A stretch of 64,000 nucleotides of DNA, taken from the UHGV virus genome UHGV-1352483, one strand, 5' to 3'. Shown here piece by piece: positions 1-64,000 of this stretch. The notes under the pieces were generated by a model, which saw only the letters and a list, made by a program, of their open reading frames with translations, made no database searches and was not told the origin of the DNA. Each line of letters begins with the position of its first letter. Position 1 is the first letter of the stretch. The position numbers were made by a program, and so were the translations under genes. This DNA comes from a virus.

Positions 1-74
1 GGATGGGAGATAATCCCTGATACTGATAGATGTGTGGGATAAAACTATATTGTATAACAGAAAAAAAAAAAACA

Positions 75-839
75 ATGAAAAGAGAAAGAAGTATTGAGGA
101 AATCATCTCAATTGTAAAAGTTAACGTAGGAAAAGAAGTAAAATGTTCTATGGGGCAAATTGGTAGAAAGGTAATTGCTGGGTACAGACAAGGAAACATT
201 AATGGTAATTTCGGTATATTGATAGGATTTCCTGATTCCTGTACAGCAGGCTGGGGATGCCCTATAGCAAGTGATGTCATTTTATTTAAATGTAAAAGCT
301 ATTGGTGGGTGGAACCTAAAGTTCTGTTAAATGAAAATCCTTATCTTGATTGTGATGTACAGAATAAACCATTGAACCTTGTAGAAATATTGAAGGATGT
401 TCCTCTTGGTACAAAGCTGTATTGCCCTGTATATGGAGAGGTTGCTTTAGAGGAAATAGACTATTGTGCAGATTATCCAATAATGTTCACTTTTGGATCT
501 GTTACAAAGGAGGGAAAATTCTACGAGGGCTATGAAGATGGAGAATGTATGCTGTTTCCCTCAAAAGAGAATAGGGATTGGAGCAAGTTTGTTCCTCCTT
601 TGAAAGACTTGGAGATTGATACTCCTATATTCTTATCTCACGATGGAGAACAATGGCTTTTCAGATATTATGCTGGAAAGGGGAGATACTTTGGAGACGG
701 TAAAACCAGTAAAAGTAAAGGTTTATTCACTCTTGGTATTTGTGAGTTCTCATATGTAGTCCTTGCAAAGGATTTCTGTTTTGATAATCCTACCTGTAAT
801 ACAGCCAAGTCTATTAAAGCTTCATTGCCATGTGGTTAA
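75..839 (+). CDS. Cys-rich hypothetical protein
   Basis: ORF 30..839 in the six-frame track. Start moved to the ATG at 75, which follows an A12 tract (61-72), the pattern seen before many genes in this block. No recognisable motifs. Confidence 0.45.
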   Translation: MKRERSIEEIISIVKVNVGKEVKCSMGQIGRKVIAGYRQGNINGNFGILIGFPDSCTAGWGCPIASDVILFKCKSYWWVEPKVLLNENPYLDCDVQNKPLNLVEILKDVPLGTKLYCPVYGEVALEEIDYCADYPIMFTFGSVTKEGKFYEGYEDGECMLFPSKENRDWSKFVPPLKDLEIDTPIFLSHDGEQWLFRYYAGKGRYFGDGKTSKSKGLFTLGICEFSYVVLAKDFCFDNPTCNTAKSIKASLPCG

Positions 840-1234
840 ATCTGATGCTTGAGTTCTTCTTATTAGGATTGATAGGAGGACTCTTGGGTATATTCTATAG
901 GAATTGCCTGAAACCTAGGAATATGATATTCAATTGGTGGTACTATAATGTCTTAGAGCATTGGGTAATTGAAGGACACTTATGTGTTGCCACTAAGTGG
1001 GATAAGTTCAAAAGATGGATTGCATTTCCATTAGGATATTGTATCTATTGCAGTGCAACTTGGATAACATTCTTCCTATGTATAATATACCTTTCAAGTT
1101 GGGAAGTTCTACCTAAATGGCAGGATATTCTGATAGGAATTATATTTGCCAGTGGTATCCAGCATTTAGTAGTATGTATAGCATGCAGGTTCCTTATAAA
1201 GGGGCATCATGATTTGGATAATGATATAGAATAA
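830..1234 (+). CDS. small multi-pass membrane protein
   Basis: The 134-aa ORF is dominated by hydrophobic segments (LLGLIGGLLGIF, ITFFLCIIYL, ILIGIIFASGI) and overlaps the upstream ORF by a few nt. Confidence 0.45.
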   Translation: MWLNLMLEFFLLGLIGGLLGIFYRNCLKPRNMIFNWWYYNVLEHWVIEGHLCVATKWDKFKRWIAFPLGYCIYCSATWITFFLCIIYLSSWEVLPKWQDILIGIIFASGIQHLVVCIACRFLIKGHHDLDNDIE

Positions 1235-1292
1235 GTTAAAATAATGTTAAACTCCTCTTTATATTTGCATATATCGGGGAGTTTACTTTACT

Positions 1293-2741
1293 TTGCAAAG
1301 TAATAATCAATTAAAGGAGATAAATGAAATGAATAAAGTAAATCCGTCAATAAAGAAATCAACTAGATTTGATACTGAAAGATTGGCTGGTGGTTCAGGA
1401 GCTTTAGTAGCTAAACAGAATAATACAGCATTGTTGAAAAGAGCAGTCCTCGCTAATTTATTATGGGAGGATATAGCTTATATGGATGGAGAATCTGTAG
1501 CTGATGAAATCAAGAGATTGATACCATTATGCCCTGCTGAAGATGTATATGATATAGCTTTGGCTGCAAGAACAGAACAGAAGTTAAGACATACTCCATT
1601 GTTCCTTGCATCAGAAATGTGTAAATATCCTGAACATAAACTATTTGTTTCAGACTTGTTGCCTAGGATAATTACAAGAGCGGATATGCTTGCTGATTTT
1701 CTTGCTATTTATTGGAAGGAAGGTAAGAAACCTATTGCCAATCAAGCAAAGAAAGGTCTTGCGGAAGCCTTTCATAATTTCAATGAATACAAGTTTGCAA
1801 AGTATGATAGGGAATCGGAAATCAAACTGAGGGATGTTTTATTTCTTGTTCATCCTAAACCGAATAATGCAGATGAGGAAGCTCTCTTCAAGAAGATTGC
1901 AGAGAGAAATTTGAGGACTCCCGATACATGGGAGGTAGCATTGTCAGCAGAAGGGAATAAGAAAGAAACATGGGTCAGATTGATTGAAGAAGGTAAGATA
2001 GGAGGACTTGCAATGCTGAGGAATATATCAAATATGATGAAAGCAAGTGTACCGATAAAAGTTATTGAAGAGGGACTAAACAGTATTCAATCTTCAATGC
2101 TCTTACCTTTTGATTTCCTTAAAGCATTCAAACAGAATCCTCAGTTTAGAAGACAGATTGAAGATGCAATGTTAAGTTCTTATGAACACCTTCCTAAACT
2201 TCCAGGCAGAACTCTATTTATATTGGACTGTTCAGGTTCAATGACAGCAAATCTGTCATATAGGTCTCAGCTTACAAGGCTTGATGCTGCAAAAGCTATG
2301 GCTATGCTGGCTATAAACCAATGTGAGGATTATGAGCTTGTATGTACAGCAGGAAATGATAGTAGAAAAAAAGGAGCTCACACAATAATCAATTATCCCT
2401 CAAGAGGATTTGATTTGCTAAGACAGATAGATGATACAAGTCATTTGATAGGTGGAGGAGGAATATTCACAAGACAATGTTTGGAATGGTGTAAGAGTAA
2501 ATATGCAGCAGGGGAACCTTTTGAGAGAATAATAGTATTCTCTGACTCTCAGGACTGTGATTATCCTGAAAAGAGAGTTCCCAAACCATTTGGGAAATAC
2601 AATTATATCTGTGATGTTTCATCAGAACTTAAAGGTGTAGACTATAAGGGAATATGGACAGCGGAAATAAGTAGTTTCAGTGCACATTTCCTTACCTATA
2701 TTGCAGCTATGGAAGGTCTGGAAAATAGATTTGAGGAATAA
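1293..2741 (+). CDS. rsr: Ro60/TROVE-domain + vWA protein (Rsr-like)
   Basis: The C-terminal vWA has the MIDAS motif LFILDCSGSM, then AAKAMAML and RIIVFSDSQD. These parallel the human Ro60 blocks FLLAVDVSASM, AAAMCMVV and VFIVFTDNET. N-terminal segments LAMLRNISNMMKASV, LFLVHPKP and RHTPLFLASEMC parallel Ro60 LLRNLGKMTANSV, LRLSHLKP and TTKQEPMLFALAIC, compared against the remembered human sequence. Two tRNA-like RNAs lie immediately downstream. Confidence 0.75.
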   Translation: MQSNNQLKEINEMNKVNPSIKKSTRFDTERLAGGSGALVAKQNNTALLKRAVLANLLWEDIAYMDGESVADEIKRLIPLCPAEDVYDIALAARTEQKLRHTPLFLASEMCKYPEHKLFVSDLLPRIITRADMLADFLAIYWKEGKKPIANQAKKGLAEAFHNFNEYKFAKYDRESEIKLRDVLFLVHPKPNNADEEALFKKIAERNLRTPDTWEVALSAEGNKKETWVRLIEEGKIGGLAMLRNISNMMKASVPIKVIEEGLNSIQSSMLLPFDFLKAFKQNPQFRRQIEDAMLSSYEHLPKLPGRTLFILDCSGSMTANLSYRSQLTRLDAAKAMAMLAINQCEDYELVCTAGNDSRKKGAHTIINYPSRGFDLLRQIDDTSHLIGGGGIFTRQCLEWCKSKYAAGEPFERIIVFSDSQDCDYPEKRVPKPFGKYNYICDVSSELKGVDYKGIWTAEISSFSAHFLTYIAAMEGLENRFEE

Positions 2742-2841
2742 GATAAAGAAAAAGTACCATTAGTGATTATTAGGGTTACTTCTATAATAATTTGAACAGG
2801 TCAAAACAATACCCTAATGACTGTTCTATGGTACTAATATG

Positions 2842-2971
2842 AAGGGGATAGCTCAGTCTGGTAGAGCACGTATAATACTGTATCTATTGTTATCATCTTT
2901 GGATGTATTGCTGATACAGTTACTTCAGGCTTTTAACCTTGTGGTCGTAGGTTCAAATCCTACTCCCCTTC
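2842..2971 (+). ncRNA. tRNA-like RNA with a ~55-nt insertion (candidate Y RNA / YrlA-like tRNA mimic)
   Basis: Perfect 7-bp acceptor stem AAGGGGA (2842-2848) with TCCCCTT (2964-2970). Canonical positions 8-9 TA. D-arm GCTC-AGTCTGGTA-GAGC (2851-2867). T-arm GTAGG-TTCAAAT-CCTAC (2947-2963). Lys-like anticodon loop CTTTTAA on a weak stem, then a 5-nt variable loop. About 55 extra nt containing an 8-bp hairpin (ACTGTATC/GATACAGT) sit between the D-arm and the anticodon stem, so it is not a canonical tRNA. Confidence 0.6.
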
Positions 2972-2976
2972 CTATA

Positions 2977-3107
2977 GGGGCATGTTACTCTCTGGTATTT
3001 CTAATGAACCTAGGATTAATTAGGATATCAACAGGTGGGAGAGTATCTTATATCTCTGAAATGCAAATAGGAGATTAATAAGTGAGGTTCGAGTCCTCCA
3101 TGCTCCT
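2977..3107 (+). ncRNA. second tandem tRNA-like element (degenerate; candidate second Y RNA-like RNA)
   Basis: Starts 5 nt after the first element. The 7-bp acceptor-like stem GGGGCAT (2977-2983) pairs with ATGCTCC (3100-3106) with one G.U pair. T-arm TGAGG-TTCGAGT-CCTCC (3083-3099) has a canonical TTCGAGT loop. No canonical D or anticodon arm was found between them. Confidence 0.35.
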
Positions 3108-3262
3108 CAATTAAAGAAAAAAAAAAATAAGATTAGTGTATTTAACGCTTACTTCAATTAATCAGTGCAGAATATAAAAATAGCGTTATAACTGTTCTAC
3201 CTTATTATCAAGCCTACTATTCAATAAAAAGAGTAGTAGGCTTTCTTTATTTATAGGATACT

Positions 3263-3634
3263 GTGTTATTATATATGAATAATGAAGTTAAAGTAAGTCT
3301 TACTGTTGTTCTTCCAGGAAGAACTATGGTAAGCCAGCAGGTGGCTGAAAACAAACCATTAGAGAGCTATGATACCATTGTAGTTGAACTTTGGGATAAG
3401 GAAGTACAGAAAAGGGAAAGGATGTTTGTAAAAGTAAGAAAGTCTATTCCTGCCAAACAGTCTATCAATCTTTCTGTGGATGCCTATAAATATATGGTGT
3501 CTGATGAAGCCCCTTATTTTATTAAGTCAAAGGTCTGGAAAGCCATGAATATAAAGAACAGACTTGAAGCTCACTTACAGAAGATTTGTGAACAATTAAA
3601 TGGTATATCATATACCTATGAGGTGTTAAACTAA
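3263..3634 (+). CDS. hypothetical protein
   Basis: 123-aa ORF with no recognisable motifs. Followed by an A11 tract and the next start codon. Confidence 0.4.
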   Translation: MLLYMNNEVKVSLTVVLPGRTMVSQQVAENKPLESYDTIVVELWDKEVQKRERMFVKVRKSIPAKQSINLSVDAYKYMVSDEAPYFIKSKVWKAMNIKNRLEAHLQKICEQLNGISYTYEVLN

Positions 3635-3644
3635 AAAAAAAAAC

Positions 3645-4145
3645 ATGGGAATAACAAAATGGACTCCTGAAATGGAGACAGAATTAAAACATTGTATAGA
3701 GCAACATGGGTGGTCATTAGGCACAGAAGCATTTAGAGCTTTACATCCTTCAATGTCTTATAGTGCATGTGCAAGCAAATGGTACATGTTCAAAAATAAT
3801 GGAGCTACCCATAGAAACCCTCGTGGAAAAGCAAGACTTCTAATCAGGGATAATATTGAGTTCATTAAAGAAGTAATATCTGAAAATCCTGATAACTTAA
3901 GAAGAGCTTTCAACATTATATCCAGAGAATTGAATATTGGAATTTCATATGTACAGGGTTGCTGGTATAATCATGAAAATTCTCCTATGCATAGAAGTAG
4001 GATAGGAAGCTGCTTTATGACTGTTGGCAAAAGAATGGGTGACAATACCAAGAATATAGCAGGAGATGCTTCATATTCTGTTGATTCTAAGGTATATGAG
4101 AAAGCTATTAAGAGGACTCTTAAGAACATTATACATGATAAGTAA
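3645..4145 (+). CDS. hypothetical protein, possible SANT/Myb-like HTH
   Basis: The start codon follows TAA-A11-C (3633-3644). The N-terminal WTPEMETELKHCIEQHGW...W spacing resembles a Myb/SANT repeat. Weak call. Confidence 0.4.
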   Translation: MGITKWTPEMETELKHCIEQHGWSLGTEAFRALHPSMSYSACASKWYMFKNNGATHRNPRGKARLLIRDNIEFIKEVISENPDNLRRAFNIISRELNIGISYVQGCWYNHENSPMHRSRIGSCFMTVGKRMGDNTKNIAGDASYSVDSKVYEKAIKRTLKNIIHDK

Positions 4146-4169
4146 TCAACTGTATTATTAAAGAGAACT

Positions 4170-4355
4170 GTGTTATTTATTAAGGTAGTAGTAATTCTGT
4201 TTGTTGTAGTTTGGGTTATAATATCCTTAAAGAGATATAAGCCTAAGATTGAGATTGTAGAATCATATAATACTATAATAGTATTACTATGGTATAATAA
4301 AAAAGACTGGTTTGGGAGTATTACCCGAGCCTATAAAATATTGTTTGAAATATGA
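4170..4355 (+). CDS. small hydrophobic protein
   Basis: 61 aa with one strongly hydrophobic segment (VVVILFVVVWVIISL). Could also be non-coding spacer. Confidence 0.25.
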   Translation: MLFIKVVVILFVVVWVIISLKRYKPKIEIVESYNTIIVLLWYNKKDWFGSITRAYKILFEI

Positions 4356-4819
4356 AGAAATTTCTATTGATTTATAGTATCCTCATTACAGCTGTATTTG
4401 GATTCTATTTTCTGTATAAGGAACATAAGGCAGTACCGGAATCTATGGAAGTAGGAGTAGTATTAGCCCAACCTGAGTTCCTGTTTAAGGAACTGAATGA
4501 TTCCATACTTATGCTGGCTTGTGAACACTATGGCTTAAAGGAGCCTAAGATAGTAACAGCCCAAGCTATATTGGAGACAGGGTGGTTCAGGTCTAAAGTA
4601 TTCAGAGAATATAATAACCCATTTGGACTGTTCAATAGCAGGACTATGCAGTATTTCAGATTCAGGCATTGGTCTGATGCTGTTATAATGTACAGGGATA
4701 ATATACAGAAAAGACTCAAGAGGAATGAGGACTATTATAATTTCCTTAAAAGGATAGGATATGCGGAAGACGAAGATTATATCAATAAAGTAAAGGCTTT
4801 AACTGATAGTCTTAGATGA
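4352..4819 (+). CDS. membrane-anchored glucosaminidase-family peptidoglycan hydrolase
   Basis: N-terminal TM helix (LLIYSILITAVFGFYFLY). The motif AQAILETGWFRS...NNPFGLFN matches the FlgJ/mannosyl-glycoprotein endo-beta-N-acetylglucosaminidase signature AQAxLESGWG...NNLFGIK. Confidence 0.6.
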   Translation: MKKFLLIYSILITAVFGFYFLYKEHKAVPESMEVGVVLAQPEFLFKELNDSILMLACEHYGLKEPKIVTAQAILETGWFRSKVFREYNNPFGLFNSRTMQYFRFRHWSDAVIMYRDNIQKRLKRNEDYYNFLKRIGYAEDEDYINKVKALTDSLR

Positions 4820-4839
4820 TAAAGACAAAAAAAAAGTTT

Positions 4840-5193
4840 ATGGAAATCAAGAGATTGAATATAAAATGGATTGATAAGGAAAATTTCATTTATACAGATA
4901 AAGAAGGGAAGGAGTTTTCCTACAAATGGATAGATGGAGGGAAATATTTCTCCAATAGAGGGGGACAGGCCAACGACCTTATATTTGATAGGGCTGTAGG
5001 AAATAAAGAGCAGAAGAGGCAATTCACACAGGAAGTTCTTGGGTATTGTGAAGGAGGGGATTTTCCTGTATGTTATTCCCTTGAAGATGCTACCAAATTA
5101 GTAAATGCCCTTAGAAAAGAATATCCTTGCTCAATTACTTCCTGTATAGTTGAAGACGAAGATGATGAAATAAAGCTTGATTTTTGTATTTAA
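4840..5193 (+). CDS. hypothetical protein
   Basis: In-frame with track ORF 4816..5193. The ATG at 4840 follows A9 (4827-4835) and is the more likely start. Confidence 0.4.
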   Translation: MEIKRLNIKWIDKENFIYTDKEGKEFSYKWIDGGKYFSNRGGQANDLIFDRAVGNKEQKRQFTQEVLGYCEGGDFPVCYSLEDATKLVNALRKEYPCSITSCIVEDEDDEIKLDFCI

Positions 5194-5209
5194 TAACAAA
5201 AAAAAAAAG

Positions 5210-5524
5210 ATGAAAATTATGAAAAAGTTAGAAGCATTAGCAAAAGGTTTAATCAAGGATTATCAGGTAGAGAGTAGAATGAAAAGAATCAACAGTGCAG
5301 TTGAAATGGCTAAGTTGAATCTTGAAGATGAAATCAATAAGATGAAATCAGAATATGAGGATTTGGAAGTATTACTTGCTACTGATGGCCCTATTGAAGA
5401 TACCATCCAAAGGATGTTCAAGATTACTCAGGGTATCAGAAAGAATGAGAAAGCTCTTGTTGATTTGAAGGCTGTAGTATCATCCTTGAATGAAGAAGTT
5501 GAAGCTGATAAAGTAAGCAAATGA
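5210..5524 (+). CDS. coiled-coil hypothetical protein
   Basis: The ATG at 5210 follows A11 (5198-5208), in-frame with track ORF 5177..5524. Charged heptad-like sequence. ATGA overlap with the next gene. Confidence 0.4.
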   Translation: MKIMKKLEALAKGLIKDYQVESRMKRINSAVEMAKLNLEDEINKMKSEYEDLEVLLATDGPIEDTIQRMFKITQGIRKNEKALVDLKAVVSSLNEEVEADKVSK

Positions 5525-6750
5525 CAAGGGAAGAGGTATCTAAGAAAGCAGTAAAACTAATGGAGGGCAATAAGAATGTTGCCCTTCAATGGGCTACTGG
5601 AGTAGGTAAATCGAAAGCTGCCCTTGATATAATCCAGAGTCTTAAAGATAAAGGGGAATTAAGTAAGGGAGTATTACTCTGTTATGCCGAGAAACCTCAT
5701 TTAATGAATTGGATGAATGAATTCAGGAAATGGGATAAAGATGGACTACTTGCTTTGGTAACTCCTACAACTTATGCCTCTTTAAAGAATCGTACTGGGG
5801 AAGAATACTCCCTTATAATCCTTGATGAAGGACATCATGCAGGTTCCAATCTTAGACTTGATATCCTTTCCTTGATTAAATCTGACCATGTTCTCTTATT
5901 ATCAGCCACTCTACATGATGTTATTGTACAGGACTTAGAACGTATATTCGGAAAGTTTGTTAACTACAAGATATCTTTAAAGGATGCAGTAAAAGGAGGG
6001 ATACTTCCTGAACCTAAGATATTTGTGATACCTTTGGAGTTGGATGATTATTATCCTATACATCAGGTTATACAGACAAGAGGGGCAAGTAAAAAGAGAG
6101 TTACAGTCAAGTGTACTTATGCTGAAAGGTGGAAATATCTGAAAGATAAGAAGAACTATCCCAATATTAAACTTATAATGAGCTGTACTGCCAAAGAGAA
6201 GAATAGTTTCCTTACAGAACAATCTGACTACTGGTATAAGCAGTTTGTAAGAGTGAGAAATGAGGCTATAAAGAATAAATGGCTTCAGATTGGGTCTGAA
6301 AGGAAGAGGTTCTTAGGGGAATGTAAGACAGATATATCAAAAGTTCTATTGAGGAAACTCAAGAAGAAAAGGTATATCTGTTTCTGCTCCAGTATAGACC
6401 AAGCTACAAAGTTAGGAAAAGATAATGCCATACATTCTGAGAGAAAGAATTCCCTTGAGATAATAGAGAAGTTCAATAACAAGGAGATAAATAATCTCTT
6501 TGCTGTAGGAATGCTACAGGAAGGACAGAATCTTGAAGGAATAGAGGCTGGAATAATCATCCAGCTTGATGGTCAGGAAAGAGGTTTTGTACAAAAGGCT
6601 GGAAGGGCAATGAGAGCAGAATCTCCTCTAGTATTCATTCTTTATTATAAAGGAACAAGGGATGAGGATTATCTCAACAATGTACTGTTGGATAAAGTAG
6701 ATACCCAGTATGTAAAAGAAGTTGAAGACATTTATGAATTAGAGGTATGA
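5521..6750 (+). CDS. SF2 (DEAD/DEAH/SNF2-like) helicase
   Basis: Walker A GVGKSKA, DEGH box (IILDEGHH), motif III SAT (LLSATL) and motif VI QKAGRAMR, in canonical order. Confidence 0.65.
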   Translation: MTREEVSKKAVKLMEGNKNVALQWATGVGKSKAALDIIQSLKDKGELSKGVLLCYAEKPHLMNWMNEFRKWDKDGLLALVTPTTYASLKNRTGEEYSLIILDEGHHAGSNLRLDILSLIKSDHVLLLSATLHDVIVQDLERIFGKFVNYKISLKDAVKGGILPEPKIFVIPLELDDYYPIHQVIQTRGASKKRVTVKCTYAERWKYLKDKKNYPNIKLIMSCTAKEKNSFLTEQSDYWYKQFVRVRNEAIKNKWLQIGSERKRFLGECKTDISKVLLRKLKKKRYICFCSSIDQATKLGKDNAIHSERKNSLEIIEKFNNKEINNLFAVGMLQEGQNLEGIEAGIIIQLDGQERGFVQKAGRAMRAESPLVFILYYKGTRDEDYLNNVLLDKVDTQYVKEVEDIYELEV

Positions 6751-7340
6751 TAGTAACAATAGATGAACAAAAGTGTGAGAAGAGTGGAATATCATTTCCT
6801 CAGGTACTAGCTATACTGTTGGTAAAGTCTGGTGTAGAACTTCCTAAGTTATTTACAGAATTGGAGGAAAAGAAGATTCTCGTAAGGGATGATATATTTG
6901 GAGGATATCTGGTAACTCAAAGATGGGATGATATAGTATCCAATATCATATTGGATTCTGATAAGGGAAGTCAGTCTGTAGACAGGCTTGATAACCTTGC
7001 AACAGAATTGATGAAGATATTTCCAGAAGGAAGGAAAGAGGGGTCTTCACAATATTGGAGAGGCAATAGGAAAGATATTACTTTGAGGTTGAAGAAGTTC
7101 TTTAAGCTTTATGGCAATAAATGGAAAGACAGGGAGATACTGGATGCAGCCAGAAGATATATTGAATCATTCAATGGGAACTATTCTTATATGAGAGTAT
7201 TGAAGTATTTTATATGGAAGGATGAAAGGAAGATGGATGAAAACGGGGATATGTATATTGACCCTAAATCTGACCTTGCAACCTTGCTTGAGAATGAGGA
7301 TACCGTACTTTCAGGAGACTGGACTAGTGAATTAAATTAA
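6747..7340 (+). CDS. hypothetical protein
   Basis: 197-aa ORF translationally coupled to the helicase by an ATGA overlap. Confidence 0.4.
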   Translation: MIVTIDEQKCEKSGISFPQVLAILLVKSGVELPKLFTELEEKKILVRDDIFGGYLVTQRWDDIVSNIILDSDKGSQSVDRLDNLATELMKIFPEGRKEGSSQYWRGNRKDITLRLKKFFKLYGNKWKDREILDAARRYIESFNGNYSYMRVLKYFIWKDERKMDENGDMYIDPKSDLATLLENEDTVLSGDWTSELN

Positions 7341-7347
7341 ATGGAAT

Positions 7348-8598
7348 ATGGCTGAAAAAGATAGCTTTGATAGGGCTCTTGAGAAGTTAAAGGAAAGAAG
7401 AAAGAGGATACTTGAAGGTAAGATTAACTGTATTCCATTATCCTTTTCAAGGCTTAGAGCATGGCTTCCTGGTATAGAGAAGAAAAGATATAATATCATA
7501 ACTGCCAATCAGAAGGTAGGAAAGAGTAAACTAGCAGATTACATATTGGTATATGAGCCTTTCTTCTATGTATTGGAACATCCTGAGCAAGTAAGATTGA
7601 ATATACTTTATTTCACTCTTGAAATGGGCAAGGAAGAGAAGTTCTATGAGTTTCTGTGTCACTTGTTATTCAGATTGGATAATATAAGGATATCCCCCAC
7701 AGACTTAAAGAGTACATCTGCTGACAGACCTGTTCCTGAGAATGTTATAGAACTGCTTGAATCCGAGAAATATCAGAGATATATTGACAAGTTCAAGGAA
7801 ACTGTTATCTATATAGACCATGAAAGGAATCCTACAGGAATTCAGAAGTATATATGGAATTATATGCTTGAAAGAGGAAAATTCCATTATAAAACCAGTA
7901 AGAGAAAGAATGCTGACACAGGTATAGTGGAAGATACTCAGGTCATAGATTACTATGAGCCCGATGACCCTGAAGGATATGTACTGACAATATTAGATAA
8001 TTACTCGAATCTTTCAAGTGAGAATGGACTGAATAAAATGCAGACCATTGAAAAAATGAGTAAGTATGCTATTCAGTTAAGGGATATTTTTGAACTTAAT
8101 TTTACTGCTATCCAACATCAGGCTCAGGCTCAGGAAGGAATCGAGAATCAAAAGCTGAACAAGATGATGCCTTCTTCTGATGGTCTCGCAGATTGTAAGA
8201 CAACGACAAGAGATGCTAATTTAGTATTAGGGTTATATAGTCCTTATAAATATGGTTTAAGAGAGTATGAGGGATATGATATTACCCAGTTCAAGAACAA
8301 TATAAGATTTATGCAGGTTATTGAGGACAGGGATAACGGAGCAGGAGGACAAATATGTCCTTTATTCTTCGATGGAGCTGTAAGCGTTTACAGGGAATTA
8401 CCTCTCCCTAATGATAAGAATGCTTTAACTGAGTATGTAACTTATGCCAACAGTATTAGTAGAAAGAGGAGCAGTCCTACATTCTTTACTGTAGGAAGTA
8501 AGGGTAAATCTAATTCTAATTGTAAAGGCTTGCTTAAATGGATTAAATGCACTATCTTTGCAGGATTTAAAATAAATAAAAAGAGAAAGGAAAAGTAA
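7348..8598 (+). CDS. DnaB/T7 gp4-like replicative helicase (RecA-fold ATPase)
   Basis: Walker A ANQKVGKSKLA, H2-like hydrophobic-Asp block TILDNYSNL and Q-containing H3-like AIQHQAQ. Sits beside the primase. Size is consistent with the family. Confidence 0.5.
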   Translation: MAEKDSFDRALEKLKERRKRILEGKINCIPLSFSRLRAWLPGIEKKRYNIITANQKVGKSKLADYILVYEPFFYVLEHPEQVRLNILYFTLEMGKEEKFYEFLCHLLFRLDNIRISPTDLKSTSADRPVPENVIELLESEKYQRYIDKFKETVIYIDHERNPTGIQKYIWNYMLERGKFHYKTSKRKNADTGIVEDTQVIDYYEPDDPEGYVLTILDNYSNLSSENGLNKMQTIEKMSKYAIQLRDIFELNFTAIQHQAQAQEGIENQKLNKMMPSSDGLADCKTTTRDANLVLGLYSPYKYGLREYEGYDITQFKNNIRFMQVIEDRDNGAGGQICPLFFDGAVSVYRELPLPNDKNALTEYVTYANSISRKRSSPTFFTVGSKGKSNSNCKGLLKWIKCTIFAGFKINKKRKEK

Positions 8599-9278
8599 TG
8601 GCAAACATTTGTATTGTCGTAGGTAAAACAAGTACAGGCAAATCAAGCAGTATCAGAGGCTTGAATCCTAAGGAAACTATAGTTATCAATGTACTGGGAA
8701 AGAAACTCCCGTTCAAAGGAAGCAACTCCCTGTATAGTGAGGAACAGAAGAATTTCTTTAGGGTGGAGGAATATACTGATACTATCAGATTGCTTGAAAG
8801 TATTGACAAGGGAGCTGCTCATGTAAGGAATATAGTATTGGATGATGCTATATTTATCATGTCCAAAGAGTTCTTTAAGAGAGCTAAAGAGACAGGCTAC
8901 GGGAAGTTTACGGAATTAGCCCAGCATTTCCAGCAGATTATCTCTGTATGTGAGAAAATGAGGGATAATATTAATGTATTCTTCTTACTTCATGCAGAAG
9001 AACTTATCAGTGACAAAACCATTGTAGGGTATAAGATTAGGACTATTGGTAAGTTACTTGACGACCAGTACAATCCTATGGAAGTAGTTCCTATGGCTCT
9101 ATTCTCTGATGTTAGATTTAATCAGCAGGGAAAGCCTGAATATGGTTTCTATACTCATACTACCATTGAAAACGGTATAAGGATTCCAGCTAAGTCTCCT
9201 GATGGAATGTTTGAAAAGGACTGGATTCCTAATGATTTGGGTCTCGTGGTAAAAGCCATAAATGAATATTATGGATAG
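8598..9278 (+). CDS. P-loop NTPase of unknown function
   Basis: N-terminal Walker A IVVGKTSTGKSS and a Walker B-like hydrophobic-DD block IVLDDAIF. Confidence 0.45.
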   Translation: MANICIVVGKTSTGKSSSIRGLNPKETIVINVLGKKLPFKGSNSLYSEEQKNFFRVEEYTDTIRLLESIDKGAAHVRNIVLDDAIFIMSKEFFKRAKETGYGKFTELAQHFQQIISVCEKMRDNINVFFLLHAEELISDKTIVGYKIRTIGKLLDDQYNPMEVVPMALFSDVRFNQQGKPEYGFYTHTTIENGIRIPAKSPDGMFEKDWIPNDLGLVVKAINEYYG

Positions 9279-9546
9279 GACAGAAATAGTAAGACTCTCT
9301 CATGCATATAATTCAGGTACGTTAACAACGGAAGATGTCTCAAAATTTCTCCTTTCATATTGTATTGAGAAGGGCAAAGATGAGCTGTTAAGCAGACAAT
9401 TCATAGCCTTTATTATGTTCAGTCATAATGAACTTCCATTATTTATTTATGTACTGGGATTATATGAAAGGGAGTTTACTATCTGTAAATTATGTAGACC
9501 TGACAAGAATAAACCTGGAACCAGGATATTGGTTTCGGTTTATTGA
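9262..9546 (+). CDS. hypothetical protein
   Basis: 94-aa ORF overlapping the upstream stop codon. Confidence 0.3.
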   Translation: MNIMDRTEIVRLSHAYNSGTLTTEDVSKFLLSYCIEKGKDELLSRQFIAFIMFSHNELPLFIYVLGLYEREFTICKLCRPDKNKPGTRILVSVY

Positions 9547-9589
9547 GATATAAGATAATGAAAAGAAAAAACAAAGAGAAAACAAAAGT

Positions 9590-9952
9590 ATGAAAACATT
9601 AAGTAGAACAGAACTGGCTATAGTAAAAAGAACAGCCATGAATGTTAAGAGTTCAAGAATCAAAAGAGCTAAACTTGAAGCAAAGATTGCAGAACTGACA
9701 GCGGAACTGGAATCTTGTGACAGAGTGATTGATGCATTTGAACAACCAGTCATTACAATGACAGGGGGATTTACATCAGAACAGGTACTTGCAGGGGAAA
9801 TGGAACTTCCAGAGGTTGAAGAAGTAAATCTTGAATCAGTCAGCGAAGATGAGAAAGCTCCTGAAACTGAGGTAATGGCAGGAGATTACAGTCCTGTAAA
9901 TGAACTTGCAGAAGGTACAGCTGTAGGAGCTGATTTGCCCTTTGAAGTTTAA
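9590..9952 (+). CDS. acidic hypothetical protein
   Basis: 120 aa with a basic N-terminus and a strongly acidic C-terminus (EVEEVNLESVSEDEKAPETE). Confidence 0.4.
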   Translation: MKTLSRTELAIVKRTAMNVKSSRIKRAKLEAKIAELTAELESCDRVIDAFEQPVITMTGGFTSEQVLAGEMELPEVEEVNLESVSEDEKAPETEVMAGDYSPVNELAEGTAVGADLPFEV

Positions 9953-9996
9953 GAATCAATATAATTATTTACGCCATTTAAAAGTAATATAAGAAC

Positions 9997-10893
9997 ATGG
10001 GAGTTAAAATTGGAAAACAATCAGTAGAAGGAGGTTTTGACCTTTATTCAGGAGTTGGAGCTGTTAATGTTATAGCAGTTAATCCTAACAAAGAAGAGCT
10101 TGTAGCCTTAGGACGTAATGTAGAGGAAGAACCTGAATATACCTTCAAAAATGAGGATGGTTCCGAATTGCAAAGGGTTACATTCTATGTAAGGACTGAC
10201 CCTGAAAGTAAGGTAAACAACGGAATTGATGTAACAGTTCCTATCTCATTTGCTTTAGGCAAATCTATTAGAGTAGGGGCTACATCAGGTAAAGTGCAGG
10301 TTATTGATAAGTATGGCAGAACTGCATGGGTAACAAAAGAGCAATATGAAGCAAAGGAAATTCCTGTTTATTCAAACGGGCCTGCAAATATTGACAAGGA
10401 TTATAGAGCTGCATATGTAGGGGAAGAAGCTCTTGTAGACTTCTTGATTCAATGGTTGAATGTTCCTGGACCAGCATCTTATAAAGATGGTAAGTGGATT
10501 ATGAAGGAAGCAGACAAACTGGTTGACTGTGAAGTCTCACTTAATATGACTGCATTGCTTGCAGGAAATGTTAAGGAGTTAAAGGACTTGATTGCTCTTG
10601 CTCATGGCTATGCTGTCAAGGCTGCTTTCGGGGTAAGGACTACTGATGAAGGCAAACAATATCAGGCAGTATTTACAAGAATGTTTGCCAAGAACGCTGT
10701 TACAAACTACAGTAAACTTGATGAAGCAATCAAGGATGCACAGGCAAATGGAGCTGCTCCTAATACTGAATTCTCAGTTAAACCTTTGCATAAATATGTA
10801 GTAGAAAGTACAGATTTCTCAGCAGAGGAACCTACTCCTACAGCTTCTACCCCTTGGGATTGGAGCAAGCCAGCGGAAGCTTCTGCTTTCTAA
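9997..10893 (+). CDS. hypothetical protein (possibly DNA-binding)
   Basis: 298-aa ORF with no diagnostic motif. It sits between replication genes. Confidence 0.4.
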   Translation: MGVKIGKQSVEGGFDLYSGVGAVNVIAVNPNKEELVALGRNVEEEPEYTFKNEDGSELQRVTFYVRTDPESKVNNGIDVTVPISFALGKSIRVGATSGKVQVIDKYGRTAWVTKEQYEAKEIPVYSNGPANIDKDYRAAYVGEEALVDFLIQWLNVPGPASYKDGKWIMKEADKLVDCEVSLNMTALLAGNVKELKDLIALAHGYAVKAAFGVRTTDEGKQYQAVFTRMFAKNAVTNYSKLDEAIKDAQANGAAPNTEFSVKPLHKYVVESTDFSAEEPTPTASTPWDWSKPAEASAF

Positions 10894-10941
10894 GTAAGTA
10901 TAGCACAAACAGAAAGAACAAAGATAATAGATAACACTTAA

Positions 10942-11949
10942 TTGAATGATATGGCTATTCATATAGGCAAACCAAGTATAACTCTTGAGAAGATTCTTGA
11001 GGTAGTAAGTGAGTTTGATATATTATATCACTATTTTGGTATAAACTCCTTACCCAAGTTAATAAAGTCCCCATTAAGACCTGATAATCATCCTTCCTTT
11101 GGCATTTATAGCCCAGGGGGAAACAAGGTATATTGGACTGACCTTGCAAATAGGGACAAAGGGGGAATATTTGATTTACTTATGAGATATTGGGGGATGA
11201 GTTACAATGAGGTACTTACCAAGATTTGGGAGGACTTACCTAATTTCTCAAGTAAGAAACCATTGATTTCAAAGTTGACTGCCAAAGGAGCTCCAATGCC
11301 TGTTAAAATATCCCATACAGAGCTTGAATGTAAAGTGAGGGATTGGAAAGAACATGATATAGAGTATTGGAATTCTTTTGGAATCAGCCTAGAGTGGCTG
11401 AAATATGCAGACATTTATCCGATATCTCACAAGATAATTATTAAGGATGGTAAAAGGTATGTATTCGGAGCAGACAAATATGCTTATGCCTATGTTGAAA
11501 GGAAAGAAGGCAAGATAACATTAAAGATATACCAGCCATTCAATAAAGATGGATATAAATGGACTAACAAACATGATATGTCTGTAATATCATTATGGAC
11601 TAAGGTTCCTGAAACAGGGGACAGAATATGTATCTGCTCTTCTATGAAGGATGCCTTATGTTTATGGAGTAATACAGGGATACCCGCCCTGTCCATACAA
11701 GGAGAAGGGTATAATATGAGTGATACAGCAGTTAGTGAACTCAAAAGGAGATATACGAAAGTATATACACTCCTGGATAATGATGAAGCAGGTCTGAAAG
11801 ATGGATTAAAGCTGTCAGAAGCCACTGGGTTCACTAACCTCGTATTACCAAACATTGCAGGATGTAAGGATATAAGTGATATATATAAACATCTGCAAAA
11901 CAGACAAGAATTCAGGAAGATAATCTTGGATTTGTTTGAGAGAAATTAA
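10942..11949 (+). CDS. DnaG-type primase (TOPRIM domain)
   Basis: C-terminal TOPRIM signature: conserved E in GEGYNMSD followed by the DxD block TLLDNDEAG. The N-terminal RPDNHPSFGIY resembles a primase zinc-binding region that has lost its cysteines. Confidence 0.55.
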   Translation: MNDMAIHIGKPSITLEKILEVVSEFDILYHYFGINSLPKLIKSPLRPDNHPSFGIYSPGGNKVYWTDLANRDKGGIFDLLMRYWGMSYNEVLTKIWEDLPNFSSKKPLISKLTAKGAPMPVKISHTELECKVRDWKEHDIEYWNSFGISLEWLKYADIYPISHKIIIKDGKRYVFGADKYAYAYVERKEGKITLKIYQPFNKDGYKWTNKHDMSVISLWTKVPETGDRICICSSMKDALCLWSNTGIPALSIQGEGYNMSDTAVSELKRRYTKVYTLLDNDEAGLKDGLKLSEATGFTNLVLPNIAGCKDISDIYKHLQNRQEFRKIILDLFERN

Positions 11950-11974
11950 TAAAAAAAAAACAAAAAAAAAGATT

Positions 11975-12703
11975 ATGGAAACTAACGGAAGAAACATTAC
12001 GATTATTAACAATAAGACTCAAAGTCAGAAAGTTATTGAAGGTTCTACAGCAACTACATTAGGTGAACTAAAGGCTGAAATGAGCAAACTTGGTATTCCT
12101 TATGTAGGAACTGAGTTTTATGAAGGCCATATTCGTGCAACCCTAAAGGATGATGCTTCTATCTTACCTTCAAATATTGAATATAAAGGTCAGGTTGTTA
12201 ATGATTTGACTTTCATTCTTTCAACACCTAACAAGAAGATTGAATCAGGTATGGCAACAAGAAAAGAATTATATGCGGAAATCGCAAAGAGAGGTTTAAA
12301 AGGGGATGCTATTGCAAAGTATGGTAAGAACTTCACCCAATGTTCAAACAGTCAGTTGGAAGAGCTTATCAGTAAGTCAAAACCTGCTGCAAAGGCAACT
12401 CCAGAAGCTAAAACTCCTGTAGTTGAACTAAAATCCAAGAAAGTAATTTCTAAGGTTGCAACAGTAAAATCAGGTAAGGATGTAGAAGTAAAGAGCACTA
12501 GTAATCTGGAAAGAGCATTCAGACAACTTGTTGAGGCCTTAAACAATGTATGCTTACTTACATCAGCAGATTATGCCAATATAATGGGTACTCTTGCAGG
12601 AACTGTAGCAGAGCCAGCTGCACCAGTTGAAAAGAAAGCAACTCTTAAAGTAAAGGATGCTAAGATTTCACAGGCTGAAATCAATGAAATGCTAGGTATT
12701 TGA
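11975..12703 (+). CDS. Lys/Ala-rich protein (possible histone-like DNA-binding)
   Basis: Start moved to the ATG at 11975, after the A10-C-A9 tract (11950-11970). Sequence is KPAAKATPEAKTPVVELKSKKVISKV. Followed by a hairpin plus T9 terminator. Confidence 0.4.
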   Translation: METNGRNITIINNKTQSQKVIEGSTATTLGELKAEMSKLGIPYVGTEFYEGHIRATLKDDASILPSNIEYKGQVVNDLTFILSTPNKKIESGMATRKELYAEIAKRGLKGDAIAKYGKNFTQCSNSQLEELISKSKPAAKATPEAKTPVVELKSKKVISKVATVKSGKDVEVKSTSNLERAFRQLVEALNNVCLLTSADYANIMGTLAGTVAEPAAPVEKKATLKVKDAKISQAEINEMLGI

Positions 12704-12715
12704 TATTAACAATAT

Positions 12716-12748
12716 TAAGGGGAATCATTGAGATTCCCTTTTTTTTTA
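12716..12748 (+). terminator. rho-independent terminator
   Basis: 8-bp stem GGGGAATC / GATTCCCC (12719-12726 and 12732-12739), 5-nt loop, then T9 (12740-12748). Confidence 0.6.
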
Positions 12749-12757
12749 TAATGTATA

Positions 12758-13954
12758 ATGTCTATGACTGAAGCAGATAAAGAAAGAATAGAAACAATAT
12801 ATAACGATATTATGGAGAAGCCTAACAGAATATATGAGATATTCTTAGACTTCTTTGGAGAAGAATTTGTAGATATGCAGGGCTGCCTTTCATTGGAGGA
12901 TGTATTATCTATCTTTGAAGATGCTCCTTTACCTGATAGTAATATACGGTTAAAAGGGATGATAACAGGAAGCAGAATCAACCCATTTATACTTGTACAT
13001 TTTCCTGAGGTAAGAGTTGAAAATGAATATGATGATTTTACAATAGTGCATCATTTATATGTAAAGGTAGAATTTGATACAGAGGGAAGAGGAAAGGGAT
13101 ATTTTACAATGAACAGGTCTGATTATCAATATACTCATTTGGTTAGCGATTATATGCATTCTCATGTTCCTGGATTAAATTTGGATAACTTAAGTGAATT
13201 TAGGAGTGTATGTACTGGGAGAGGGCCAATCAATAGTACCCTTGCTACTTTAGCCATAAACTTTGATGATGCTATGTGGCAGTTACTATGCCTTGAACTT
13301 AGTAGGTATGTACAGGTAGAATCTATTGCTGGAGTACCTTATAGAAGGATAACCAACATAGGAATCCCTACTGGAAATGCAATACCGATATCTCCAAACT
13401 TCAGTCCTAACAGCTTTGGATATCATAATATTAGCCCCATTACAAGGAATGATATCCTACAGAATTTTGTAAAATATCTTCTAAATAAGAAGATTCTCAA
13501 GTTCAATTATACTGATGGAATATATAATATTGCCATGTCTGATAAGGAAAGGACTTTGGTAATATCTAGAACTTTTATCGAGTTTTACAATAGTGGGTAT
13601 AGAGGCATTCCTTATGCAATGAATTTACCTCAGCTCCTATATAAAGGTATTCTTACAAAATGTAAGTTGTCTCAAAGTAAGTTTATCCAATTAACAGGGA
13701 GGGGTATAGACCCTAGTAGATTCCGAGCTCTCGAAGGTGATGAAATGTTTACATTTAGAGGGGAACCAGTGAGATTTCATTTAATAGATAACGTTCCTAC
13801 TGAGGATGAAGAAGAGAATTTTATCTATATTCTATCTATATACATCATGAATAAAATAATAAAAGGAATATTAACCGTTTTAAATGGAGGTTATGGAAGA
13901 CCAAATAGAGAAAGCTCCAGCATTGGAGTTGGTGAAAGGGTCAGATACATTTAA
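12758..13954 (+). CDS. hypothetical protein with a possible C-terminal beta-grasp strand ending in GG (candidate Ubl substrate/modifier)
   Basis: 398 aa. The C-terminus reads ...NKIIKGILTVLNGG followed by a 20-aa tail (YGRPNRESSSIGVGERVRYI), compared with ubiquitin LHLVLRLRGG. First gene after the terminator. Its last 62-71 nt overlap the JAB gene start out of frame. Confidence 0.35.
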   Translation: MSMTEADKERIETIYNDIMEKPNRIYEIFLDFFGEEFVDMQGCLSLEDVLSIFEDAPLPDSNIRLKGMITGSRINPFILVHFPEVRVENEYDDFTIVHHLYVKVEFDTEGRGKGYFTMNRSDYQYTHLVSDYMHSHVPGLNLDNLSEFRSVCTGRGPINSTLATLAINFDDAMWQLLCLELSRYVQVESIAGVPYRRITNIGIPTGNAIPISPNFSPNSFGYHNISPITRNDILQNFVKYLLNKKILKFNYTDGIYNIAMSDKERTLVISRTFIEFYNSGYRGIPYAMNLPQLLYKGILTKCKLSQSKFIQLTGRGIDPSRFRALEGDEMFTFRGEPVRFHLIDNVPTEDEEENFIYILSIYIMNKIIKGILTVLNGGYGRPNRESSSIGVGERVRYI

Positions 13955-15077
13955 ACTTATTGTATCTGAACAATTAGAGAAAAAGATTCGTTTCTTATGT
14001 AAAAAAATATGGAAGGATGAATGGTCAGGAGTCCTGTTCTACAAAGTTGAGGGGGATTTTGAAGACACAGAGAATCCTCTGGTAATAAGATGTATAGACT
14101 TATATCAGATGGATGAAGGTACTTCTACATTCACTGATTTTTATATGTCAGCAGATGTAGCAGGTTATGTTGTAGACCATCCTGAACTGGCAGCAGGAGG
14201 AGTATATCAAGGATTAATCCATTCGCATAATACTATGAGCACTTTCTTTAGTGGGACTGATACTAATACCTTACTTAAAGAAGGTATGGATATGCCTCAT
14301 TTTGTATCCTTGATTGTAAACAATGCAGGAAAATACAGTGCTGCTATTACCAGACATGCCTACTCTGAGGCTGTAGTTACTGAAACGGTAACTTACCCTA
14401 CATGGGAAGGGGATTCAATCGAAGTTGAACAGCATTATAAGGAAACTAATGAATACATAAAGTATGATACCCTTATAATAGAAATTGAAGGGGAATCAAG
14501 AGAGTTCGAGGAAGAAATGGAAGCTAGAATGGAGGAAATAAGAGAAACTAAAAAACCCCAGACAATAAGGTCTTGTACTTGGAACCGTCCAGCCCTTAAT
14601 GATTACTTCCCCAAATACAGTAAGAATGTAGTAGGGGAGATAATGGAAACTAAGGAAACAGAAATGCCTACTCAGACTATTGAGAAACCTACTGCTCAAG
14701 ATGGGGATGATAAACTTCTTCCTTATGGAACAGTAGAAGTAGATGAGGGAATAGTTAATGCTATTGCAAGGCAACTTATAACAGGAAGCATACTGATTAC
14801 CAGTAAAAGCAAGTTAGACTTGGATAAGTGGGCATCAAGTATGAATAGCTTGTATGAAGCCCGATTTGAGGATATAGAAGACTTTAAGACTTTTGCTACT
14901 TCATATGTTGATTTCATTATAAATAGTGTATCTGATAAATCATTATTCAATATGGGATTTGATTTAGGAGAAGTAGCAGCATTGGTAGCATTTGAAGTGA
15001 GAGAACTATTAAGTAAACTGCCTAAGAATAAATGGCTTAATTTTTATGTAGAATTATTAGAGGATTATATAATATAA
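13884..15077 (+). CDS. JAB/MPN (JAMM) metalloprotease
   Basis: Exact JAMM signature HxHx7Sx2D: HSH-NTMSTFF-S-GT-D (nt 14219-14260), with upstream acidic residues. Long acidic C-terminal extension. ATG at 13884 or 13893, the latter preceded by GGAGG. Confidence 0.65.
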   Translation: MEVMEDQIEKAPALELVKGSDTFKLIVSEQLEKKIRFLCKKIWKDEWSGVLFYKVEGDFEDTENPLVIRCIDLYQMDEGTSTFTDFYMSADVAGYVVDHPELAAGGVYQGLIHSHNTMSTFFSGTDTNTLLKEGMDMPHFVSLIVNNAGKYSAAITRHAYSEAVVTETVTYPTWEGDSIEVEQHYKETNEYIKYDTLIIEIEGESREFEEEMEARMEEIRETKKPQTIRSCTWNRPALNDYFPKYSKNVVGEIMETKETEMPTQTIEKPTAQDGDDKLLPYGTVEVDEGIVNAIARQLITGSILITSKSKLDLDKWASSMNSLYEARFEDIEDFKTFATSYVDFIINSVSDKSLFNMGFDLGEVAALVAFEVRELLSKLPKNKWLNFYVELLEDYII

Positions 15078-15080
15078 GAT

Positions 15081-16121
15081 ATGACATTAGAAGAATTAAT
15101 AAGTCCCGAATTCTCTTTTCCTGAAATACCCTTAAATGGAAGATTGCCTGGAGGATTAACATGGATTGGAGATTATACACAGTTAGTTGATGCAGTAAGG
15201 GCAGTAGCACATGGTTCTCTTAGGATAGAAAGAATAGACCCTACTTCAAGTGCAGGTGCATTTAATATAGTAATCATCCATCCTATAAGTGAACGTAGAT
15301 ATTCGTATTGGGTTAATACAGCCTGGAAGAATCTATTTACGGCAGCCAGTTCCTTGGTAACTAATGAAACTGAAGGTATGGATATAATCCCTCCCAATCC
15401 TGAAAGTATAGAGATATCAGAAGTAACAAGCAGATTCAATGGGGCTATTTGGTTTGAGAAAATAAGCAATACAAGAGTTACTCTTGCGGGAGTAGGGGGA
15501 ATTGGAAGTTATGTGGGATTTCTATTAGCTAGAACTCATGTAGGTCGTATTACTTTATGGGACGATGATAGGGTTGAAGAAGGCAATATGTCAGGACAAC
15601 TATATTCAAATGCGCATATAGGAGGTTATAAAGTAGACGCCCTTGCCAGTCAGATGGTTAGCTATGCTAATTTTAAGGATGTATTAGCAATAAGAGTTAG
15701 AATTACCTCTGAAACAGAAGTTGAAGCTGTTACCATATGCGGATTTGATAATATGCAGGCAAGAAAGGACTGTTATCAGGCTTGGAAAAACAGGTTATCA
15801 GCCAATCCTGAGCTTGCAAATGAGGCAATATTCATTGATGGAAGATTAGCAGCAGAAGAGTTTCAGGTTCTGGCAATACAGGGAAATGATGAAAGGGCAA
15901 TGAAGGAGTATGAAGATAAATGGTTGTTTGACAGCAGTGAAGCTGAACACACTATTTGTAGTTATAAACAGACTTCATTTATGGCTAACATGATAGCATC
16001 GGTTATGGTTAACCTGTTAGTTAACTTTGAAGCCAACAGATGTGATTTACTTGTACTAAGAGATGTACCATTCCTTACTTCTTATACTGCTGAAACCATG
16101 TTCTTTAAAGTTGAATTATGA
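15081..16121 (+). CDS. ThiF/MoeB-family E1-like adenylyltransferase
   Basis: Rossmann nucleotide-binding signature LAGVGGIGSYVGFLLARTHVGRITLWDDDRVEEGNMSGQLY, compared with E1/MoeB GxGxxG...D.D.V..SNLNRQ. The start is 4 nt after the JAB stop. Confidence 0.65.
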   Translation: MTLEELISPEFSFPEIPLNGRLPGGLTWIGDYTQLVDAVRAVAHGSLRIERIDPTSSAGAFNIVIIHPISERRYSYWVNTAWKNLFTAASSLVTNETEGMDIIPPNPESIEISEVTSRFNGAIWFEKISNTRVTLAGVGGIGSYVGFLLARTHVGRITLWDDDRVEEGNMSGQLYSNAHIGGYKVDALASQMVSYANFKDVLAIRVRITSETEVEAVTICGFDNMQARKDCYQAWKNRLSANPELANEAIFIDGRLAAEEFQVLAIQGNDERAMKEYEDKWLFDSSEAEHTICSYKQTSFMANMIASVMVNLLVNFEANRCDLLVLRDVPFLTSYTAETMFFKVEL

Positions 16122-16891
16122 TAGCACAGAGTTATTTAAATTATCTGAGGAGGGCTTTCTCAAGAAACTTTGAGCGTGCAGTTGCCCGCCCGATGGGTGC
16201 TATAGAAGGGGCAAGTCAAGCCCTCAGTCTGTATATGAGGGTGGCATCCACTGATAGGGATATTCCTGCATATTTAACAGGTGAATATTACCTCTTAAAT
16301 TCAACCAATGAATCCTCTCCAGCAGCAGTTACAGCATTATTAGCATGTGGTAATTATATACCAAATGGAAGAGGAACTGGGGATGCTCTTAGTAAATATC
16401 TTAAAGAAAGGAGTACATATGATAGAATGGCATGTATAAGCATTTTGGGTTCTAGTCCAGTGCTCTATAGATATTATATTGGACACGGGATGATATTGAA
16501 TAATGATAAGGAGCCATTACTGCTGGCTAGTAGAAGTATCGAAGTTGGTATCGAAAATATCACTGGTACCTCTATTATAAAGAAAGGAGACTTTAATCTC
16601 CATGTATCTCCCAGAGTATATGATAATAGCAATCCTATGGAAGAAGCTATTAGAAGGAAGTTAATTCCTGCCTTTATGGAGATGGATATAGAAAATATGT
16701 TTCCATCCAGTCCTGATTATTGGGCATATGGAAAAAAGCCTGAGAAGAAACTCATAATTGGAGATTCTATTGATAGTTTCTTTTTCAGACCTACTTTGTC
16801 CCATCCTACTGAGTTCTCGAATGATGAAATAGGTGATTGGTTGGAAGAGCATTCAGAAGAGATTATAGACAATATTGTAATACAGGAATGA
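16118..16891 (+). CDS. hypothetical protein
   Basis: 257 aa. ATGA overlap with E1 upstream and with the uracil-DNA glycosylase gene downstream. No HPN/E2-like motif found. Confidence 0.4.
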   Translation: MIAQSYLNYLRRAFSRNFERAVARPMGAIEGASQALSLYMRVASTDRDIPAYLTGEYYLLNSTNESSPAAVTALLACGNYIPNGRGTGDALSKYLKERSTYDRMACISILGSSPVLYRYYIGHGMILNNDKEPLLLASRSIEVGIENITGTSIIKKGDFNLHVSPRVYDNSNPMEEAIRRKLIPAFMEMDIENMFPSSPDYWAYGKKPEKKLIIGDSIDSFFFRPTLSHPTEFSNDEIGDWLEEHSEEIIDNIVIQE

Positions 16892-17568
16892 CCTTAGAGG
16901 AATATTTTGGAGATTGGATGGAGGTAATAGATAAGAAGGAACTTGGTACTGTTCTTACAGAAGTTGGAAAACTGTATCAGAGGACTTCTGTCTGTCCTGC
17001 CCAATCTGATGTATTTAGAGCTTTTGAATTATGCCCTTACAGGATGTTAAAGGTAGTTTTTGTTGGACAAGACCCTTACCCTCAGAAAGGAGTAGCTACT
17101 GGAATATTATTTGGAAACAGGAAAGAAGTTCCAGAGAATAATTTATCCCCTTCATTAAAAGTTATTAAGGAAGCATGTATTAATTTTGAAATTCCACATA
17201 ACAGTATTATCTTTGACCAGACTTTAGAAAGCTGGGCAAAGCAAGGAATTTTAATGATTAATTCAGCCCTTACAGTTGAAACTGGGAAGATAGGGAGTCA
17301 TACAATGATTTGGAGGGAATTCATTGGTAAGTTACTGGAGAATATATCCATCAACAACCCAGGAATTATCTATGTCCTATTTGGTCAACAGGCTCAGACG
17401 TTTAGACCTTATATTCAGGAAAGGAATCCTGATTATATAATAAAGGTGTCCCATCCTGCTTTTTATGCAAGGACTGAGTTCAAAATGCCTTCAGAGCTTT
17501 TCAATCTCGTAAAGGATTTGGTTAAAGAGAAATATGGGGAATCAATAGAATGGTTCCAAGAGTGTTAA
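16888..17568 (+). CDS. ung: uracil-DNA glycosylase (family 1-like)
   Basis: Motif A VVFVGQDPYP (GQDPYH) and motif B-like VSHPAFYA (HPSP). Start set to the ATG at 16888, which forms an ATGA overlap with the upstream stop. Confidence 0.65.
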   Translation: MTLEEYFGDWMEVIDKKELGTVLTEVGKLYQRTSVCPAQSDVFRAFELCPYRMLKVVFVGQDPYPQKGVATGILFGNRKEVPENNLSPSLKVIKEACINFEIPHNSIIFDQTLESWAKQGILMINSALTVETGKIGSHTMIWREFIGKLLENISINNPGIIYVLFGQQAQTFRPYIQERNPDYIIKVSHPAFYARTEFKMPSELFNLVKDLVKEKYGESIEWFQEC

Positions 17569-17588
17569 ATTCATAAAATAAGTAAGAC

Positions 17589-18140
17589 ATGGAAAGAAAT
17601 GAAAAGTATTTGTCTCCTGATGGAGGAACAATAGAACTAGGAGATATTATTGAATATTCAGGATTTATAGATACTCCTTTGGGTAAGACACACATTACCC
17701 AGAGAACTATGGTAACTAAAGATAATGTTGAAGGATTATTGGGGGCAGGCATTATAAAAAGAGCTGGATGTAGAAAGAATATTTCTGCAATTAAAGATGT
17801 AGCAGATGCTATAGAAGCATTTGCCAAAAGACAGAACTGGACTTATAATAAAGCAGAGGGTTATCTCAATAACCTTTATGAGATTTATCCTACAGCAGCT
17901 CTGTCCATACTACTAATGGAAGTAGCTATATCTATTGACAGGAAATATCCTGACCCTATTGAAAACAGTAAGGATATCTATACAATCAGTCTTATAAATG
18001 GTAAGATTACCAAAGTCAATAAAGGGCAGATTAAAACCTACAGGAACTTTGCTGCATTCAGAACGATTGAAGATGCAAAGGAAGCATGTTCAGTATTCAG
18101 CAGTACATTGAGGAATATGTTTCATGGAAGTGGAAAATAA
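17589..18140 (+). CDS. hypothetical protein
   Basis: 183-aa ORF with no diagnostic motifs. Confidence 0.4.
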   Translation: MERNEKYLSPDGGTIELGDIIEYSGFIDTPLGKTHITQRTMVTKDNVEGLLGAGIIKRAGCRKNISAIKDVADAIEAFAKRQNWTYNKAEGYLNNLYEIYPTAALSILLMEVAISIDRKYPDPIENSKDIYTISLINGKITKVNKGQIKTYRNFAAFRTIEDAKEACSVFSSTLRNMFHGSGK

Positions 18141-18591
18141 GAGAATAAAAGGGGCAAGAGTAACTGTATACAATAATATCAAATTCAGGAGCAGCTTTGA
18201 ATGTTCATGTTATAAAAGACTTGAACAATCGGGGCTTGAGTTCTATCATGAGCCCGAAAGGGTGGAATTATGGAAAGGACTCAAATTACAGAATATATCT
18301 GTATATGCTCCTAATAAGGTTAGGAATAGACCTGGAGTATATGAAAGGGATTTAAGCAGCCAAACTAATGCTTTAAGAAACCTTACTTATACTCCTGATT
18401 TCCTGGTAGTTAAGGATAAATATAGAATATATTTTGATGCAAAGGGCAAGGAGAATGATACTTACCCTATAAAGAAAAAGATGTTCTTGAAACACCTTGA
18501 TGAAAGGAATGATGGTCTAATGTATATATTTATGGAGCCTCATAGTATAAGACAAATGTTGCAAGCAATAGATATAATAAACAGCCTATGA
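18124..18591 (+). CDS. possible PD-(D/E)xK-fold nuclease
   Basis: TPDFLVV...YFDAKGKE resembles a restriction-endonuclease-like D...(D/E)xK core. Weak call. Confidence 0.35.
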   Translation: MEVENKRIKGARVTVYNNIKFRSSFECSCYKRLEQSGLEFYHEPERVELWKGLKLQNISVYAPNKVRNRPGVYERDLSSQTNALRNLTYTPDFLVVKDKYRIYFDAKGKENDTYPIKKKMFLKHLDERNDGLMYIFMEPHSIRQMLQAIDIINSL

Positions 18592-18902
18592 AACCAGTAG
18601 ATAGAATGAGAAAGCTTGTAAATTCACTTCCTGAAAGTGATATTACAGTAGCCAGTATGTTTATTGATACCAGAGATTTTGAATCATTAAATGAACTGGT
18701 AGTATCTGCAATACAGAAGACTAAGAACAGTCTTAGGTCAGAGAATCCTAAAGAAGAGTATCTTAATGCAGATATAACTGATATGAACACTCTAAGAGCA
18801 GAAGTTGATGTATATTTGGCACAACTTGAAGGATTGGACAGGGTTGGGGATAATACTGTTGATGCAATATTTGAGGATAATGAACCTGAACTTGGATGGT
18901 AA
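18588..18902 (+). CDS. hypothetical protein
   Basis: 104-aa ORF with overlapping stop and start codons on both sides. Confidence 0.35.
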   Translation: MKPVDRMRKLVNSLPESDITVASMFIDTRDFESLNELVVSAIQKTKNSLRSENPKEEYLNADITDMNTLRAEVDVYLAQLEGLDRVGDNTVDAIFEDNEPELGW

Positions 18903-19939
18903 TGAAAAGTATAAGGGAATTAGCTTGGAATGTAGAAGAATCTGAATATAGGAAGGATAAAGCCTACAGCTATTCTACATTATCAAGATTTGAGAGAGAA
19001 GGTTGGAGAAAGATTGGAAGTCTGTTTGATAAAGTTGATACTCCTGCCCTTACTTTTGGGTCAGCAGTCGATACTTTGCTTACTGATGGAGAGATAGCTT
19101 TCGACCAAAGGTTCATAATATGTTCTTTTCCCAGTATATCTGATACTCTTGTCAGCATTGTAAGAGAATTACATAGAAGACATGGTAAGAACTGTAAGAC
19201 TTTAGCTGATATTGAGGATAGGGAAATTGATGTAGTAGCCATAGCAAATGGCTATTATACAGGCTCAAGCTATGCTGCATTAAGGAAAAAGAACATAAGG
19301 GCTTGTGAGGAATATTATTCATTACTTACACTTGCAGGAGAAAGGACTGTATTGGCTCAGGAAGATTATGATGATGTTATAAGATGTATAACAGAATTAA
19401 GGGATAACAGTACAACTTCTGACTTCTTTACAAATAATCCTTTTGAAAGCCATATTGAGAAAGTATTCCAGTTAAAGTTCAAGGCTGAATATAATGGAAT
19501 ACCTGTAAGGTGTATGTTTGATGAACTAATAGTAGACCATGAGAAGAAGATAATATATCCTATAGACCTTAAGACCACAGGACATCCTGAGGAAGAATTT
19601 GAGGGCTCATTTGTCCAATGGAGATATGATATACAGGGTAAACTATATACATATGTTCTACAACAGGTAATTGAGAAGGATGAATACTTCAAGGACTTTA
19701 AGATTGAATATTATCAGTTTGTAGTAATCAATAGAAGAACTGTAGCTCCTGTTGTATGGGAGTTTCATGATAATTTCAGTGAATCTGACCTTACAACTGA
19801 ATCAGGATTTGTATTGAGGGATTGGAGGAAGATTATTGTTGACTTGGACTATTATATGAATAATCCTAATGTAAAGTATAAGAGAGAAGTACAGGAAAAT
19901 AGAGGTAGAATGAAAATAAGTAATTTGAGAACAGCATGA
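18896..19939 (+). CDS. PD-(D/E)xK (RecB/lambda-exonuclease-like) nuclease
   Basis: FDELIVDHEKKIIYPIDLKTTG fits the RecB-family nuclease core D..E.K with a TT(G) tail. Confidence 0.45.
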   Translation: MVMKSIRELAWNVEESEYRKDKAYSYSTLSRFEREGWRKIGSLFDKVDTPALTFGSAVDTLLTDGEIAFDQRFIICSFPSISDTLVSIVRELHRRHGKNCKTLADIEDREIDVVAIANGYYTGSSYAALRKKNIRACEEYYSLLTLAGERTVLAQEDYDDVIRCITELRDNSTTSDFFTNNPFESHIEKVFQLKFKAEYNGIPVRCMFDELIVDHEKKIIYPIDLKTTGHPEEEFEGSFVQWRYDIQGKLYTYVLQQVIEKDEYFKDFKIEYYQFVVINRRTVAPVVWEFHDNFSESDLTTESGFVLRDWRKIIVDLDYYMNNPNVKYKREVQENRGRMKISNLRTA

Positions 19940-22509
19940 CAGAATTGGAGTATTTTAAAGGGGATGAACTAGCAGCTTCAACATGGCAAAATAAGTATGC
20001 AGCAGAGGGAGAGGAAACTCCTGATGATATGCATAAAAGATTAGCTAAGGAGTTTGCTAGGGTTGAGGACAATTATAATTGGAGGATGAGTCAGGACAAT
20101 AAACTCAAACTATCCAATTATGGTTACAACAGACCTATATTAGACGAAGAAGGTATATATAATTTATTTAAGGACTTTAAGTATATTATTCCTGGAGGTT
20201 CTGTAATGTCAGGCTTAGGAACAGGAGCATTGGTTTCCTTATCTAATTGTTTTGTAATAGGTAGTCCTAAAGACAGCTATGCAGAAATAATGAGGACAAG
20301 GAACTTCCAAGTCCAACTTATGAAAAGAAGAGGGGGAGTAGGCTACGATTTATCAGAATTGAGGCCAAGAGGGGCTCAGGTAAATAATGCAGCCAGGACT
20401 TCAACTGGTGCAGCTTCTTTCATGGATGTATGTTCGGACATAACCAATGAGGTTGCCCAAAACGGGAGACGGGGGGCATTGATGCTAAGTATGAGTATTA
20501 ATCATCCTGACATTGAAGAATTTATAACTAAGAAACAGGATTTAACTAAGGTTACAGGAGCTAATATATCAGTTAAGGTTACTGATGAGTTTATGCAAGC
20601 TGTAGAGAAGGATGAAGATTATATTCTCAGATTCCCAGTAGATGAAAGTGTACCTCAAGGTCTTATGATTGAGGAGATGCCATATAATGAATTATGGTTC
20701 TTTTCAGATGATGACCATCCTAACTCTTTCTTTAAGAAAGTAAGAGCAAGAGAGCTATGGAATAAACTTATGCACTGTGCATGGAATACTGCTGAACCTG
20801 GTATAATGTTTGAGTCTCAAATGCACAATTATTCCCCTGACGGAGTATATGATGATTTCAGGATGATTGGGACAAATCCTTGTGGTGAAATACCAATGGG
20901 TCCTTATGATAGTTGCAGGTTGATTCATATAAACTTATCAAGTTATATTGATAAACCCTTTACAGATAAGGCATCCATTAATGAGGAATTGCTCTATACT
21001 CATGCATATGAAGCCATGAGGCTTGCAGACGACCTCGTAGACCTTGAAATTGAAGCTGTAGAAAAGATAATTGAAGCAGTAAAGGATGATGAGGACTTCA
21101 CAGAGTTCAATCTCTGGAGTAGAATAAGGGAAACTGCCAAGAAAGGGAGAAGAGCTGGTTTAGGTTTTACTGCACTGGCAGATGCAGTAGCTATGTTAGG
21201 TCTTAAGTATGATTCCGATGAAGGTCTCAAAGCTGTAGAACAGCTCATGAAGATTATGTTCAAAGGAGAATTGGATAGTACCATTGATATGGCTATTGAA
21301 AGAGGAGTATTCCCCACTTGGAATAGTAAACTAGAAGATGAAGGTAATTCATGGTTCAAAACCTTGAAGGAAACTGACTTGGACAGATATAAGAGACTTA
21401 TGTTATTCGGCAGAAGAAATATAAGTTGGTCTACTGTTGCACCTACTGGTACCGTAAGTATTTTAGCTGGTACATCCTCAGGAATAGAGCCTGTATTTAT
21501 GCCATTCTATCTGAGGAGAAGGAAGTGTATGTCCGAATCAGACAGAGTGGATTATATAGATAAGGTAGGGGAGAAGTATACATTATTCCCAGTTGTTCAC
21601 CCTAATCTGAAAAGATGGGTTCTTACAAATCAACTAAGGGATGCTGAGTCTCCTATTATCAGGCATTTACTTCCTCAAGAAGTGGTTCCTGGTAACCTTG
21701 AATGGTATATAGATGAAAACTGGACACTCAAGGAATGGGAAACTGCATTCAAGTATTCTCCTTATTATCAATCTACTGCATCAGAAATAGACTGGCATCA
21801 GAGAGTAAAACTTCAAGGTATTGTACAGAAGTATATTACCCATAGTATCAGTTCTACTGTCAATTTGAGTAAAGAAACTACTGAGGATGAGATTGCTGAC
21901 CTGTATATTGAAGCATGGAAGAATGGTCTTAAAGGTATAACCATATACAGAGATGGAAGTAGGGAAGGAGTACTTATCAAAGTTACCAAACCTGAACAGA
22001 TTGACAATAGGGAAGCACCCAAGAGACCTAAAGTTCTTGAAGCAGATTATTATCAGATTAAGTCCAAAGGAGAGCAGTTTATAGTTCTTGTCGGTCTATT
22101 AAAAGACAGACCTTACGAGATATTTGCATTCAAACCTCAGAGACCTGTTAACATAGAACATCATAAAGGTCAGATTACAAAGAGGGGTAAAGGTCAATAC
22201 AGTTTCAATTCGGAACATTTGAATATATCCAATATTCTATTGGCTAATGAGAATGTAGAAGAAAGGGCTGCAACTCTATATTCTTCAATGTTATTAAGGC
22301 ATGGAGTTGACATAAAGTATATTATTAAGACTGCCAAGAAGGTAAATGAGAATATATCTTCATTCAGTTCAGCTATGTGCAGAGTGCTGTCCAAATACCT
22401 TTCTAATGAGGAAGTAAAGGGGGAAACTTGCCCTCAATGTGGCGGTAAAATAATCCGTGAAGGGGGCTGCAAACATTGTGATTCCTGCGATTACAGTGCC
22501 TGTCAATAA
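19936..22509 (+). CDS. nrdJ: ribonucleotide reductase, class II (adenosylcobalamin-dependent, monomeric NrdJ-like)
   Basis: Active-site NPCGEIP thiyl-radical loop. C-terminal zinc ribbon CPQCGGKIIREGGCKHCDSC. No glycyl-radical motif (RVCGY) and no R2 partner in the window. Confidence 0.65.
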   Translation: MTELEYFKGDELAASTWQNKYAAEGEETPDDMHKRLAKEFARVEDNYNWRMSQDNKLKLSNYGYNRPILDEEGIYNLFKDFKYIIPGGSVMSGLGTGALVSLSNCFVIGSPKDSYAEIMRTRNFQVQLMKRRGGVGYDLSELRPRGAQVNNAARTSTGAASFMDVCSDITNEVAQNGRRGALMLSMSINHPDIEEFITKKQDLTKVTGANISVKVTDEFMQAVEKDEDYILRFPVDESVPQGLMIEEMPYNELWFFSDDDHPNSFFKKVRARELWNKLMHCAWNTAEPGIMFESQMHNYSPDGVYDDFRMIGTNPCGEIPMGPYDSCRLIHINLSSYIDKPFTDKASINEELLYTHAYEAMRLADDLVDLEIEAVEKIIEAVKDDEDFTEFNLWSRIRETAKKGRRAGLGFTALADAVAMLGLKYDSDEGLKAVEQLMKIMFKGELDSTIDMAIERGVFPTWNSKLEDEGNSWFKTLKETDLDRYKRLMLFGRRNISWSTVAPTGTVSILAGTSSGIEPVFMPFYLRRRKCMSESDRVDYIDKVGEKYTLFPVVHPNLKRWVLTNQLRDAESPIIRHLLPQEVVPGNLEWYIDENWTLKEWETAFKYSPYYQSTASEIDWHQRVKLQGIVQKYITHSISSTVNLSKETTEDEIADLYIEAWKNGLKGITIYRDGSREGVLIKVTKPEQIDNREAPKRPKVLEADYYQIKSKGEQFIVLVGLLKDRPYEIFAFKPQRPVNIEHHKGQITKRGKGQYSFNSEHLNISNILLANENVEERAATLYSSMLLRHGVDIKYIIKTAKKVNENISSFSSAMCRVLSKYLSNEEVKGETCPQCGGKIIREGGCKHCDSCDYSACQ

Positions 22510-22539
22510 TTAAAAAAAAAAAGATTACAGAAGGAAAGT

Positions 22540-23004
22540 ATGAAAATCAAAGTAAAAGAAATAACAAAAGGCTGTTTCCCAGTAGTAATAAAAGGGAAAG
22601 GGGATTTTATTGATTTAGTTCTTGCGGAAGATGCCAAGTTCACCAAGAAAGGTTTTGGGCTTGTAAGTCTTGGAGTTGCAATGGAACTTCCTAAGGGAAT
22701 GATAGCAAAGGTAGTAAGTAGAAGTAGCACTCCTGCAAAATACAATGTTATAGTAGCTAACTCAGTTGGTATAATTGATAATGTATATAATGGAGATAAT
22801 GATGAATGGAAAGCTCCATTGTATGCTCTGAAAGCTACTACTATTCCCAAAGGTACAAGAATATGCCAATTTGAAGTAGTTCCTTCCCAATTTGCCACAT
22901 TCTTTCAGAAATTGAGATGGATGTTATCAAAACCAAAGCTTGTTAAAGTAAACATGCTTGGAAACAAGAACAGAGGAGGATTCGGGTCAACTGGGCAAAA
23001 ATAA
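22540..23004 (+). CDS. dut: dUTP diphosphatase (trimeric dUTPase)
   Basis: Motif 2 VVSRSSTPAK, motif 3 VGIIDNVYNGD and motif 5 NRGGFGSTGQ at the C-terminus. The start follows A11 (22512-22522). Confidence 0.8.
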   Translation: MKIKVKEITKGCFPVVIKGKGDFIDLVLAEDAKFTKKGFGLVSLGVAMELPKGMIAKVVSRSSTPAKYNVIVANSVGIIDNVYNGDNDEWKAPLYALKATTIPKGTRICQFEVVPSQFATFFQKLRWMLSKPKLVKVNMLGNKNRGGFGSTGQK

Positions 23005-23028
23005 GAACTAAAAAAAAAACATGAAAGC

Positions 23029-23535
23029 ATGGAATTTATTACAGGATTAATCGTAACATTAGCTTTAGCAGCTGTGCTAGCCTTTGTAGCTAATGTTGTA
23101 GACGATATACGGAAGAAAGGAAAAGCTATAAAAGGTAGGATTTCCTTTAGAGAGACAATGGATTTAACAGATTTGCCAATTATTACATTCATGAATAATG
23201 GTAAGAAACTTAACTTTCTTTTAGATAGTGGAGCTTCCTATTCATCAATAAATGAAAAGGCACTCAGGGGTCTCAAATATGAGAAGACTGAAGAAGTCGG
23301 AACTCATTATGGGATTGAAGGGGAACTGGTTGAATCCAGATATATTCAGATGAATGTTGAATATGCAAACAGTAACTATCTAGAGAATTTCCAAGTTGTA
23401 GATTTGAGTAAGGCATTTAATCAAATGAAGGCTGAAACAGGAGTAAATCTGCATGGTATATTAGGTAATTCTTTCTTCACAAGATATAAATATATACTAG
23501 ACTTCGATGAACTAACAGCTTATTCAGTTATGTAA
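23029..23535 (+). CDS. membrane-anchored retropepsin-like aspartic protease
   Basis: N-terminal TM helix LIVTLALAAVLAFVANVV. Catalytic FLLDSGAS (nt 23221-23238) matches the clan AA D-S/T-G-A motif. A10 lies upstream. Confidence 0.5.
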   Translation: MEFITGLIVTLALAAVLAFVANVVDDIRKKGKAIKGRISFRETMDLTDLPIITFMNNGKKLNFLLDSGASYSSINEKALRGLKYEKTEEVGTHYGIEGELVESRYIQMNVEYANSNYLENFQVVDLSKAFNQMKAETGVNLHGILGNSFFTRYKYILDFDELTAYSVM

Positions 23536-23536
23536 T

Positions 23537-23806
23537 ATGGAAGCAATAATTAAACTGGAATCCAAATATGAGGAAAGAAACTGGTTAAAAAGATTAAAGA
23601 AAGCTGGAACTGATGAAGAGTCCAAGACTTATCTGCTTAATACTGCTTCTCCTTTCAATGCGGGATATATAGATGCAAAGACCAAATTCATTGATTTGGC
23701 TGGAGGGCCTATGCTTATTGAAGGACAGTTTCTTGCGGAAGCTGACAGTAAGATAAAGTCCATTGACCATATTACTGGATTTGGCTGGACTATTACTTTC
23801 AGTTGA
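23537..23806 (+). CDS. hypothetical protein
   Basis: 89-aa ORF that starts immediately after the protease stop. Confidence 0.35.
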   Translation: MEAIIKLESKYEERNWLKRLKKAGTDEESKTYLLNTASPFNAGYIDAKTKFIDLAGGPMLIEGQFLAEADSKIKSIDHITGFGWTITFS

Positions 23807-23832
23807 TTAAAAAAAAAAAGAAAGGAGAGGAT

Positions 23833-26154
23833 ATGATTTATTTGGTATCTCAACAGATACTTCCTGAATCAGACTTATTCCAAAGGGTAACAGTTGAAGA
23901 ATCACTTGAGCTTCTTGAAAGGATAAGAACAGTAGGACTTGATACTGAAACCAAAGGGTTTGACCCTTATACCAAAGAACTCATAATGCTCCAATTAGGG
24001 TGTTATGAGTTTCAGGTAGTTATAGATATAACTACAGTAGACATTAATTTCTATAAGGAATATCTTGAATCTGATAGGTTGTTTATAGGTTGGAATATAA
24101 AGTTTGACCTTAAATTCCTGTTCCATCATAAGATTGTACTTAAGAATGTATATGATGGATTCCTTGCAGAAAAGTTAATGTGGTTAGGATATCCATCAGG
24201 TATTCATTCTATGGCTTTAAAAGCTGCTGGAGAGAACTATCTTGGGGTAGAACTGGATAAGACTGTACGAGGGAAGGTTATGTGGGCTGGACTTGCAGAA
24301 GATGTAATCGAATATGGAGCCAATGATGTAAAATATCTAGAGAAAATCAAGGATGCCCAACAGATAGAACTCAATAAAAGAGGGCTGGTTACAGCTCTTG
24401 AATATGAGAACAGGTCTGTAATTTGGATGGCATATACTGAATATTGTGGAGTTCTGCTGGATACAGAAAGGTGGAAACTTAAAATGACTTTGGATAGCTT
24501 TACTGAAAAGGTATTTAAGGATGCTCTCGACAACTGGGTAATATCATCATGTAAGGGTGAATTATATTCCTATCATTATCTACAGACTGAGGGTATGGAA
24601 GAGGAAGATATCCTTAAGGCAAGAAAGAAGATGAAAGGGGAAAGAAGCCCTGAACATGATATCAAAGGAGCTATAAGAGGATATTGTGAAGCCTATAAGA
24701 TTCCAGTGGATGCCAGACTAAGCAATAAGTTCATTAGAGAAGATTTACAGGGGGATTTATTCTTAGGATTTCAGGATAGGGCACAATGTCTTATCAACTG
24801 GGATAGTCCTAAACAAGTTATACCATTGTTTAAATCTCTAGGATTCAATCTGTTGGCAAAGGATAAGGATACAGGAGAATTCAAGGATAGCATAGAGGCT
24901 AAAGTAATAGAGCCTCAACAGGATAAATCTACTATTGCATATCTTTATTTGCAATATAAGGCAGCCAAGAAACTTACTTCTACTTATGGACAGAATGTAT
25001 TAGACCAAATTAATCCTGTTAGTGGAAGAATCCATACTAACTTCAATCAACTTGGAACTGATACAGGAAGGTTAAGTTCGGGTGGGAAGGATAAACAAAA
25101 CAATCTTGAGTATCTTAATTTCCAGAACTTTCCTAATGATAAGGAAACAAGAGCATGTTTTATATCAGGTAAGGGAATGAGATGGATATCATGTGATTAT
25201 TCAGGGCAGGAATCCAGGATTATAGCTGATATAACCAATGACCCTGCTATGATTGACTTGTTTAACAATGGCTGTGGGGATGTACATTCCCTAGTTGCTA
25301 AAATGGCTTTCCCTGATATTATAGGAGATTGTCCTATTGAGCAGATAAAGAAGAAGTTTCATGGGCTTAGGAATGATGTAAAATCACAAGTGGAATTTCC
25401 TATTAATTATGGTGGGGACTTCAATACTATTATGCAGCATTCAGGTAAATCCATGCAGGAGTCCAAGAGGATATATGATAATTATATGAAAGGTTTTAAG
25501 GGTATCAAGGCATATCAGGACAAACAGAGAGCACAGGTTATGAAGACTGGAATGATATTACTTAATCCTTACAGCCAGCATAAGGCATATATCTATGATT
25601 ATGATATCCTGATGGGTATTCAAGCTAGATTCAATAAGGAGTTCTGGGATACTTATAGGATATATAAAGGTCAGGAGAATAAACTTCTTCCCAAGCCTGT
25701 ACTTCAGGAACTCTATCAGAAGTTTGCAAGAGGAGATAGTTTCAATGGAATGGTAGGAACATACACCTATACTTCAAAGAAAGCCAATAAGTCTGAGAAC
25801 AAGGAAGTATATGTATCAATAGCTGATGTTTATGTACATCCTGTCAAACATTTCTTTAAGAGAAAGTCTGCTTCTGAGAAACAAAGTATAAACTACCCGT
25901 GCCAAGGAACTGGGGCTGTTATGTTCAAAACTGCTTCAATATTCTTATGGGAGTATTTATTAGAACATGATTTGGTATTTAAAGTAAAGTTGTGTATCCC
26001 CTGCCATGACGAAATTAATATAGAAGTACCTGAAAACATAGCTGATGAAATGACTGAAGTATTACAGGACTGTATGAAGAGAGCAGGAGGATTCTTCTGT
26101 AGAAAGATTGAGCTTCCCGCTGATGCAGAAGTAGGGAATTGCTGGATTCACTAA
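23833..26154 (+). CDS. family-A DNA polymerase with 3'-5' exonuclease domain
   Basis: Exo I DTETKGF, Exo III YGANDV, Pol motif A SCDYSGQESRI (DYSQIELR-like), motif B ...VEFPINYGG and motif C CHDEINIEV. Start set to the ATG at 23833, after A11 and AAAGGAGAGG. Confidence 0.8.
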   Translation: MIYLVSQQILPESDLFQRVTVEESLELLERIRTVGLDTETKGFDPYTKELIMLQLGCYEFQVVIDITTVDINFYKEYLESDRLFIGWNIKFDLKFLFHHKIVLKNVYDGFLAEKLMWLGYPSGIHSMALKAAGENYLGVELDKTVRGKVMWAGLAEDVIEYGANDVKYLEKIKDAQQIELNKRGLVTALEYENRSVIWMAYTEYCGVLLDTERWKLKMTLDSFTEKVFKDALDNWVISSCKGELYSYHYLQTEGMEEEDILKARKKMKGERSPEHDIKGAIRGYCEAYKIPVDARLSNKFIREDLQGDLFLGFQDRAQCLINWDSPKQVIPLFKSLGFNLLAKDKDTGEFKDSIEAKVIEPQQDKSTIAYLYLQYKAAKKLTSTYGQNVLDQINPVSGRIHTNFNQLGTDTGRLSSGGKDKQNNLEYLNFQNFPNDKETRACFISGKGMRWISCDYSGQESRIIADITNDPAMIDLFNNGCGDVHSLVAKMAFPDIIGDCPIEQIKKKFHGLRNDVKSQVEFPINYGGDFNTIMQHSGKSMQESKRIYDNYMKGFKGIKAYQDKQRAQVMKTGMILLNPYSQHKAYIYDYDILMGIQARFNKEFWDTYRIYKGQENKLLPKPVLQELYQKFARGDSFNGMVGTYTYTSKKANKSENKEVYVSIADVYVHPVKHFFKRKSASEKQSINYPCQGTGAVMFKTASIFLWEYLLEHDLVFKVKLCIPCHDEINIEVPENIADEMTEVLQDCMKRAGGFFCRKIELPADAEVGNCWIH

Positions 26155-26169
26155 AAATAAAGGACAAGT

Positions 26170-26424
26170 ATGGTGATATATGCAACAATAACAGCATTGG
26201 CAGTAGTAGTATTGATTCTACTGCCTCTGCTTCGTAGTTCCATAAGAGACCTTGAGAGGACTTATGTTATAGATGGTAAAGAATGCAGGATTGAAAAGAG
26301 AGCATCAATATATGATGCTGACTCTAACAGATTCTACAATGGAGTATTATATTATACATTAGATGATGGTAAATATTATATAAAAAGAGAGGAGGAATTT
26401 TTCAATGGACATAGAAATAAGTAA
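26170..26424 (+). CDS. small membrane protein
   Basis: 84 aa with an N-terminal hydrophobic helix AVVVLILLPLL. Confidence 0.35.
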   Translation: MVIYATITALAVVVLILLPLLRSSIRDLERTYVIDGKECRIEKRASIYDADSNRFYNGVLYYTLDDGKYYIKREEEFFNGHRNK

Positions 26425-26701
26425 AACAGACCCGAAAGTAGCTCATTTTCATAAGATAACAGAGGGTATGACAGAAACATTTACAGCAAAGAACCATGAT
26501 TATGGAGATTCATTCGGTCAATCATTGGATGAATTTGGATTGGTGGCTTCTGTTGTAAGGTTAGGAGACAAAATGAATAGAATAAAATCCCTTACTAGAC
26601 AAGAAGGTCAGGTAAAGGATGAGTCTGTAAAGGATACATTATTGGATATGGCGAATTATGCTATAATGACAGTAATGTGGATGGAAAATCAAGAGAGATA
26701 A
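26405..26701 (+). CDS. hypothetical protein (possible nucleotide pyrophosphohydrolase-like)
   Basis: 98 aa. KNHDYGDSFGQ...RLGDKMNRI is reminiscent of small all-alpha phage NTP-PPase-like proteins. Weak call. Confidence 0.3.
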   Translation: MDIEISKTDPKVAHFHKITEGMTETFTAKNHDYGDSFGQSLDEFGLVASVVRLGDKMNRIKSLTRQEGQVKDESVKDTLLDMANYAIMTVMWMENQER

Positions 26702-26702
26702 T

Positions 26703-26978
26703 ATGGAAGAGTGTGAAAATGGATGTATTCCCTGTACAGCAGAAATACTTAAACTATGGTTAGTCAAGTATAATATAAGTACAGGAGGAAGGGGAATTGC
26801 TGTTGTAAAGGCTACTGGTGCTGAATCAGCTTCAAGAATTCTGAAAGCAGAAGGAAGTTTGAATGGAGTACCGAATAGTTATAATATAGTAAGTATGGAA
26901 GAGATTGATTATCTTCCTGATGCAGGAGTTATAGCGGAAGCTACATTATTAACACAAGAAGAGGAGAGTTGGAAATGA
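26703..26978 (+). CDS. hypothetical protein
   Basis: 91-aa ORF overlapping thyX by a few nt. Confidence 0.35.
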   Translation: MEECENGCIPCTAEILKLWLVKYNISTGGRGIAVVKATGAESASRILKAEGSLNGVPNSYNIVSMEEIDYLPDAGVIAEATLLTQEEESWK

Positions 26979-27844
26979 AACTTATCAAACCTTCATTTGA
27001 GATAATTGAGCAAGAGCCAGGACTGGACGGAGTATATAAGCAAATAGAACTTGCTGGAAGAACTTGTTATAAATCAGAAGATAAGATAACAGAGAATTCT
27101 GCAAAGGAATTTGTAGACAGGATGATTAAATCAGGACATGGAGCTATGCTTGAACATGGTACTGTTTATCTTGAAGCTAAAGATAAAGACCTGGCTGATA
27201 AATACTCTACCAATAGGTATTCAGTGGTTACATGGGTAAGTTATGGAATGGTTTCAAATACAGATGCTTATTACATTACAACTAATCTGAGAGTTCTCGT
27301 AGAAAACAATTGGATGAACGACCTTAATTTTCTTTGTGAACCTACAAAACTCCATGAGAAAAGAATCTCTGTAAGAGTCATTTGTGACCGTGGAGTTTCC
27401 CATGAGTTTGTAAGACATAGAGTATTCAGTTTTGCGCAAGAAAGTACGAGATATTGTAATTATTCTAAGGATAAGTATAATAATTGCGTTACTTTTATAC
27501 TTCCTAATTGGTGTACTAATGTTAATGTAGATGATTACAAAAGGAATCCTAAATTAATGTATAATGCTAATGGAACATTGACTGATAATGAAATAAATTT
27601 CTTATGTGGACTATATGATTCTGAATCAAGATATTTGAAATTATTAGAAAATGGTTGGACTCCCCAACAAGCAAGAGCTATATTACCTAACAGTCTTAAA
27701 ACAGAACTGGTAATAACTGGCACTGTCAGTCAATGGAAAGGTTTCTTTAAATTAAGGGATAGTATGAAAGCTCATCCTCAGGCTTATGAATTAGCCCATC
27801 CTTTACATGAAGAATTTATAAGAAGAGGCTATATTAATGAATAA
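26969..27844 (+). CDS. thyX: flavin-dependent thymidylate synthase ThyX
   Basis: ThyX signature RHRxxSxxxxSxRY present as FVRHRVFSFAQESTRY. Confidence 0.75.
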   Translation: MEMKLIKPSFEIIEQEPGLDGVYKQIELAGRTCYKSEDKITENSAKEFVDRMIKSGHGAMLEHGTVYLEAKDKDLADKYSTNRYSVVTWVSYGMVSNTDAYYITTNLRVLVENNWMNDLNFLCEPTKLHEKRISVRVICDRGVSHEFVRHRVFSFAQESTRYCNYSKDKYNNCVTFILPNWCTNVNVDDYKRNPKLMYNANGTLTDNEINFLCGLYDSESRYLKLLENGWTPQQARAILPNSLKTELVITGTVSQWKGFFKLRDSMKAHPQAYELAHPLHEEFIRRGYINE

Positions 27845-27852
27845 AAAAAAAC

Positions 27853-28620
27853 ATGAGAACAAACCTTATTAAAAACAAAATTGAAACAGAAATAAAGGAG
27901 CAAAAGAATGAGGTATCTGATAGTAAATTGGATATGGTGATTGCTTTTGATACTACTGGTTCCATGAGTAATTATATTGATGCTGTAAAGAAGCATGTGC
28001 GGGAACTCATTTCAAAATTACTAGACAGTAATCCTGATTTAAGGATAGGAATAGTAGCCTTTGGAGATTATTGTGATGCTACATCAGCGAATGACCTTGG
28101 TATAGCATACCAATGTATTTATCCTACAAATGAAAAAGAACTTCTTATTGATTTTGTAGTATCATCCAAGAGAACCTCAGGAGGAGACTATAATGAATTC
28201 TATGAGCTGGTTATCAAGAAGATTACTGAGGAAACCCCTTGGAGAGAGGATGCTAAAAAGTCAGTATTACTAATAGCTGATGCTACCCCTCATAGTATTG
28301 GTTATAATTATCCAGGTATGGTGAAAAACAATCAGATTGATTGGAAAGAGGAAGCTAGGAAGGCTGCTGCAAAAGGTGTTAAGTTTGACACTGTCACTAT
28401 AAGCCCTCATATTTGGTTTAAGGAGTTATCAGAAATAACTAATGGTATTTCTGTGCCATTCAGTAATAGTTATAAAACTGCTCAGCTTATGGAAGCTGCT
28501 GCTTATGCAAGAGGGGGAGGCAAAACAAGAGCCCTTTATAAAAAGCAAGTAGAAGCAGTAAAGGATGATATTGAATTATCTATGGTATATGAAGCTTATT
28601 CAAAGGAAGTTATAGGATAA
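27853..28620 (+). CDS. vWA-domain protein
   Basis: MIDAS motif VIAFDTTGSM near the N-terminus, then IVAFGDY. Start follows A9-C. Confidence 0.5.
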   Translation: MRTNLIKNKIETEIKEQKNEVSDSKLDMVIAFDTTGSMSNYIDAVKKHVRELISKLLDSNPDLRIGIVAFGDYCDATSANDLGIAYQCIYPTNEKELLIDFVVSSKRTSGGDYNEFYELVIKKITEETPWREDAKKSVLLIADATPHSIGYNYPGMVKNNQIDWKEEARKAAAKGVKFDTVTISPHIWFKELSEITNGISVPFSNSYKTAQLMEAAAYARGGGKTRALYKKQVEAVKDDIELSMVYEAYSKEVIG

Positions 28621-28634
28621 AAAAAAAGAAAACT

Positions 28635-29261
28635 ATGAAAGTAAATTTAAAAGAAATTCAAGTAGGAGATGTATTCTCAGAAGAATCTCATTATGTAGTA
28701 AACAAGATTGAGAAAGATAAGATTGAGTTCCTTCATCTTGAGAGTAATAAAGTTGTTAGCCTTAACAATAAGTATGTTCAGGACTTACTTAATACTTCAG
28801 ACCAGTACGAAACTGAAGTAAAAGTAGGTAAGGAAGATAAGAAAGATGGTACTCCTGGTATAAGAACCATATGGGAGGGTATTAGGTCTTCTGAGGTATT
28901 CACTGTTATATTCAAGAAACAGGATAAGCCTAAGACAAAGAAACAATATCTTCAAGAGCTTGATAATCAGAGAACAGAAGCCATTGCTCTTATAGATAAA
29001 GCCAAGAAGAATAAGAAATCTATGGCAGAAGCCTACAAGGAAGCTCTTGAATTGGTACAGAATAACCCAATAAAGGATTATATTGAAGGGGAAGATAGGG
29101 TACTCCGGGGTTATAAGCTACAGTTTGTTTCCAGAGATGGAAAGTACAAATGTATAGATGTAGATGTTAAGAAGTCTGCAAAAGAAACAGGAGAAAGGTT
29201 AGTTAACATTAATACTATCTCCTGTATCATATACAATGGTACTAAATATGTAGTTGAATAG
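28635..29261 (+). CDS. hypothetical protein
   Basis: 208 aa, charged. Last gene before a strong terminator. Confidence 0.4.
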   Translation: MKVNLKEIQVGDVFSEESHYVVNKIEKDKIEFLHLESNKVVSLNNKYVQDLLNTSDQYETEVKVGKEDKKDGTPGIRTIWEGIRSSEVFTVIFKKQDKPKTKKQYLQELDNQRTEAIALIDKAKKNKKSMAEAYKEALELVQNNPIKDYIEGEDRVLRGYKLQFVSRDGKYKCIDVDVKKSAKETGERLVNINTISCIIYNGTKYVVE

Positions 29262-29263
29262 TT

Positions 29264-29297
29264 AAAGGAGGGGATTAAGTCCCCTCTTTTTTTTTTC
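29264..29297 (+). terminator. rho-independent terminator
   Basis: Stem GAGGGGA (29268-29274) / TCCCCTC (29280-29286), loop TTAAG, then T10. Confidence 0.65.
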
Positions 29298-29343
29298 TTT
29301 ATCTTATTATTGTTATTACCTTTAAAAGTTTATCTTTAATGTA

Positions 29344-29374
29344 TTGTATATTAGTAGATAATTACTTACCTTTG
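29344..29374 (+). promoter_or_regulatory. candidate Bacteroidetes sigma-A-type promoter (-33 (A)TTG ... -7 TACCTTTG)
   Basis: TACCTTTG (29367-29374) matches the Bacteroides -7 consensus TAnnTTTG. A TTG-containing -33-like element lies about 20 nt upstream. It sits 37 nt before the ATG of the giant RNAP ORF. Confidence 0.35.
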
Positions 29375-29411
29375 CCAAATCAAATAGTTAATAAACAAAA
29401 AGTAAAATCAT

Positions 29412-32400
29412 ATGGCGTGTGTAAATACCAAAAGTAAAGATTTTAAAGCTATCCAAAAGAAGTATAATGCATCTTCGGGTACAGTAGAAAATGCTATTAA
29501 GATTTGGCTTGATAGAACAAACTCTGAGGAATATAATCCTGATAGTCCTGAGTTCCAGAGTCATTTGGCAGACTACTTTAAGCAGGGTAATTCCAATGTA
29601 TTTTCCTCAAAGAGTGAATATACCAGAGCTAAAACTGTATGGGATTCTCTTGTAAAACCATTCAGGGATACTGATACTCTTCCTACTTATACAAATAAGA
29701 ATGAGGCTCAGAAAGCCAAACAGAAAATGGATAATATATTTGGTGAAGACCAAGTTACTATGTATGAAAGTCCTACAGGAGAATATATCATAAATGTAGC
29801 TGAACCTATATATAACAAGGAGAAAGTACAATCTGCTGAACAAGAATTGGAGAAGGTGCTGACTCCTGAAACAAGTCCTTTTGAAGAAGCTGAAAATCTC
29901 GTAAGGAGGTTAAAGGAAGATTCAAAGGAGCATATAAAGTTCAATCCTGAAGACCATTCTTATGAAGTTGATGGAGTAAAGGCTGATACCAGTGTTACCC
30001 AATATATACATGGTAAGAAGGATTTGGGAGCATGGGGGATACCAAGTTCTGCAATAGGAACTACAGCAGATACTATAACAAGGGACTTCTTTGCAGGGGA
30101 TTTGAAGAAAGAATATCCTAATATGAGCAAGAAGGATTTAAGGAACCTTGTCAGTGACTTAAAGGACTTGAAGAAATACTTTGATAAGAGGTTTGGGGAA
30201 GGCAAATACAAGATAGTAGCTGATGAATTTCCTATAGCTGCTAAGTATACAGTACAGGACAAGAATGGTAACAGTATTACTAAAGTGATGGCTGGCACTA
30301 TGGACTTATTCATATATGATGATAAGGGTAACTTCTATATCTATGATATGAAAACCTCAAGGAGTGGAATATCTGATGGTAAAAAGGAAGGATATAGTAA
30401 ACAGCTTACATTATATAAGGCTATACTTGAAGCAAATTATCCTGAACTGAGAGGTAAGATTAAAGAATTGAAGGTCATACAATTCAATGTAGGATATCCT
30501 TCTCCCTATAACAGGGACGGGAATATAGTAAACATATATGAAACAGGGGATACTGAGCTTGGAGAAGATGCTGGGCAGTTATATATTAATGAGGTAGCTG
30601 TTCAGGATTCAGGTGAATACAGTGCTCCCAGATTGAATATTACAGACTCTATTGAAGATGCCCTGATTCCATTGGAAGAACAGGATATTGAAGCTCAGTT
30701 TGAAGCTTTGAGCCCAGAAGAAAAAGCAAGTATGGAGGAAGAGATAGGAGATAAACCTGTTAAATTGTCTAAGTTTGAACAGGATGAAGAAAACTCGCAG
30801 AGAGGTAATCTCTATGGTAATCCTATTATAACAGCAAGTGAAAGAACCTTCCTTGCCAATAATGTAATGGGAATGACTTCATTCATTATAACCCATTTAC
30901 AAACAGCTCAGGAAGCTAATGAGCATTACTTTGGTGATACATTTGCTGGAGTTGACTTTACTAAAATGTCAAGACAGGATATCATAAACAAAGTAGGAGT
31001 AGGCAGGGTATTCAATTATATAAAAGAATCCTTTTATAATCCTGATAACAGGACAGATATTGAAGACTTTGATACTCTTGATAAATTACAGCTTGCTTAT
31101 GATAATTGGAGTGCATTAATCAAATCAGCTTATGCCAAATTGATAACTCTCGAAGGAGTAACCGTCATAGATTCTGCTCCTGAGGATATTACAAGAGAGG
31201 ATGTTGAAGATAGTTTTCAGGAGGAACTGGACTCTGGTGCACTTGAAGAACATGAAAGAGAGTATTGGCAAATAGGACAGAGACAGATATCAGCAAGGTC
31301 AAGCTTAAGTGGGGAAATAAGAAGAACCTTTGAGAGACTGAAAGCAGTTGATTCTGATGGAAATCCCATTAAGGATAAATATGGATTCGGGTTTGATACT
31401 TTTGTAGATGCAGGAACTGCTGTAAATGGTATCCTTGATTGGGTTAAGGAAGCTACCACCATGAAAGAAATGGAGGATATTCTTAAAGAAATGGCTCCTT
31501 CCTATCCTTGGTTGAATGCTATTCTTGATAAGATACAGGATGAGCCTTTCAGGTCTCAGTTCTTTCAGAATTTCAGAAAGGATTTTACCCAATACAGCAT
31601 TATTACTGTAGAATATGATGAAAAAGGAAACAGGAAATATGTGACCAATATCATTAATACCAAAGGGGCTACAAAGACTATATTGGATAATGTCCAGACT
31701 GTATTTAAAGAAGGTCTTATGCCTAATCTTATTATCCCTATCAAAGGGGATATAGAAGGAAGGGGAAGAGTAAATACTGATAAGGTTGAACAGCTAAAGG
31801 AACTAAGAAACAGTATAACTTCTAAGTTAAGGGATGCCTTTACCAATCAAAGGGTATTCCGTACTGCTATCAATAATGCTGTTCCTGATATTACTTCCTT
31901 ACTTAACCAAATAGGCATAGAGGTTACTCCTGATTCTATAAGGTCTGCCCTTAGCAAGGATGCTTACTTCAAGCAACTTACAAGTGCTAAATCCACTAAG
32001 ATACTTAATGAAGTCTCTTATTTATTAGACACCTTACTTGATAATAAGGATAATCAAACTTACAATCCTCTCGAGAAAGGAGCTGAAGGCAATATATATG
32101 GAAACTATCGTAATATAGTCAGGGAGTTATCCAGATATATACAGGACAGCATAGAATCTTCAACATATGAGAATGGCAAGATGCATTATTCATTTGTTAC
32201 TCCTTCATACATGGGAAAGCTAATTCTTAATCTGAAAGATGCTCTTGGAAACAGAGATAAGTTCAGGGATTTCATGCAGGAAAATTATGGCAAGTATAGA
32301 TGGTTCAAGGATGGTAATACATGGAATAATGAATGGTTACAGCTCATAAATGATGATACAAATATGAGACAGGCTCTGGAGCATAAGGTACAGTTATCTT

Positions 32401-35400
32401 TTGATAAAACTCCCTATACTGACTTGAGTGAAGTAGGATATACTCTGTCAATGATGAATGAATACTTCTATGATAAAGCAAAGAAATACGCATGGTATAG
32501 AGTACCTATTCTATCAAACAAACCTTCATCCGAGTTCATAAAGTTCAAGAGATATAGTGGTAAGAATTATAAAAGAAACATTACTGCTGGTCTTAAGAAA
32601 GTCATGAATCAGGAGATATTAAGAATGAAGACTGCTTTGGAAAGAGCATCCAATCCTGATATTGAATCAATCTCTAACTTCGATATAAGTAAGAAGGTTC
32701 TCAATAAGAATCCTAAACTTGCTGAGAAGATAGCAAATAAGGAAGTATTGACCATTGATGATTTGGTAAAGGATGGAAAACTTGTTCTTGAAGGCAGTGG
32801 GGCTGAATTCAAATTCCTTAGTGCCTTAAATCAAAATATCATCAACAAGGATGAACTTGGAATGATGATTGTTAATAAGCTCAATGGAATTGAAGTTGAT
32901 GAAGTAGCCTTTGATACAGCTTTCCAATATGCTGTTAACTCCTACATGAATGCTATGGTAGCTTCTGAAATGAGACAATGGGGAGAGATAGGATTATTTG
33001 ATACTGAAACTATCACTAAGTATGTAAAGGGTAAAAAGGAAACTGAGGAAAGGTATAAGTATATTTCACAATTTGGCAAGACTGATGAGGAAATTCAGGG
33101 TGCATTGGAAGAATATATATGGAATGATATGTTTGCTACAATTAATATAATTGAGCTTACAGCTACAGACCTTGCATATTACAAGAATGTAGAAGACTTC
33201 CAAAAGAGGTATGCACAGGTTCATTCTCCTGCAATGAGGTTGAATACTGAGGCTAAAGATTCTAAAGGTGCTCTTTACTCAAAGGATGGAAAAACAAGAA
33301 CTATCTATGTTGCTGATAATATAGTTGTTTCTGAAATCATTCCTAATGTGGAGGCTGTACTTAATAATAAGATTGATTCTATAACAAACCCTACTGAAAA
33401 AGCTCATATGAGAATGATGAAGGACTTGATAATTTCTTCATTTAAAGGAATAAATGTAGCTGACGCCCAAGGTTATTCTTCCCCTACTTCTTATAGAAAG
33501 AAAATGGGAATGAGTGGTAAATGGGATGATAGTATGGAAGAAGCTTATGACAGAATTAAGAAAGGAAACTTCAATGTTAATGACCTGGGAGTTGTATGGC
33601 AACCACTTAAGCCTTTTGTATATTCTCAGATAACTAAGGAATCAGGAGCAGAATCAATGGTTAACCTTAAAGTTCCTGTTCAGAATAAGAACAGTGAATA
33701 TCTTCTTATATTAGCTGATGCTATTACAAGAGGAGGAAATAAGGTAAACAGGCTTACTGCTATCTTTGATTTCATGGAAGATTCTGCATATGATGGCAGG
33801 ATATCAGAAAATGGTAAGGTAATCAAGGAGGGTACTTACAATGGTATAGGAATTGATACAGTGCAATTTGAGTCCTCAGTTAAATCAGGTAAGATGGGAG
33901 TCATTGATATCAACGACCTTGAATCTTATGAAGATATAAAGAGTGTACTTAATGAGGCTACTTATTTTGATTCAAGTAAAATGGAAGTAGAAGAGAATGG
34001 AATGGACAGATATAATGACCAGTATATTCACACTATTCCTTTTGAAGACTATGGAATACAGCAGGAAGTGCCAGCCCACTTGATTGACCATAATCAGCTA
34101 ATGGGTTCTCAAATGAGAATATTAAGTATAAGTGACATTACTCCTGGTACTATATTCAAGATAGGAGACAGGGAAATGAAGGATGCTGAACTTGTAGACA
34201 CTTATCAGAAGCTGATAGCAGACAATGTAAGGGACAGTTTTGATAAACTTATGAAAGCCCTTAAGATTGAGGGAACTAAAGTCGAAAGGAATCAGGCTTT
34301 GTCAAAGTTACTTACAGAAGCTATTCAGAAAGACCAAAGGTATGGAGCTGATTTACTCAGAGCATGCTCATTAAATGAGAATGGGGACTTTGTAATTCCA
34401 CTAAGTGACCCTATACAATCTGTAAGGATTCAACAACTGATTAATTCTATAATCAAGAGTAGAATCAATAAACAGACTATTAAGGGTGGGCCGGTTGTTC
34501 AGGCTTCTGTATTTGGACTGTCAGATGATTTAAATATCAGATGGAAAGATAAGAAAGGTAATCTTTTGAAAACAAGACAGGAGTTTATGAATGAACAAGG
34601 TGAGAATTTCACAGATGAATCCTATAGCAAGTATGTACAGGACAATCAAGACTCTGTAGCTTACTTTGAATGTTATATGCCAATTCCTTCTTCTGCACTT
34701 GAGCAGGCAATGACAAAGGCTGATGGCTCAATTATGTCTATTGAAGAGGCTGTTAAGGAAGGTATAATTCCTGATGAAATGAGAAAGGCAATAGGATATA
34801 GAATCCCTACCGAGGATAAATACTCTATGGCTCCCTTATATATCAAGGGTTTTCTACCTAAAGCAGCAGGAGAAGCTATAATGCTTCCTAAAGAAATAAC
34901 CCTATTAAGTGGTTCTGACTTTGATATTGATAAAATGTATGTAATGCTAAAAGAATTTCAAAGGAGAGATACTACTAACTGGGGATTACTTAAGAAGGAT
35001 ATTTTAAAGAATATACCAGAAGGAGTAAGAAAGAAAGAAGCAATAGATAAGCTTGATATAGCTATTGATATGATTAGAAATGGCAATATCTCTTTTGAAG
35101 AAGAGAGCTTTGAAATGTCTGTCTTTGATTATTATCAAGACCATTTGAGCAGATATAATAGATTTGAGTTTATTCAGAAAGGAAGTGATAACATAGGAGA
35201 AAGAAACAATCAGATATTTGATTTACAGTGGGCTGTACTTACTAATGCAGATACAATGGATAAGATGTTCAATCCAGGTTCATTTGATGTACAGAAGAAG
35301 AGTGCAAGAATCATTGAGATTCTGAAGGCTACTAATAAGTATTCATATGAGGACTTATCCAAGATGAATCTGAACCAGCTTGATGAAATCTCAGAATCTA

Positions 35401-37460
35401 CATCAGGAAGGAATATAATATTTTCTACAACCCAAGCATATTTCCATAAACAGAATATGACAGCAGCTAAGTTGATTGGTATATTTGCTAATAATAACAC
35501 CAGTCATGCTTTTCTTTCCTTGCAGGATATATACCTTAAACCAGGAAAAGATTATAGTTTTACATTTAATGGAGTAACTGTAAGTGATTCTGAGAATAAT
35601 AAGATTGATGCTTTGGTAGGAAAGGATGGTACTTTGATTAGTAAAACCATTGCAGGATTCCTAGCAGCCTCTGTTGATGCTGTAAAAGACCCTGTATTGA
35701 ACTTTATGAATCTTAATACATTTACTGCTGGTTCTGCAATGACTTTAGCAAGGCTTGGATTTGACTCTGACAGTATAGGAATGTTACTTACCCAACCAAT
35801 AATTGAGAAAGTGACAAGAGAATACTTTAAGAGGAACAATGAAGGATATGCTTCTGCTGATGATATTATACAGGAGGAACTCAATCTCTTGCAGGAAGTT
35901 GAAGGTATAGATTATAGAAGATTGAAGAAGGATTTGGTTAATACAGATTTTACAAAAGAGGAATTGTCTAATGGTATAACGAAAGGGGATATGGGAACTG
36001 AATTCCAAGTTAGGGCATTATTGCTCTTTCAGAACTTAGCTACAATATCTCAGGATTTAAATACCCTTACTTTCCTTACTAAGTTTAATTCTGTAACTAA
36101 TGCAGTAGGCCCTATGATTGCTGATACCCTTGTTATGAGGGAAAGGTATAATAAGTTCCTTGATAAGATGGAAACTAATCCATTATTCAGTGGAAATGCT
36201 GCAAGAGTAATAGATAATTCTCCTATACTTGAATCATTCTATGATACAACTGTATCGGATATGGGGGCTTCAAGAAGAATATTTGAAGGGTATTTTCCTC
36301 ATTATTCCAGTGCTTTTTCTACTATACTTGATAGATTAAGACAGACTACTAAGGCAAACTTAGACAGTAAAACTATCAATAAACTGGCTAATGACTTTAT
36401 CTTATACAAACTTACTATTGGAGACAATCCTGTTCTTGATTCAAATTATCAGGTAAGGAATGAATTTATAAATGGGTTTGTAGAGAGATTCAAAAAAGAA
36501 GCATCAGGTATTATAGATAATGATTTGATAAAGGTCATTACTTTAAAGGGAAGGGATAGTAAATGTCCTGTTCCTACACTTGAGGCTAAGACAGGCGGTT
36601 ATACTATTGATGTACAGGAAAGAGTTAAGGATGGTTGGAGTACATTGATATCCAATCCTGCTACGAGGAAACTTGGAGTAGAATTATTCTTCTATAATAT
36701 GTTCAGGAGCGGGTTCAGCTTCAGTCCTAAAACATTTATGCACTTGGCTTCTGTAGATGTCAAGCAGGCAATAGAAGGATATGTGGAAAATCTTAGGAAT
36801 CCTGAGTTTAATGATTCGTCTGTTATAGCTGATGAATTCCTTAATCAGTATCGAAGAAACCATACTCAGGACTTCAGGATTGTACCTAAATTCTCAGAGA
36901 ATAAATATGTTAAAGTTACTGAATCAAAGAGTGTAAGTAAGGAGAAGATTATTACCTTTGCATTTAATAAGAATAAGGAAGGGATGAACAGTATTATTGT
37001 AAAAGACAGTAAGGAAGGAACTGTTTATGCCCCTGTTATTACTTATAATGATAGAGTATATATGAATCCTGTTGATGATGGCAGTTCAGTAAGTTACACA
37101 GAGACTACTTCTCTTGGAAATCCTAATAACTTCCTGGAATATAATGCTGGTGAAGGTACGGGAATAAAATCTGTAATAGGTCAAACTACTGTAGCAGACA
37201 AGCAGGAATACAATTCATTATCCAATGATTCCATAGAGGAAGCTGATAAGCCTCAAGAGGATACAGCTCTAACCCCAGAGGAACAACATTATGTAATGAA
37301 TGAAGTATTTGCTCCTGAGGAAGCTGCATCAATAATGGGTATGACTTCTGATGAAGCAGCTCTTGAGAAGTTTACAGAACTCCTTTCAAAGTATGCAGAA
37401 GCAGAGTCTTCAAATCAAGCTAAGGATAAACTAAAGAAAATACTACGTAAATTGTGTTAA
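29412..37460 (+). CDS. giant virion-packaged RNA polymerase-like protein (crAss-like vRNAP)
   Basis: 2682 aa. LLSGSDFDIDKMY (nt about 34911-34931, aa about 1835) matches the DxDxD catalytic loop of double-psi beta-barrel RNAPs. Size and its position beside another giant ORF at the end of the module fit crAss-like vRNAP genes. Confidence 0.55.
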   Translation: MACVNTKSKDFKAIQKKYNASSGTVENAIKIWLDRTNSEEYNPDSPEFQSHLADYFKQGNSNVFSSKSEYTRAKTVWDSLVKPFRDTDTLPTYTNKNEAQKAKQKMDNIFGEDQVTMYESPTGEYIINVAEPIYNKEKVQSAEQELEKVLTPETSPFEEAENLVRRLKEDSKEHIKFNPEDHSYEVDGVKADTSVTQYIHGKKDLGAWGIPSSAIGTTADTITRDFFAGDLKKEYPNMSKKDLRNLVSDLKDLKKYFDKRFGEGKYKIVADEFPIAAKYTVQDKNGNSITKVMAGTMDLFIYDDKGNFYIYDMKTSRSGISDGKKEGYSKQLTLYKAILEANYPELRGKIKELKVIQFNVGYPSPYNRDGNIVNIYETGDTELGEDAGQLYINEVAVQDSGEYSAPRLNITDSIEDALIPLEEQDIEAQFEALSPEEKASMEEEIGDKPVKLSKFEQDEENSQRGNLYGNPIITASERTFLANNVMGMTSFIITHLQTAQEANEHYFGDTFAGVDFTKMSRQDIINKVGVGRVFNYIKESFYNPDNRTDIEDFDTLDKLQLAYDNWSALIKSAYAKLITLEGVTVIDSAPEDITREDVEDSFQEELDSGALEEHEREYWQIGQRQISARSSLSGEIRRTFERLKAVDSDGNPIKDKYGFGFDTFVDAGTAVNGILDWVKEATTMKEMEDILKEMAPSYPWLNAILDKIQDEPFRSQFFQNFRKDFTQYSIITVEYDEKGNRKYVTNIINTKGATKTILDNVQTVFKEGLMPNLIIPIKGDIEGRGRVNTDKVEQLKELRNSITSKLRDAFTNQRVFRTAINNAVPDITSLLNQIGIEVTPDSIRSALSKDAYFKQLTSAKSTKILNEVSYLLDTLLDNKDNQTYNPLEKGAEGNIYGNYRNIVRELSRYIQDSIESSTYENGKMHYSFVTPSYMGKLILNLKDALGNRDKFRDFMQENYGKYRWFKDGNTWNNEWLQLINDDTNMRQALEHKVQLSFDKTPYTDLSEVGYTLSMMNEYFYDKAKKYAWYRVPILSNKPSSEFIKFKRYSGKNYKRNITAGLKKVMNQEILRMKTALERASNPDIESISNFDISKKVLNKNPKLAEKIANKEVLTIDDLVKDGKLVLEGSGAEFKFLSALNQNIINKDELGMMIVNKLNGIEVDEVAFDTAFQYAVNSYMNAMVASEMRQWGEIGLFDTETITKYVKGKKETEERYKYISQFGKTDEEIQGALEEYIWNDMFATINIIELTATDLAYYKNVEDFQKRYAQVHSPAMRLNTEAKDSKGALYSKDGKTRTIYVADNIVVSEIIPNVEAVLNNKIDSITNPTEKAHMRMMKDLIISSFKGINVADAQGYSSPTSYRKKMGMSGKWDDSMEEAYDRIKKGNFNVNDLGVVWQPLKPFVYSQITKESGAESMVNLKVPVQNKNSEYLLILADAITRGGNKVNRLTAIFDFMEDSAYDGRISENGKVIKEGTYNGIGIDTVQFESSVKSGKMGVIDINDLESYEDIKSVLNEATYFDSSKMEVEENGMDRYNDQYIHTIPFEDYGIQQEVPAHLIDHNQLMGSQMRILSISDITPGTIFKIGDREMKDAELVDTYQKLIADNVRDSFDKLMKALKIEGTKVERNQALSKLLTEAIQKDQRYGADLLRACSLNENGDFVIPLSDPIQSVRIQQLINSIIKSRINKQTIKGGPVVQASVFGLSDDLNIRWKDKKGNLLKTRQEFMNEQGENFTDESYSKYVQDNQDSVAYFECYMPIPSSALEQAMTKADGSIMSIEEAVKEGIIPDEMRKAIGYRIPTEDKYSMAPLYIKGFLPKAAGEAIMLPKEITLLSGSDFDIDKMYVMLKEFQRRDTTNWGLLKKDILKNIPEGVRKKEAIDKLDIAIDMIRNGNISFEEESFEMSVFDYYQDHLSRYNRFEFIQKGSDNIGERNNQIFDLQWAVLTNADTMDKMFNPGSFDVQKKSARIIEILKATNKYSYEDLSKMNLNQLDEISESTSGRNIIFSTTQAYFHKQNMTAAKLIGIFANNNTSHAFLSLQDIYLKPGKDYSFTFNGVTVSDSENNKIDALVGKDGTLISKTIAGFLAASVDAVKDPVLNFMNLNTFTAGSAMTLARLGFDSDSIGMLLTQPIIEKVTREYFKRNNEGYASADDIIQEELNLLQEVEGIDYRRLKKDLVNTDFTKEELSNGITKGDMGTEFQVRALLLFQNLATISQDLNTLTFLTKFNSVTNAVGPMIADTLVMRERYNKFLDKMETNPLFSGNAARVIDNSPILESFYDTTVSDMGASRRIFEGYFPHYSSAFSTILDRLRQTTKANLDSKTINKLANDFILYKLTIGDNPVLDSNYQVRNEFINGFVERFKKEASGIIDNDLIKVITLKGRDSKCPVPTLEAKTGGYTIDVQERVKDGWSTLISNPATRKLGVELFFYNMFRSGFSFSPKTFMHLASVDVKQAIEGYVENLRNPEFNDSSVIADEFLNQYRRNHTQDFRIVPKFSENKYVKVTESKSVSKEKIITFAFNKNKEGMNSIIVKDSKEGTVYAPVITYNDRVYMNPVDDGSSVSYTETTSLGNPNNFLEYNAGEGTGIKSVIGQTTVADKQEYNSLSNDSIEEADKPQEDTALTPEEQHYVMNEVFAPEEAASIMGMTSDEAALEKFTELLSKYAEAESSNQAKDKLKKILRKLC

Positions 37461-37461
37461 T

Positions 37462-40400
37462 ATGTCAAAAGCATGTGTATGGATACCTACTGTAGAAGTA
37501 GATGGTAAAGAAGTAGAAAGCAGGTTATACAAAGACCTGCTTTCATATACTGGGAATAGAGAGTCCACAAAATACTTGTGGGCTCTTGCCCAAATACCTG
37601 AGTTTACAAGCCAACTCAAGGGTATAAAGAGGGATGGAAACGGTGAAATAACATTCGATAGCTTTAATAAGGCTATCAATGTAAAAGATGTACTTGATGG
37701 AAAGACTTCTCTTGTAGAGGAAAAGAAATCGTTGGATGCAATAAATGATAAAGGAAACCCTATTGTACACAAGGATATTACCAATATAATTGATAAGGTA
37801 ATAGACTTTAATATGAAGGATGAAAACAAGGAACTTGTTGCTGATGTTCATAAAGTGGATGATGGATATACAATATCCGTTGACTATAAAACTCCAGAGA
37901 ATTCTGAGGTTCCCAATACTCTTATGTTCAATAATTCCCTAAACAATAAGCTGCTTGGAATAATGAACAGGTTAGGTTTTACAGCTAAAGTTGATGATAA
38001 TCTGACCTATAATGGAATATTCAATCCCTTAGATACTGATAACACTGTTGATGGGCTTAGGACTGTAATAAAGGTAGCTAAAGGAGAAAGAGGAGAAGAA
38101 GCTTTTCCTGAAGAATTCAGTCATTTTATTATTGAAGGATTAGTCAGTCAACCATTAGTTGAAAGACTCCTGAATTCACTGAATGATGATGCCGTATTAC
38201 AAAGAATACTGGGAGAAAACTATGAAGCTTATAAGCAACAGTATAATGGGGATAGATTCATGCTTCAAAAGGAAGCAGCAGGTCAATTACTTCAATCCCA
38301 TATTATAAAAGAAGATGTTCCCGTATCAAAGAACTTAGTATCCAGATTATGGAATTGGGTTAAGAACAGGCTATCAAGGCTCAATGAATCTGATATTGAC
38401 AGAGCCATAAGGGAAGCTAATGAAGGCTTTGCTAAGTTAGCCAGTAAGGTTAAAGATGAATCAATACTTTCCTTACTTGATGGAGTAAATATGCTAAATA
38501 CCAAGCCTCTATATAGTTTAGGAGGAGAAGTTGACAAACTACAGAATATAGCAGAACAAGCCCTTGAGGTAGCAAGTAGAAGGCTTAAAATTATACAATC
38601 AAGAAGTAAGAATGGTAAATACAGTGAGGAAGATTTGGCATCAATAAAGAATCTCCAAGACCTGATTTCAAAGAAGAAATATGCCAAGAGTGCTTTGGCT
38701 TTTCTTACAGATAGCTTAGTTCAGATTGAACAACTTGACAAACAACTAAACAGACTTAAAACAGCTGATGTCCGCGAGGATTCAGACCTTGGAAAGATAA
38801 GAAAGACCAGTTCTATATTGAGGAACATTAAAGAGTTTTCTGATGCATATGCTCCAATCATACAGGATATGATGAGTATAGGAGCTATGCAAAAAAGAGG
38901 AGATATAGATTTATCAGAGGAAGATGCAGAGGCCATAAGCAACAGGGCAGCAGATATATTCAAGATTATAAATGATGTTGCCTCAAATTATAAGGAACTT
39001 AGATTCAATACAGTATATAATTTCCTTAAATTATATTGGGGAGAAGATAAGATAATTGACTCTGGAAAAGATAAAGGGAAAAGAGTAACTCTTGAGATGC
39101 TAATGGAAATGGCTCAAAAGGATATTAACGGGCTAGACAGATGGATAAGTTCATTGAGTGATGCCTCAGACCCTCTTTTATCAGTTATAGATAAGAGTGT
39201 AAAAGTATCCCATGCTAACAGAGATAGAATCCTTGAGGATGTACTTGCAGATTTAAGGGGAGTACACACTAAACTAAAGGATGCTGGATTTGGTACAGAC
39301 TTTATGTATGAAAGGGATAAGAACGGTAAACTTACAGGAAGGATTATCAGTGACATTGATTTTATAAGATTCAATGAAGAAAGGCAACAGTATATTGATG
39401 AACTTAAGAAAGAAGGGCATGAATATTATGTTATCAAGTCTAAGGTTGAAGCTTGGGAAAGGAAAAGAACTGAGGCTGTACTGATAGATGCAGAAACAGG
39501 GAGAAAGGAAATACTTCCTGCCAAATCCTTATATGGAACTAATACCCTTAGTAAGTTAGCTCCTGCACAAAGAGAATACTATGATGCTATGATAAAAACC
39601 AAATCATTCCTTGATAGTTTGCTTCCATCAAGATATGTAAGCACTTATAATGCAGTACAGATAAGGAATGATATTGTTGAAGCAGTAGCAGATAATATAA
39701 CAGACCCAAAGAAAGCTGCAAAACTTGTAATTTCAAACTTGAAAGATAAATTTGTAAGAAGGTCTGATGATACAGAATTTGGAGAAAGGCTTGATAAAGA
39801 GCAGAAGGTAATGTTGGACTTCTCAGGAAATCCTGTTGAAAAACTTCCTGTATATTATACAAGGCAGTTGGAGGACTTGGATAGATTAAGTACAGACTTT
39901 ACTTCAAGTATATTGGCTTATGCAGGCATGAGTATCAATTACCATGAAATGAATAAGGTAGTTGATGTACTGGAACTTGCAAGAGACCTAGTTAAAGACA
40001 GACAAGTACAACAGGTATCAGGGGATGCTAAGTTGGTTGAAGCCTTTAAGGTAGTACATAAGAAATTCAGTAAGGCTTATACAAAGCCAGGAGAAAGAAC
40101 CAACATAGGTGACAGACTTGACGATTATTATGCTTCTGTATTATATGGAAAGAGTAAAAGGGATGAGGGTACTGTCAACATATTCGGACTGGAAGTTGAA
40201 GCAGCCAAGCTGCTTGATGAAGTAAAGAATTACACAGGAGCTGTAGGACTGGGATTAAATCTATTCTCAGCTATAAGTAATGTTACAATGGGTAAAATGC
40301 AGATATTCATTGAGGGAGTAGGAGGAGAATACTTCAATCTTAAAGACTCTGCAATAGGCAAGAAGAACTATTATGCCCTGTTACCTCATTATTTAGGGCA

Positions 40401-41457
40401 GCTTAATGCTACCTATAAGACTGATAAAATGAGTCTTCTTATTGATAAATTTGATGCCCTTGAGGAATTCTACGGAAGTCTAAGGAGCAAAGGATATTAC
40501 CAGAGTGCCATTTCAAGGATAATGGGAGAAGCCAATCTGTTCATCCTTAACAATATGGGAGAGCATTATCTTCATACAAGAACTATGCTTTCAATGCTTA
40601 ATGCTTACAAAGTAAAGAATAATGTAGGAAGGGAAATAAGTCTGTTTGAAGCCTTTGAAGTTGAAAAGAAAGGCAAAGTAGGAAGACTTAAAATCAAGGA
40701 TGGGGTAACTAAACTTGATGGTAGTCCTATAACAGAGGCAGATATAACTGACCTTAAGTTAAAGATAGGCAAAGTAAACCAATCATTGAATGGTGCATTC
40801 AATTCTGAGGATAAAGGAGCCATACATAGGTATGCTTTAGGAAGATTGGCAATGCAGTTCAGGCAATGGATGCCAGCCCATTATTATAGAAGATTAGCCA
40901 AGCCATACTATGATGCCCAATTAGACCAATGGAGAGAAGGATATTATAGAACACTAGGAAGATTCTCAATAAACCTTATAAGGGATTTAAAGAGAGCCAA
41001 GTTTGAATTAGGTACAAGATGGAATGAATTAAGCCAGCATGAAAAGGCAAATATGAGAAGGTCAGGAGCTGAACTTGCAATGTTCGCTATCCTTACATCC
41101 ATTATAGGTTTAATGGCTTCTGCAAAGGATATGAAAGGAAACTGGTGGGAAAGGATGGCTCTTTATCAATTAAAGAGGTTAAAGTTAGAGGTAGGGGCAT
41201 CAATACCAATTGCTCCTGATTTTACCAGTAACTTAATGACTATATTACAGAGTCCATCTGCCTCAATAAACTCTTTCAATAATATTATGAACCTTGTAGA
41301 ATTCTGGAATATGGGTAATGAGCTTGAATCAGGAAGATACAAGGGCTGGACAGAATATGAAAGGGATTTAGTAAATGTATTCCCTATCTATGGACAGATA
41401 AGAAAACTTATTGACATAGGGGATGAAGATTATATGTTTAATATATTTAACCAATAA
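37462..41457 (+). CDS. giant hypothetical protein, probable virion cargo/ejection protein
   Basis: 1331 aa. Starts 2 nt after the RNAP stop. Many coiled-coil segments, no enzymatic motif. Confidence 0.4.
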   Translation: MSKACVWIPTVEVDGKEVESRLYKDLLSYTGNRESTKYLWALAQIPEFTSQLKGIKRDGNGEITFDSFNKAINVKDVLDGKTSLVEEKKSLDAINDKGNPIVHKDITNIIDKVIDFNMKDENKELVADVHKVDDGYTISVDYKTPENSEVPNTLMFNNSLNNKLLGIMNRLGFTAKVDDNLTYNGIFNPLDTDNTVDGLRTVIKVAKGERGEEAFPEEFSHFIIEGLVSQPLVERLLNSLNDDAVLQRILGENYEAYKQQYNGDRFMLQKEAAGQLLQSHIIKEDVPVSKNLVSRLWNWVKNRLSRLNESDIDRAIREANEGFAKLASKVKDESILSLLDGVNMLNTKPLYSLGGEVDKLQNIAEQALEVASRRLKIIQSRSKNGKYSEEDLASIKNLQDLISKKKYAKSALAFLTDSLVQIEQLDKQLNRLKTADVREDSDLGKIRKTSSILRNIKEFSDAYAPIIQDMMSIGAMQKRGDIDLSEEDAEAISNRAADIFKIINDVASNYKELRFNTVYNFLKLYWGEDKIIDSGKDKGKRVTLEMLMEMAQKDINGLDRWISSLSDASDPLLSVIDKSVKVSHANRDRILEDVLADLRGVHTKLKDAGFGTDFMYERDKNGKLTGRIISDIDFIRFNEERQQYIDELKKEGHEYYVIKSKVEAWERKRTEAVLIDAETGRKEILPAKSLYGTNTLSKLAPAQREYYDAMIKTKSFLDSLLPSRYVSTYNAVQIRNDIVEAVADNITDPKKAAKLVISNLKDKFVRRSDDTEFGERLDKEQKVMLDFSGNPVEKLPVYYTRQLEDLDRLSTDFTSSILAYAGMSINYHEMNKVVDVLELARDLVKDRQVQQVSGDAKLVEAFKVVHKKFSKAYTKPGERTNIGDRLDDYYASVLYGKSKRDEGTVNIFGLEVEAAKLLDEVKNYTGAVGLGLNLFSAISNVTMGKMQIFIEGVGGEYFNLKDSAIGKKNYYALLPHYLGQLNATYKTDKMSLLIDKFDALEEFYGSLRSKGYYQSAISRIMGEANLFILNNMGEHYLHTRTMLSMLNAYKVKNNVGREISLFEAFEVEKKGKVGRLKIKDGVTKLDGSPITEADITDLKLKIGKVNQSLNGAFNSEDKGAIHRYALGRLAMQFRQWMPAHYYRRLAKPYYDAQLDQWREGYYRTLGRFSINLIRDLKRAKFELGTRWNELSQHEKANMRRSGAELAMFAILTSIIGLMASAKDMKGNWWERMALYQLKRLKLEVGASIPIAPDFTSNLMTILQSPSASINSFNNIMNLVEFWNMGNELESGRYKGWTEYERDLVNVFPIYGQIRKLIDIGDEDYMFNIFNQ

Positions 41458-41494
41458 TATAGTTTTTCATTAGTTTAGTTAGTTTATGGACAAT

Positions 41495-41534
41495 AAAAAA
41501 GGAGGTAGCTTAATTGCTATCTCCTTTTTTTTTT
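41495..41534. terminator. bidirectional rho-independent terminator at the convergence point
   Basis: A6, then a 9-bp stem GGAGGTAGC / GCTATCTCC (one G.U pair) with loop TTAATT, then T10. Functional in either orientation. Sits between the converging + and - strand blocks. Confidence 0.65.
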
Positions 41535-41555
41535 ATCTCAAGATTTAAGTATTGG

Positions 41556-44500
41556 TTATCTACAGTTCTTGATAGTGTCCACAAGGGAATCGAATGCTTC
41601 CTGAGTAGTTATTGAATTTATATCAGGCAAGTGATTGTTGGGGTCATTTATATATTCCATAAGCTCACTTACATTCTTGAATCCTAGTTCTTTCATTGCA
41701 TTCCTGTTAGCTCTTACAAGCTTATTGAAGTCCTGACTTACAGAGGAAATCTGTAACTCCTTAGCACTCTTTGTCTGTGCAGGATTAAATGATTCCCCTA
41801 AACTTGGAACAGAAGATTTAGGTTCAGGAATTATAGGAGTAGGCTTAGGTTTTTCTTTCTTGGGAGCCTCAGGTTCTATGCCTAGAATCTTTGCAAGAGC
41901 AGCATCTGCATCTTCTACTCCCTCAAAGAACTCTCCTTCAGATTCTTTTGCAGCTTCTTTAGCAGCTTCCTCTCCTAACAGCTTCCTTATATCGTCCTCA
42001 GTAGCAGCTTCAAATATGGAATCCATAGTGTCCTTCTTGCTTCTTTTAGCTACATTCTTTGCTGCTTTTTTCTTTAAGTCTTCCAACTCTTTTCCTTTCT
42101 TTACCTTATAATTAACTACCCCATATTCTTCCCCATTAGAATAAGCTCCAAGATATAATGTTCTACTTCCATCTACAGGCTTGACAGTCTTGTTCTTAAT
42201 ATCATTCATAAACTTTATTTCATCAATGGTATTCTGGTCTGTTATCTGTTCAGTACCTTTGTAAACAGTTCCATCTTCCTTTAATATGAACCTATCCCCC
42301 CCATACATAATAGTAGAACCTGTTAAGGCATTATTTATTCCTTTTTTACCTGTATGCCCTTTTGGGGATTCATGGGTTTCATCAGGAATTGGTTCACCTG
42401 TCTCTAAGTCATTGATAAACATATCAAAGCTTGCATTAACATTGCCTGGTTGAAGTAAGTCAGTAGTCATAATATCTGAATCAAGTATATCCTGAACATA
42501 CTGGGAACTTGTCAGTTCTGATGGTATAATCTGGAATCTTAAATTGAGTTCATCATCCTGTAAAGCTGTAAGCAAAGCTGCTGCCTTACTCTGAGCATCC
42601 TGACCCTCTGCTATATTACTTTGGTATCCTGTAATAGACACTGAATCACCATTAAATAATATACTAGTTCCTTCTGGGAAATACAATACTTCTTCTAGGT
42701 CATACTTGGCAAGAGACCTCTCATAATCTGATTTACTTGAGTCTGCTACTGTCATTAAATCTTCAACTATCCTATCAAGAATAGGGGAGTTCTTATGCTC
42801 ATTTATATCATATTCTTCTGCATTGAACCTTCTCATTTGTATAGCTTTGGCATAATATCTTCCATCAGCTTCCTTAGTCATTAACCATACAGAACCCTCT
42901 CTTGGATTGGCATTATTTGTATTGATAGGAACTACTTCCTCATATTCATCAATACCAGGAGTCTTAAAGGTAGTATCATTATAGTATATACCGAATTTCG
43001 GTGTTTCCCCATTCATGAATGCCCTGTTCAGACTTCTCTTTCTTGGGCCTTCAGTCTCAGAGGATTTAACCATTCTTCCACTATATATATGCTTTATCTT
43101 ATTTGAGAACTTCTTTGATACAAATGGAATCTCAGAAGATACCTCCTCAGTTTCATCGGCTATACCATCAATTATCCTGTTATAATTGGACATTGACTGT
43201 TTGTTACCAGCATCAAACCCTAATGAGCCTACAGCCTGATATAGTTTTCCTTCACTATCTCTGAATGGATTTATAGGCTTGACTGTCTGATATACCTCGG
43301 GAGTAACCTCTATTGCCAGTAGTATAATTCCCTTACTAGCTAATCTTGGGTCAGGATGTACTACATAGTGAATGGGTAAATCTTTATTCCTATTGAACAG
43401 TTCCCCTAATGAACCGTTATCAACAAATTCATAAGCTCCTAGTTCATCAAGAGCCTGTACTACAGGATTATTTCTCTGTACTTTTCTTCTTAAAGTCCTA
43501 TCCTTCAATTCATTGAAGTCGTACTTTGTCTCAGTCCAGCTTCTTAAATATCCTACTCCTGTATTCCTCTTGGGTTCAGAGTTAGTTTCTGAATTAGTTC
43601 CTTCCCCATTCTCATGAGCAGGTGGCAGTATCTTATCATTATGTATTTTTTGAGCCAGTTTCTTTACAGATGGTTCAGCAGATTCCTTGCCTTTAGACAA
43701 ATCCTCTTTACCTGATGCTATCTCTTTCAACTCATTTAATGGCTTCTTTTTTAAACCATCAATAAGTTTTTCAGCAGAATTCTCTGGGGTTTTAACAGGT
43801 TTAGCAGGCTGTTCTTCACCCTTATTACTTTCCAGTTGTTCAGCATCAGGAGCATTTTCATCAGATGCTTCTGATAATGAGAACCCTTTCTTTTTCTTAT
43901 TCTCTTTCTTCTTTTTCTTCAAGGGCTTCTCAGGTACATTATTATCAGGTTTATCTACTTTACCTGATTCCTGAATCCTGTTATATTCATCAAGGAGTTC
44001 TTTTAATCCCTTACCTACATCTTCCCCTACTTCCTTTATAGCATCCTGTATAATACCTTGTGCACTTGCAGCTGATGTACCATTATCCAATGCATCCTGT
44101 ACTATATTTCTGATACTTTCGCTTTCAGGAGAATTATCATCAGGTAAGAGTTTGGATATTTCAGAAGACATCTTATCCAAGCTTTCATAGTCTCTTAATA
44201 AATCTTTGAGAGCTAAGTTACTACCTTTTCTTATATTATCAAATACTTTAGGAAGAATCTCTGGGTCTATATCCTTTATGGCTTCCTTGAACTCCTTTAT
44301 ATTACTTGCAGTATTAACTTTTGAAGTAGAATCCTCTACAATCTTCTTTGCCTGATTTTCTACTGCTGTATTAATAGCTTGCTGAATACTATCTACAAGA
44401 CCCTCAGGATTCTTGGTATACTCATTGTATTTTTCATTGAACTGCTTCCTTGCTTTTGCAAGCTTATCCAAGTCCTCAAGCTTCTGTAATAAATCAAATT

Positions 44501-46604
44501 TATCAAGAACATAACTGTTCTCTATTGCCTTTCTAAGTTCAGCCATTTCAGACAAGAACTTCTTGCTGCTGTTAGCGAGTAAAGCTTGCATAACAGGATT
44601 ACTCATGGAGGTTAAAGCTCTAAGCTGTTCTACTACTTCTGTATTTATACCATCAGAATTCAGCTTATGTTCTATTTCAGCAGCATTGGTATTCAATACT
44701 TCCTTTACTTCATCAGCAAGAGAATTAAATCTCTTATTCCAGTCCTCAGATTGGGTAGCTATCCAAGTAAGTTCCTCAAGTTCTTCATTACTTAATTGTT
44801 CTCCAGACTTTATGTCAATATTATCCTTTATTCTTTTATATTCATCAATTTGGGATAACATTTCATCCTTAGCCTTAGTAAGTTTTTCTGCAATCTGCTC
44901 ATTGGATAACTGATTTCCATTTTCTATGAATGGGCCATTACCCTGTTCATCAGTTGTATTCTTTACAACTGAGGCAATGTTTTCCTCAGAAGTATCATAT
45001 GCCTGTTCAATCCAATCCTTTAAGTCGTTTAACTTACTTGCATTATCAAACATGGCAATGTCCGATATAAACTGGGAATGTTCTGCATTCTTGAATTCAA
45101 ATTCATCCCCATTTATAGCAGCTTCATCCATATCATTCTGATACTTATTATGTCTTATAAGACCCTGATAATAGTTAAGGAACTCTGGAGAAGCAAGTCT
45201 ATCATTAAGTCTGTTGATTAATTCAGTATCCCTTGCTAAATCTTCCCTATATTCTTTAAATCCTCCTATGAGACCCCCTTCAATAGTAATAGGAGATTGG
45301 GGATTACCATTGGCATCAGTTCTTGACCTGAATCTTGGCATCCCAAGTGCTCCTGTAAGAGCCCCTATAAAGCCCTGTTCCCATGTTGAAGGAGTCTCAG
45401 CTACCTGTGCAATACCCTCAGCTGATGCTTTAAGCCAGTTCATGGTTTCCTCTTCTGCTTCAGGATTTAACTTTGAAGAATAAAATGAGTTTATATCAGT
45501 TCTGTATTTATGACCCGGAACTACATTTGCTACTTCCTGTTCTATCTCTTCTGCTCCCTCTGATAAAGGATTAAGGAAAGGTCTTGCTTTAGATAATGTA
45601 CTTACATACTTTCCATCCCTTAAGGCTATTGAAACAGACTTTCTTGCAGTCTTGTATCCCCCTGAATATAATTTGGCAAACTGTATGGTATTGGATGTAA
45701 GAAGAATAGGCATATTGAGTAGTAAATCAACATTACCCATTTTAGCTTTATCTTCCTGTATCTTTGCTATAGTCTGATTATATGCATCTCTGATAGGAGC
45801 CTCAAGTTCCTCATACTGGGGAGTACCCTTATAAGGAGCTATTAATGCAAGCTGCTGTGCAGTCTTTTCCTGTATTTCAGCAGTTACGGCTTCTTCCCAT
45901 TGGGTAGCATTATTCAGTGCTTCAATCTTTCCTTCACCAAATGCTGATATTCCAGCACCTACAAAGGATTTAATACCAGAGGGTATACCCCCCAGAGGTA
46001 TTGAGACAACAGCACCAGCAGCAGCAGCTCCTGCTGTAAAACCTAAGTTCTTTATAAACTTATCCCCAATCCAGTTTGTAGTAAATATATTCTTATACCA
46101 TTCTCCTGATTCATCATTCTGAATTTCTTGGTCAGTCATATAATTAGGCATAGCTTTTTCTGACCATTGGTTAACAGCTTCCATAGCTTTACCAAAGTCA
46201 TTATCCCATAAACCAGACCATTTTTGCTTATCAATGGCATTGAGTGCTCCCAGTACATTACCGACTGTTCCATTAAGGAATGTAGTACCTGTAAGGACTA
46301 ATGCCTTACCAGTACCATATGCCAGCTGCTCATACCAAGGTTGTAATCTTCCTCTAGTATCAGAAAGGTTATCAAGTTCTGTAGCTGATGTAATCTGTTC
46401 ATCAAGATGGGTATCATTCAAACCTGCAAAACCAATCTCCTGCATAGGAGATGTTTCCAGATTCTGTCTTTGCATTTCCTGAGCAAAAGAACGTCTTGGG
46501 GGATTAGGGGTTTCAACATACCCCTGATTCCCAAGTTCCCTTTCCATTCCCTCTGCTCTATTTATTCCCTTTAAGGGAGTTCCATAATCAAATTCTTCTG
46601 CCAT
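41556..46604 (-). CDS. giant structural/cargo protein with internal Lys-rich low-complexity tract
   Basis: 1682 aa. Contains KPLKKKKKENKKKKGF. Last gene of the - strand structural module. Confidence 0.45.
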   Translation of the reverse strand: MAEEFDYGTPLKGINRAEGMERELGNQGYVETPNPPRRSFAQEMQRQNLETSPMQEIGFAGLNDTHLDEQITSATELDNLSDTRGRLQPWYEQLAYGTGKALVLTGTTFLNGTVGNVLGALNAIDKQKWSGLWDNDFGKAMEAVNQWSEKAMPNYMTDQEIQNDESGEWYKNIFTTNWIGDKFIKNLGFTAGAAAAGAVVSIPLGGIPSGIKSFVGAGISAFGEGKIEALNNATQWEEAVTAEIQEKTAQQLALIAPYKGTPQYEELEAPIRDAYNQTIAKIQEDKAKMGNVDLLLNMPILLTSNTIQFAKLYSGGYKTARKSVSIALRDGKYVSTLSKARPFLNPLSEGAEEIEQEVANVVPGHKYRTDINSFYSSKLNPEAEEETMNWLKASAEGIAQVAETPSTWEQGFIGALTGALGMPRFRSRTDANGNPQSPITIEGGLIGGFKEYREDLARDTELINRLNDRLASPEFLNYYQGLIRHNKYQNDMDEAAINGDEFEFKNAEHSQFISDIAMFDNASKLNDLKDWIEQAYDTSEENIASVVKNTTDEQGNGPFIENGNQLSNEQIAEKLTKAKDEMLSQIDEYKRIKDNIDIKSGEQLSNEELEELTWIATQSEDWNKRFNSLADEVKEVLNTNAAEIEHKLNSDGINTEVVEQLRALTSMSNPVMQALLANSSKKFLSEMAELRKAIENSYVLDKFDLLQKLEDLDKLAKARKQFNEKYNEYTKNPEGLVDSIQQAINTAVENQAKKIVEDSTSKVNTASNIKEFKEAIKDIDPEILPKVFDNIRKGSNLALKDLLRDYESLDKMSSEISKLLPDDNSPESESIRNIVQDALDNGTSAASAQGIIQDAIKEVGEDVGKGLKELLDEYNRIQESGKVDKPDNNVPEKPLKKKKKENKKKKGFSLSEASDENAPDAEQLESNKGEEQPAKPVKTPENSAEKLIDGLKKKPLNELKEIASGKEDLSKGKESAEPSVKKLAQKIHNDKILPPAHENGEGTNSETNSEPKRNTGVGYLRSWTETKYDFNELKDRTLRRKVQRNNPVVQALDELGAYEFVDNGSLGELFNRNKDLPIHYVVHPDPRLASKGIILLAIEVTPEVYQTVKPINPFRDSEGKLYQAVGSLGFDAGNKQSMSNYNRIIDGIADETEEVSSEIPFVSKKFSNKIKHIYSGRMVKSSETEGPRKRSLNRAFMNGETPKFGIYYNDTTFKTPGIDEYEEVVPINTNNANPREGSVWLMTKEADGRYYAKAIQMRRFNAEEYDINEHKNSPILDRIVEDLMTVADSSKSDYERSLAKYDLEEVLYFPEGTSILFNGDSVSITGYQSNIAEGQDAQSKAAALLTALQDDELNLRFQIIPSELTSSQYVQDILDSDIMTTDLLQPGNVNASFDMFINDLETGEPIPDETHESPKGHTGKKGINNALTGSTIMYGGDRFILKEDGTVYKGTEQITDQNTIDEIKFMNDIKNKTVKPVDGSRTLYLGAYSNGEEYGVVNYKVKKGKELEDLKKKAAKNVAKRSKKDTMDSIFEAATEDDIRKLLGEEAAKEAAKESEGEFFEGVEDADAALAKILGIEPEAPKKEKPKPTPIIPEPKSSVPSLGESFNPAQTKSAKELQISSVSQDFNKLVRANRNAMKELGFKNVSELMEYINDPNNHLPDINSITTQEAFDSLVDTIKNCR

Positions 46605-46614
46605 ATTATTCTCC

Positions 46615-48267
46615 TTAATCTATCCAAGGTACATCAAGTTTAGCATCAGTCTTACCCTGAACTTTAGCTTGAGTATTAAATCTTCCATCCAAGAATCCCA
46701 TATATTGCATTACATGGAAATTAAGACTCTTATAATCCTTATTCTTCTTATCCTCATTTATCTTATCATGTAAGCTCTTAAGGGTTCTGTCCTTATCATC
46801 GAGTACCTCAGGGTCTACAATTACCCTCTTACTTTCCCCATTATCCACATAACTGTATATTAAGGAATTAGTTTCAGGGTCTAACATCATAAAGCCTTTT
46901 TCATCCTTGATTTCACTTACTATCTTATCAGCTTCCTTCTTGCTTAACTGGTCTCCTTTTCTTCCGTCGTCATATTCATATAAAGGAGATTTCTTCTCAT
47001 CAATGAGAGCTCTGGTATTCTCTCTGAATACTTTATTCAAAGGTTCATTGTCAGCTAAGTTTGTAGCATAGTTGAAGCTTCTTACTGCTGCTCCTTTAAG
47101 TTCATGTTCCAAAGCTGCAACTATCTGGTCAGGATTGGTAGTACCAAGCCTTGAAGTAATCTCTTTCAGCCTGTCGACATTAGGATAATATTCTTCCCTC
47201 TTACCATCTAATCCAGTAGGAGCTGACATCGTAAAGCCACCTTGAGGGTCAGGAGAGAAATATCTTGTTTCAGGATTCTCCTTATATGCTTTCTGCTTAA
47301 GGATTTCCCCATTGCTTGCAGCTACTTCCTTGATGAAGTCTATATCAGACTGTATCCTTGAAGTATCTATGCTGGCATCAACCTTTGTCTTAGGAATAGC
47401 TCTATACGGCAATCTTGGACTATCTTGTCCCATTGCATTAAGTTTAGCCCTCTTTATCGGGTCTAAGTATTCTTGGTTCTGCAATGTCTGATACTTGGTT
47501 TCCCCTATGGCATTCCATAATCCCTGATGGGCAAATTGATAAGCTCTGTCTATGATAGCCTGATTACCCCAATTACGTACTCCAGAACTTGTAATAGCAT
47601 CTTCGACTATCCTTTTAAGCTCTTGAGGAGCTGATGGGTCATTAGCTGCCGAGAGTATAATTTCCTCAGGACTGTATCCTTGTTTCATCCTTGTTTCAAA
47701 GTATTGTCCTTGAAGTATCCCCTTCCATTTTCTTGGGTCTTCCCTCATTTCCTTTGCAAGATTTGAAGCAGCAGTACCTACTTGTTTGCTTATTAAAGCA
47801 CCAGAGTATGATTGATAGGATAATGAAGGATTCTTTATCAAATCATCAAGACTTAATGTTGAAGCATCAGTATTGAACATCAGTGTATTATCTTGGGATA
47901 ATGCCTTTCTCTGTTCATCAAGAAGTTCTTTTCTTCTTGTATAAGCTTGTTCAATAGGAACTATCTCCTTAGAATATCTGCTCCTCATTTTATTCATATT
48001 CTGTCTGCTGCCTGGACTTAATCCATTCTTAGCAAGTTCCTCAGCCTGTGCAGCCAAGTCCTTGCTATATGTATTATATAAGCTGTAGGCATATGGGTCT
48101 GATTGTTCATTAGCCATTTGTTCCCACACACTTGCTTTAGTTGCAAGGTCTGCATATTGCTCTTCAACAGCTTGGTGGGCTTCAGTTGCTGCCTGTACAG
48201 GTTGAAGCATTTCAGCATAGGAGAATGGCTTGAACTTAGAGCCTATTACAATAGTATTTGCTGCCAT
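46615..48267 (-). CDS. structural/cargo protein
   Basis: 550 aa, tightly packed with neighbours in the - strand module. Confidence 0.4.
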   Translation of the reverse strand: MAANTIVIGSKFKPFSYAEMLQPVQAATEAHQAVEEQYADLATKASVWEQMANEQSDPYAYSLYNTYSKDLAAQAEELAKNGLSPGSRQNMNKMRSRYSKEIVPIEQAYTRRKELLDEQRKALSQDNTLMFNTDASTLSLDDLIKNPSLSYQSYSGALISKQVGTAASNLAKEMREDPRKWKGILQGQYFETRMKQGYSPEEIILSAANDPSAPQELKRIVEDAITSSGVRNWGNQAIIDRAYQFAHQGLWNAIGETKYQTLQNQEYLDPIKRAKLNAMGQDSPRLPYRAIPKTKVDASIDTSRIQSDIDFIKEVAASNGEILKQKAYKENPETRYFSPDPQGGFTMSAPTGLDGKREEYYPNVDRLKEITSRLGTTNPDQIVAALEHELKGAAVRSFNYATNLADNEPLNKVFRENTRALIDEKKSPLYEYDDGRKGDQLSKKEADKIVSEIKDEKGFMMLDPETNSLIYSYVDNGESKRVIVDPEVLDDKDRTLKSLHDKINEDKKNKDYKSLNFHVMQYMGFLDGRFNTQAKVQGKTDAKLDVPWID

Positions 48268-48268
48268 A

Positions 48269-51166
48269 TTATCTCCTCCTTCTTCCTTTAGTTAATAAAT
48301 ATCCACCATTCTTTCCTTCTTTCTTACCTGTAGATTTAGAATCCTCAGTAGGTTTATTGGTATAAGTTATATTACCCCTACTGTCTACAGTATAATATAA
48401 TCCAGGGTTGGTTTTAATCATATGCCTTGCAAATTCCTCTCTTCCTATATCTCCTAATGAATCAAAGAAGTTGGTGAGGTTAGCACTTCTTGATGCTGAA
48501 ACTCTTGCATCAATTCCTTCTCTCATTTGAGCTCCTGCAAGTGCAGATTGTACCCTGAGTTTATCATTTTCCTTATTAGCCATTTCAGCTTTTAAAGCTC
48601 CCTCAGAGTTGAACTGATTAGTACCTCTGTTAAATCCTTCAACGAGTTGCCTTTGGTTAAGGTTATATTCTTCCGCTTGTCTTGCAAGGTTTCCTAATCC
48701 CTCATTATAATTATAGTCTGCTGCAAGTATTCCAGCTGTAGCTGTAGCCCTGTTACCATTTGATTGGTTTACTACTGCTCTTCTTGTTGCTCCTGCATTT
48801 CCTGCTAACTTATTAAGATAGTAGTTCCTATCCAATGGTTTGTATGTCAAATAATTCCCTACTGGATTAAAACCTACTTCACTAAGATTATCAGTTGAAT
48901 GCTCTATTCTTTCAGCATTACCATAATCAGGTTTTGTCAGACTGGTAATAGCTCCTATTCCAGCTCCTAATACAGGTGCATATCTTAGGGAGTCAAGTCC
49001 AATACCCCAGCCGTCTTTCTTTGATTTAGCAGGTAACTTTATATCAGTATAGGTTTTGTCCATATCTATTGGGTCTCTATCCCTTCTTGCAGCAGCTCTT
49101 GCTTTAGTAGGGCCACCTTCATCAAACCTATTACCACTTTCAGCTTCCCTTATGTCCTCTTGAGCAGCTACAAGCCTAGCCATTCCAGCTGCAAGTCCTC
49201 TCTTACTTATAGGGTCATTTGGTCTTTCCTGAGATTCTTTTTGAACACTCTTTGCTGCATCTGCAAAGGTATTACCTCTTAATTTATATTTCTTTTTCAC
49301 ACTATCTGGTACTGTTAATCTATTACTGAATACATAATCATTGAATACTACTTCCCCTTCTTCTACAAGGTTAGGAGTACCTTGTTCATCTACTCCTATC
49401 TGTACTCCATCATTAGGGTTTTCTTCATGGGTTCCCCCATTATCTATGAAGATTACTCCATTTGAGAAGTCTCCACCATGTGTTCCAATGGCTCCTCCGA
49501 ATGCTTTTTGATTACTCTCATACAGAGTATTCAATCCAGTTATTGGAGGAGTAGGAAATCCCTCTGTAACATTTCTCATTCCCAATCCTGGATAATGCCT
49601 ATAATATTCAAATGCAGAAGATGGTGCTAAATTAGGCTGACCATTTACCAGTGGGGTAGTTCTCACATAGGCTTCCTTAATATCTTTTACATCAGGTCTG
49701 AATCCACCATGTTTAGTTATAGGCATCCATTCCAGACCTGGAGAATTTCCACCAACAATTATATCATATTGGGGGTCTCTCCCATACCATAAATTATCTT
49801 CAGAAAAGAATGGAACATCAAAGTTAGTTTTCCTTTGTAATTGGATACCTTTTTTAGGAGCTTCTGTTATCGTAGGAGGTTTAGTATCAATAACCCCTTT
49901 GCTCTTAGCTCTTTCAATTCCTTTATCAATCTTTCTTACTTGTCTATAGTATTTTCCACTTTCTGTATTTACTTTTCCATTTCCTTTCAGGAAACCTTTT
50001 GGAAGATTATTAAGACCTCTAAGCCCTGTTAATATATCAAACTCAGGACTTACAATCTCTAAAGGTAAATCCTTGTTTAGCATATCACTATTAGCTAAAG
50101 CCATCTGTTGTTCTTGGGTCAAATCAGAATATTTAGTTCCAGCAGGGACTCTTACTCTGTCTTTAGAGGATATGACCCTCTCTATAGGTTCATCAATTGA
50201 AGGAGCATAAGACTGTATGTTATCTCCTTGTATAACATAGTTATCTTCAAGAGGGCCTCCTTCTGCATGGTTCCAACCTCTTGCATTCTGAGCAAATGTA
50301 GCTCTCTTTCTTACAGCAGGAGAAGAACTTCTTTTACCTCTTGCTATACATTCAGAAGTTACCCTACCCCCACAGTATTCTGTAAATTTACCCCTATTGG
50401 CTTTCTTAATATGTATTCCCCCACCTTTGGCAAACCTATTACCAAAAGGAGACATTGTTCCTGTATAATTCATAGATATTGGCCCTCCATATGCTGCATA
50501 GTTAGCTTCTGCATCCCAATTTGATTCTGTACTTAAATTGTCAGCAGACATATTGAAAGCTGATACAGCCCTCATATTAGCATCCTTTATTTGTTTATTA
50601 AGCCTTGAAGCTTTCTTCTTTGCTTTCCTTCTTCCAAACAGATTGCCTATACCTGATGCAAGTCCTCCTATTATGGCTCCTACCCCTGCTCCAATAGGGC
50701 CGAAAGCCATACCAGCAGATGCTCCAGATAAAGCAGCAGTACCAGCTTCTGCTGCTGCCTGTCCTCCACTTTTTCCTCTTACATCCCTGAAACTTACATT
50801 ATCCAATGTACTGAATGAGTTCCATTGATTAAGTAAATCATCTGTAGAATCAGCATCAAATGTTCTGCTTTTCTGCAAATCTATCTTGCCTTCAATAGCA
50901 GAAGTATCAGCTATTTTAGCACTATCAGCAGCTCCCTTTGCTATATTTAAGGCTCCAGAGGCTACCCCTAAGGCATCTCCTACTCCAAAGGAAGACATAC
51001 TGTTTGGTTTTGTAGCTTTGTAAGTACCATCCATTCCTCCTATAGTCAGCCCTTGAGTATTAGTAGGGGCTGTACTCATACCATAAGTAGACTGCCCTAA
51101 TATAGAACCATCAGCATATATATTAACTAATCTGTTATTAATTCTTCTATATTTTTTCTTAGCCAT
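48269..51166 (-). CDS. Gly-rich structural protein (tail/cargo)
   Basis: 965 aa. Glycine-zipper-like tracts (GAIIGGLASGIGNLFGRRKAKKKA). The start codon is preceded by a candidate promoter. Confidence 0.4.
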   Translation of the reverse strand: MAKKKYRRINNRLVNIYADGSILGQSTYGMSTAPTNTQGLTIGGMDGTYKATKPNSMSSFGVGDALGVASGALNIAKGAADSAKIADTSAIEGKIDLQKSRTFDADSTDDLLNQWNSFSTLDNVSFRDVRGKSGGQAAAEAGTAALSGASAGMAFGPIGAGVGAIIGGLASGIGNLFGRRKAKKKASRLNKQIKDANMRAVSAFNMSADNLSTESNWDAEANYAAYGGPISMNYTGTMSPFGNRFAKGGGIHIKKANRGKFTEYCGGRVTSECIARGKRSSSPAVRKRATFAQNARGWNHAEGGPLEDNYVIQGDNIQSYAPSIDEPIERVISSKDRVRVPAGTKYSDLTQEQQMALANSDMLNKDLPLEIVSPEFDILTGLRGLNNLPKGFLKGNGKVNTESGKYYRQVRKIDKGIERAKSKGVIDTKPPTITEAPKKGIQLQRKTNFDVPFFSEDNLWYGRDPQYDIIVGGNSPGLEWMPITKHGGFRPDVKDIKEAYVRTTPLVNGQPNLAPSSAFEYYRHYPGLGMRNVTEGFPTPPITGLNTLYESNQKAFGGAIGTHGGDFSNGVIFIDNGGTHEENPNDGVQIGVDEQGTPNLVEEGEVVFNDYVFSNRLTVPDSVKKKYKLRGNTFADAAKSVQKESQERPNDPISKRGLAAGMARLVAAQEDIREAESGNRFDEGGPTKARAAARRDRDPIDMDKTYTDIKLPAKSKKDGWGIGLDSLRYAPVLGAGIGAITSLTKPDYGNAERIEHSTDNLSEVGFNPVGNYLTYKPLDRNYYLNKLAGNAGATRRAVVNQSNGNRATATAGILAADYNYNEGLGNLARQAEEYNLNQRQLVEGFNRGTNQFNSEGALKAEMANKENDKLRVQSALAGAQMREGIDARVSASRSANLTNFFDSLGDIGREEFARHMIKTNPGLYYTVDSRGNITYTNKPTEDSKSTGKKEGKNGGYLLTKGRRRR

Positions 51167-51183
51167 GTTATATCATTTTGGTT

Positions 51184-51215
51184 ACAAAAGTAACTAATCT
51201 TTTTTACTTATCCAA
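51184..51215 (-). promoter_or_regulatory. candidate Bacteroidetes-type promoter
   Basis: On the - strand, TTTG (-33), a 20-nt spacer, then TACTTTTG (-7 consensus TAnnTTTG). It lies about 18 nt upstream of the ATG at 51166, in the 108-bp gap after the 1488-aa gene. Confidence 0.35.
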
Positions 51216-51274
51216 ACTATTATATAAAAAAGTAGCGGACAGATAAATTATTAATTTACCTACCCGCTATTTCA

Positions 51275-54200
51275 TTATTCAAAGTAATAGACATTCATAT
51301 CATGAAGTACAGTCTTATTGGTATTTGCGGTCTCCATAGATAGCTTAATGTAAGCCCAAGGATTCCTTATTCTATCCCTGTGGTTTTTATCATCCCTAGG
51401 GATATTAGCCCTCCATATCCTAAACTTCTTTTGAATGGTAGAAGGTCTTCCCGATATCATTTGCAGATTAGCTGTTCCTTTCTGATATTCATTCCATACA
51501 GTAAGAGTATCAAAGGTTCTTGTACTAATAAGAGCATCATCAGAGCCCCTATAAGAGTCAGCCCTGAACTCTACTGTATTGAATATCTTATCCAATGGTT
51601 CATCAGGATTAGCTATGACTGTTACAGAGAATGGTTGATACTGATTAAAGTATCTGTTATATTCCCCCTTATTCTGCTGCCATAATTTATATACGTCTTC
51701 CTCTCTATATTGGAAATCTTTCCTGATTGATAATGTTGTATCTCCTAGAGTATTCATATAAGGAACATTCTCATAATTAAAGAATGACATAAACTGCCCT
51801 AAAGGTTCTGAGAATCCTAAACATTCATTAGAACTGGTAAAGAATACATCCCCATTTATTTTATCATAGTGGGTAACAAAGCTCTTGAAATCTGAAGGAT
51901 TCCATATTGCCACTTCCTTAGACCTGCTGTTAATCCAAGAGTGGAATCCAAGCTTATCAGAAAGGTTGGCTACTTCCCCATTGAACAGGTATATACCCTT
52001 AGTTATATCATCAATAAAGTATAAGCCATTTGGTGTTTCACATATAGACCATTTGTTAGTACAGCCTAATTCATTGGTCATATATCTCTTACCATTTACT
52101 TTTCCACTGTTAGCTATTTCAATAGGAACTCCCTCAGCAGAATTTATCTGGGTAACATTGTTATACATTATATTGCTTATTCCCCTGTCCTGAAAAGATA
52201 TAAGTTCATTATTGAATCTCTTGATAGCTCTTACCGGCCCTTTATCCCCATCCATATCCAATGTGGAAGCAAGAGTAATATTAGTCCATGTATCAATGCC
52301 TTCACCCAAAGTTTTGGTCTTAGTCCATGTAACCATATTAGGGAATCTGTTCAGGTTTATAGCACTGTAATCATGTGTTCTATAACTGAAGAAGTTATTC
52401 CTTTGCTGATATACAGGATTAAACAGATTGAAGTTCTGAGGACTCATATTAAGATTACTTGATTGCCCCCTGTTCCTGTCATACCTTGAATCCAAGTTAA
52501 CTCTTGATTCAATCATTGTTGATGTAATATCAACAAGAGTATTCATATCATCCTGACTATTGGCATAGGTTTTAAGACAGTCATATCTTGCAAAATAAGT
52601 ATCTCCTACTCTATAAGTCAAGGATATATCATAACCTGAATCAAGTTCTACTGGTTCCCCACAGACTTCCCATCTGTTATTGGCAACATCGGCTTCTGAT
52701 GTACCTCCAAATCTGGTAGAGGATTGTATATTATCCCTATATAATTCTCCTATCCATATTAAGGCTAAACTGAGTGAACTAGTAGCAGGTTCTTGATAAA
52801 AACTTGCATTAGGCATAGAGTATTGGTTTACTACATACTGCTTAGTAGAATTATAGAATGGAGTAAATAATCCAGTCATAATTTTTCTCTTGGGCACTTT
52901 AAACCCTGCTGGAAGTACAACCTGTTGCCATACTGAACCAGTCCAGTAAGGATTAAAGGATATGACAGCATGAGGGGTAGATTTATATTTCATCTGAACA
53001 GGGTCTTTAGCATATACTCTTTGGTATACAGGGTTCTCTGCTGTACCAGTCTTTATCTCCATCTTCATCCCAATTATACTACTGACAGTCAACTCAATTT
53101 TTTTTGAGTCTTTATCTATTGGGCCTACAAAGGCAACTGGATAATCCATATTTCTATGAATAATAGCTGTTAGATTGTTCTTATTAAAGCATCCATGTGC
53201 TAAATCTGACCCACTCCAGCTTGTAGCTTCTGAAGTATCAGTAGTATATACAGCACCTTCATCAGGGTCTACACTATTCATAGTATATACTGAATCTACA
53301 TTACCCCTATATAATAACTCTTTTTTAGGTAAATCTTCTCTTTTAAGTTTCAATATCTGGTTCTCAGAGTAATTAAAAAGACCAACCTTATTCCCATAAG
53401 GAGGAATCCATTGATTACCGTTCCCAAAGTATTTGAACTTATTACAGAAAACAATCCTTGATGTTTTCTTCTTGTCCAAAGTTGCTGTTCTCTTATCTTC
53501 CCCCTCTGAGGTAGTACAGTCATTTACACTGCCAGTTCTTTGCCAGGGATATATACCAAAAGCTAATAATTTTCCATCAGCTAACTCCTTAGTATATGCT
53601 TCATCAATCCATAAAGCTTGGGTCGCTGGAATAAAAGGGCCATCATTTACCGTAGGAACAGACTTATTCCAGTAAGTATTGACAGGAGGCAGTTTATAGG
53701 CATCAGGCCATTTTCCTGTATTCTTTACAGTAAAGTCAATATCTACTTTATCACTAATAGCTTCTGTATACCCAACTATTCTAAATTTCAAATCAGAAAA
53801 ATCTGCATTGTACAATTCTTCAGAGTTTTCTATATCAGGAGAATGAAATGTAACTACTGAACTATCTACTATGAAATCTTCTCCTATAAGACCTACTAGA
53901 TTAGTAGCTCCTATCTTATTTCCTATAAAGCTATCAGGGCAAGCGGATGATGCATCCAACTTATATAAAGTAGGAGAACATATACCGAATGTTGAAGAAG
54001 TATTAACCTCTGTGGTATATGGTTCCATATAACTAGCTTTATTCTTCCAAGCATCTTCTGTTATATTTATAACAGTATTATTTATTCCACAATTATGTAA
54101 ATATTGATAGGGGGTAAGTCCCATATTGACCAAAGGAGAGTCATAAGGAACGTCACTGAATCTAAAGAACCATGAAGACATAAAGTCGTTTACTCCAGAG

Positions 54201-55741
54201 TATCTATCCTTTATATTATAGACTGTAGGACTGACAATCCCCTGAGCTATAATATTCCTATCTTTTAATTCAGGGTAACAGACAACAGGAACCAAATGAG
54301 TATAACCTGCTTCAAGCATAGCAGATTGGACAGTTTCCCCTACTGTAAGTTGAAAGCCTGGAATGAAAAGGTTGTTACCTTGTAAGGATGGAGCAACAGT
54401 TTCTTCCTTATCTCCTATCCACATGACCTCTGACCTTTCCCCATATTTATTTATGCCAAAGAATCCTAGTCGGTAGACTTCTCCTCTTTTGAATCCCTTT
54501 CTGTTATATCGTACAGGAGCTCCATAAGTCTGAGGTTTATAATCATAGAATATGTTACTGTCAAAATTAAAATCAGTATCACTGAATATACTTATTGCAG
54601 AAATAGTCAATTCATCAGAAGTTGTAACTCCTGTTGCTATTCTACGGCAGAGTTCCTTCATAGTTCCAAGCCCTGTTACTGATACATCCCCAAGCAATCT
54701 TGTTACAAGATTAAAGTTACCTAAGAACAAGGTATTATCCTTCTGGGATATTGCATATGGGGATACCCTTACTCCTCCTACAAATAACAAATTTGTAGGG
54801 TCAACAGACTCTAAGGAGCCCCCAGCATCCGTAATAGTAAATGAGGAGCCCCCAGCAAAACTATCATGTATTAAGTCGGCTGTAGGAGTACCATTCAAAC
54901 TGGTTCTCATTATTCTATATACCCTGCAATACTTGAACTGGGCAGGGAAGTTGGATATGTTAAGGCTATATCCCATACTTATTTTTTCCTCAGGGGAACC
55001 TCCTCTATCTTCAAAGGCTATATACAGTATTTCAGTTGTACCTAGTATATTACTTTCAGAGTCATATTTATTATAGCCAGTAATTACATATTGTACAACT
55101 CCTGATGGAAATTCTCCAGAAACCTTTACAGGCTCTACAGTTACCCTGACAGTCCTTGCAGGTTTAACAAAATCAAACGAATCATTATTCCATCTTGATA
55201 TTGTATCATTATCCGATTCTATATTAATCATTCTAGGTTGGTTTACTCCATCAACCCAGTATATCTTTTTCAGCTCTTCATTCTCGTAAAGGGATAATGT
55301 TTCAATAGGATTGGCTGTAGAGAAGTTCAAATCTCCAGTAAATAAAAGCTTTCCTTTAGCTATATTATTGTCCAGCCATACCCTGTATATTCTATCAAGT
55401 CTGTTATAACCGATAGTTCTGGTATCAAAAGGAGTCATAGATATATCAGGTACATCCTTTTCTACTCCTTCTATATTATCTAAGGTTACATCCCCTGATG
55501 TAAATACAACAAGATTATTATCTACTACTCCAGTACCAATGGGAGTACCTGCAAATCCCCATCCTACATTATTAATGTAGGAATACAGATTACCTTTCTC
55601 ATTGATTGCACTAAGTAAGGTACTCTCATCAGTAGGCATAAACCTTATATTGTGAGCCTCATATGCATATTCAGGATTAAATGCAGAAACACTCAAGTCC
55701 CTTTGCATTCCTTTTAATTTAAAGAGTATATTCTTCTGCAT
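51275..55741 (-). CDS. large tail protein (muzzle/tail-fibre-like)
   Basis: 1488 aa, Asn/Gly/Thr/Ser-rich with beta-rich composition. Largest protein of the tail sub-module, as in crAss-like muzzle proteins. Confidence 0.4.
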   Translation of the reverse strand: MQKNILFKLKGMQRDLSVSAFNPEYAYEAHNIRFMPTDESTLLSAINEKGNLYSYINNVGWGFAGTPIGTGVVDNNLVVFTSGDVTLDNIEGVEKDVPDISMTPFDTRTIGYNRLDRIYRVWLDNNIAKGKLLFTGDLNFSTANPIETLSLYENEELKKIYWVDGVNQPRMINIESDNDTISRWNNDSFDFVKPARTVRVTVEPVKVSGEFPSGVVQYVITGYNKYDSESNILGTTEILYIAFEDRGGSPEEKISMGYSLNISNFPAQFKYCRVYRIMRTSLNGTPTADLIHDSFAGGSSFTITDAGGSLESVDPTNLLFVGGVRVSPYAISQKDNTLFLGNFNLVTRLLGDVSVTGLGTMKELCRRIATGVTTSDELTISAISIFSDTDFNFDSNIFYDYKPQTYGAPVRYNRKGFKRGEVYRLGFFGINKYGERSEVMWIGDKEETVAPSLQGNNLFIPGFQLTVGETVQSAMLEAGYTHLVPVVCYPELKDRNIIAQGIVSPTVYNIKDRYSGVNDFMSSWFFRFSDVPYDSPLVNMGLTPYQYLHNCGINNTVINITEDAWKNKASYMEPYTTEVNTSSTFGICSPTLYKLDASSACPDSFIGNKIGATNLVGLIGEDFIVDSSVVTFHSPDIENSEELYNADFSDLKFRIVGYTEAISDKVDIDFTVKNTGKWPDAYKLPPVNTYWNKSVPTVNDGPFIPATQALWIDEAYTKELADGKLLAFGIYPWQRTGSVNDCTTSEGEDKRTATLDKKKTSRIVFCNKFKYFGNGNQWIPPYGNKVGLFNYSENQILKLKREDLPKKELLYRGNVDSVYTMNSVDPDEGAVYTTDTSEATSWSGSDLAHGCFNKNNLTAIIHRNMDYPVAFVGPIDKDSKKIELTVSSIIGMKMEIKTGTAENPVYQRVYAKDPVQMKYKSTPHAVISFNPYWTGSVWQQVVLPAGFKVPKRKIMTGLFTPFYNSTKQYVVNQYSMPNASFYQEPATSSLSLALIWIGELYRDNIQSSTRFGGTSEADVANNRWEVCGEPVELDSGYDISLTYRVGDTYFARYDCLKTYANSQDDMNTLVDITSTMIESRVNLDSRYDRNRGQSSNLNMSPQNFNLFNPVYQQRNNFFSYRTHDYSAINLNRFPNMVTWTKTKTLGEGIDTWTNITLASTLDMDGDKGPVRAIKRFNNELISFQDRGISNIMYNNVTQINSAEGVPIEIANSGKVNGKRYMTNELGCTNKWSICETPNGLYFIDDITKGIYLFNGEVANLSDKLGFHSWINSRSKEVAIWNPSDFKSFVTHYDKINGDVFFTSSNECLGFSEPLGQFMSFFNYENVPYMNTLGDTTLSIRKDFQYREEDVYKLWQQNKGEYNRYFNQYQPFSVTVIANPDEPLDKIFNTVEFRADSYRGSDDALISTRTFDTLTVWNEYQKGTANLQMISGRPSTIQKKFRIWRANIPRDDKNHRDRIRNPWAYIKLSMETANTNKTVLHDMNVYYFE

Positions 55742-55742
55742 A

Positions 55743-56456
55743 TCAATTAATCTTTAAGTATTCCTTATTACCCAAATCCTTGAACCCTCTCTTGAATTCA
55801 TTAACTCTCGGTATAAGCTGATTCCAAAGTCCTGTTATAGATTCCATTTCAGAAGGAGAAGGTATAGTAAACTCACTCATACATTGTCCTGCTTTCCATG
55901 CATAATCCTGCTGTACATTCTGTAATACAGCTGGTTGTATTTTACCCATATCAAACAATATGGTAAACCATTCCTGCTTAATATAAAGTTCCAATGCTTT
56001 TACAAAGGAACTGTTATCAGGAATAAGTGGGAATCCATCCTCATCTATAGGTACAGCCCTATAGGATATATCCACTGTCCCTTCCTTAAAGGAAGTATAT
56101 ATAAGCCTGCCTTGAGTTTTAAAAGTCTTCTCTCCTCTACTACTATTCCCCTTTGTATGAAAACTGTCAGTAGTATATCTCATACATATATCATCCTTAC
56201 AATCCCTTACCTGTTTAATGGCAATAAGGTCACAGGGCAAAGCTCCTCTGTAATTGCTTATTTCCACAGTCTGTACTTTATCAATGTAAATCTTAGGCAT
56301 TCCCATAGTATGTATGAAATCAATAGTATATTGCACTATTGTCTCGAGTGATAAATCCTGCATTAACGGATGCCTTAACAGCCTGCTTGCAATCTCTCTT
56401 ATGTTAATCCATTGAATATTATTTACCATAGTCTTATCTTTTAATAAGGAAGGCAT
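55743..56456 (-). CDS. structural protein
   Basis: 237-aa ORF in the - strand structural module. Confidence 0.4.
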   Translation of the reverse strand: MPSLLKDKTMVNNIQWINIREIASRLLRHPLMQDLSLETIVQYTIDFIHTMGMPKIYIDKVQTVEISNYRGALPCDLIAIKQVRDCKDDICMRYTTDSFHTKGNSSRGEKTFKTQGRLIYTSFKEGTVDISYRAVPIDEDGFPLIPDNSSFVKALELYIKQEWFTILFDMGKIQPAVLQNVQQDYAWKAGQCMSEFTIPSPSEMESITGLWNQLIPRVNEFKRGFKDLGNKEYLKIN

Positions 56457-57000
56457 CCAAACGTCCTTCCTTTATTCTATCTTTTAGTGCCTTCTTTATG
56501 AAAGTATTAGGTATAAATTCATAAAAGGCTTTATTATTATATTTAGCTACAATCCTGTTATAATAGACTTTAAAGTATTCTTTTTCCTCCATTTTAACAA
56601 GTGTTCTTTCCTTATAGGCTTCCTCATCTTCATACCAGAGTTTTAATGTCCTATCCCAATCAATGGGAACCTTAGCTACTACTTTTCCATTCTTAATCTT
56701 AATTGAAGGAAGGTTCTTTCTTAATTCAATCCTACCCATAGCATATGGTAGAATTATATCTCTCCCATTTATAAGATTCTCAGCAAGAAGGTCATTTATT
56801 CTTCTTATAATGCTATAGAATTCATTCTCCTTTAATGGTCTCCCTATATTGAACCATTTATTCTTTCTGATATACTTGTAGGCATCATATACTCCTAAAG
56901 AGCCTGTTACCTTATAATGTTTATTGCCTCCATACCTTTTCAGAACTTTATCTCTGAATTCCCCCAGGCTTATATTATTCTCCCTTACCTGACCATCCAT
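56434..57000 (-). CDS. structural protein
   Basis: 188 aa, overlaps neighbouring genes. Confidence 0.4.
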   Translation of the reverse strand: MDGQVRENNISLGEFRDKVLKRYGGNKHYKVTGSLGVYDAYKYIRKNKWFNIGRPLKENEFYSIIRRINDLLAENLINGRDIILPYAMGRIELRKNLPSIKIKNGKVVAKVPIDWDRTLKLWYEDEEAYKERTLVKMEEKEYFKVYYNRIVAKYNNKAFYEFIPNTFIKKALKDRIKEGRLDAFLIKR

Positions 57001-57001
57001 A

Positions 57002-57697
57002 TCAGTTAGACTTTCTTAAGGAAAGACCAGACAAATCATCTTCTGCATTATTGTCTGTATCTGACGGAGAATATACAGGAGCAGTAAGTTCCCTTACTAT
57101 GAGTTCTACCAAAGGGGGAATAAGGTTATCTTCAATAGGGAATGTACTATCCAGTATGTCACAGGAATTCTCTTCCTCAGAATGGCATTGTATCTTATAG
57201 GCATCCTTTGCATCCAAGAATACTGCTGTGAACCTCACTGATTCAAGATGCACATATTGAGGGTTCGATGATTTCAGGTAAAGGTAATTATCAGGGCCTA
57301 GAGTAGCATATATAATATTCTGCAAGTATTTATTGTGTCCTACATATCTCATTCTATCCCTTGATATATAGCTTATTTCACCTTGAAAATAATCCTTAGG
57401 ATACACTCTTGGAATGCCTATATGCATTATAAATGGAACCTTTTCTCTACTTCTTAAGTAACATCCTCCTTCACAGGGTTCTCCTGATATAGCTGGAACC
57501 TGAATTAAATCCAAACAAGCCGTCTGATAGTTACTTTCAGGAATTGATTTCTTTATATCCGAGTATCTCTGTTTAAGTAAGAATGGCCTGTACTTATCCA
57601 TAAGAAACATAATATGGTCTTCTGTAAACTTGGCATCATCAGATGTAAGTTTAAGTTCATCCAATACCAGATATACAATTTCTTTATATGTATTCAT
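57002..57697 (-). CDS. structural protein
   Basis: 231-aa ORF. Confidence 0.4.
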   Translation of the reverse strand: MNTYKEIVYLVLDELKLTSDDAKFTEDHIMFLMDKYRPFLLKQRYSDIKKSIPESNYQTACLDLIQVPAISGEPCEGGCYLRSREKVPFIMHIGIPRVYPKDYFQGEISYISRDRMRYVGHNKYLQNIIYATLGPDNYLYLKSSNPQYVHLESVRFTAVFLDAKDAYKIQCHSEEENSCDILDSTFPIEDNLIPPLVELIVRELTAPVYSPSDTDNNAEDDLSGLSLRKSN

Positions 57698-57794
57698 AAA
57701 TTTATTTATTAGTTAATAACTAAAAAGTCCTGCAAATATAAGTATTTAATCTTATATAAGCAAGACTCTTAACATTTTATTAATAAAGTAAGCA

Positions 57795-58094
57795 TCATAC
57801 TACTTCCAAATTATCCTTCATCATTCCTATGAAGTTATTATATGATAATGTATTGGATATATACTCTGGGAATGGTAATAAACAATCTACTCCAAACAAA
57901 CAATAGAGAGCATTGGTGATAGATTTATAGTCCTCCTCAGTTATGAAATCCTTGTAAGTTCCATCAAGTAATTCTTCAATAAAGTATAGTACCAATAGCC
58001 TGTCTACACTCTTATAGCTTTTGTATCCAAGAGCAGCCAGAGTATTAAAGTAGGTTACTATTGAATCATATGAAATATCAGCCAGTTGTCCCAT
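57795..58094 (-). CDS. small structural protein
   Basis: 99-aa ORF overlapping the upstream gene. Confidence 0.35.
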   Translation of the reverse strand: MGQLADISYDSIVTYFNTLAALGYKSYKSVDRLLVLYFIEELLDGTYKDFITEEDYKSITNALYCLFGVDCLLPFPEYISNTLSYNNFIGMMKDNLEVV

Positions 58095-58638
58095 TGCATC
58101 TACATTTTAAAGATTCACCTTCTTCAGTATTACACATAAAGAACTTCTTCCAATATTTAATGGCTTGAGTATAATGAGCTGTCCTGATTGCAAGTTCAAG
58201 AGCTTTTATCCTTAAGATAGACTCTATAAAGTTCTTAGGTATCTCACATGAGCATTCTATCTGTCTGATACTGCACATACTTGTATTATATACCTTACTT
58301 AAATCGACAGCTACTCCTATAGTAGTCTGGTTATTCATACCCTCAGGAGTATCAGCTGATGGAGTTCCTTTTGTTATAACATACACAAAGAACATATTGT
58401 CTTCAACTGTAACTTCAACCAAATCATCAAGTACAAGTTGTACTCTTTTACTATTACCAGTTACAGTTGTTGTATACACAGGATGTCTTGATGGCCTGTT
58501 ATCCACATAAGTCCCTTGGGAATCTACTACCACTTTGTCTATATATACATTCTGGTAATAAGACATATCCTTAACTGATGCATCTATAATCAACCTTTTG
58601 CCATCAGGGGTTATACGTAGTTCATTAAATGTTATCAT
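58078..58638 (-). CDS. structural protein
   Basis: 186 aa. The start is preceded on the - strand by A11 and a terminator. Confidence 0.4.
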   Translation of the reverse strand: MITFNELRITPDGKRLIIDASVKDMSYYQNVYIDKVVVDSQGTYVDNRPSRHPVYTTTVTGNSKRVQLVLDDLVEVTVEDNMFFVYVITKGTPSADTPEGMNNQTTIGVAVDLSKVYNTSMCSIRQIECSCEIPKNFIESILRIKALELAIRTAHYTQAIKYWKKFFMCNTEEGESLKCRCNGTTG

Positions 58639-58656
58639 ATGTTCTTTTTTTTTTTA

Positions 58657-58683
58657 AAGAAAAAAGGGCACAATTAAGTGCCC
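58657..58683 (-). terminator. rho-independent terminator (- strand)
   Basis: On the - strand: hairpin GGGCAC-TTAATT-GTGCCC, then TTTTTTCTTT. It follows the 332-aa gene. Confidence 0.55.
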
Positions 58684-58694
58684 TTTATATTAGA

Positions 58695-59693
58695 CTAGGT
58701 TAATTTTGTAATATTAAGACCACTAGCTGTATTGATAGCTGTAATTAAGGCATTCATTAGTGTATGACTGCCATCATCCTCTGCAACAATAGTAAGGTCT
58801 TTCTCAGATTTCTGAACTGATTCATTGCTACCAACATATGCAAAGTGGATATCCAATGTATCATATTTCTTACTCGGGTCAACAAGATAAGTAGTCCTGA
58901 TTATATTCGGGAAACCTACTCCTCTGTAAATGTCCCCTCTTTCACCCATACAGAAGTATTCAAGGTCTGCAATTTCCTTACCATCTTCTACTGAATTGGT
59001 AGAAGCAATCTTAGTTACTTTACCCCAAATAACATCGTCTCCATCAACAAGAACAGTAACAAATTGTACAGTAAATGGAATATATGCTACTGGCATAGTT
59101 CCCAATACCCATTTTTGTTCTACTTCTTCAAGATTCAATCCTGTGTAAGTACCTGTTAAATCAGATTCTTTTGTAGCATTGGTTACTTCAACAGATGTTG
59201 ATGCTGTAGTCAAATATACTTTAACCAAAGGTACATCATCCCTTGACATATTTTTAACCAATGATAATGCTAAAGTCTTGTAGAAGTTTGAAGCATTCAT
59301 ACCGACTCCTGCATGAACCATACCATATTTTACATAAGTATCTTCTTCAGATTGACCTACATAATGTCTGAAGAACAGTCTCAGGATATAATCTTGTCCT
59401 GCAACGGGTGCTCCTGTATTTACATCAGGGTCTAATACTACATGATGCAATGCTAAAGGATGAGCTAAAGCTTCAGATGAAGTAGCTTTTGCATACATCA
59501 CTGTCTTTAAATCAATGAGGTCTGTTCTTGTCATACCTCCTGCTCCCATGTATTCAAGATACATATGGTTCTTAGCTGTATCTGCTTTAGGTAAAATAGA
59601 ACCTACTGCATCAGTAGGAAGTAATTGATTATCTGTCTTTAATTCTTTTGCAACATAAAGTTGTCTGGCTTGATTTGTACTATAAACTGCCAT
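58695..59693 (-). CDS. abundant structural protein (possible auxiliary capsid/ring protein)
   Basis: 332 aa. Followed by its own terminator, which suggests high expression. Confidence 0.35.
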   Translation of the reverse strand: MAVYSTNQARQLYVAKELKTDNQLLPTDAVGSILPKADTAKNHMYLEYMGAGGMTRTDLIDLKTVMYAKATSSEALAHPLALHHVVLDPDVNTGAPVAGQDYILRLFFRHYVGQSEEDTYVKYGMVHAGVGMNASNFYKTLALSLVKNMSRDDVPLVKVYLTTASTSVEVTNATKESDLTGTYTGLNLEEVEQKWVLGTMPVAYIPFTVQFVTVLVDGDDVIWGKVTKIASTNSVEDGKEIADLEYFCMGERGDIYRGVGFPNIIRTTYLVDPSKKYDTLDIHFAYVGSNESVQKSEKDLTIVAEDDGSHTLMNALITAINTASGLNITKLT

Positions 59694-59735
59694 AATTTTT
59701 GGTGTTTAATTAAACAATAGTGTTATTTATTTTAT

Positions 59736-60419
59736 TTATCCTTTTTTCTGATACATCATTTCCTGAGCTAATGAAACTGCTCTATAAAGAATAGGTCTAT
59801 GTAAGGCTGAATTAAGTTCACATTCTGAGGCAGAACTTACTCCATTTATTGTAAGATTCATGGATTGTAAACTTTCCAGTATGATTGGTTTAGGCTTTCT
59901 AAGATACCTTACATAGTATTTCGATATATCATAAGGAGTTACTATTTCTATCTTATCGGCTGCATTCAATCTTAATGCCCTTCTTTCCCCTGCTCCCCTG
60001 AAAGGATTCTTACTTACTCTGTAATATTCGTCTAAAGTAACAGGTACGACAGGTATTTCCTTTCCACTTAAACATGGATAAGGACTGTCAATAGTCATAC
60101 TTTCATACAGTATGAAAAGCAGGTCATTTATACCAAAGACTTTAGAATCAGGGGAAATGGGGTTGGGATAATCCTTGATTATATCTGAGGAAGTTTTACT
60201 TGTAGAAGTAACAAGAGCACTTAAGTATTCTCTCAGTTCCTCTGTCTGTTCAAAAGATGTCCCAGTTACATCCCTCCCATTGTATAATTCAACAACAACC
60301 AGCTCCTGAGCTTCTGTCAGGAGAACCGATTTCTCATATTCAGTAAGTCCTGGAGCTGCATTTGACATAATATTGTTATAGTTTATATCAAACTCGCTGC
60401 TAAATTCTTGTAATGTCAT
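59736..60419 (-). CDS. structural protein
   Basis: 227-aa ORF. Confidence 0.4.
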   Translation of the reverse strand: MTLQEFSSEFDINYNNIMSNAAPGLTEYEKSVLLTEAQELVVVELYNGRDVTGTSFEQTEELREYLSALVTSTSKTSSDIIKDYPNPISPDSKVFGINDLLFILYESMTIDSPYPCLSGKEIPVVPVTLDEYYRVSKNPFRGAGERRALRLNAADKIEIVTPYDISKYYVRYLRKPKPIILESLQSMNLTINGVSSASECELNSALHRPILYRAVSLAQEMMYQKKG

Positions 60420-61438
60420 TCTTTTAATTTGGCTTCAATAGCAAACTTAAGTTCTTGATTCTTAGGATTGTTCAAATACTTAGCTGCAATATTCAATACT
60501 GGTTCTTCATTATGTCCACATAATGGAGAATTATCACTCTTTAAATAAAGATATCCACCTCTGTTAGATATAATCCCTGCTTCTACAGCCCTCTTAATCA
60601 ATACTTTAGTAGGTAACATAGGGTCTGTAATAACTCTAAGGAACATCTTACTGTCAGCTTGAATAAGCTCGTTTGCTTTTGTCTGTAAGAATTCTAGCTT
60701 AGTGTTAACTGACATAGGTCTTCCATCAATAGCTTCTATGATGGTTCTCAGGATATCTGCATCATTTTCTACTTTACCAAATTCCTTATAACATCTCATT
60801 GTACTGCTCATGTTATCCTTAGCAGTCTTGACTTCTTCTCCATCAGAGATAATGACAAACTGATAAGTAGCTTTAAAATGGTCTTCCATTTCCTGCATGG
60901 AAGGTGCTATATAGTCCTTATTGGCAAGTAATACTTTATATCTTATATAATCATCAGGAGAAGCCAGGTTGAATACATTATCTTGCTTATGTAAGGGAAC
61001 CTGGAAATTATCCCAATAATTATCTTTCTTTCTATAAATACTAAGGGCATCATATTCTAAGCCCATTATTTCCTCAAGGAATGCTTTTTCCTCATTTGTG
61101 AGAACATTAACATACATACCTGATTTAAGTACAGGTACAGTAAAGGTTCTTACTGCATTTTCAGCCATACCCCCATATAAAATATGTTTAGGGTTAGTGA
61201 CCATTCCAACTCTTGGAATATGCCTTACTGTAATTTTCTCATTCCTAAGACAACTTACTGTTGCTTTAGCTGATGATTGAACTCTAGCTCTCGTAAGAGG
61301 TTTATCATAAATAGTTGGTTCCTCTCTCTCATTAACAACTACTTCTGTAGTTGGCAATTCTGATACTGTTTCATCATCTACTGAAAATTCAGGTGCACTA
61401 TAATCTACTGTTTCTTCTACTTTTCCTTTTGTAGCCAT
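60416..61438 (-). CDS. structural protein
   Basis: 340 aa, ATGA overlap with the downstream gene. Confidence 0.4.
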   Translation of the reverse strand: MATKGKVEETVDYSAPEFSVDDETVSELPTTEVVVNEREEPTIYDKPLTRARVQSSAKATVSCLRNEKITVRHIPRVGMVTNPKHILYGGMAENAVRTFTVPVLKSGMYVNVLTNEEKAFLEEIMGLEYDALSIYRKKDNYWDNFQVPLHKQDNVFNLASPDDYIRYKVLLANKDYIAPSMQEMEDHFKATYQFVIISDGEEVKTAKDNMSSTMRCYKEFGKVENDADILRTIIEAIDGRPMSVNTKLEFLQTKANELIQADSKMFLRVITDPMLPTKVLIKRAVEAGIISNRGGYLYLKSDNSPLCGHNEEPVLNIAAKYLNNPKNQELKFAIEAKLKE

Positions 61439-61465
61439 ATTACTTCTCCGTTATAATATATAAAT

Positions 61466-61499
61466 AAAAAAAAAAGGAGGGAGTTCTAAGTCCCTCCCT
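61466..61499 (-). terminator. rho-independent terminator (- strand) after candidate major capsid protein gene
   Basis: On the - strand: GGAGGGA-CTTAGAAC-TCCCTCC, then T10. Confidence 0.55.
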
Positions 61500-61507
61500 A
61501 TTTGTTG

Positions 61508-63022
61508 TTAAGCTGCAAGAACAGCTGGTATAATCGACATTGTTCTTGTTGGGTCTAAGACACAAATACCAAGAGTTGCCATTCTATGGATAACAGCAGA
61601 ATCTTCATCGAAGGACATATAAGGATTACCCTTCTGCCCAGTGAACGGATTCCTAAGTCCCCATTGATAACCTCTGTATTCATTATCTCCCTTAATTTTA
61701 CATTTGAAGATATTCGGTTGGTCCATAGTACCAATGTACATGATATCATATCTGTAAGACATAGCTACACCTCCATTAGGATGCATAATCTTGTTTCTTA
61801 CTGGGTCGTCATAGAATGGGTCAACATCCACTTTAACTCTTACACCATTAGGTGCTTTAAACTCTACAAACTGATAACCAGCAGAAAGAGCATTTGAGTG
61901 TAACTTGGATTGAGTCTTTTCTACAACTCCAAGAGAACTATTATCAAGAACGAACTGAGTCCAGCCTGATACTACATCAAGAACAGCTTTATGGAATTGA
62001 ATAGCTCCCATTTCACCTGTCTTAAGTAAGAAGTATCTGTCACCAAAATCTAACTTAGCAGCAGAAAGTTGATACAATGCATCTTCAATCAATTTCAAAG
62101 AGAACTTATTGTAGTACATAGTATTGGATACTTCCATTTGTTCAAATAAACCCGCACCAGTCTTAATTACATTACCTGATTTACCAAAGTTCATGTATTC
62201 ACCATTAGCATTCCTGTTGGAAGTACCAAAGGCCATTACATTGTTCTTATATTCTGAGAATTGAGCTTCAACTTCAAAGTCTACATTGTGCATCCACATG
62301 GTAGCTACTGACTTAACAAGTTTACCACTTTCAGTTGGTTTCGTAATAGGAACACCAACAGCAAGTTTCTTATTAAGCATACTACCTGTAACCTTATGCT
62401 GAATTCTAACTACAGACCATTCATTCCTCATAGAAACTGGAGAAGTAAATCTTACATCACCAACTTTCCTTGAAAGTTCTTTTTCTACAGGAGCAAAGTC
62501 AATAGAGAATCTCTCTCCTCTTAACAGTCTTTCAGCAGGACAGCCAGTAGTATTACCACCCATCAATTCTACTTTATAAACTGCATTGGTTCCTTCCATT
62601 CTAGGGTCTCCTAAGATTCTGAAAGGATATACCTGATTCAAGTGACCTACAATAACTTCACCGTCTGCAAACCAATCTTCTCCAAATACAAGATAGAATG
62701 GAGCAGTACCTACACCAACATTGCCTGATGCTTCTGTAACTACAGTTCCGTTTTCGTCTCTGGCTTCAACAAGAGGAATATTCCTTCTTGAGCTGCCGAT
62801 TACATCCCAATAATATTCATTATCATCCTCAAATTCTCTTGTAGGGAATTGATTCAGGAATGTATCTAATGTTTTTCCTCTATAAAAAGCCAGCAACTGT
62901 ACCATAAGGTTTGTAGCCTTCTGGGGAGCAAGCTGGAAAATAGAGCCTAAGTGATTCTCTTTGGTCAGACCCTTCCAGTGTTGGAAGCCTACCATTTGAA
63001 ATTTACCTAATTTACCTGCCAT
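61508..63022 (-). CDS. candidate major capsid protein
   Basis: 504 aa. Position after a coiled-coil scaffold-like gene, a dedicated terminator and a size typical of crAss-like major capsid proteins. No motif-level confirmation possible by eye. Confidence 0.35.
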   Translation of the reverse strand: MAGKLGKFQMVGFQHWKGLTKENHLGSIFQLAPQKATNLMVQLLAFYRGKTLDTFLNQFPTREFEDDNEYYWDVIGSSRRNIPLVEARDENGTVVTEASGNVGVGTAPFYLVFGEDWFADGEVIVGHLNQVYPFRILGDPRMEGTNAVYKVELMGGNTTGCPAERLLRGERFSIDFAPVEKELSRKVGDVRFTSPVSMRNEWSVVRIQHKVTGSMLNKKLAVGVPITKPTESGKLVKSVATMWMHNVDFEVEAQFSEYKNNVMAFGTSNRNANGEYMNFGKSGNVIKTGAGLFEQMEVSNTMYYNKFSLKLIEDALYQLSAAKLDFGDRYFLLKTGEMGAIQFHKAVLDVVSGWTQFVLDNSSLGVVEKTQSKLHSNALSAGYQFVEFKAPNGVRVKVDVDPFYDDPVRNKIMHPNGGVAMSYRYDIMYIGTMDQPNIFKCKIKGDNEYRGYQWGLRNPFTGQKGNPYMSFDEDSAVIHRMATLGICVLDPTRTMSIIPAVLAA

Positions 63023-63053
63023 AATTGTCTTTATTTATCAATTAAAATATGTT

Positions 63054-64000
63054 TTATACATCTATACTATAACCCATATTTATGAATGATTCAGGGTCTT
63101 CCTGTACTCCACTGGCAAATTTAAGGTTTCCGTCAGAAGTTCTTGAGGTATTATTAAGAGTATGTTCCAACTCTTTCAAACGACTCTTTACTTCCTTTTT
63201 GACTTTACCACCTACGAGAGTATCCAATGTTTTAAATCCATCAGTCAATGTGAAGATTAATCCCAGTTTCTTCATAAATTCAACCCTGTTGTCCATCTCA
63301 TACTTCTGGATAGCTGTATAATACTCTCCAGTTTCAGGGTCTTTATAAACAGGTTTACTTATGGTGTCATATATTCTCTGACGGGTACTCCTATCAAGTT
63401 GTATTCCATCAAAGATTTTTTCATCACCAAGTAAAGACTTCTTTAAGTCCTCAGCCTGTTTCTTTCTTTCTTTTATCTCTTCTGCTTCAGCTTGTTTAGC
63501 TTCATCAATCATACCTTTGTACTTTTGATTGAAGTAATCTCTGTTGCTTTCCAAAGCTTCTTTTGCATCCTCAATATCAGTACCAGCATTAAAGGATTTC
63601 TCAACTTCTCTTTGAGCCCTTTCCTTACTGTATCCTCTGTTAACAAAGTCCTGATAAATCAGTTGTTTTCTTAAGGTTTCCCCCTTCTCGGTTTCATCTG
63701 AAATAACATCATCCTTGATAGAATCCAAGTAAGATAAAGTATTCTCATACTTCCTTATTTCACTTACTTCGATATCAGCATTCAAGGCTTCATCAATCCT
63801 TTTCTGTCTTTCATCAAGTCTGGATTGAATTGTTTTTTCAATAGTCTCTGCAAATTCCTCGGGTGTTTTAACCTTACTTGCAGTTTCATCATCAAGGTCT
63901 GGGAAGATACCTTCTTCTATTAAGGCTTTGGTTATGGAAGAGTAGAAGTTTTCTTTGGGAGAAGTACCATCATCTTTTATAGAATTGGTATCTTCCTTTG
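63054..64000 (-). CDS. acidic coiled-coil protein (scaffold-like), partial: extends beyond window
   Basis: The - strand frame stays open from 63785 to the window edge with no stop in 63786-64000. The track ORF 63054..63785 is therefore a lower bound and the true N-terminus lies outside the window. Confidence 0.45.
   Translation of the reverse strand, partial: KEDTNSIKDDGTSPKENFYSSITKALIEEGIFPDLDDETASKVKTPEEFAETIEKTIQSRLDERQKRIDEALNADIEVSEIRKYENTLSYLDSIKDDVISDETEKGETLRKQLIYQDFVNRGYSKERAQREVEKSFNAGTDIEDAKEALESNRDYFNQKYKGMIDEAKQAEAEEIKERKKQAEDLKKSLLGDEKIFDGIQLDRSTRQRIYDTISKPVYKDPETGEYYTAIQKYEMDNRVEFMKKLGLIFTLTDGFKTLDTLVGGKVKKEVKSRLKELEHTLNNTSRTSDGNLKFASGVQEDPESFINMGYSIDV

Follow-up and report, generated by a model that had tools for sequence, protein, structure and literature searches.

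Ro60 proteins and Y RNAs are conserved from bacteria to humans, and to our knowledge the role of the tRNA-like domain in bacterial Y RNAs is not settled. The closest described arrangement is that of YrlA and YrlB beside rsr in Salmonella Typhimurium, where several small RNAs are encoded next to a Ro60 orthologue (RF02553; Chen et al. 2013/2014). YrlA has its RNA ends paired with each other in the stem to which Ro binds, and a loop closes its acceptor-like stem (Chen et al. 2014, PMC4201824). The YrlA of M. smegmatis, which has a 7-bp acceptor-like stem, is cleaved by RNase P and has CCA added in vivo, and the Yrn1 and Yrn2 RNAs of D. radiodurans share one precursor with tRNA-Asp (PMC4201824). 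A phage example is known from the Thermus phage phiLo, whose Ro60 binds two adjacent stem-bulge-stem RNAs, Yrl1 and Yrl2, and assembles with host PNPase, for which a hijack has been proposed (NAR 2025, PMC12135203). In the literature that we searched, no paper connects crAss-like phages with Ro60 or Y RNA and none describes tRNA-like RNAs in crAss001; other descriptions may exist.

Few viruses of the human gut are as abundant as phages of the crAss001 type. The DNA analysed here, a stretch of 64 kb to which we refer as the window, belongs to a crAss-like phage (Steigviridae/Asinivirinae). Close to its beginning lies the gene of a 471-aa protein (100% identical to P0001), read from an ATG at 1326, with the ORF listing placing the start at a TTG at 1293. 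The protein matches the TROVE domain of Pfam (E=1.3e-15) and, weakly, the vWA domain, in addition to phrog_850 (PHROG 850, 'RNA-binding protein'; E=7e-28) and, over residues 41-414, the Ro60 of phiLo (PDB 9KOP/9L5Y, E=4e-18). At the nucleotide level, the gene is ~70% identical to gp96 of crAss001, annotated as 'TROVE domain-containing protein', and a DNA identity of ~70% is likewise seen with its counterparts in cr106_1, cr112_1 and the PhiCrAssBcn phages. The gene is followed, on the same strand and head to tail, by four RNA elements and a terminator-like hairpin. The coordinates of this array are as follows, with scores from the covariance models R1 (class-2 elements) and R3 (hairpin type), both of which are described below.

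1326..2741, + strand: gene of the Ro60/TROVE protein (with a weak vWA match), 471 aa from the ATG at 1326
2754..2834, + strand: e0, hairpin-type Y-RNA-like element (R3, 67.7 bits, E=6e-14 in a whole-window search)
2842..2971, + strand: e1, class-1 tRNA-like element (R1, 41.3 bits, E=2e-7)
2977..3107, + strand: e2, degenerate tRNA-like element (from sequence, fold, descriptor scan and synteny)
3127..3205, + strand: e3, hairpin-type Y-RNA-like element (R3, 59.4 bits, E=6e-12; synteny)
3210..3253, + strand: intrinsic-terminator-like hairpin (13 bp) with a T tract, closing the Ro-e0-e1-e2-e3 unit

Between 1000 and 3700, the + strand has a single site that resembles a terminator, at 3210-3243, within this last feature. 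We were particularly interested in e2, which starts 236 nt past the stop of the TROVE ORF and is the most diverged and least certain member of the array. Its parts are these.

2977-2983, + strand: 5' strand of the acceptor, GGGGCAT
2986-3045, + strand: long arm, with a basal helix of 2986-2993 paired with 3038-3045
3053-3074, + strand: hairpin at the anticodon position, 5 bp with a 12-nt loop
3083-3099, + strand: T arm, with its loop at 3088-3094
3100-3106, + strand: 3' strand of the acceptor, ATGCTCC
T3107, + strand: discriminator

An earlier note on this DNA had described e2 as an acceptor-like helix with one G.U pair that encloses a canonical T arm, lacking recognisable D and anticodon arms and standing in tandem with e1 at a distance of 5 nt. 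This description holds up in all of its parts. The two acceptor strands form a helix of 7 bp whose single G.U, as read from the sequence, occupies pair 3-70, and the T loop, TTCGAGT, is canonical and closed by G3087-C3095 on a T stem of four Watson-Crick pairs and one U.C mismatch. In an alternative register, G2984 pairs with C3099, which lengthens the acceptor to 8 bp and turns the arrangement into 8/4; in both registers, the coaxial stack of acceptor and T stem comes to 12 bp, a tRNA-like length. There is no D arm, its position being taken by a 60-nt hairpin (2986-3045) whose basal 8-bp helix is UACUCUCU/GGGAGAGUA. At the position of the anticodon arm, where a canonical arm is indeed absent, 3053-3057 pair with 3070-3074 in a 5-bp stem whose loop has 12 nt instead of 7. 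As for the tandem, the acceptor of e1 ends at 2970 and its discriminator is 2971, leaving a gap of 5-6 nt between the two elements. The minimum-free-energy fold of the 131-nt e2 is a four-arm cloverleaf (-39.1 kcal/mol, z = -2.4), and 4 of 200 shuffles fold as well.

ARAGORN called no tRNA and no tmRNA in the whole 64-kb window, and an Rfam search of the window at gathering score gave no match, with no family covering any of e0, e1, e2 or e3. A permissive Rfam search (E<=10) of positions 2700-3300 also gave no match over e2, including tRNA (RF00005) and tmRNA (RF00023); it returned below-threshold matches only, namely, tRNA at 22 bits over the 3' half of e1, YrlA at 17 bits over e0 and e1 (2814-2899; gathering score, 69 bits), and noise. 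The Ro-binding motif near the 5' end, GNCGAAN0-1G in YrlA-type RNAs or GGUCCGA in metazoans, is missing as well, there being no CGAA and no GGTCYGA in 2742-3262. By blastn, homologues of e1 were found after the Ro gene in 19 loci, and none of e2 among the related loci. An exact search of IMG/VR with a 21-mer spanning the T arm and acceptor of e2 hit only two unrelated tRNAs of high-GC phages (L062/L063), which we dismiss as chance identity.

The Ro protein gave access to related phages. That is, we used it to retrieve 59 loci from IMG/VR and examined the stretch downstream of the gene, which in 52 of the 59 contains at least one tRNA-like element of 100-200 nt. The tRNA-like elements of these relatives are of two kinds, 125-148 nt long, and are found in conserved arrays behind the Ro gene. 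Class 1 has a canonical D arm, with acceptors such as GGAGGGA, GAGGAGT and GGGGATA and, in the window, the AAGGGGA of e1; class 2 is without a canonical D arm and has the acceptors GGGGATG, GGGGGTG, GGCGGAG and GGGGGAG. For class 2, an alignment of 37 sequences, with the window sequence left out, supports a structure of six helices, obtained from RNAalifold with one helix added by hand. In this structure, 98% of cells are paired, versus 42-50% when the partners are slid, and compensatory change on both sides is seen in 22 of 32 pairs. The earlier note had allowed that the tRNA likeness would be fortuitous if the stems lacked conservation in homologous phages; since these phages carry conserved, covarying elements at the same place, this concern falls away.

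Class 1 and class 2 share an inserted module, consisting of stem B, an internal loop and a short helix in which one U is bulged (GUUCU ... U-AG-UG), followed by an invariant UUACUUCA; in summary form, we give its order as stem A, bulged U, AG/CU pairs, internal loop, stem B, UUACUUCA. In the module alignment (33 sequences; the module-only model is called R2), 97% of cells pair, versus 31-53% in slid controls. Elsewhere, the module stands alone as a plain hairpin, 56-91 nt long, in which stem A is built from the 5' and 3' ends of the RNA, as in AUGCCAU-UAGUG-...AGAU-UUACAUCAA...AUCU...UGUUCU-AUGGCAU. Across 16 sequences of this hairpin type, 91% of cells pair, versus 34-49% when slid, and 16 of 17 pairs are compensatory. 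The corresponding covariance model, R3, was built from other phages only, without the window sequence. In the 64-kb window, it matches e0 and e3 and nothing else; over the 59 loci, it gives 114 matches, 114/114 of which lie on the strand of the Ro gene. Because hairpins and tRNA-like elements have the module in common, the tRNA-like elements are circular permutations of the hairpin type: in the permuted form, a loop caps stem A, and the apical loop gives way to a tRNA-like body whose acceptor ends are free. In e2 and in all class-1 and class-2 relatives, the RNA ends are in the acceptor stem; only in e0 and e3, which are of the hairpin type, are they in the module stem.

Both hairpins of the window conform to this scheme. 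In e0, the minimum-free-energy fold is the structure of the R3 model, with a closing stem GUACCAU/AUGGUAC, the bulged U, the AG/CU pairs, an internal loop UG / UGUU, a second stem AUUAGGG/CCCUAAU, and UUACUUC on the 5' side of the apical loop. The layout of e3 is AUAAGAU-UAGUG-...AACGC-UUACUUCAA...GCGUU...UGUUCU-ACCUUAU, and the element is orthologous to the AAAGAUUAGUG hairpin behind class-2 elements in crAss001-like phages. The tRNA-like e1 combines its acceptor (AAGGGGA/TCCCCTT), canonical D arm, T arm and an anticodon-like arm with the loop CUUUUAA with a module insert at 2877-2927 (R2, 31.1 bits, E=4.5e-5); here, GUUAU/UAUUG stands where the motif has GUUCU/UAGUG, a compensatory change from C-G to A-U.

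How e2 fits into the family is less direct. Its slot, between a class-1 element and an ARGAUUAGUG hairpin, is that of class 2 in the relatives, in which such a hairpin starts within 40 nt downstream of 25 of the 51 class-2-like elements. It also has the helix set of class 2, that is, a 7-bp acceptor, a 5-bp T arm with a UUCRANU loop and a 5-bp stem at the anticodon position, from which it departs by one U.C in the T stem and by a loop of 12 nt rather than 7. Relative to GGGGAUG/CAUCCCC, the consensus of class 2, both partners are altered and pairing is kept in acceptor pairs 5, 6 and 7, and the same is true of pairs 50-64 and 51-63 of the T stem; the class-2 homologues have G3-C70 in place of the G3.U70 of e2. 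The 3' flank, T-CAA (NCAA), fits the commonest flank of the family, A-CAA. R1, the class-2 covariance model, scores e2 at 14.3-14.4 bits (E=0.28 for 64 kb, ~0.002 for the 521-nt stretch from Ro to the terminator), in an alignment limited to the acceptor and T arm. Since ordinary 72-nt tRNAs in the relatives reach 30-53 bits with the same model, the homology of e2 to class 2 rests mostly on synteny. Note that another R1 match in the window (61042-61174, - strand, 14.8 bits) reads as coding sequence, has no T arm, and is put down to chance. On the + strand of e2, R2 found no match; TAGTG, GTTCT and TTACTTC are all missing, and AUCUUAUA is present in place of UUACUUCA. With the top half of a tRNA and the cloverleaf kept, and the D stem and a recognisable module lost, 'degenerate' is an accurate label for e2.

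The arrays of the relatives are varied in themselves. Some hold genuine tRNAs inside hairpin-type modules (tRNA-Arg in L001, tRNA-His in L034), and L001 carries a tmRNA, found by ARAGORN/Rfam, the tools used on the window. Broken copies are seen in the form of a class-1/class-2 chimera (L029) and of truncated elements (L045, L017), and other tRNA-like elements without the module are present in L051; thus, decay and module-less variants both occur in this family. Three more distant Ro phages (L048, L049, L052; 55-57% identity) have no R1 or R3 matches, tRNAs or Rfam matches, and we draw nothing from them in either direction. At the near end, 14 contigs of the same species (L064-L077, a 90%-identity Ro cluster) have a nearly identical array with an invariant e2; their variation, 0.2-1.75% of sites in the regions that vary, is too low to reveal constraint. 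Beyond them, in a set of 5.8 billion proteins, the nearest Ro homologue has 74% identity, and the collections searched contain no lineages in between, which is why the long arm of e2 itself yields no measure of covariation.

We regard RNAs of this type as a new variant among Ro-linked tRNA-like RNAs, and e2 as a diverged representative. The best explanation, to which we assign a probability of roughly 60%, has e2 transcribed as a diverged part of a small-RNA array linked to Ro60, where it is the positional counterpart of class 2 in crAss001-type phages. For e2 as a putative partner of Ro, the case, judged from sequence, consists of its position and its tRNA-like frame.

Among the described systems, e2 would by analogy work most like the tRNA-like Y RNAs of bacteria. 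The earlier note had likened the tandem to YrlA/YrlB next to rsr, and part of this comparison stands. A Ro60/TROVE gene does lie upstream on the same strand, within the ~4 kb that is characteristic of YrlA loci; several small RNAs flank it, as they do the Salmonella orthologue; at least one of the array RNAs combines a tRNA-like domain with a canonical T arm (e2 with a UUCGAGU T loop and a G-C closing pair in the absence of a D arm, e1 with the D arm too); and a stem-internal loop-stem module is the presumed protein site. The closer identity does not stand. Scores for YrlA in the array do not exceed 17 bits, where the gathering score is 69 bits, and there is no match on e2; GNCGAA is lacking; there are four RNAs rather than two, with e2 module-less; and the topology is reversed, in that the tRNA-like RNAs of the phage have their ends in the acceptor and the module capped. 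As a member of the Rfam YrlA family, e2 thus fails on score, motif and topology.

Other systems are instructive in different respects. As in M. smegmatis and D. radiodurans, an acceptor-like stem might serve as a substrate of tRNA enzymes within polycistronic precursors punctuated by tRNA-type structures; however, cleavage in M. smegmatis halves a single RNA, whereas the phage acceptor has natural ends, so that whole RNAs would be released. With phiLo, the window shares a phage-encoded Ro60 whose structure its protein matches, but the Yrls of phiLo lie upstream of the gene, have the CGAA motif, and come with no report of tRNA-likeness. Similar to the tRNA-like domain of tmRNA and to acceptor-T minihelices, e2 keeps essentially the acceptor/T stack with a canonical T loop and G3.U70; unlike tmRNA, it has no detected mRNA-like part or pseudoknots, and its G.U is unconserved in homologues.

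Several other explanations of e2 have to be weighed. The main alternative, which we consider unlikely, is that e2 is a decaying relic, a former class-2 RNA from which deletion or recombination removed the D stem and the module and which is now without a function. Such a history would agree with the weak R1 score and the lack of a module detectable by R2, with AUCUUAUA replacing UUACUUCA and TAGTG and GTTCT missing, with the chimeric and truncated copies in relatives, and with same-species contigs too alike to reveal constraint. Against it, the acceptor is a perfect helix of 7-8 bp even though three of its pairs differ on both sides from every relative, and the T loop is fully canonical with its G53-C61 closing pair, and this compensated acceptor together with the canonical T loop weakens the idea of a relic. 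In addition, the 8/4 shift preserves the 12-bp stack, and the four helices make a clean cloverleaf (z = -2.4); at a protein divergence of roughly 30% from the nearest relatives, a neutral e2 would be expected to lose such features. The opposite proposal, that e2 is a true Y RNA bound by Ro60 through a diverged bulged helix (UAUUUCU...AGGUG flanked by UACUCUCU/GGGAGAGUA), strikes us as distinctly improbable. By eye, the basal 8-bp helix of the long arm starts with ACUCU, like stem B of the relatives, and is followed in the consensus order by an internal loop, by C3001-G3034 and U3002-A3033 (of the CU/AG type) and by a 3' UG at 3036-3037, and e2 does adjoin the Ro gene. Yet this resemblance to the module is below statistical detection, both the bulged U and UUACUUCA are lacking, and the function of the module as a Ro-binding site is itself inferred.

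We give next to no credence to e2 as a functional tRNA, with or without an intron, or as a small tmRNA. A GGGG acceptor start with G3.U70, as in tRNA-Ala and tmRNA, and the canonical T arm would suit such a molecule, as would the genuine tmRNA and tRNAs that relatives carry close to the Ro gene; however, neither ARAGORN nor the permissive Rfam search called one, the D arm and a 7-nt anticodon loop are lacking, 131 nt falls far short of tmRNA length, neither pseudoknots nor a tag frame were called, and the G3.U70 is absent from the class-2 homologues. Equally minute is the probability that the region is protein-coding or that its tRNA-like features arose by chance. The ORF listing does contain an ATG-initiated frame of 79 aa (2839-3078) across e1 and most of e2, but this frame is unconserved: in 75 homologous elements, the longest overlapping ORF has a median of 33 aa, and many have none. 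Moreover, no gene is called over this frame in the 14 same-species contigs, and substitutions in the relatives keep helices, not codons. Chance was assessed with a strict descriptor, which asks for the loop pattern G-TTCRANN-C on a T stem of 4 bp or more, directly joined by an acceptor of 7 bp that tolerates a single G.U, the whole spanning 60-200 nt; on both strands of the 64-kb window, it matches only e1 (2842-2970) and e2. In 300 Markov shuffles, it produced a mean of 0.04 matches per window, and yet here two matches share one strand and, 6 nt apart, abut each other beside the Ro gene.

If e2 is a member of the Ro60-linked array, as we favour, it is probably released by tRNA-processing enzymes. 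The stack of acceptor and T arm is the part of a tRNA that RNase P, the 3'-processing enzymes and the CCA-adding enzyme recognise. In our model, the array and the Ro mRNA would be made as one early transcript; host RNase P would cut at the 5' ends of the tRNA-like top halves of e1 and e2, and the 3' ends would be trimmed. Such cutting would separate the four RNAs and leave nuclease-resistant tRNA-like ends. The module-bearing e0, e1 and e3 would be the likely partners of the phage Ro60 and might act like Y RNAs, either gating Ro or tethering it to host enzymes of RNA decay or tRNA handling. The module-less e2 would most likely be a punctuation mark for processing and/or a mimic of the tRNA top half, rather than a strong Ro ligand. 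This proposal draws on the recognition of the acceptor/T stack, on the precedents of M. smegmatis and D. radiodurans, on the Ro60 of phiLo, and on the early expression of the TROVE gene, which in crAss001, a phage culturable on Bacteroides intestinalis, is seen within 10 minutes of infection (PMC8375218).

A wider proposal is more tentative and, in our view, somewhat doubtful: crAss001-type phages may encode an undescribed, modular family of Ro60-partner RNAs in which one GUUCU/UAGUG + UUACUUCA module takes three forms, with module-less mimics such as e2 being functional as well. If this were true, the three forms would be a plain hairpin, a module wrapped around genuine tRNAs, and a module permuted into tRNA bodies with tRNA-like maturation. 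Mimics of the e2 type, with their G3.U70 and 8/4 stack, could then direct processing by RNase P, and could be CCA-tailed and possibly alanine-chargeable decoys for host enzymes that target tRNAs. Since crAss001 can be grown, one can ask directly which portion of these RNAs binds Ro, which one recruits tRNA enzymes, and what reason an abundant phage of the gut has to make four to six of them. The array also fills a gap in annotation: in the RefSeq records of crAss001 and cr106_1, the 0.5-0.9 kb that follow the TROVE gene are without any feature. Finally, it presents natural variants side by side: the module alone, the module with a permuted tRNA body, a tRNA inside the module, and, in e2, the frame without the module.

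The tRNA-like pair of the window, the class-1 element e1 (2842-2971) and the degenerate e2 (2977-3107), is bracketed on the + strand by hairpin-type RNA candidates, one on each side. When all 64 kb were searched with R3, a covariance model of the hairpin type built without the window sequence, these were the sole matches, and both contain the conserved module of UAGUG, UGUUCU and UUACUUCA.

Hairpin-type candidates matched by R3
2754-2834, + strand, candidate e0, 68 bits
3127-3205, + strand, candidate e3, 59 bits

In two related phages, a hairpin-type module harbors a genuine tRNA, recognized by both ARAGORN and Rfam, whose acceptor 5' strand is entered directly from the conserved UUACUUCA. This arrangement looks like a pre-tRNA in which the module is formed by leader-trailer pairing.

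tRNAs within hairpin-type modules
L001 4448-4519, tRNA-Arg (tct), within module 4421-4556
L034 6819-6891, tRNA-His (gtg), within module 6793-6921

Canonical tRNAs also lie close to the Ro gene in relatives, as do tmRNA genes; unlike these relatives, the whole 64-kb window contains neither a tmRNA nor a canonical tRNA.

tmRNA genes near the Ro gene
L001 2244-2562, about 450 nt upstream of the Ro gene, tag DNTYRVAA
L061 (cr106_1) 1-232, about 2.3 kb upstream of the Ro gene

Three loci of more distant Ro phages (L048, L049 and L052; Ro protein 55-57% identical) show no array elements, tRNAs or Rfam matches in the 3 kb flanking the Ro gene to the left and to the right. If these phages have partner RNAs at all, those belong to a different type.

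The anticodon position of class-1 elements is frequently occupied by the loop CUUUUAA, seen at many loci including the window (2927-2940) and resembling that of tRNA-Lys UUU. Other lineages have AUGUUGA, GGGAAAA or CUUGUAA instead, and given this free variation the loop is not a conserved anticodon.

In related locus L051, two additional tRNA-like elements combine long inserts with a D arm of class-II type, GCGGAATGGTAGACGC. Neither has a recognizable module or was called by ARAGORN, and their genomic place is identical to that of e2.

Module-less tRNA-like elements
L051 4661-4769
L051 4930-5087

Chimeric or truncated copies in further relatives point to recombination and decay inside the arrays. 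The L029 copy fuses a class-2 3' half to a class-1 5' half, the junction being the shared AGAGTTACTTCAA, and its acceptor strands have lost complementarity.

Chimeric or truncated tRNA-like copies
L029 5063-5216
L045 about 4480-4550
L017 about 4620-4700

A 79-aa ATG ORF on the + strand (2839-3078), spanning e1 and most of e2, was dismissed as spurious; it is unconserved in relatives, and no gene is called there in same-species contigs. Across 15 such contigs, the RNA elements on either side of the poly-A tract at 3117-3128, in the e2-e3 spacer, show almost no variation; the tract itself ranges from about 9 to 18 A.
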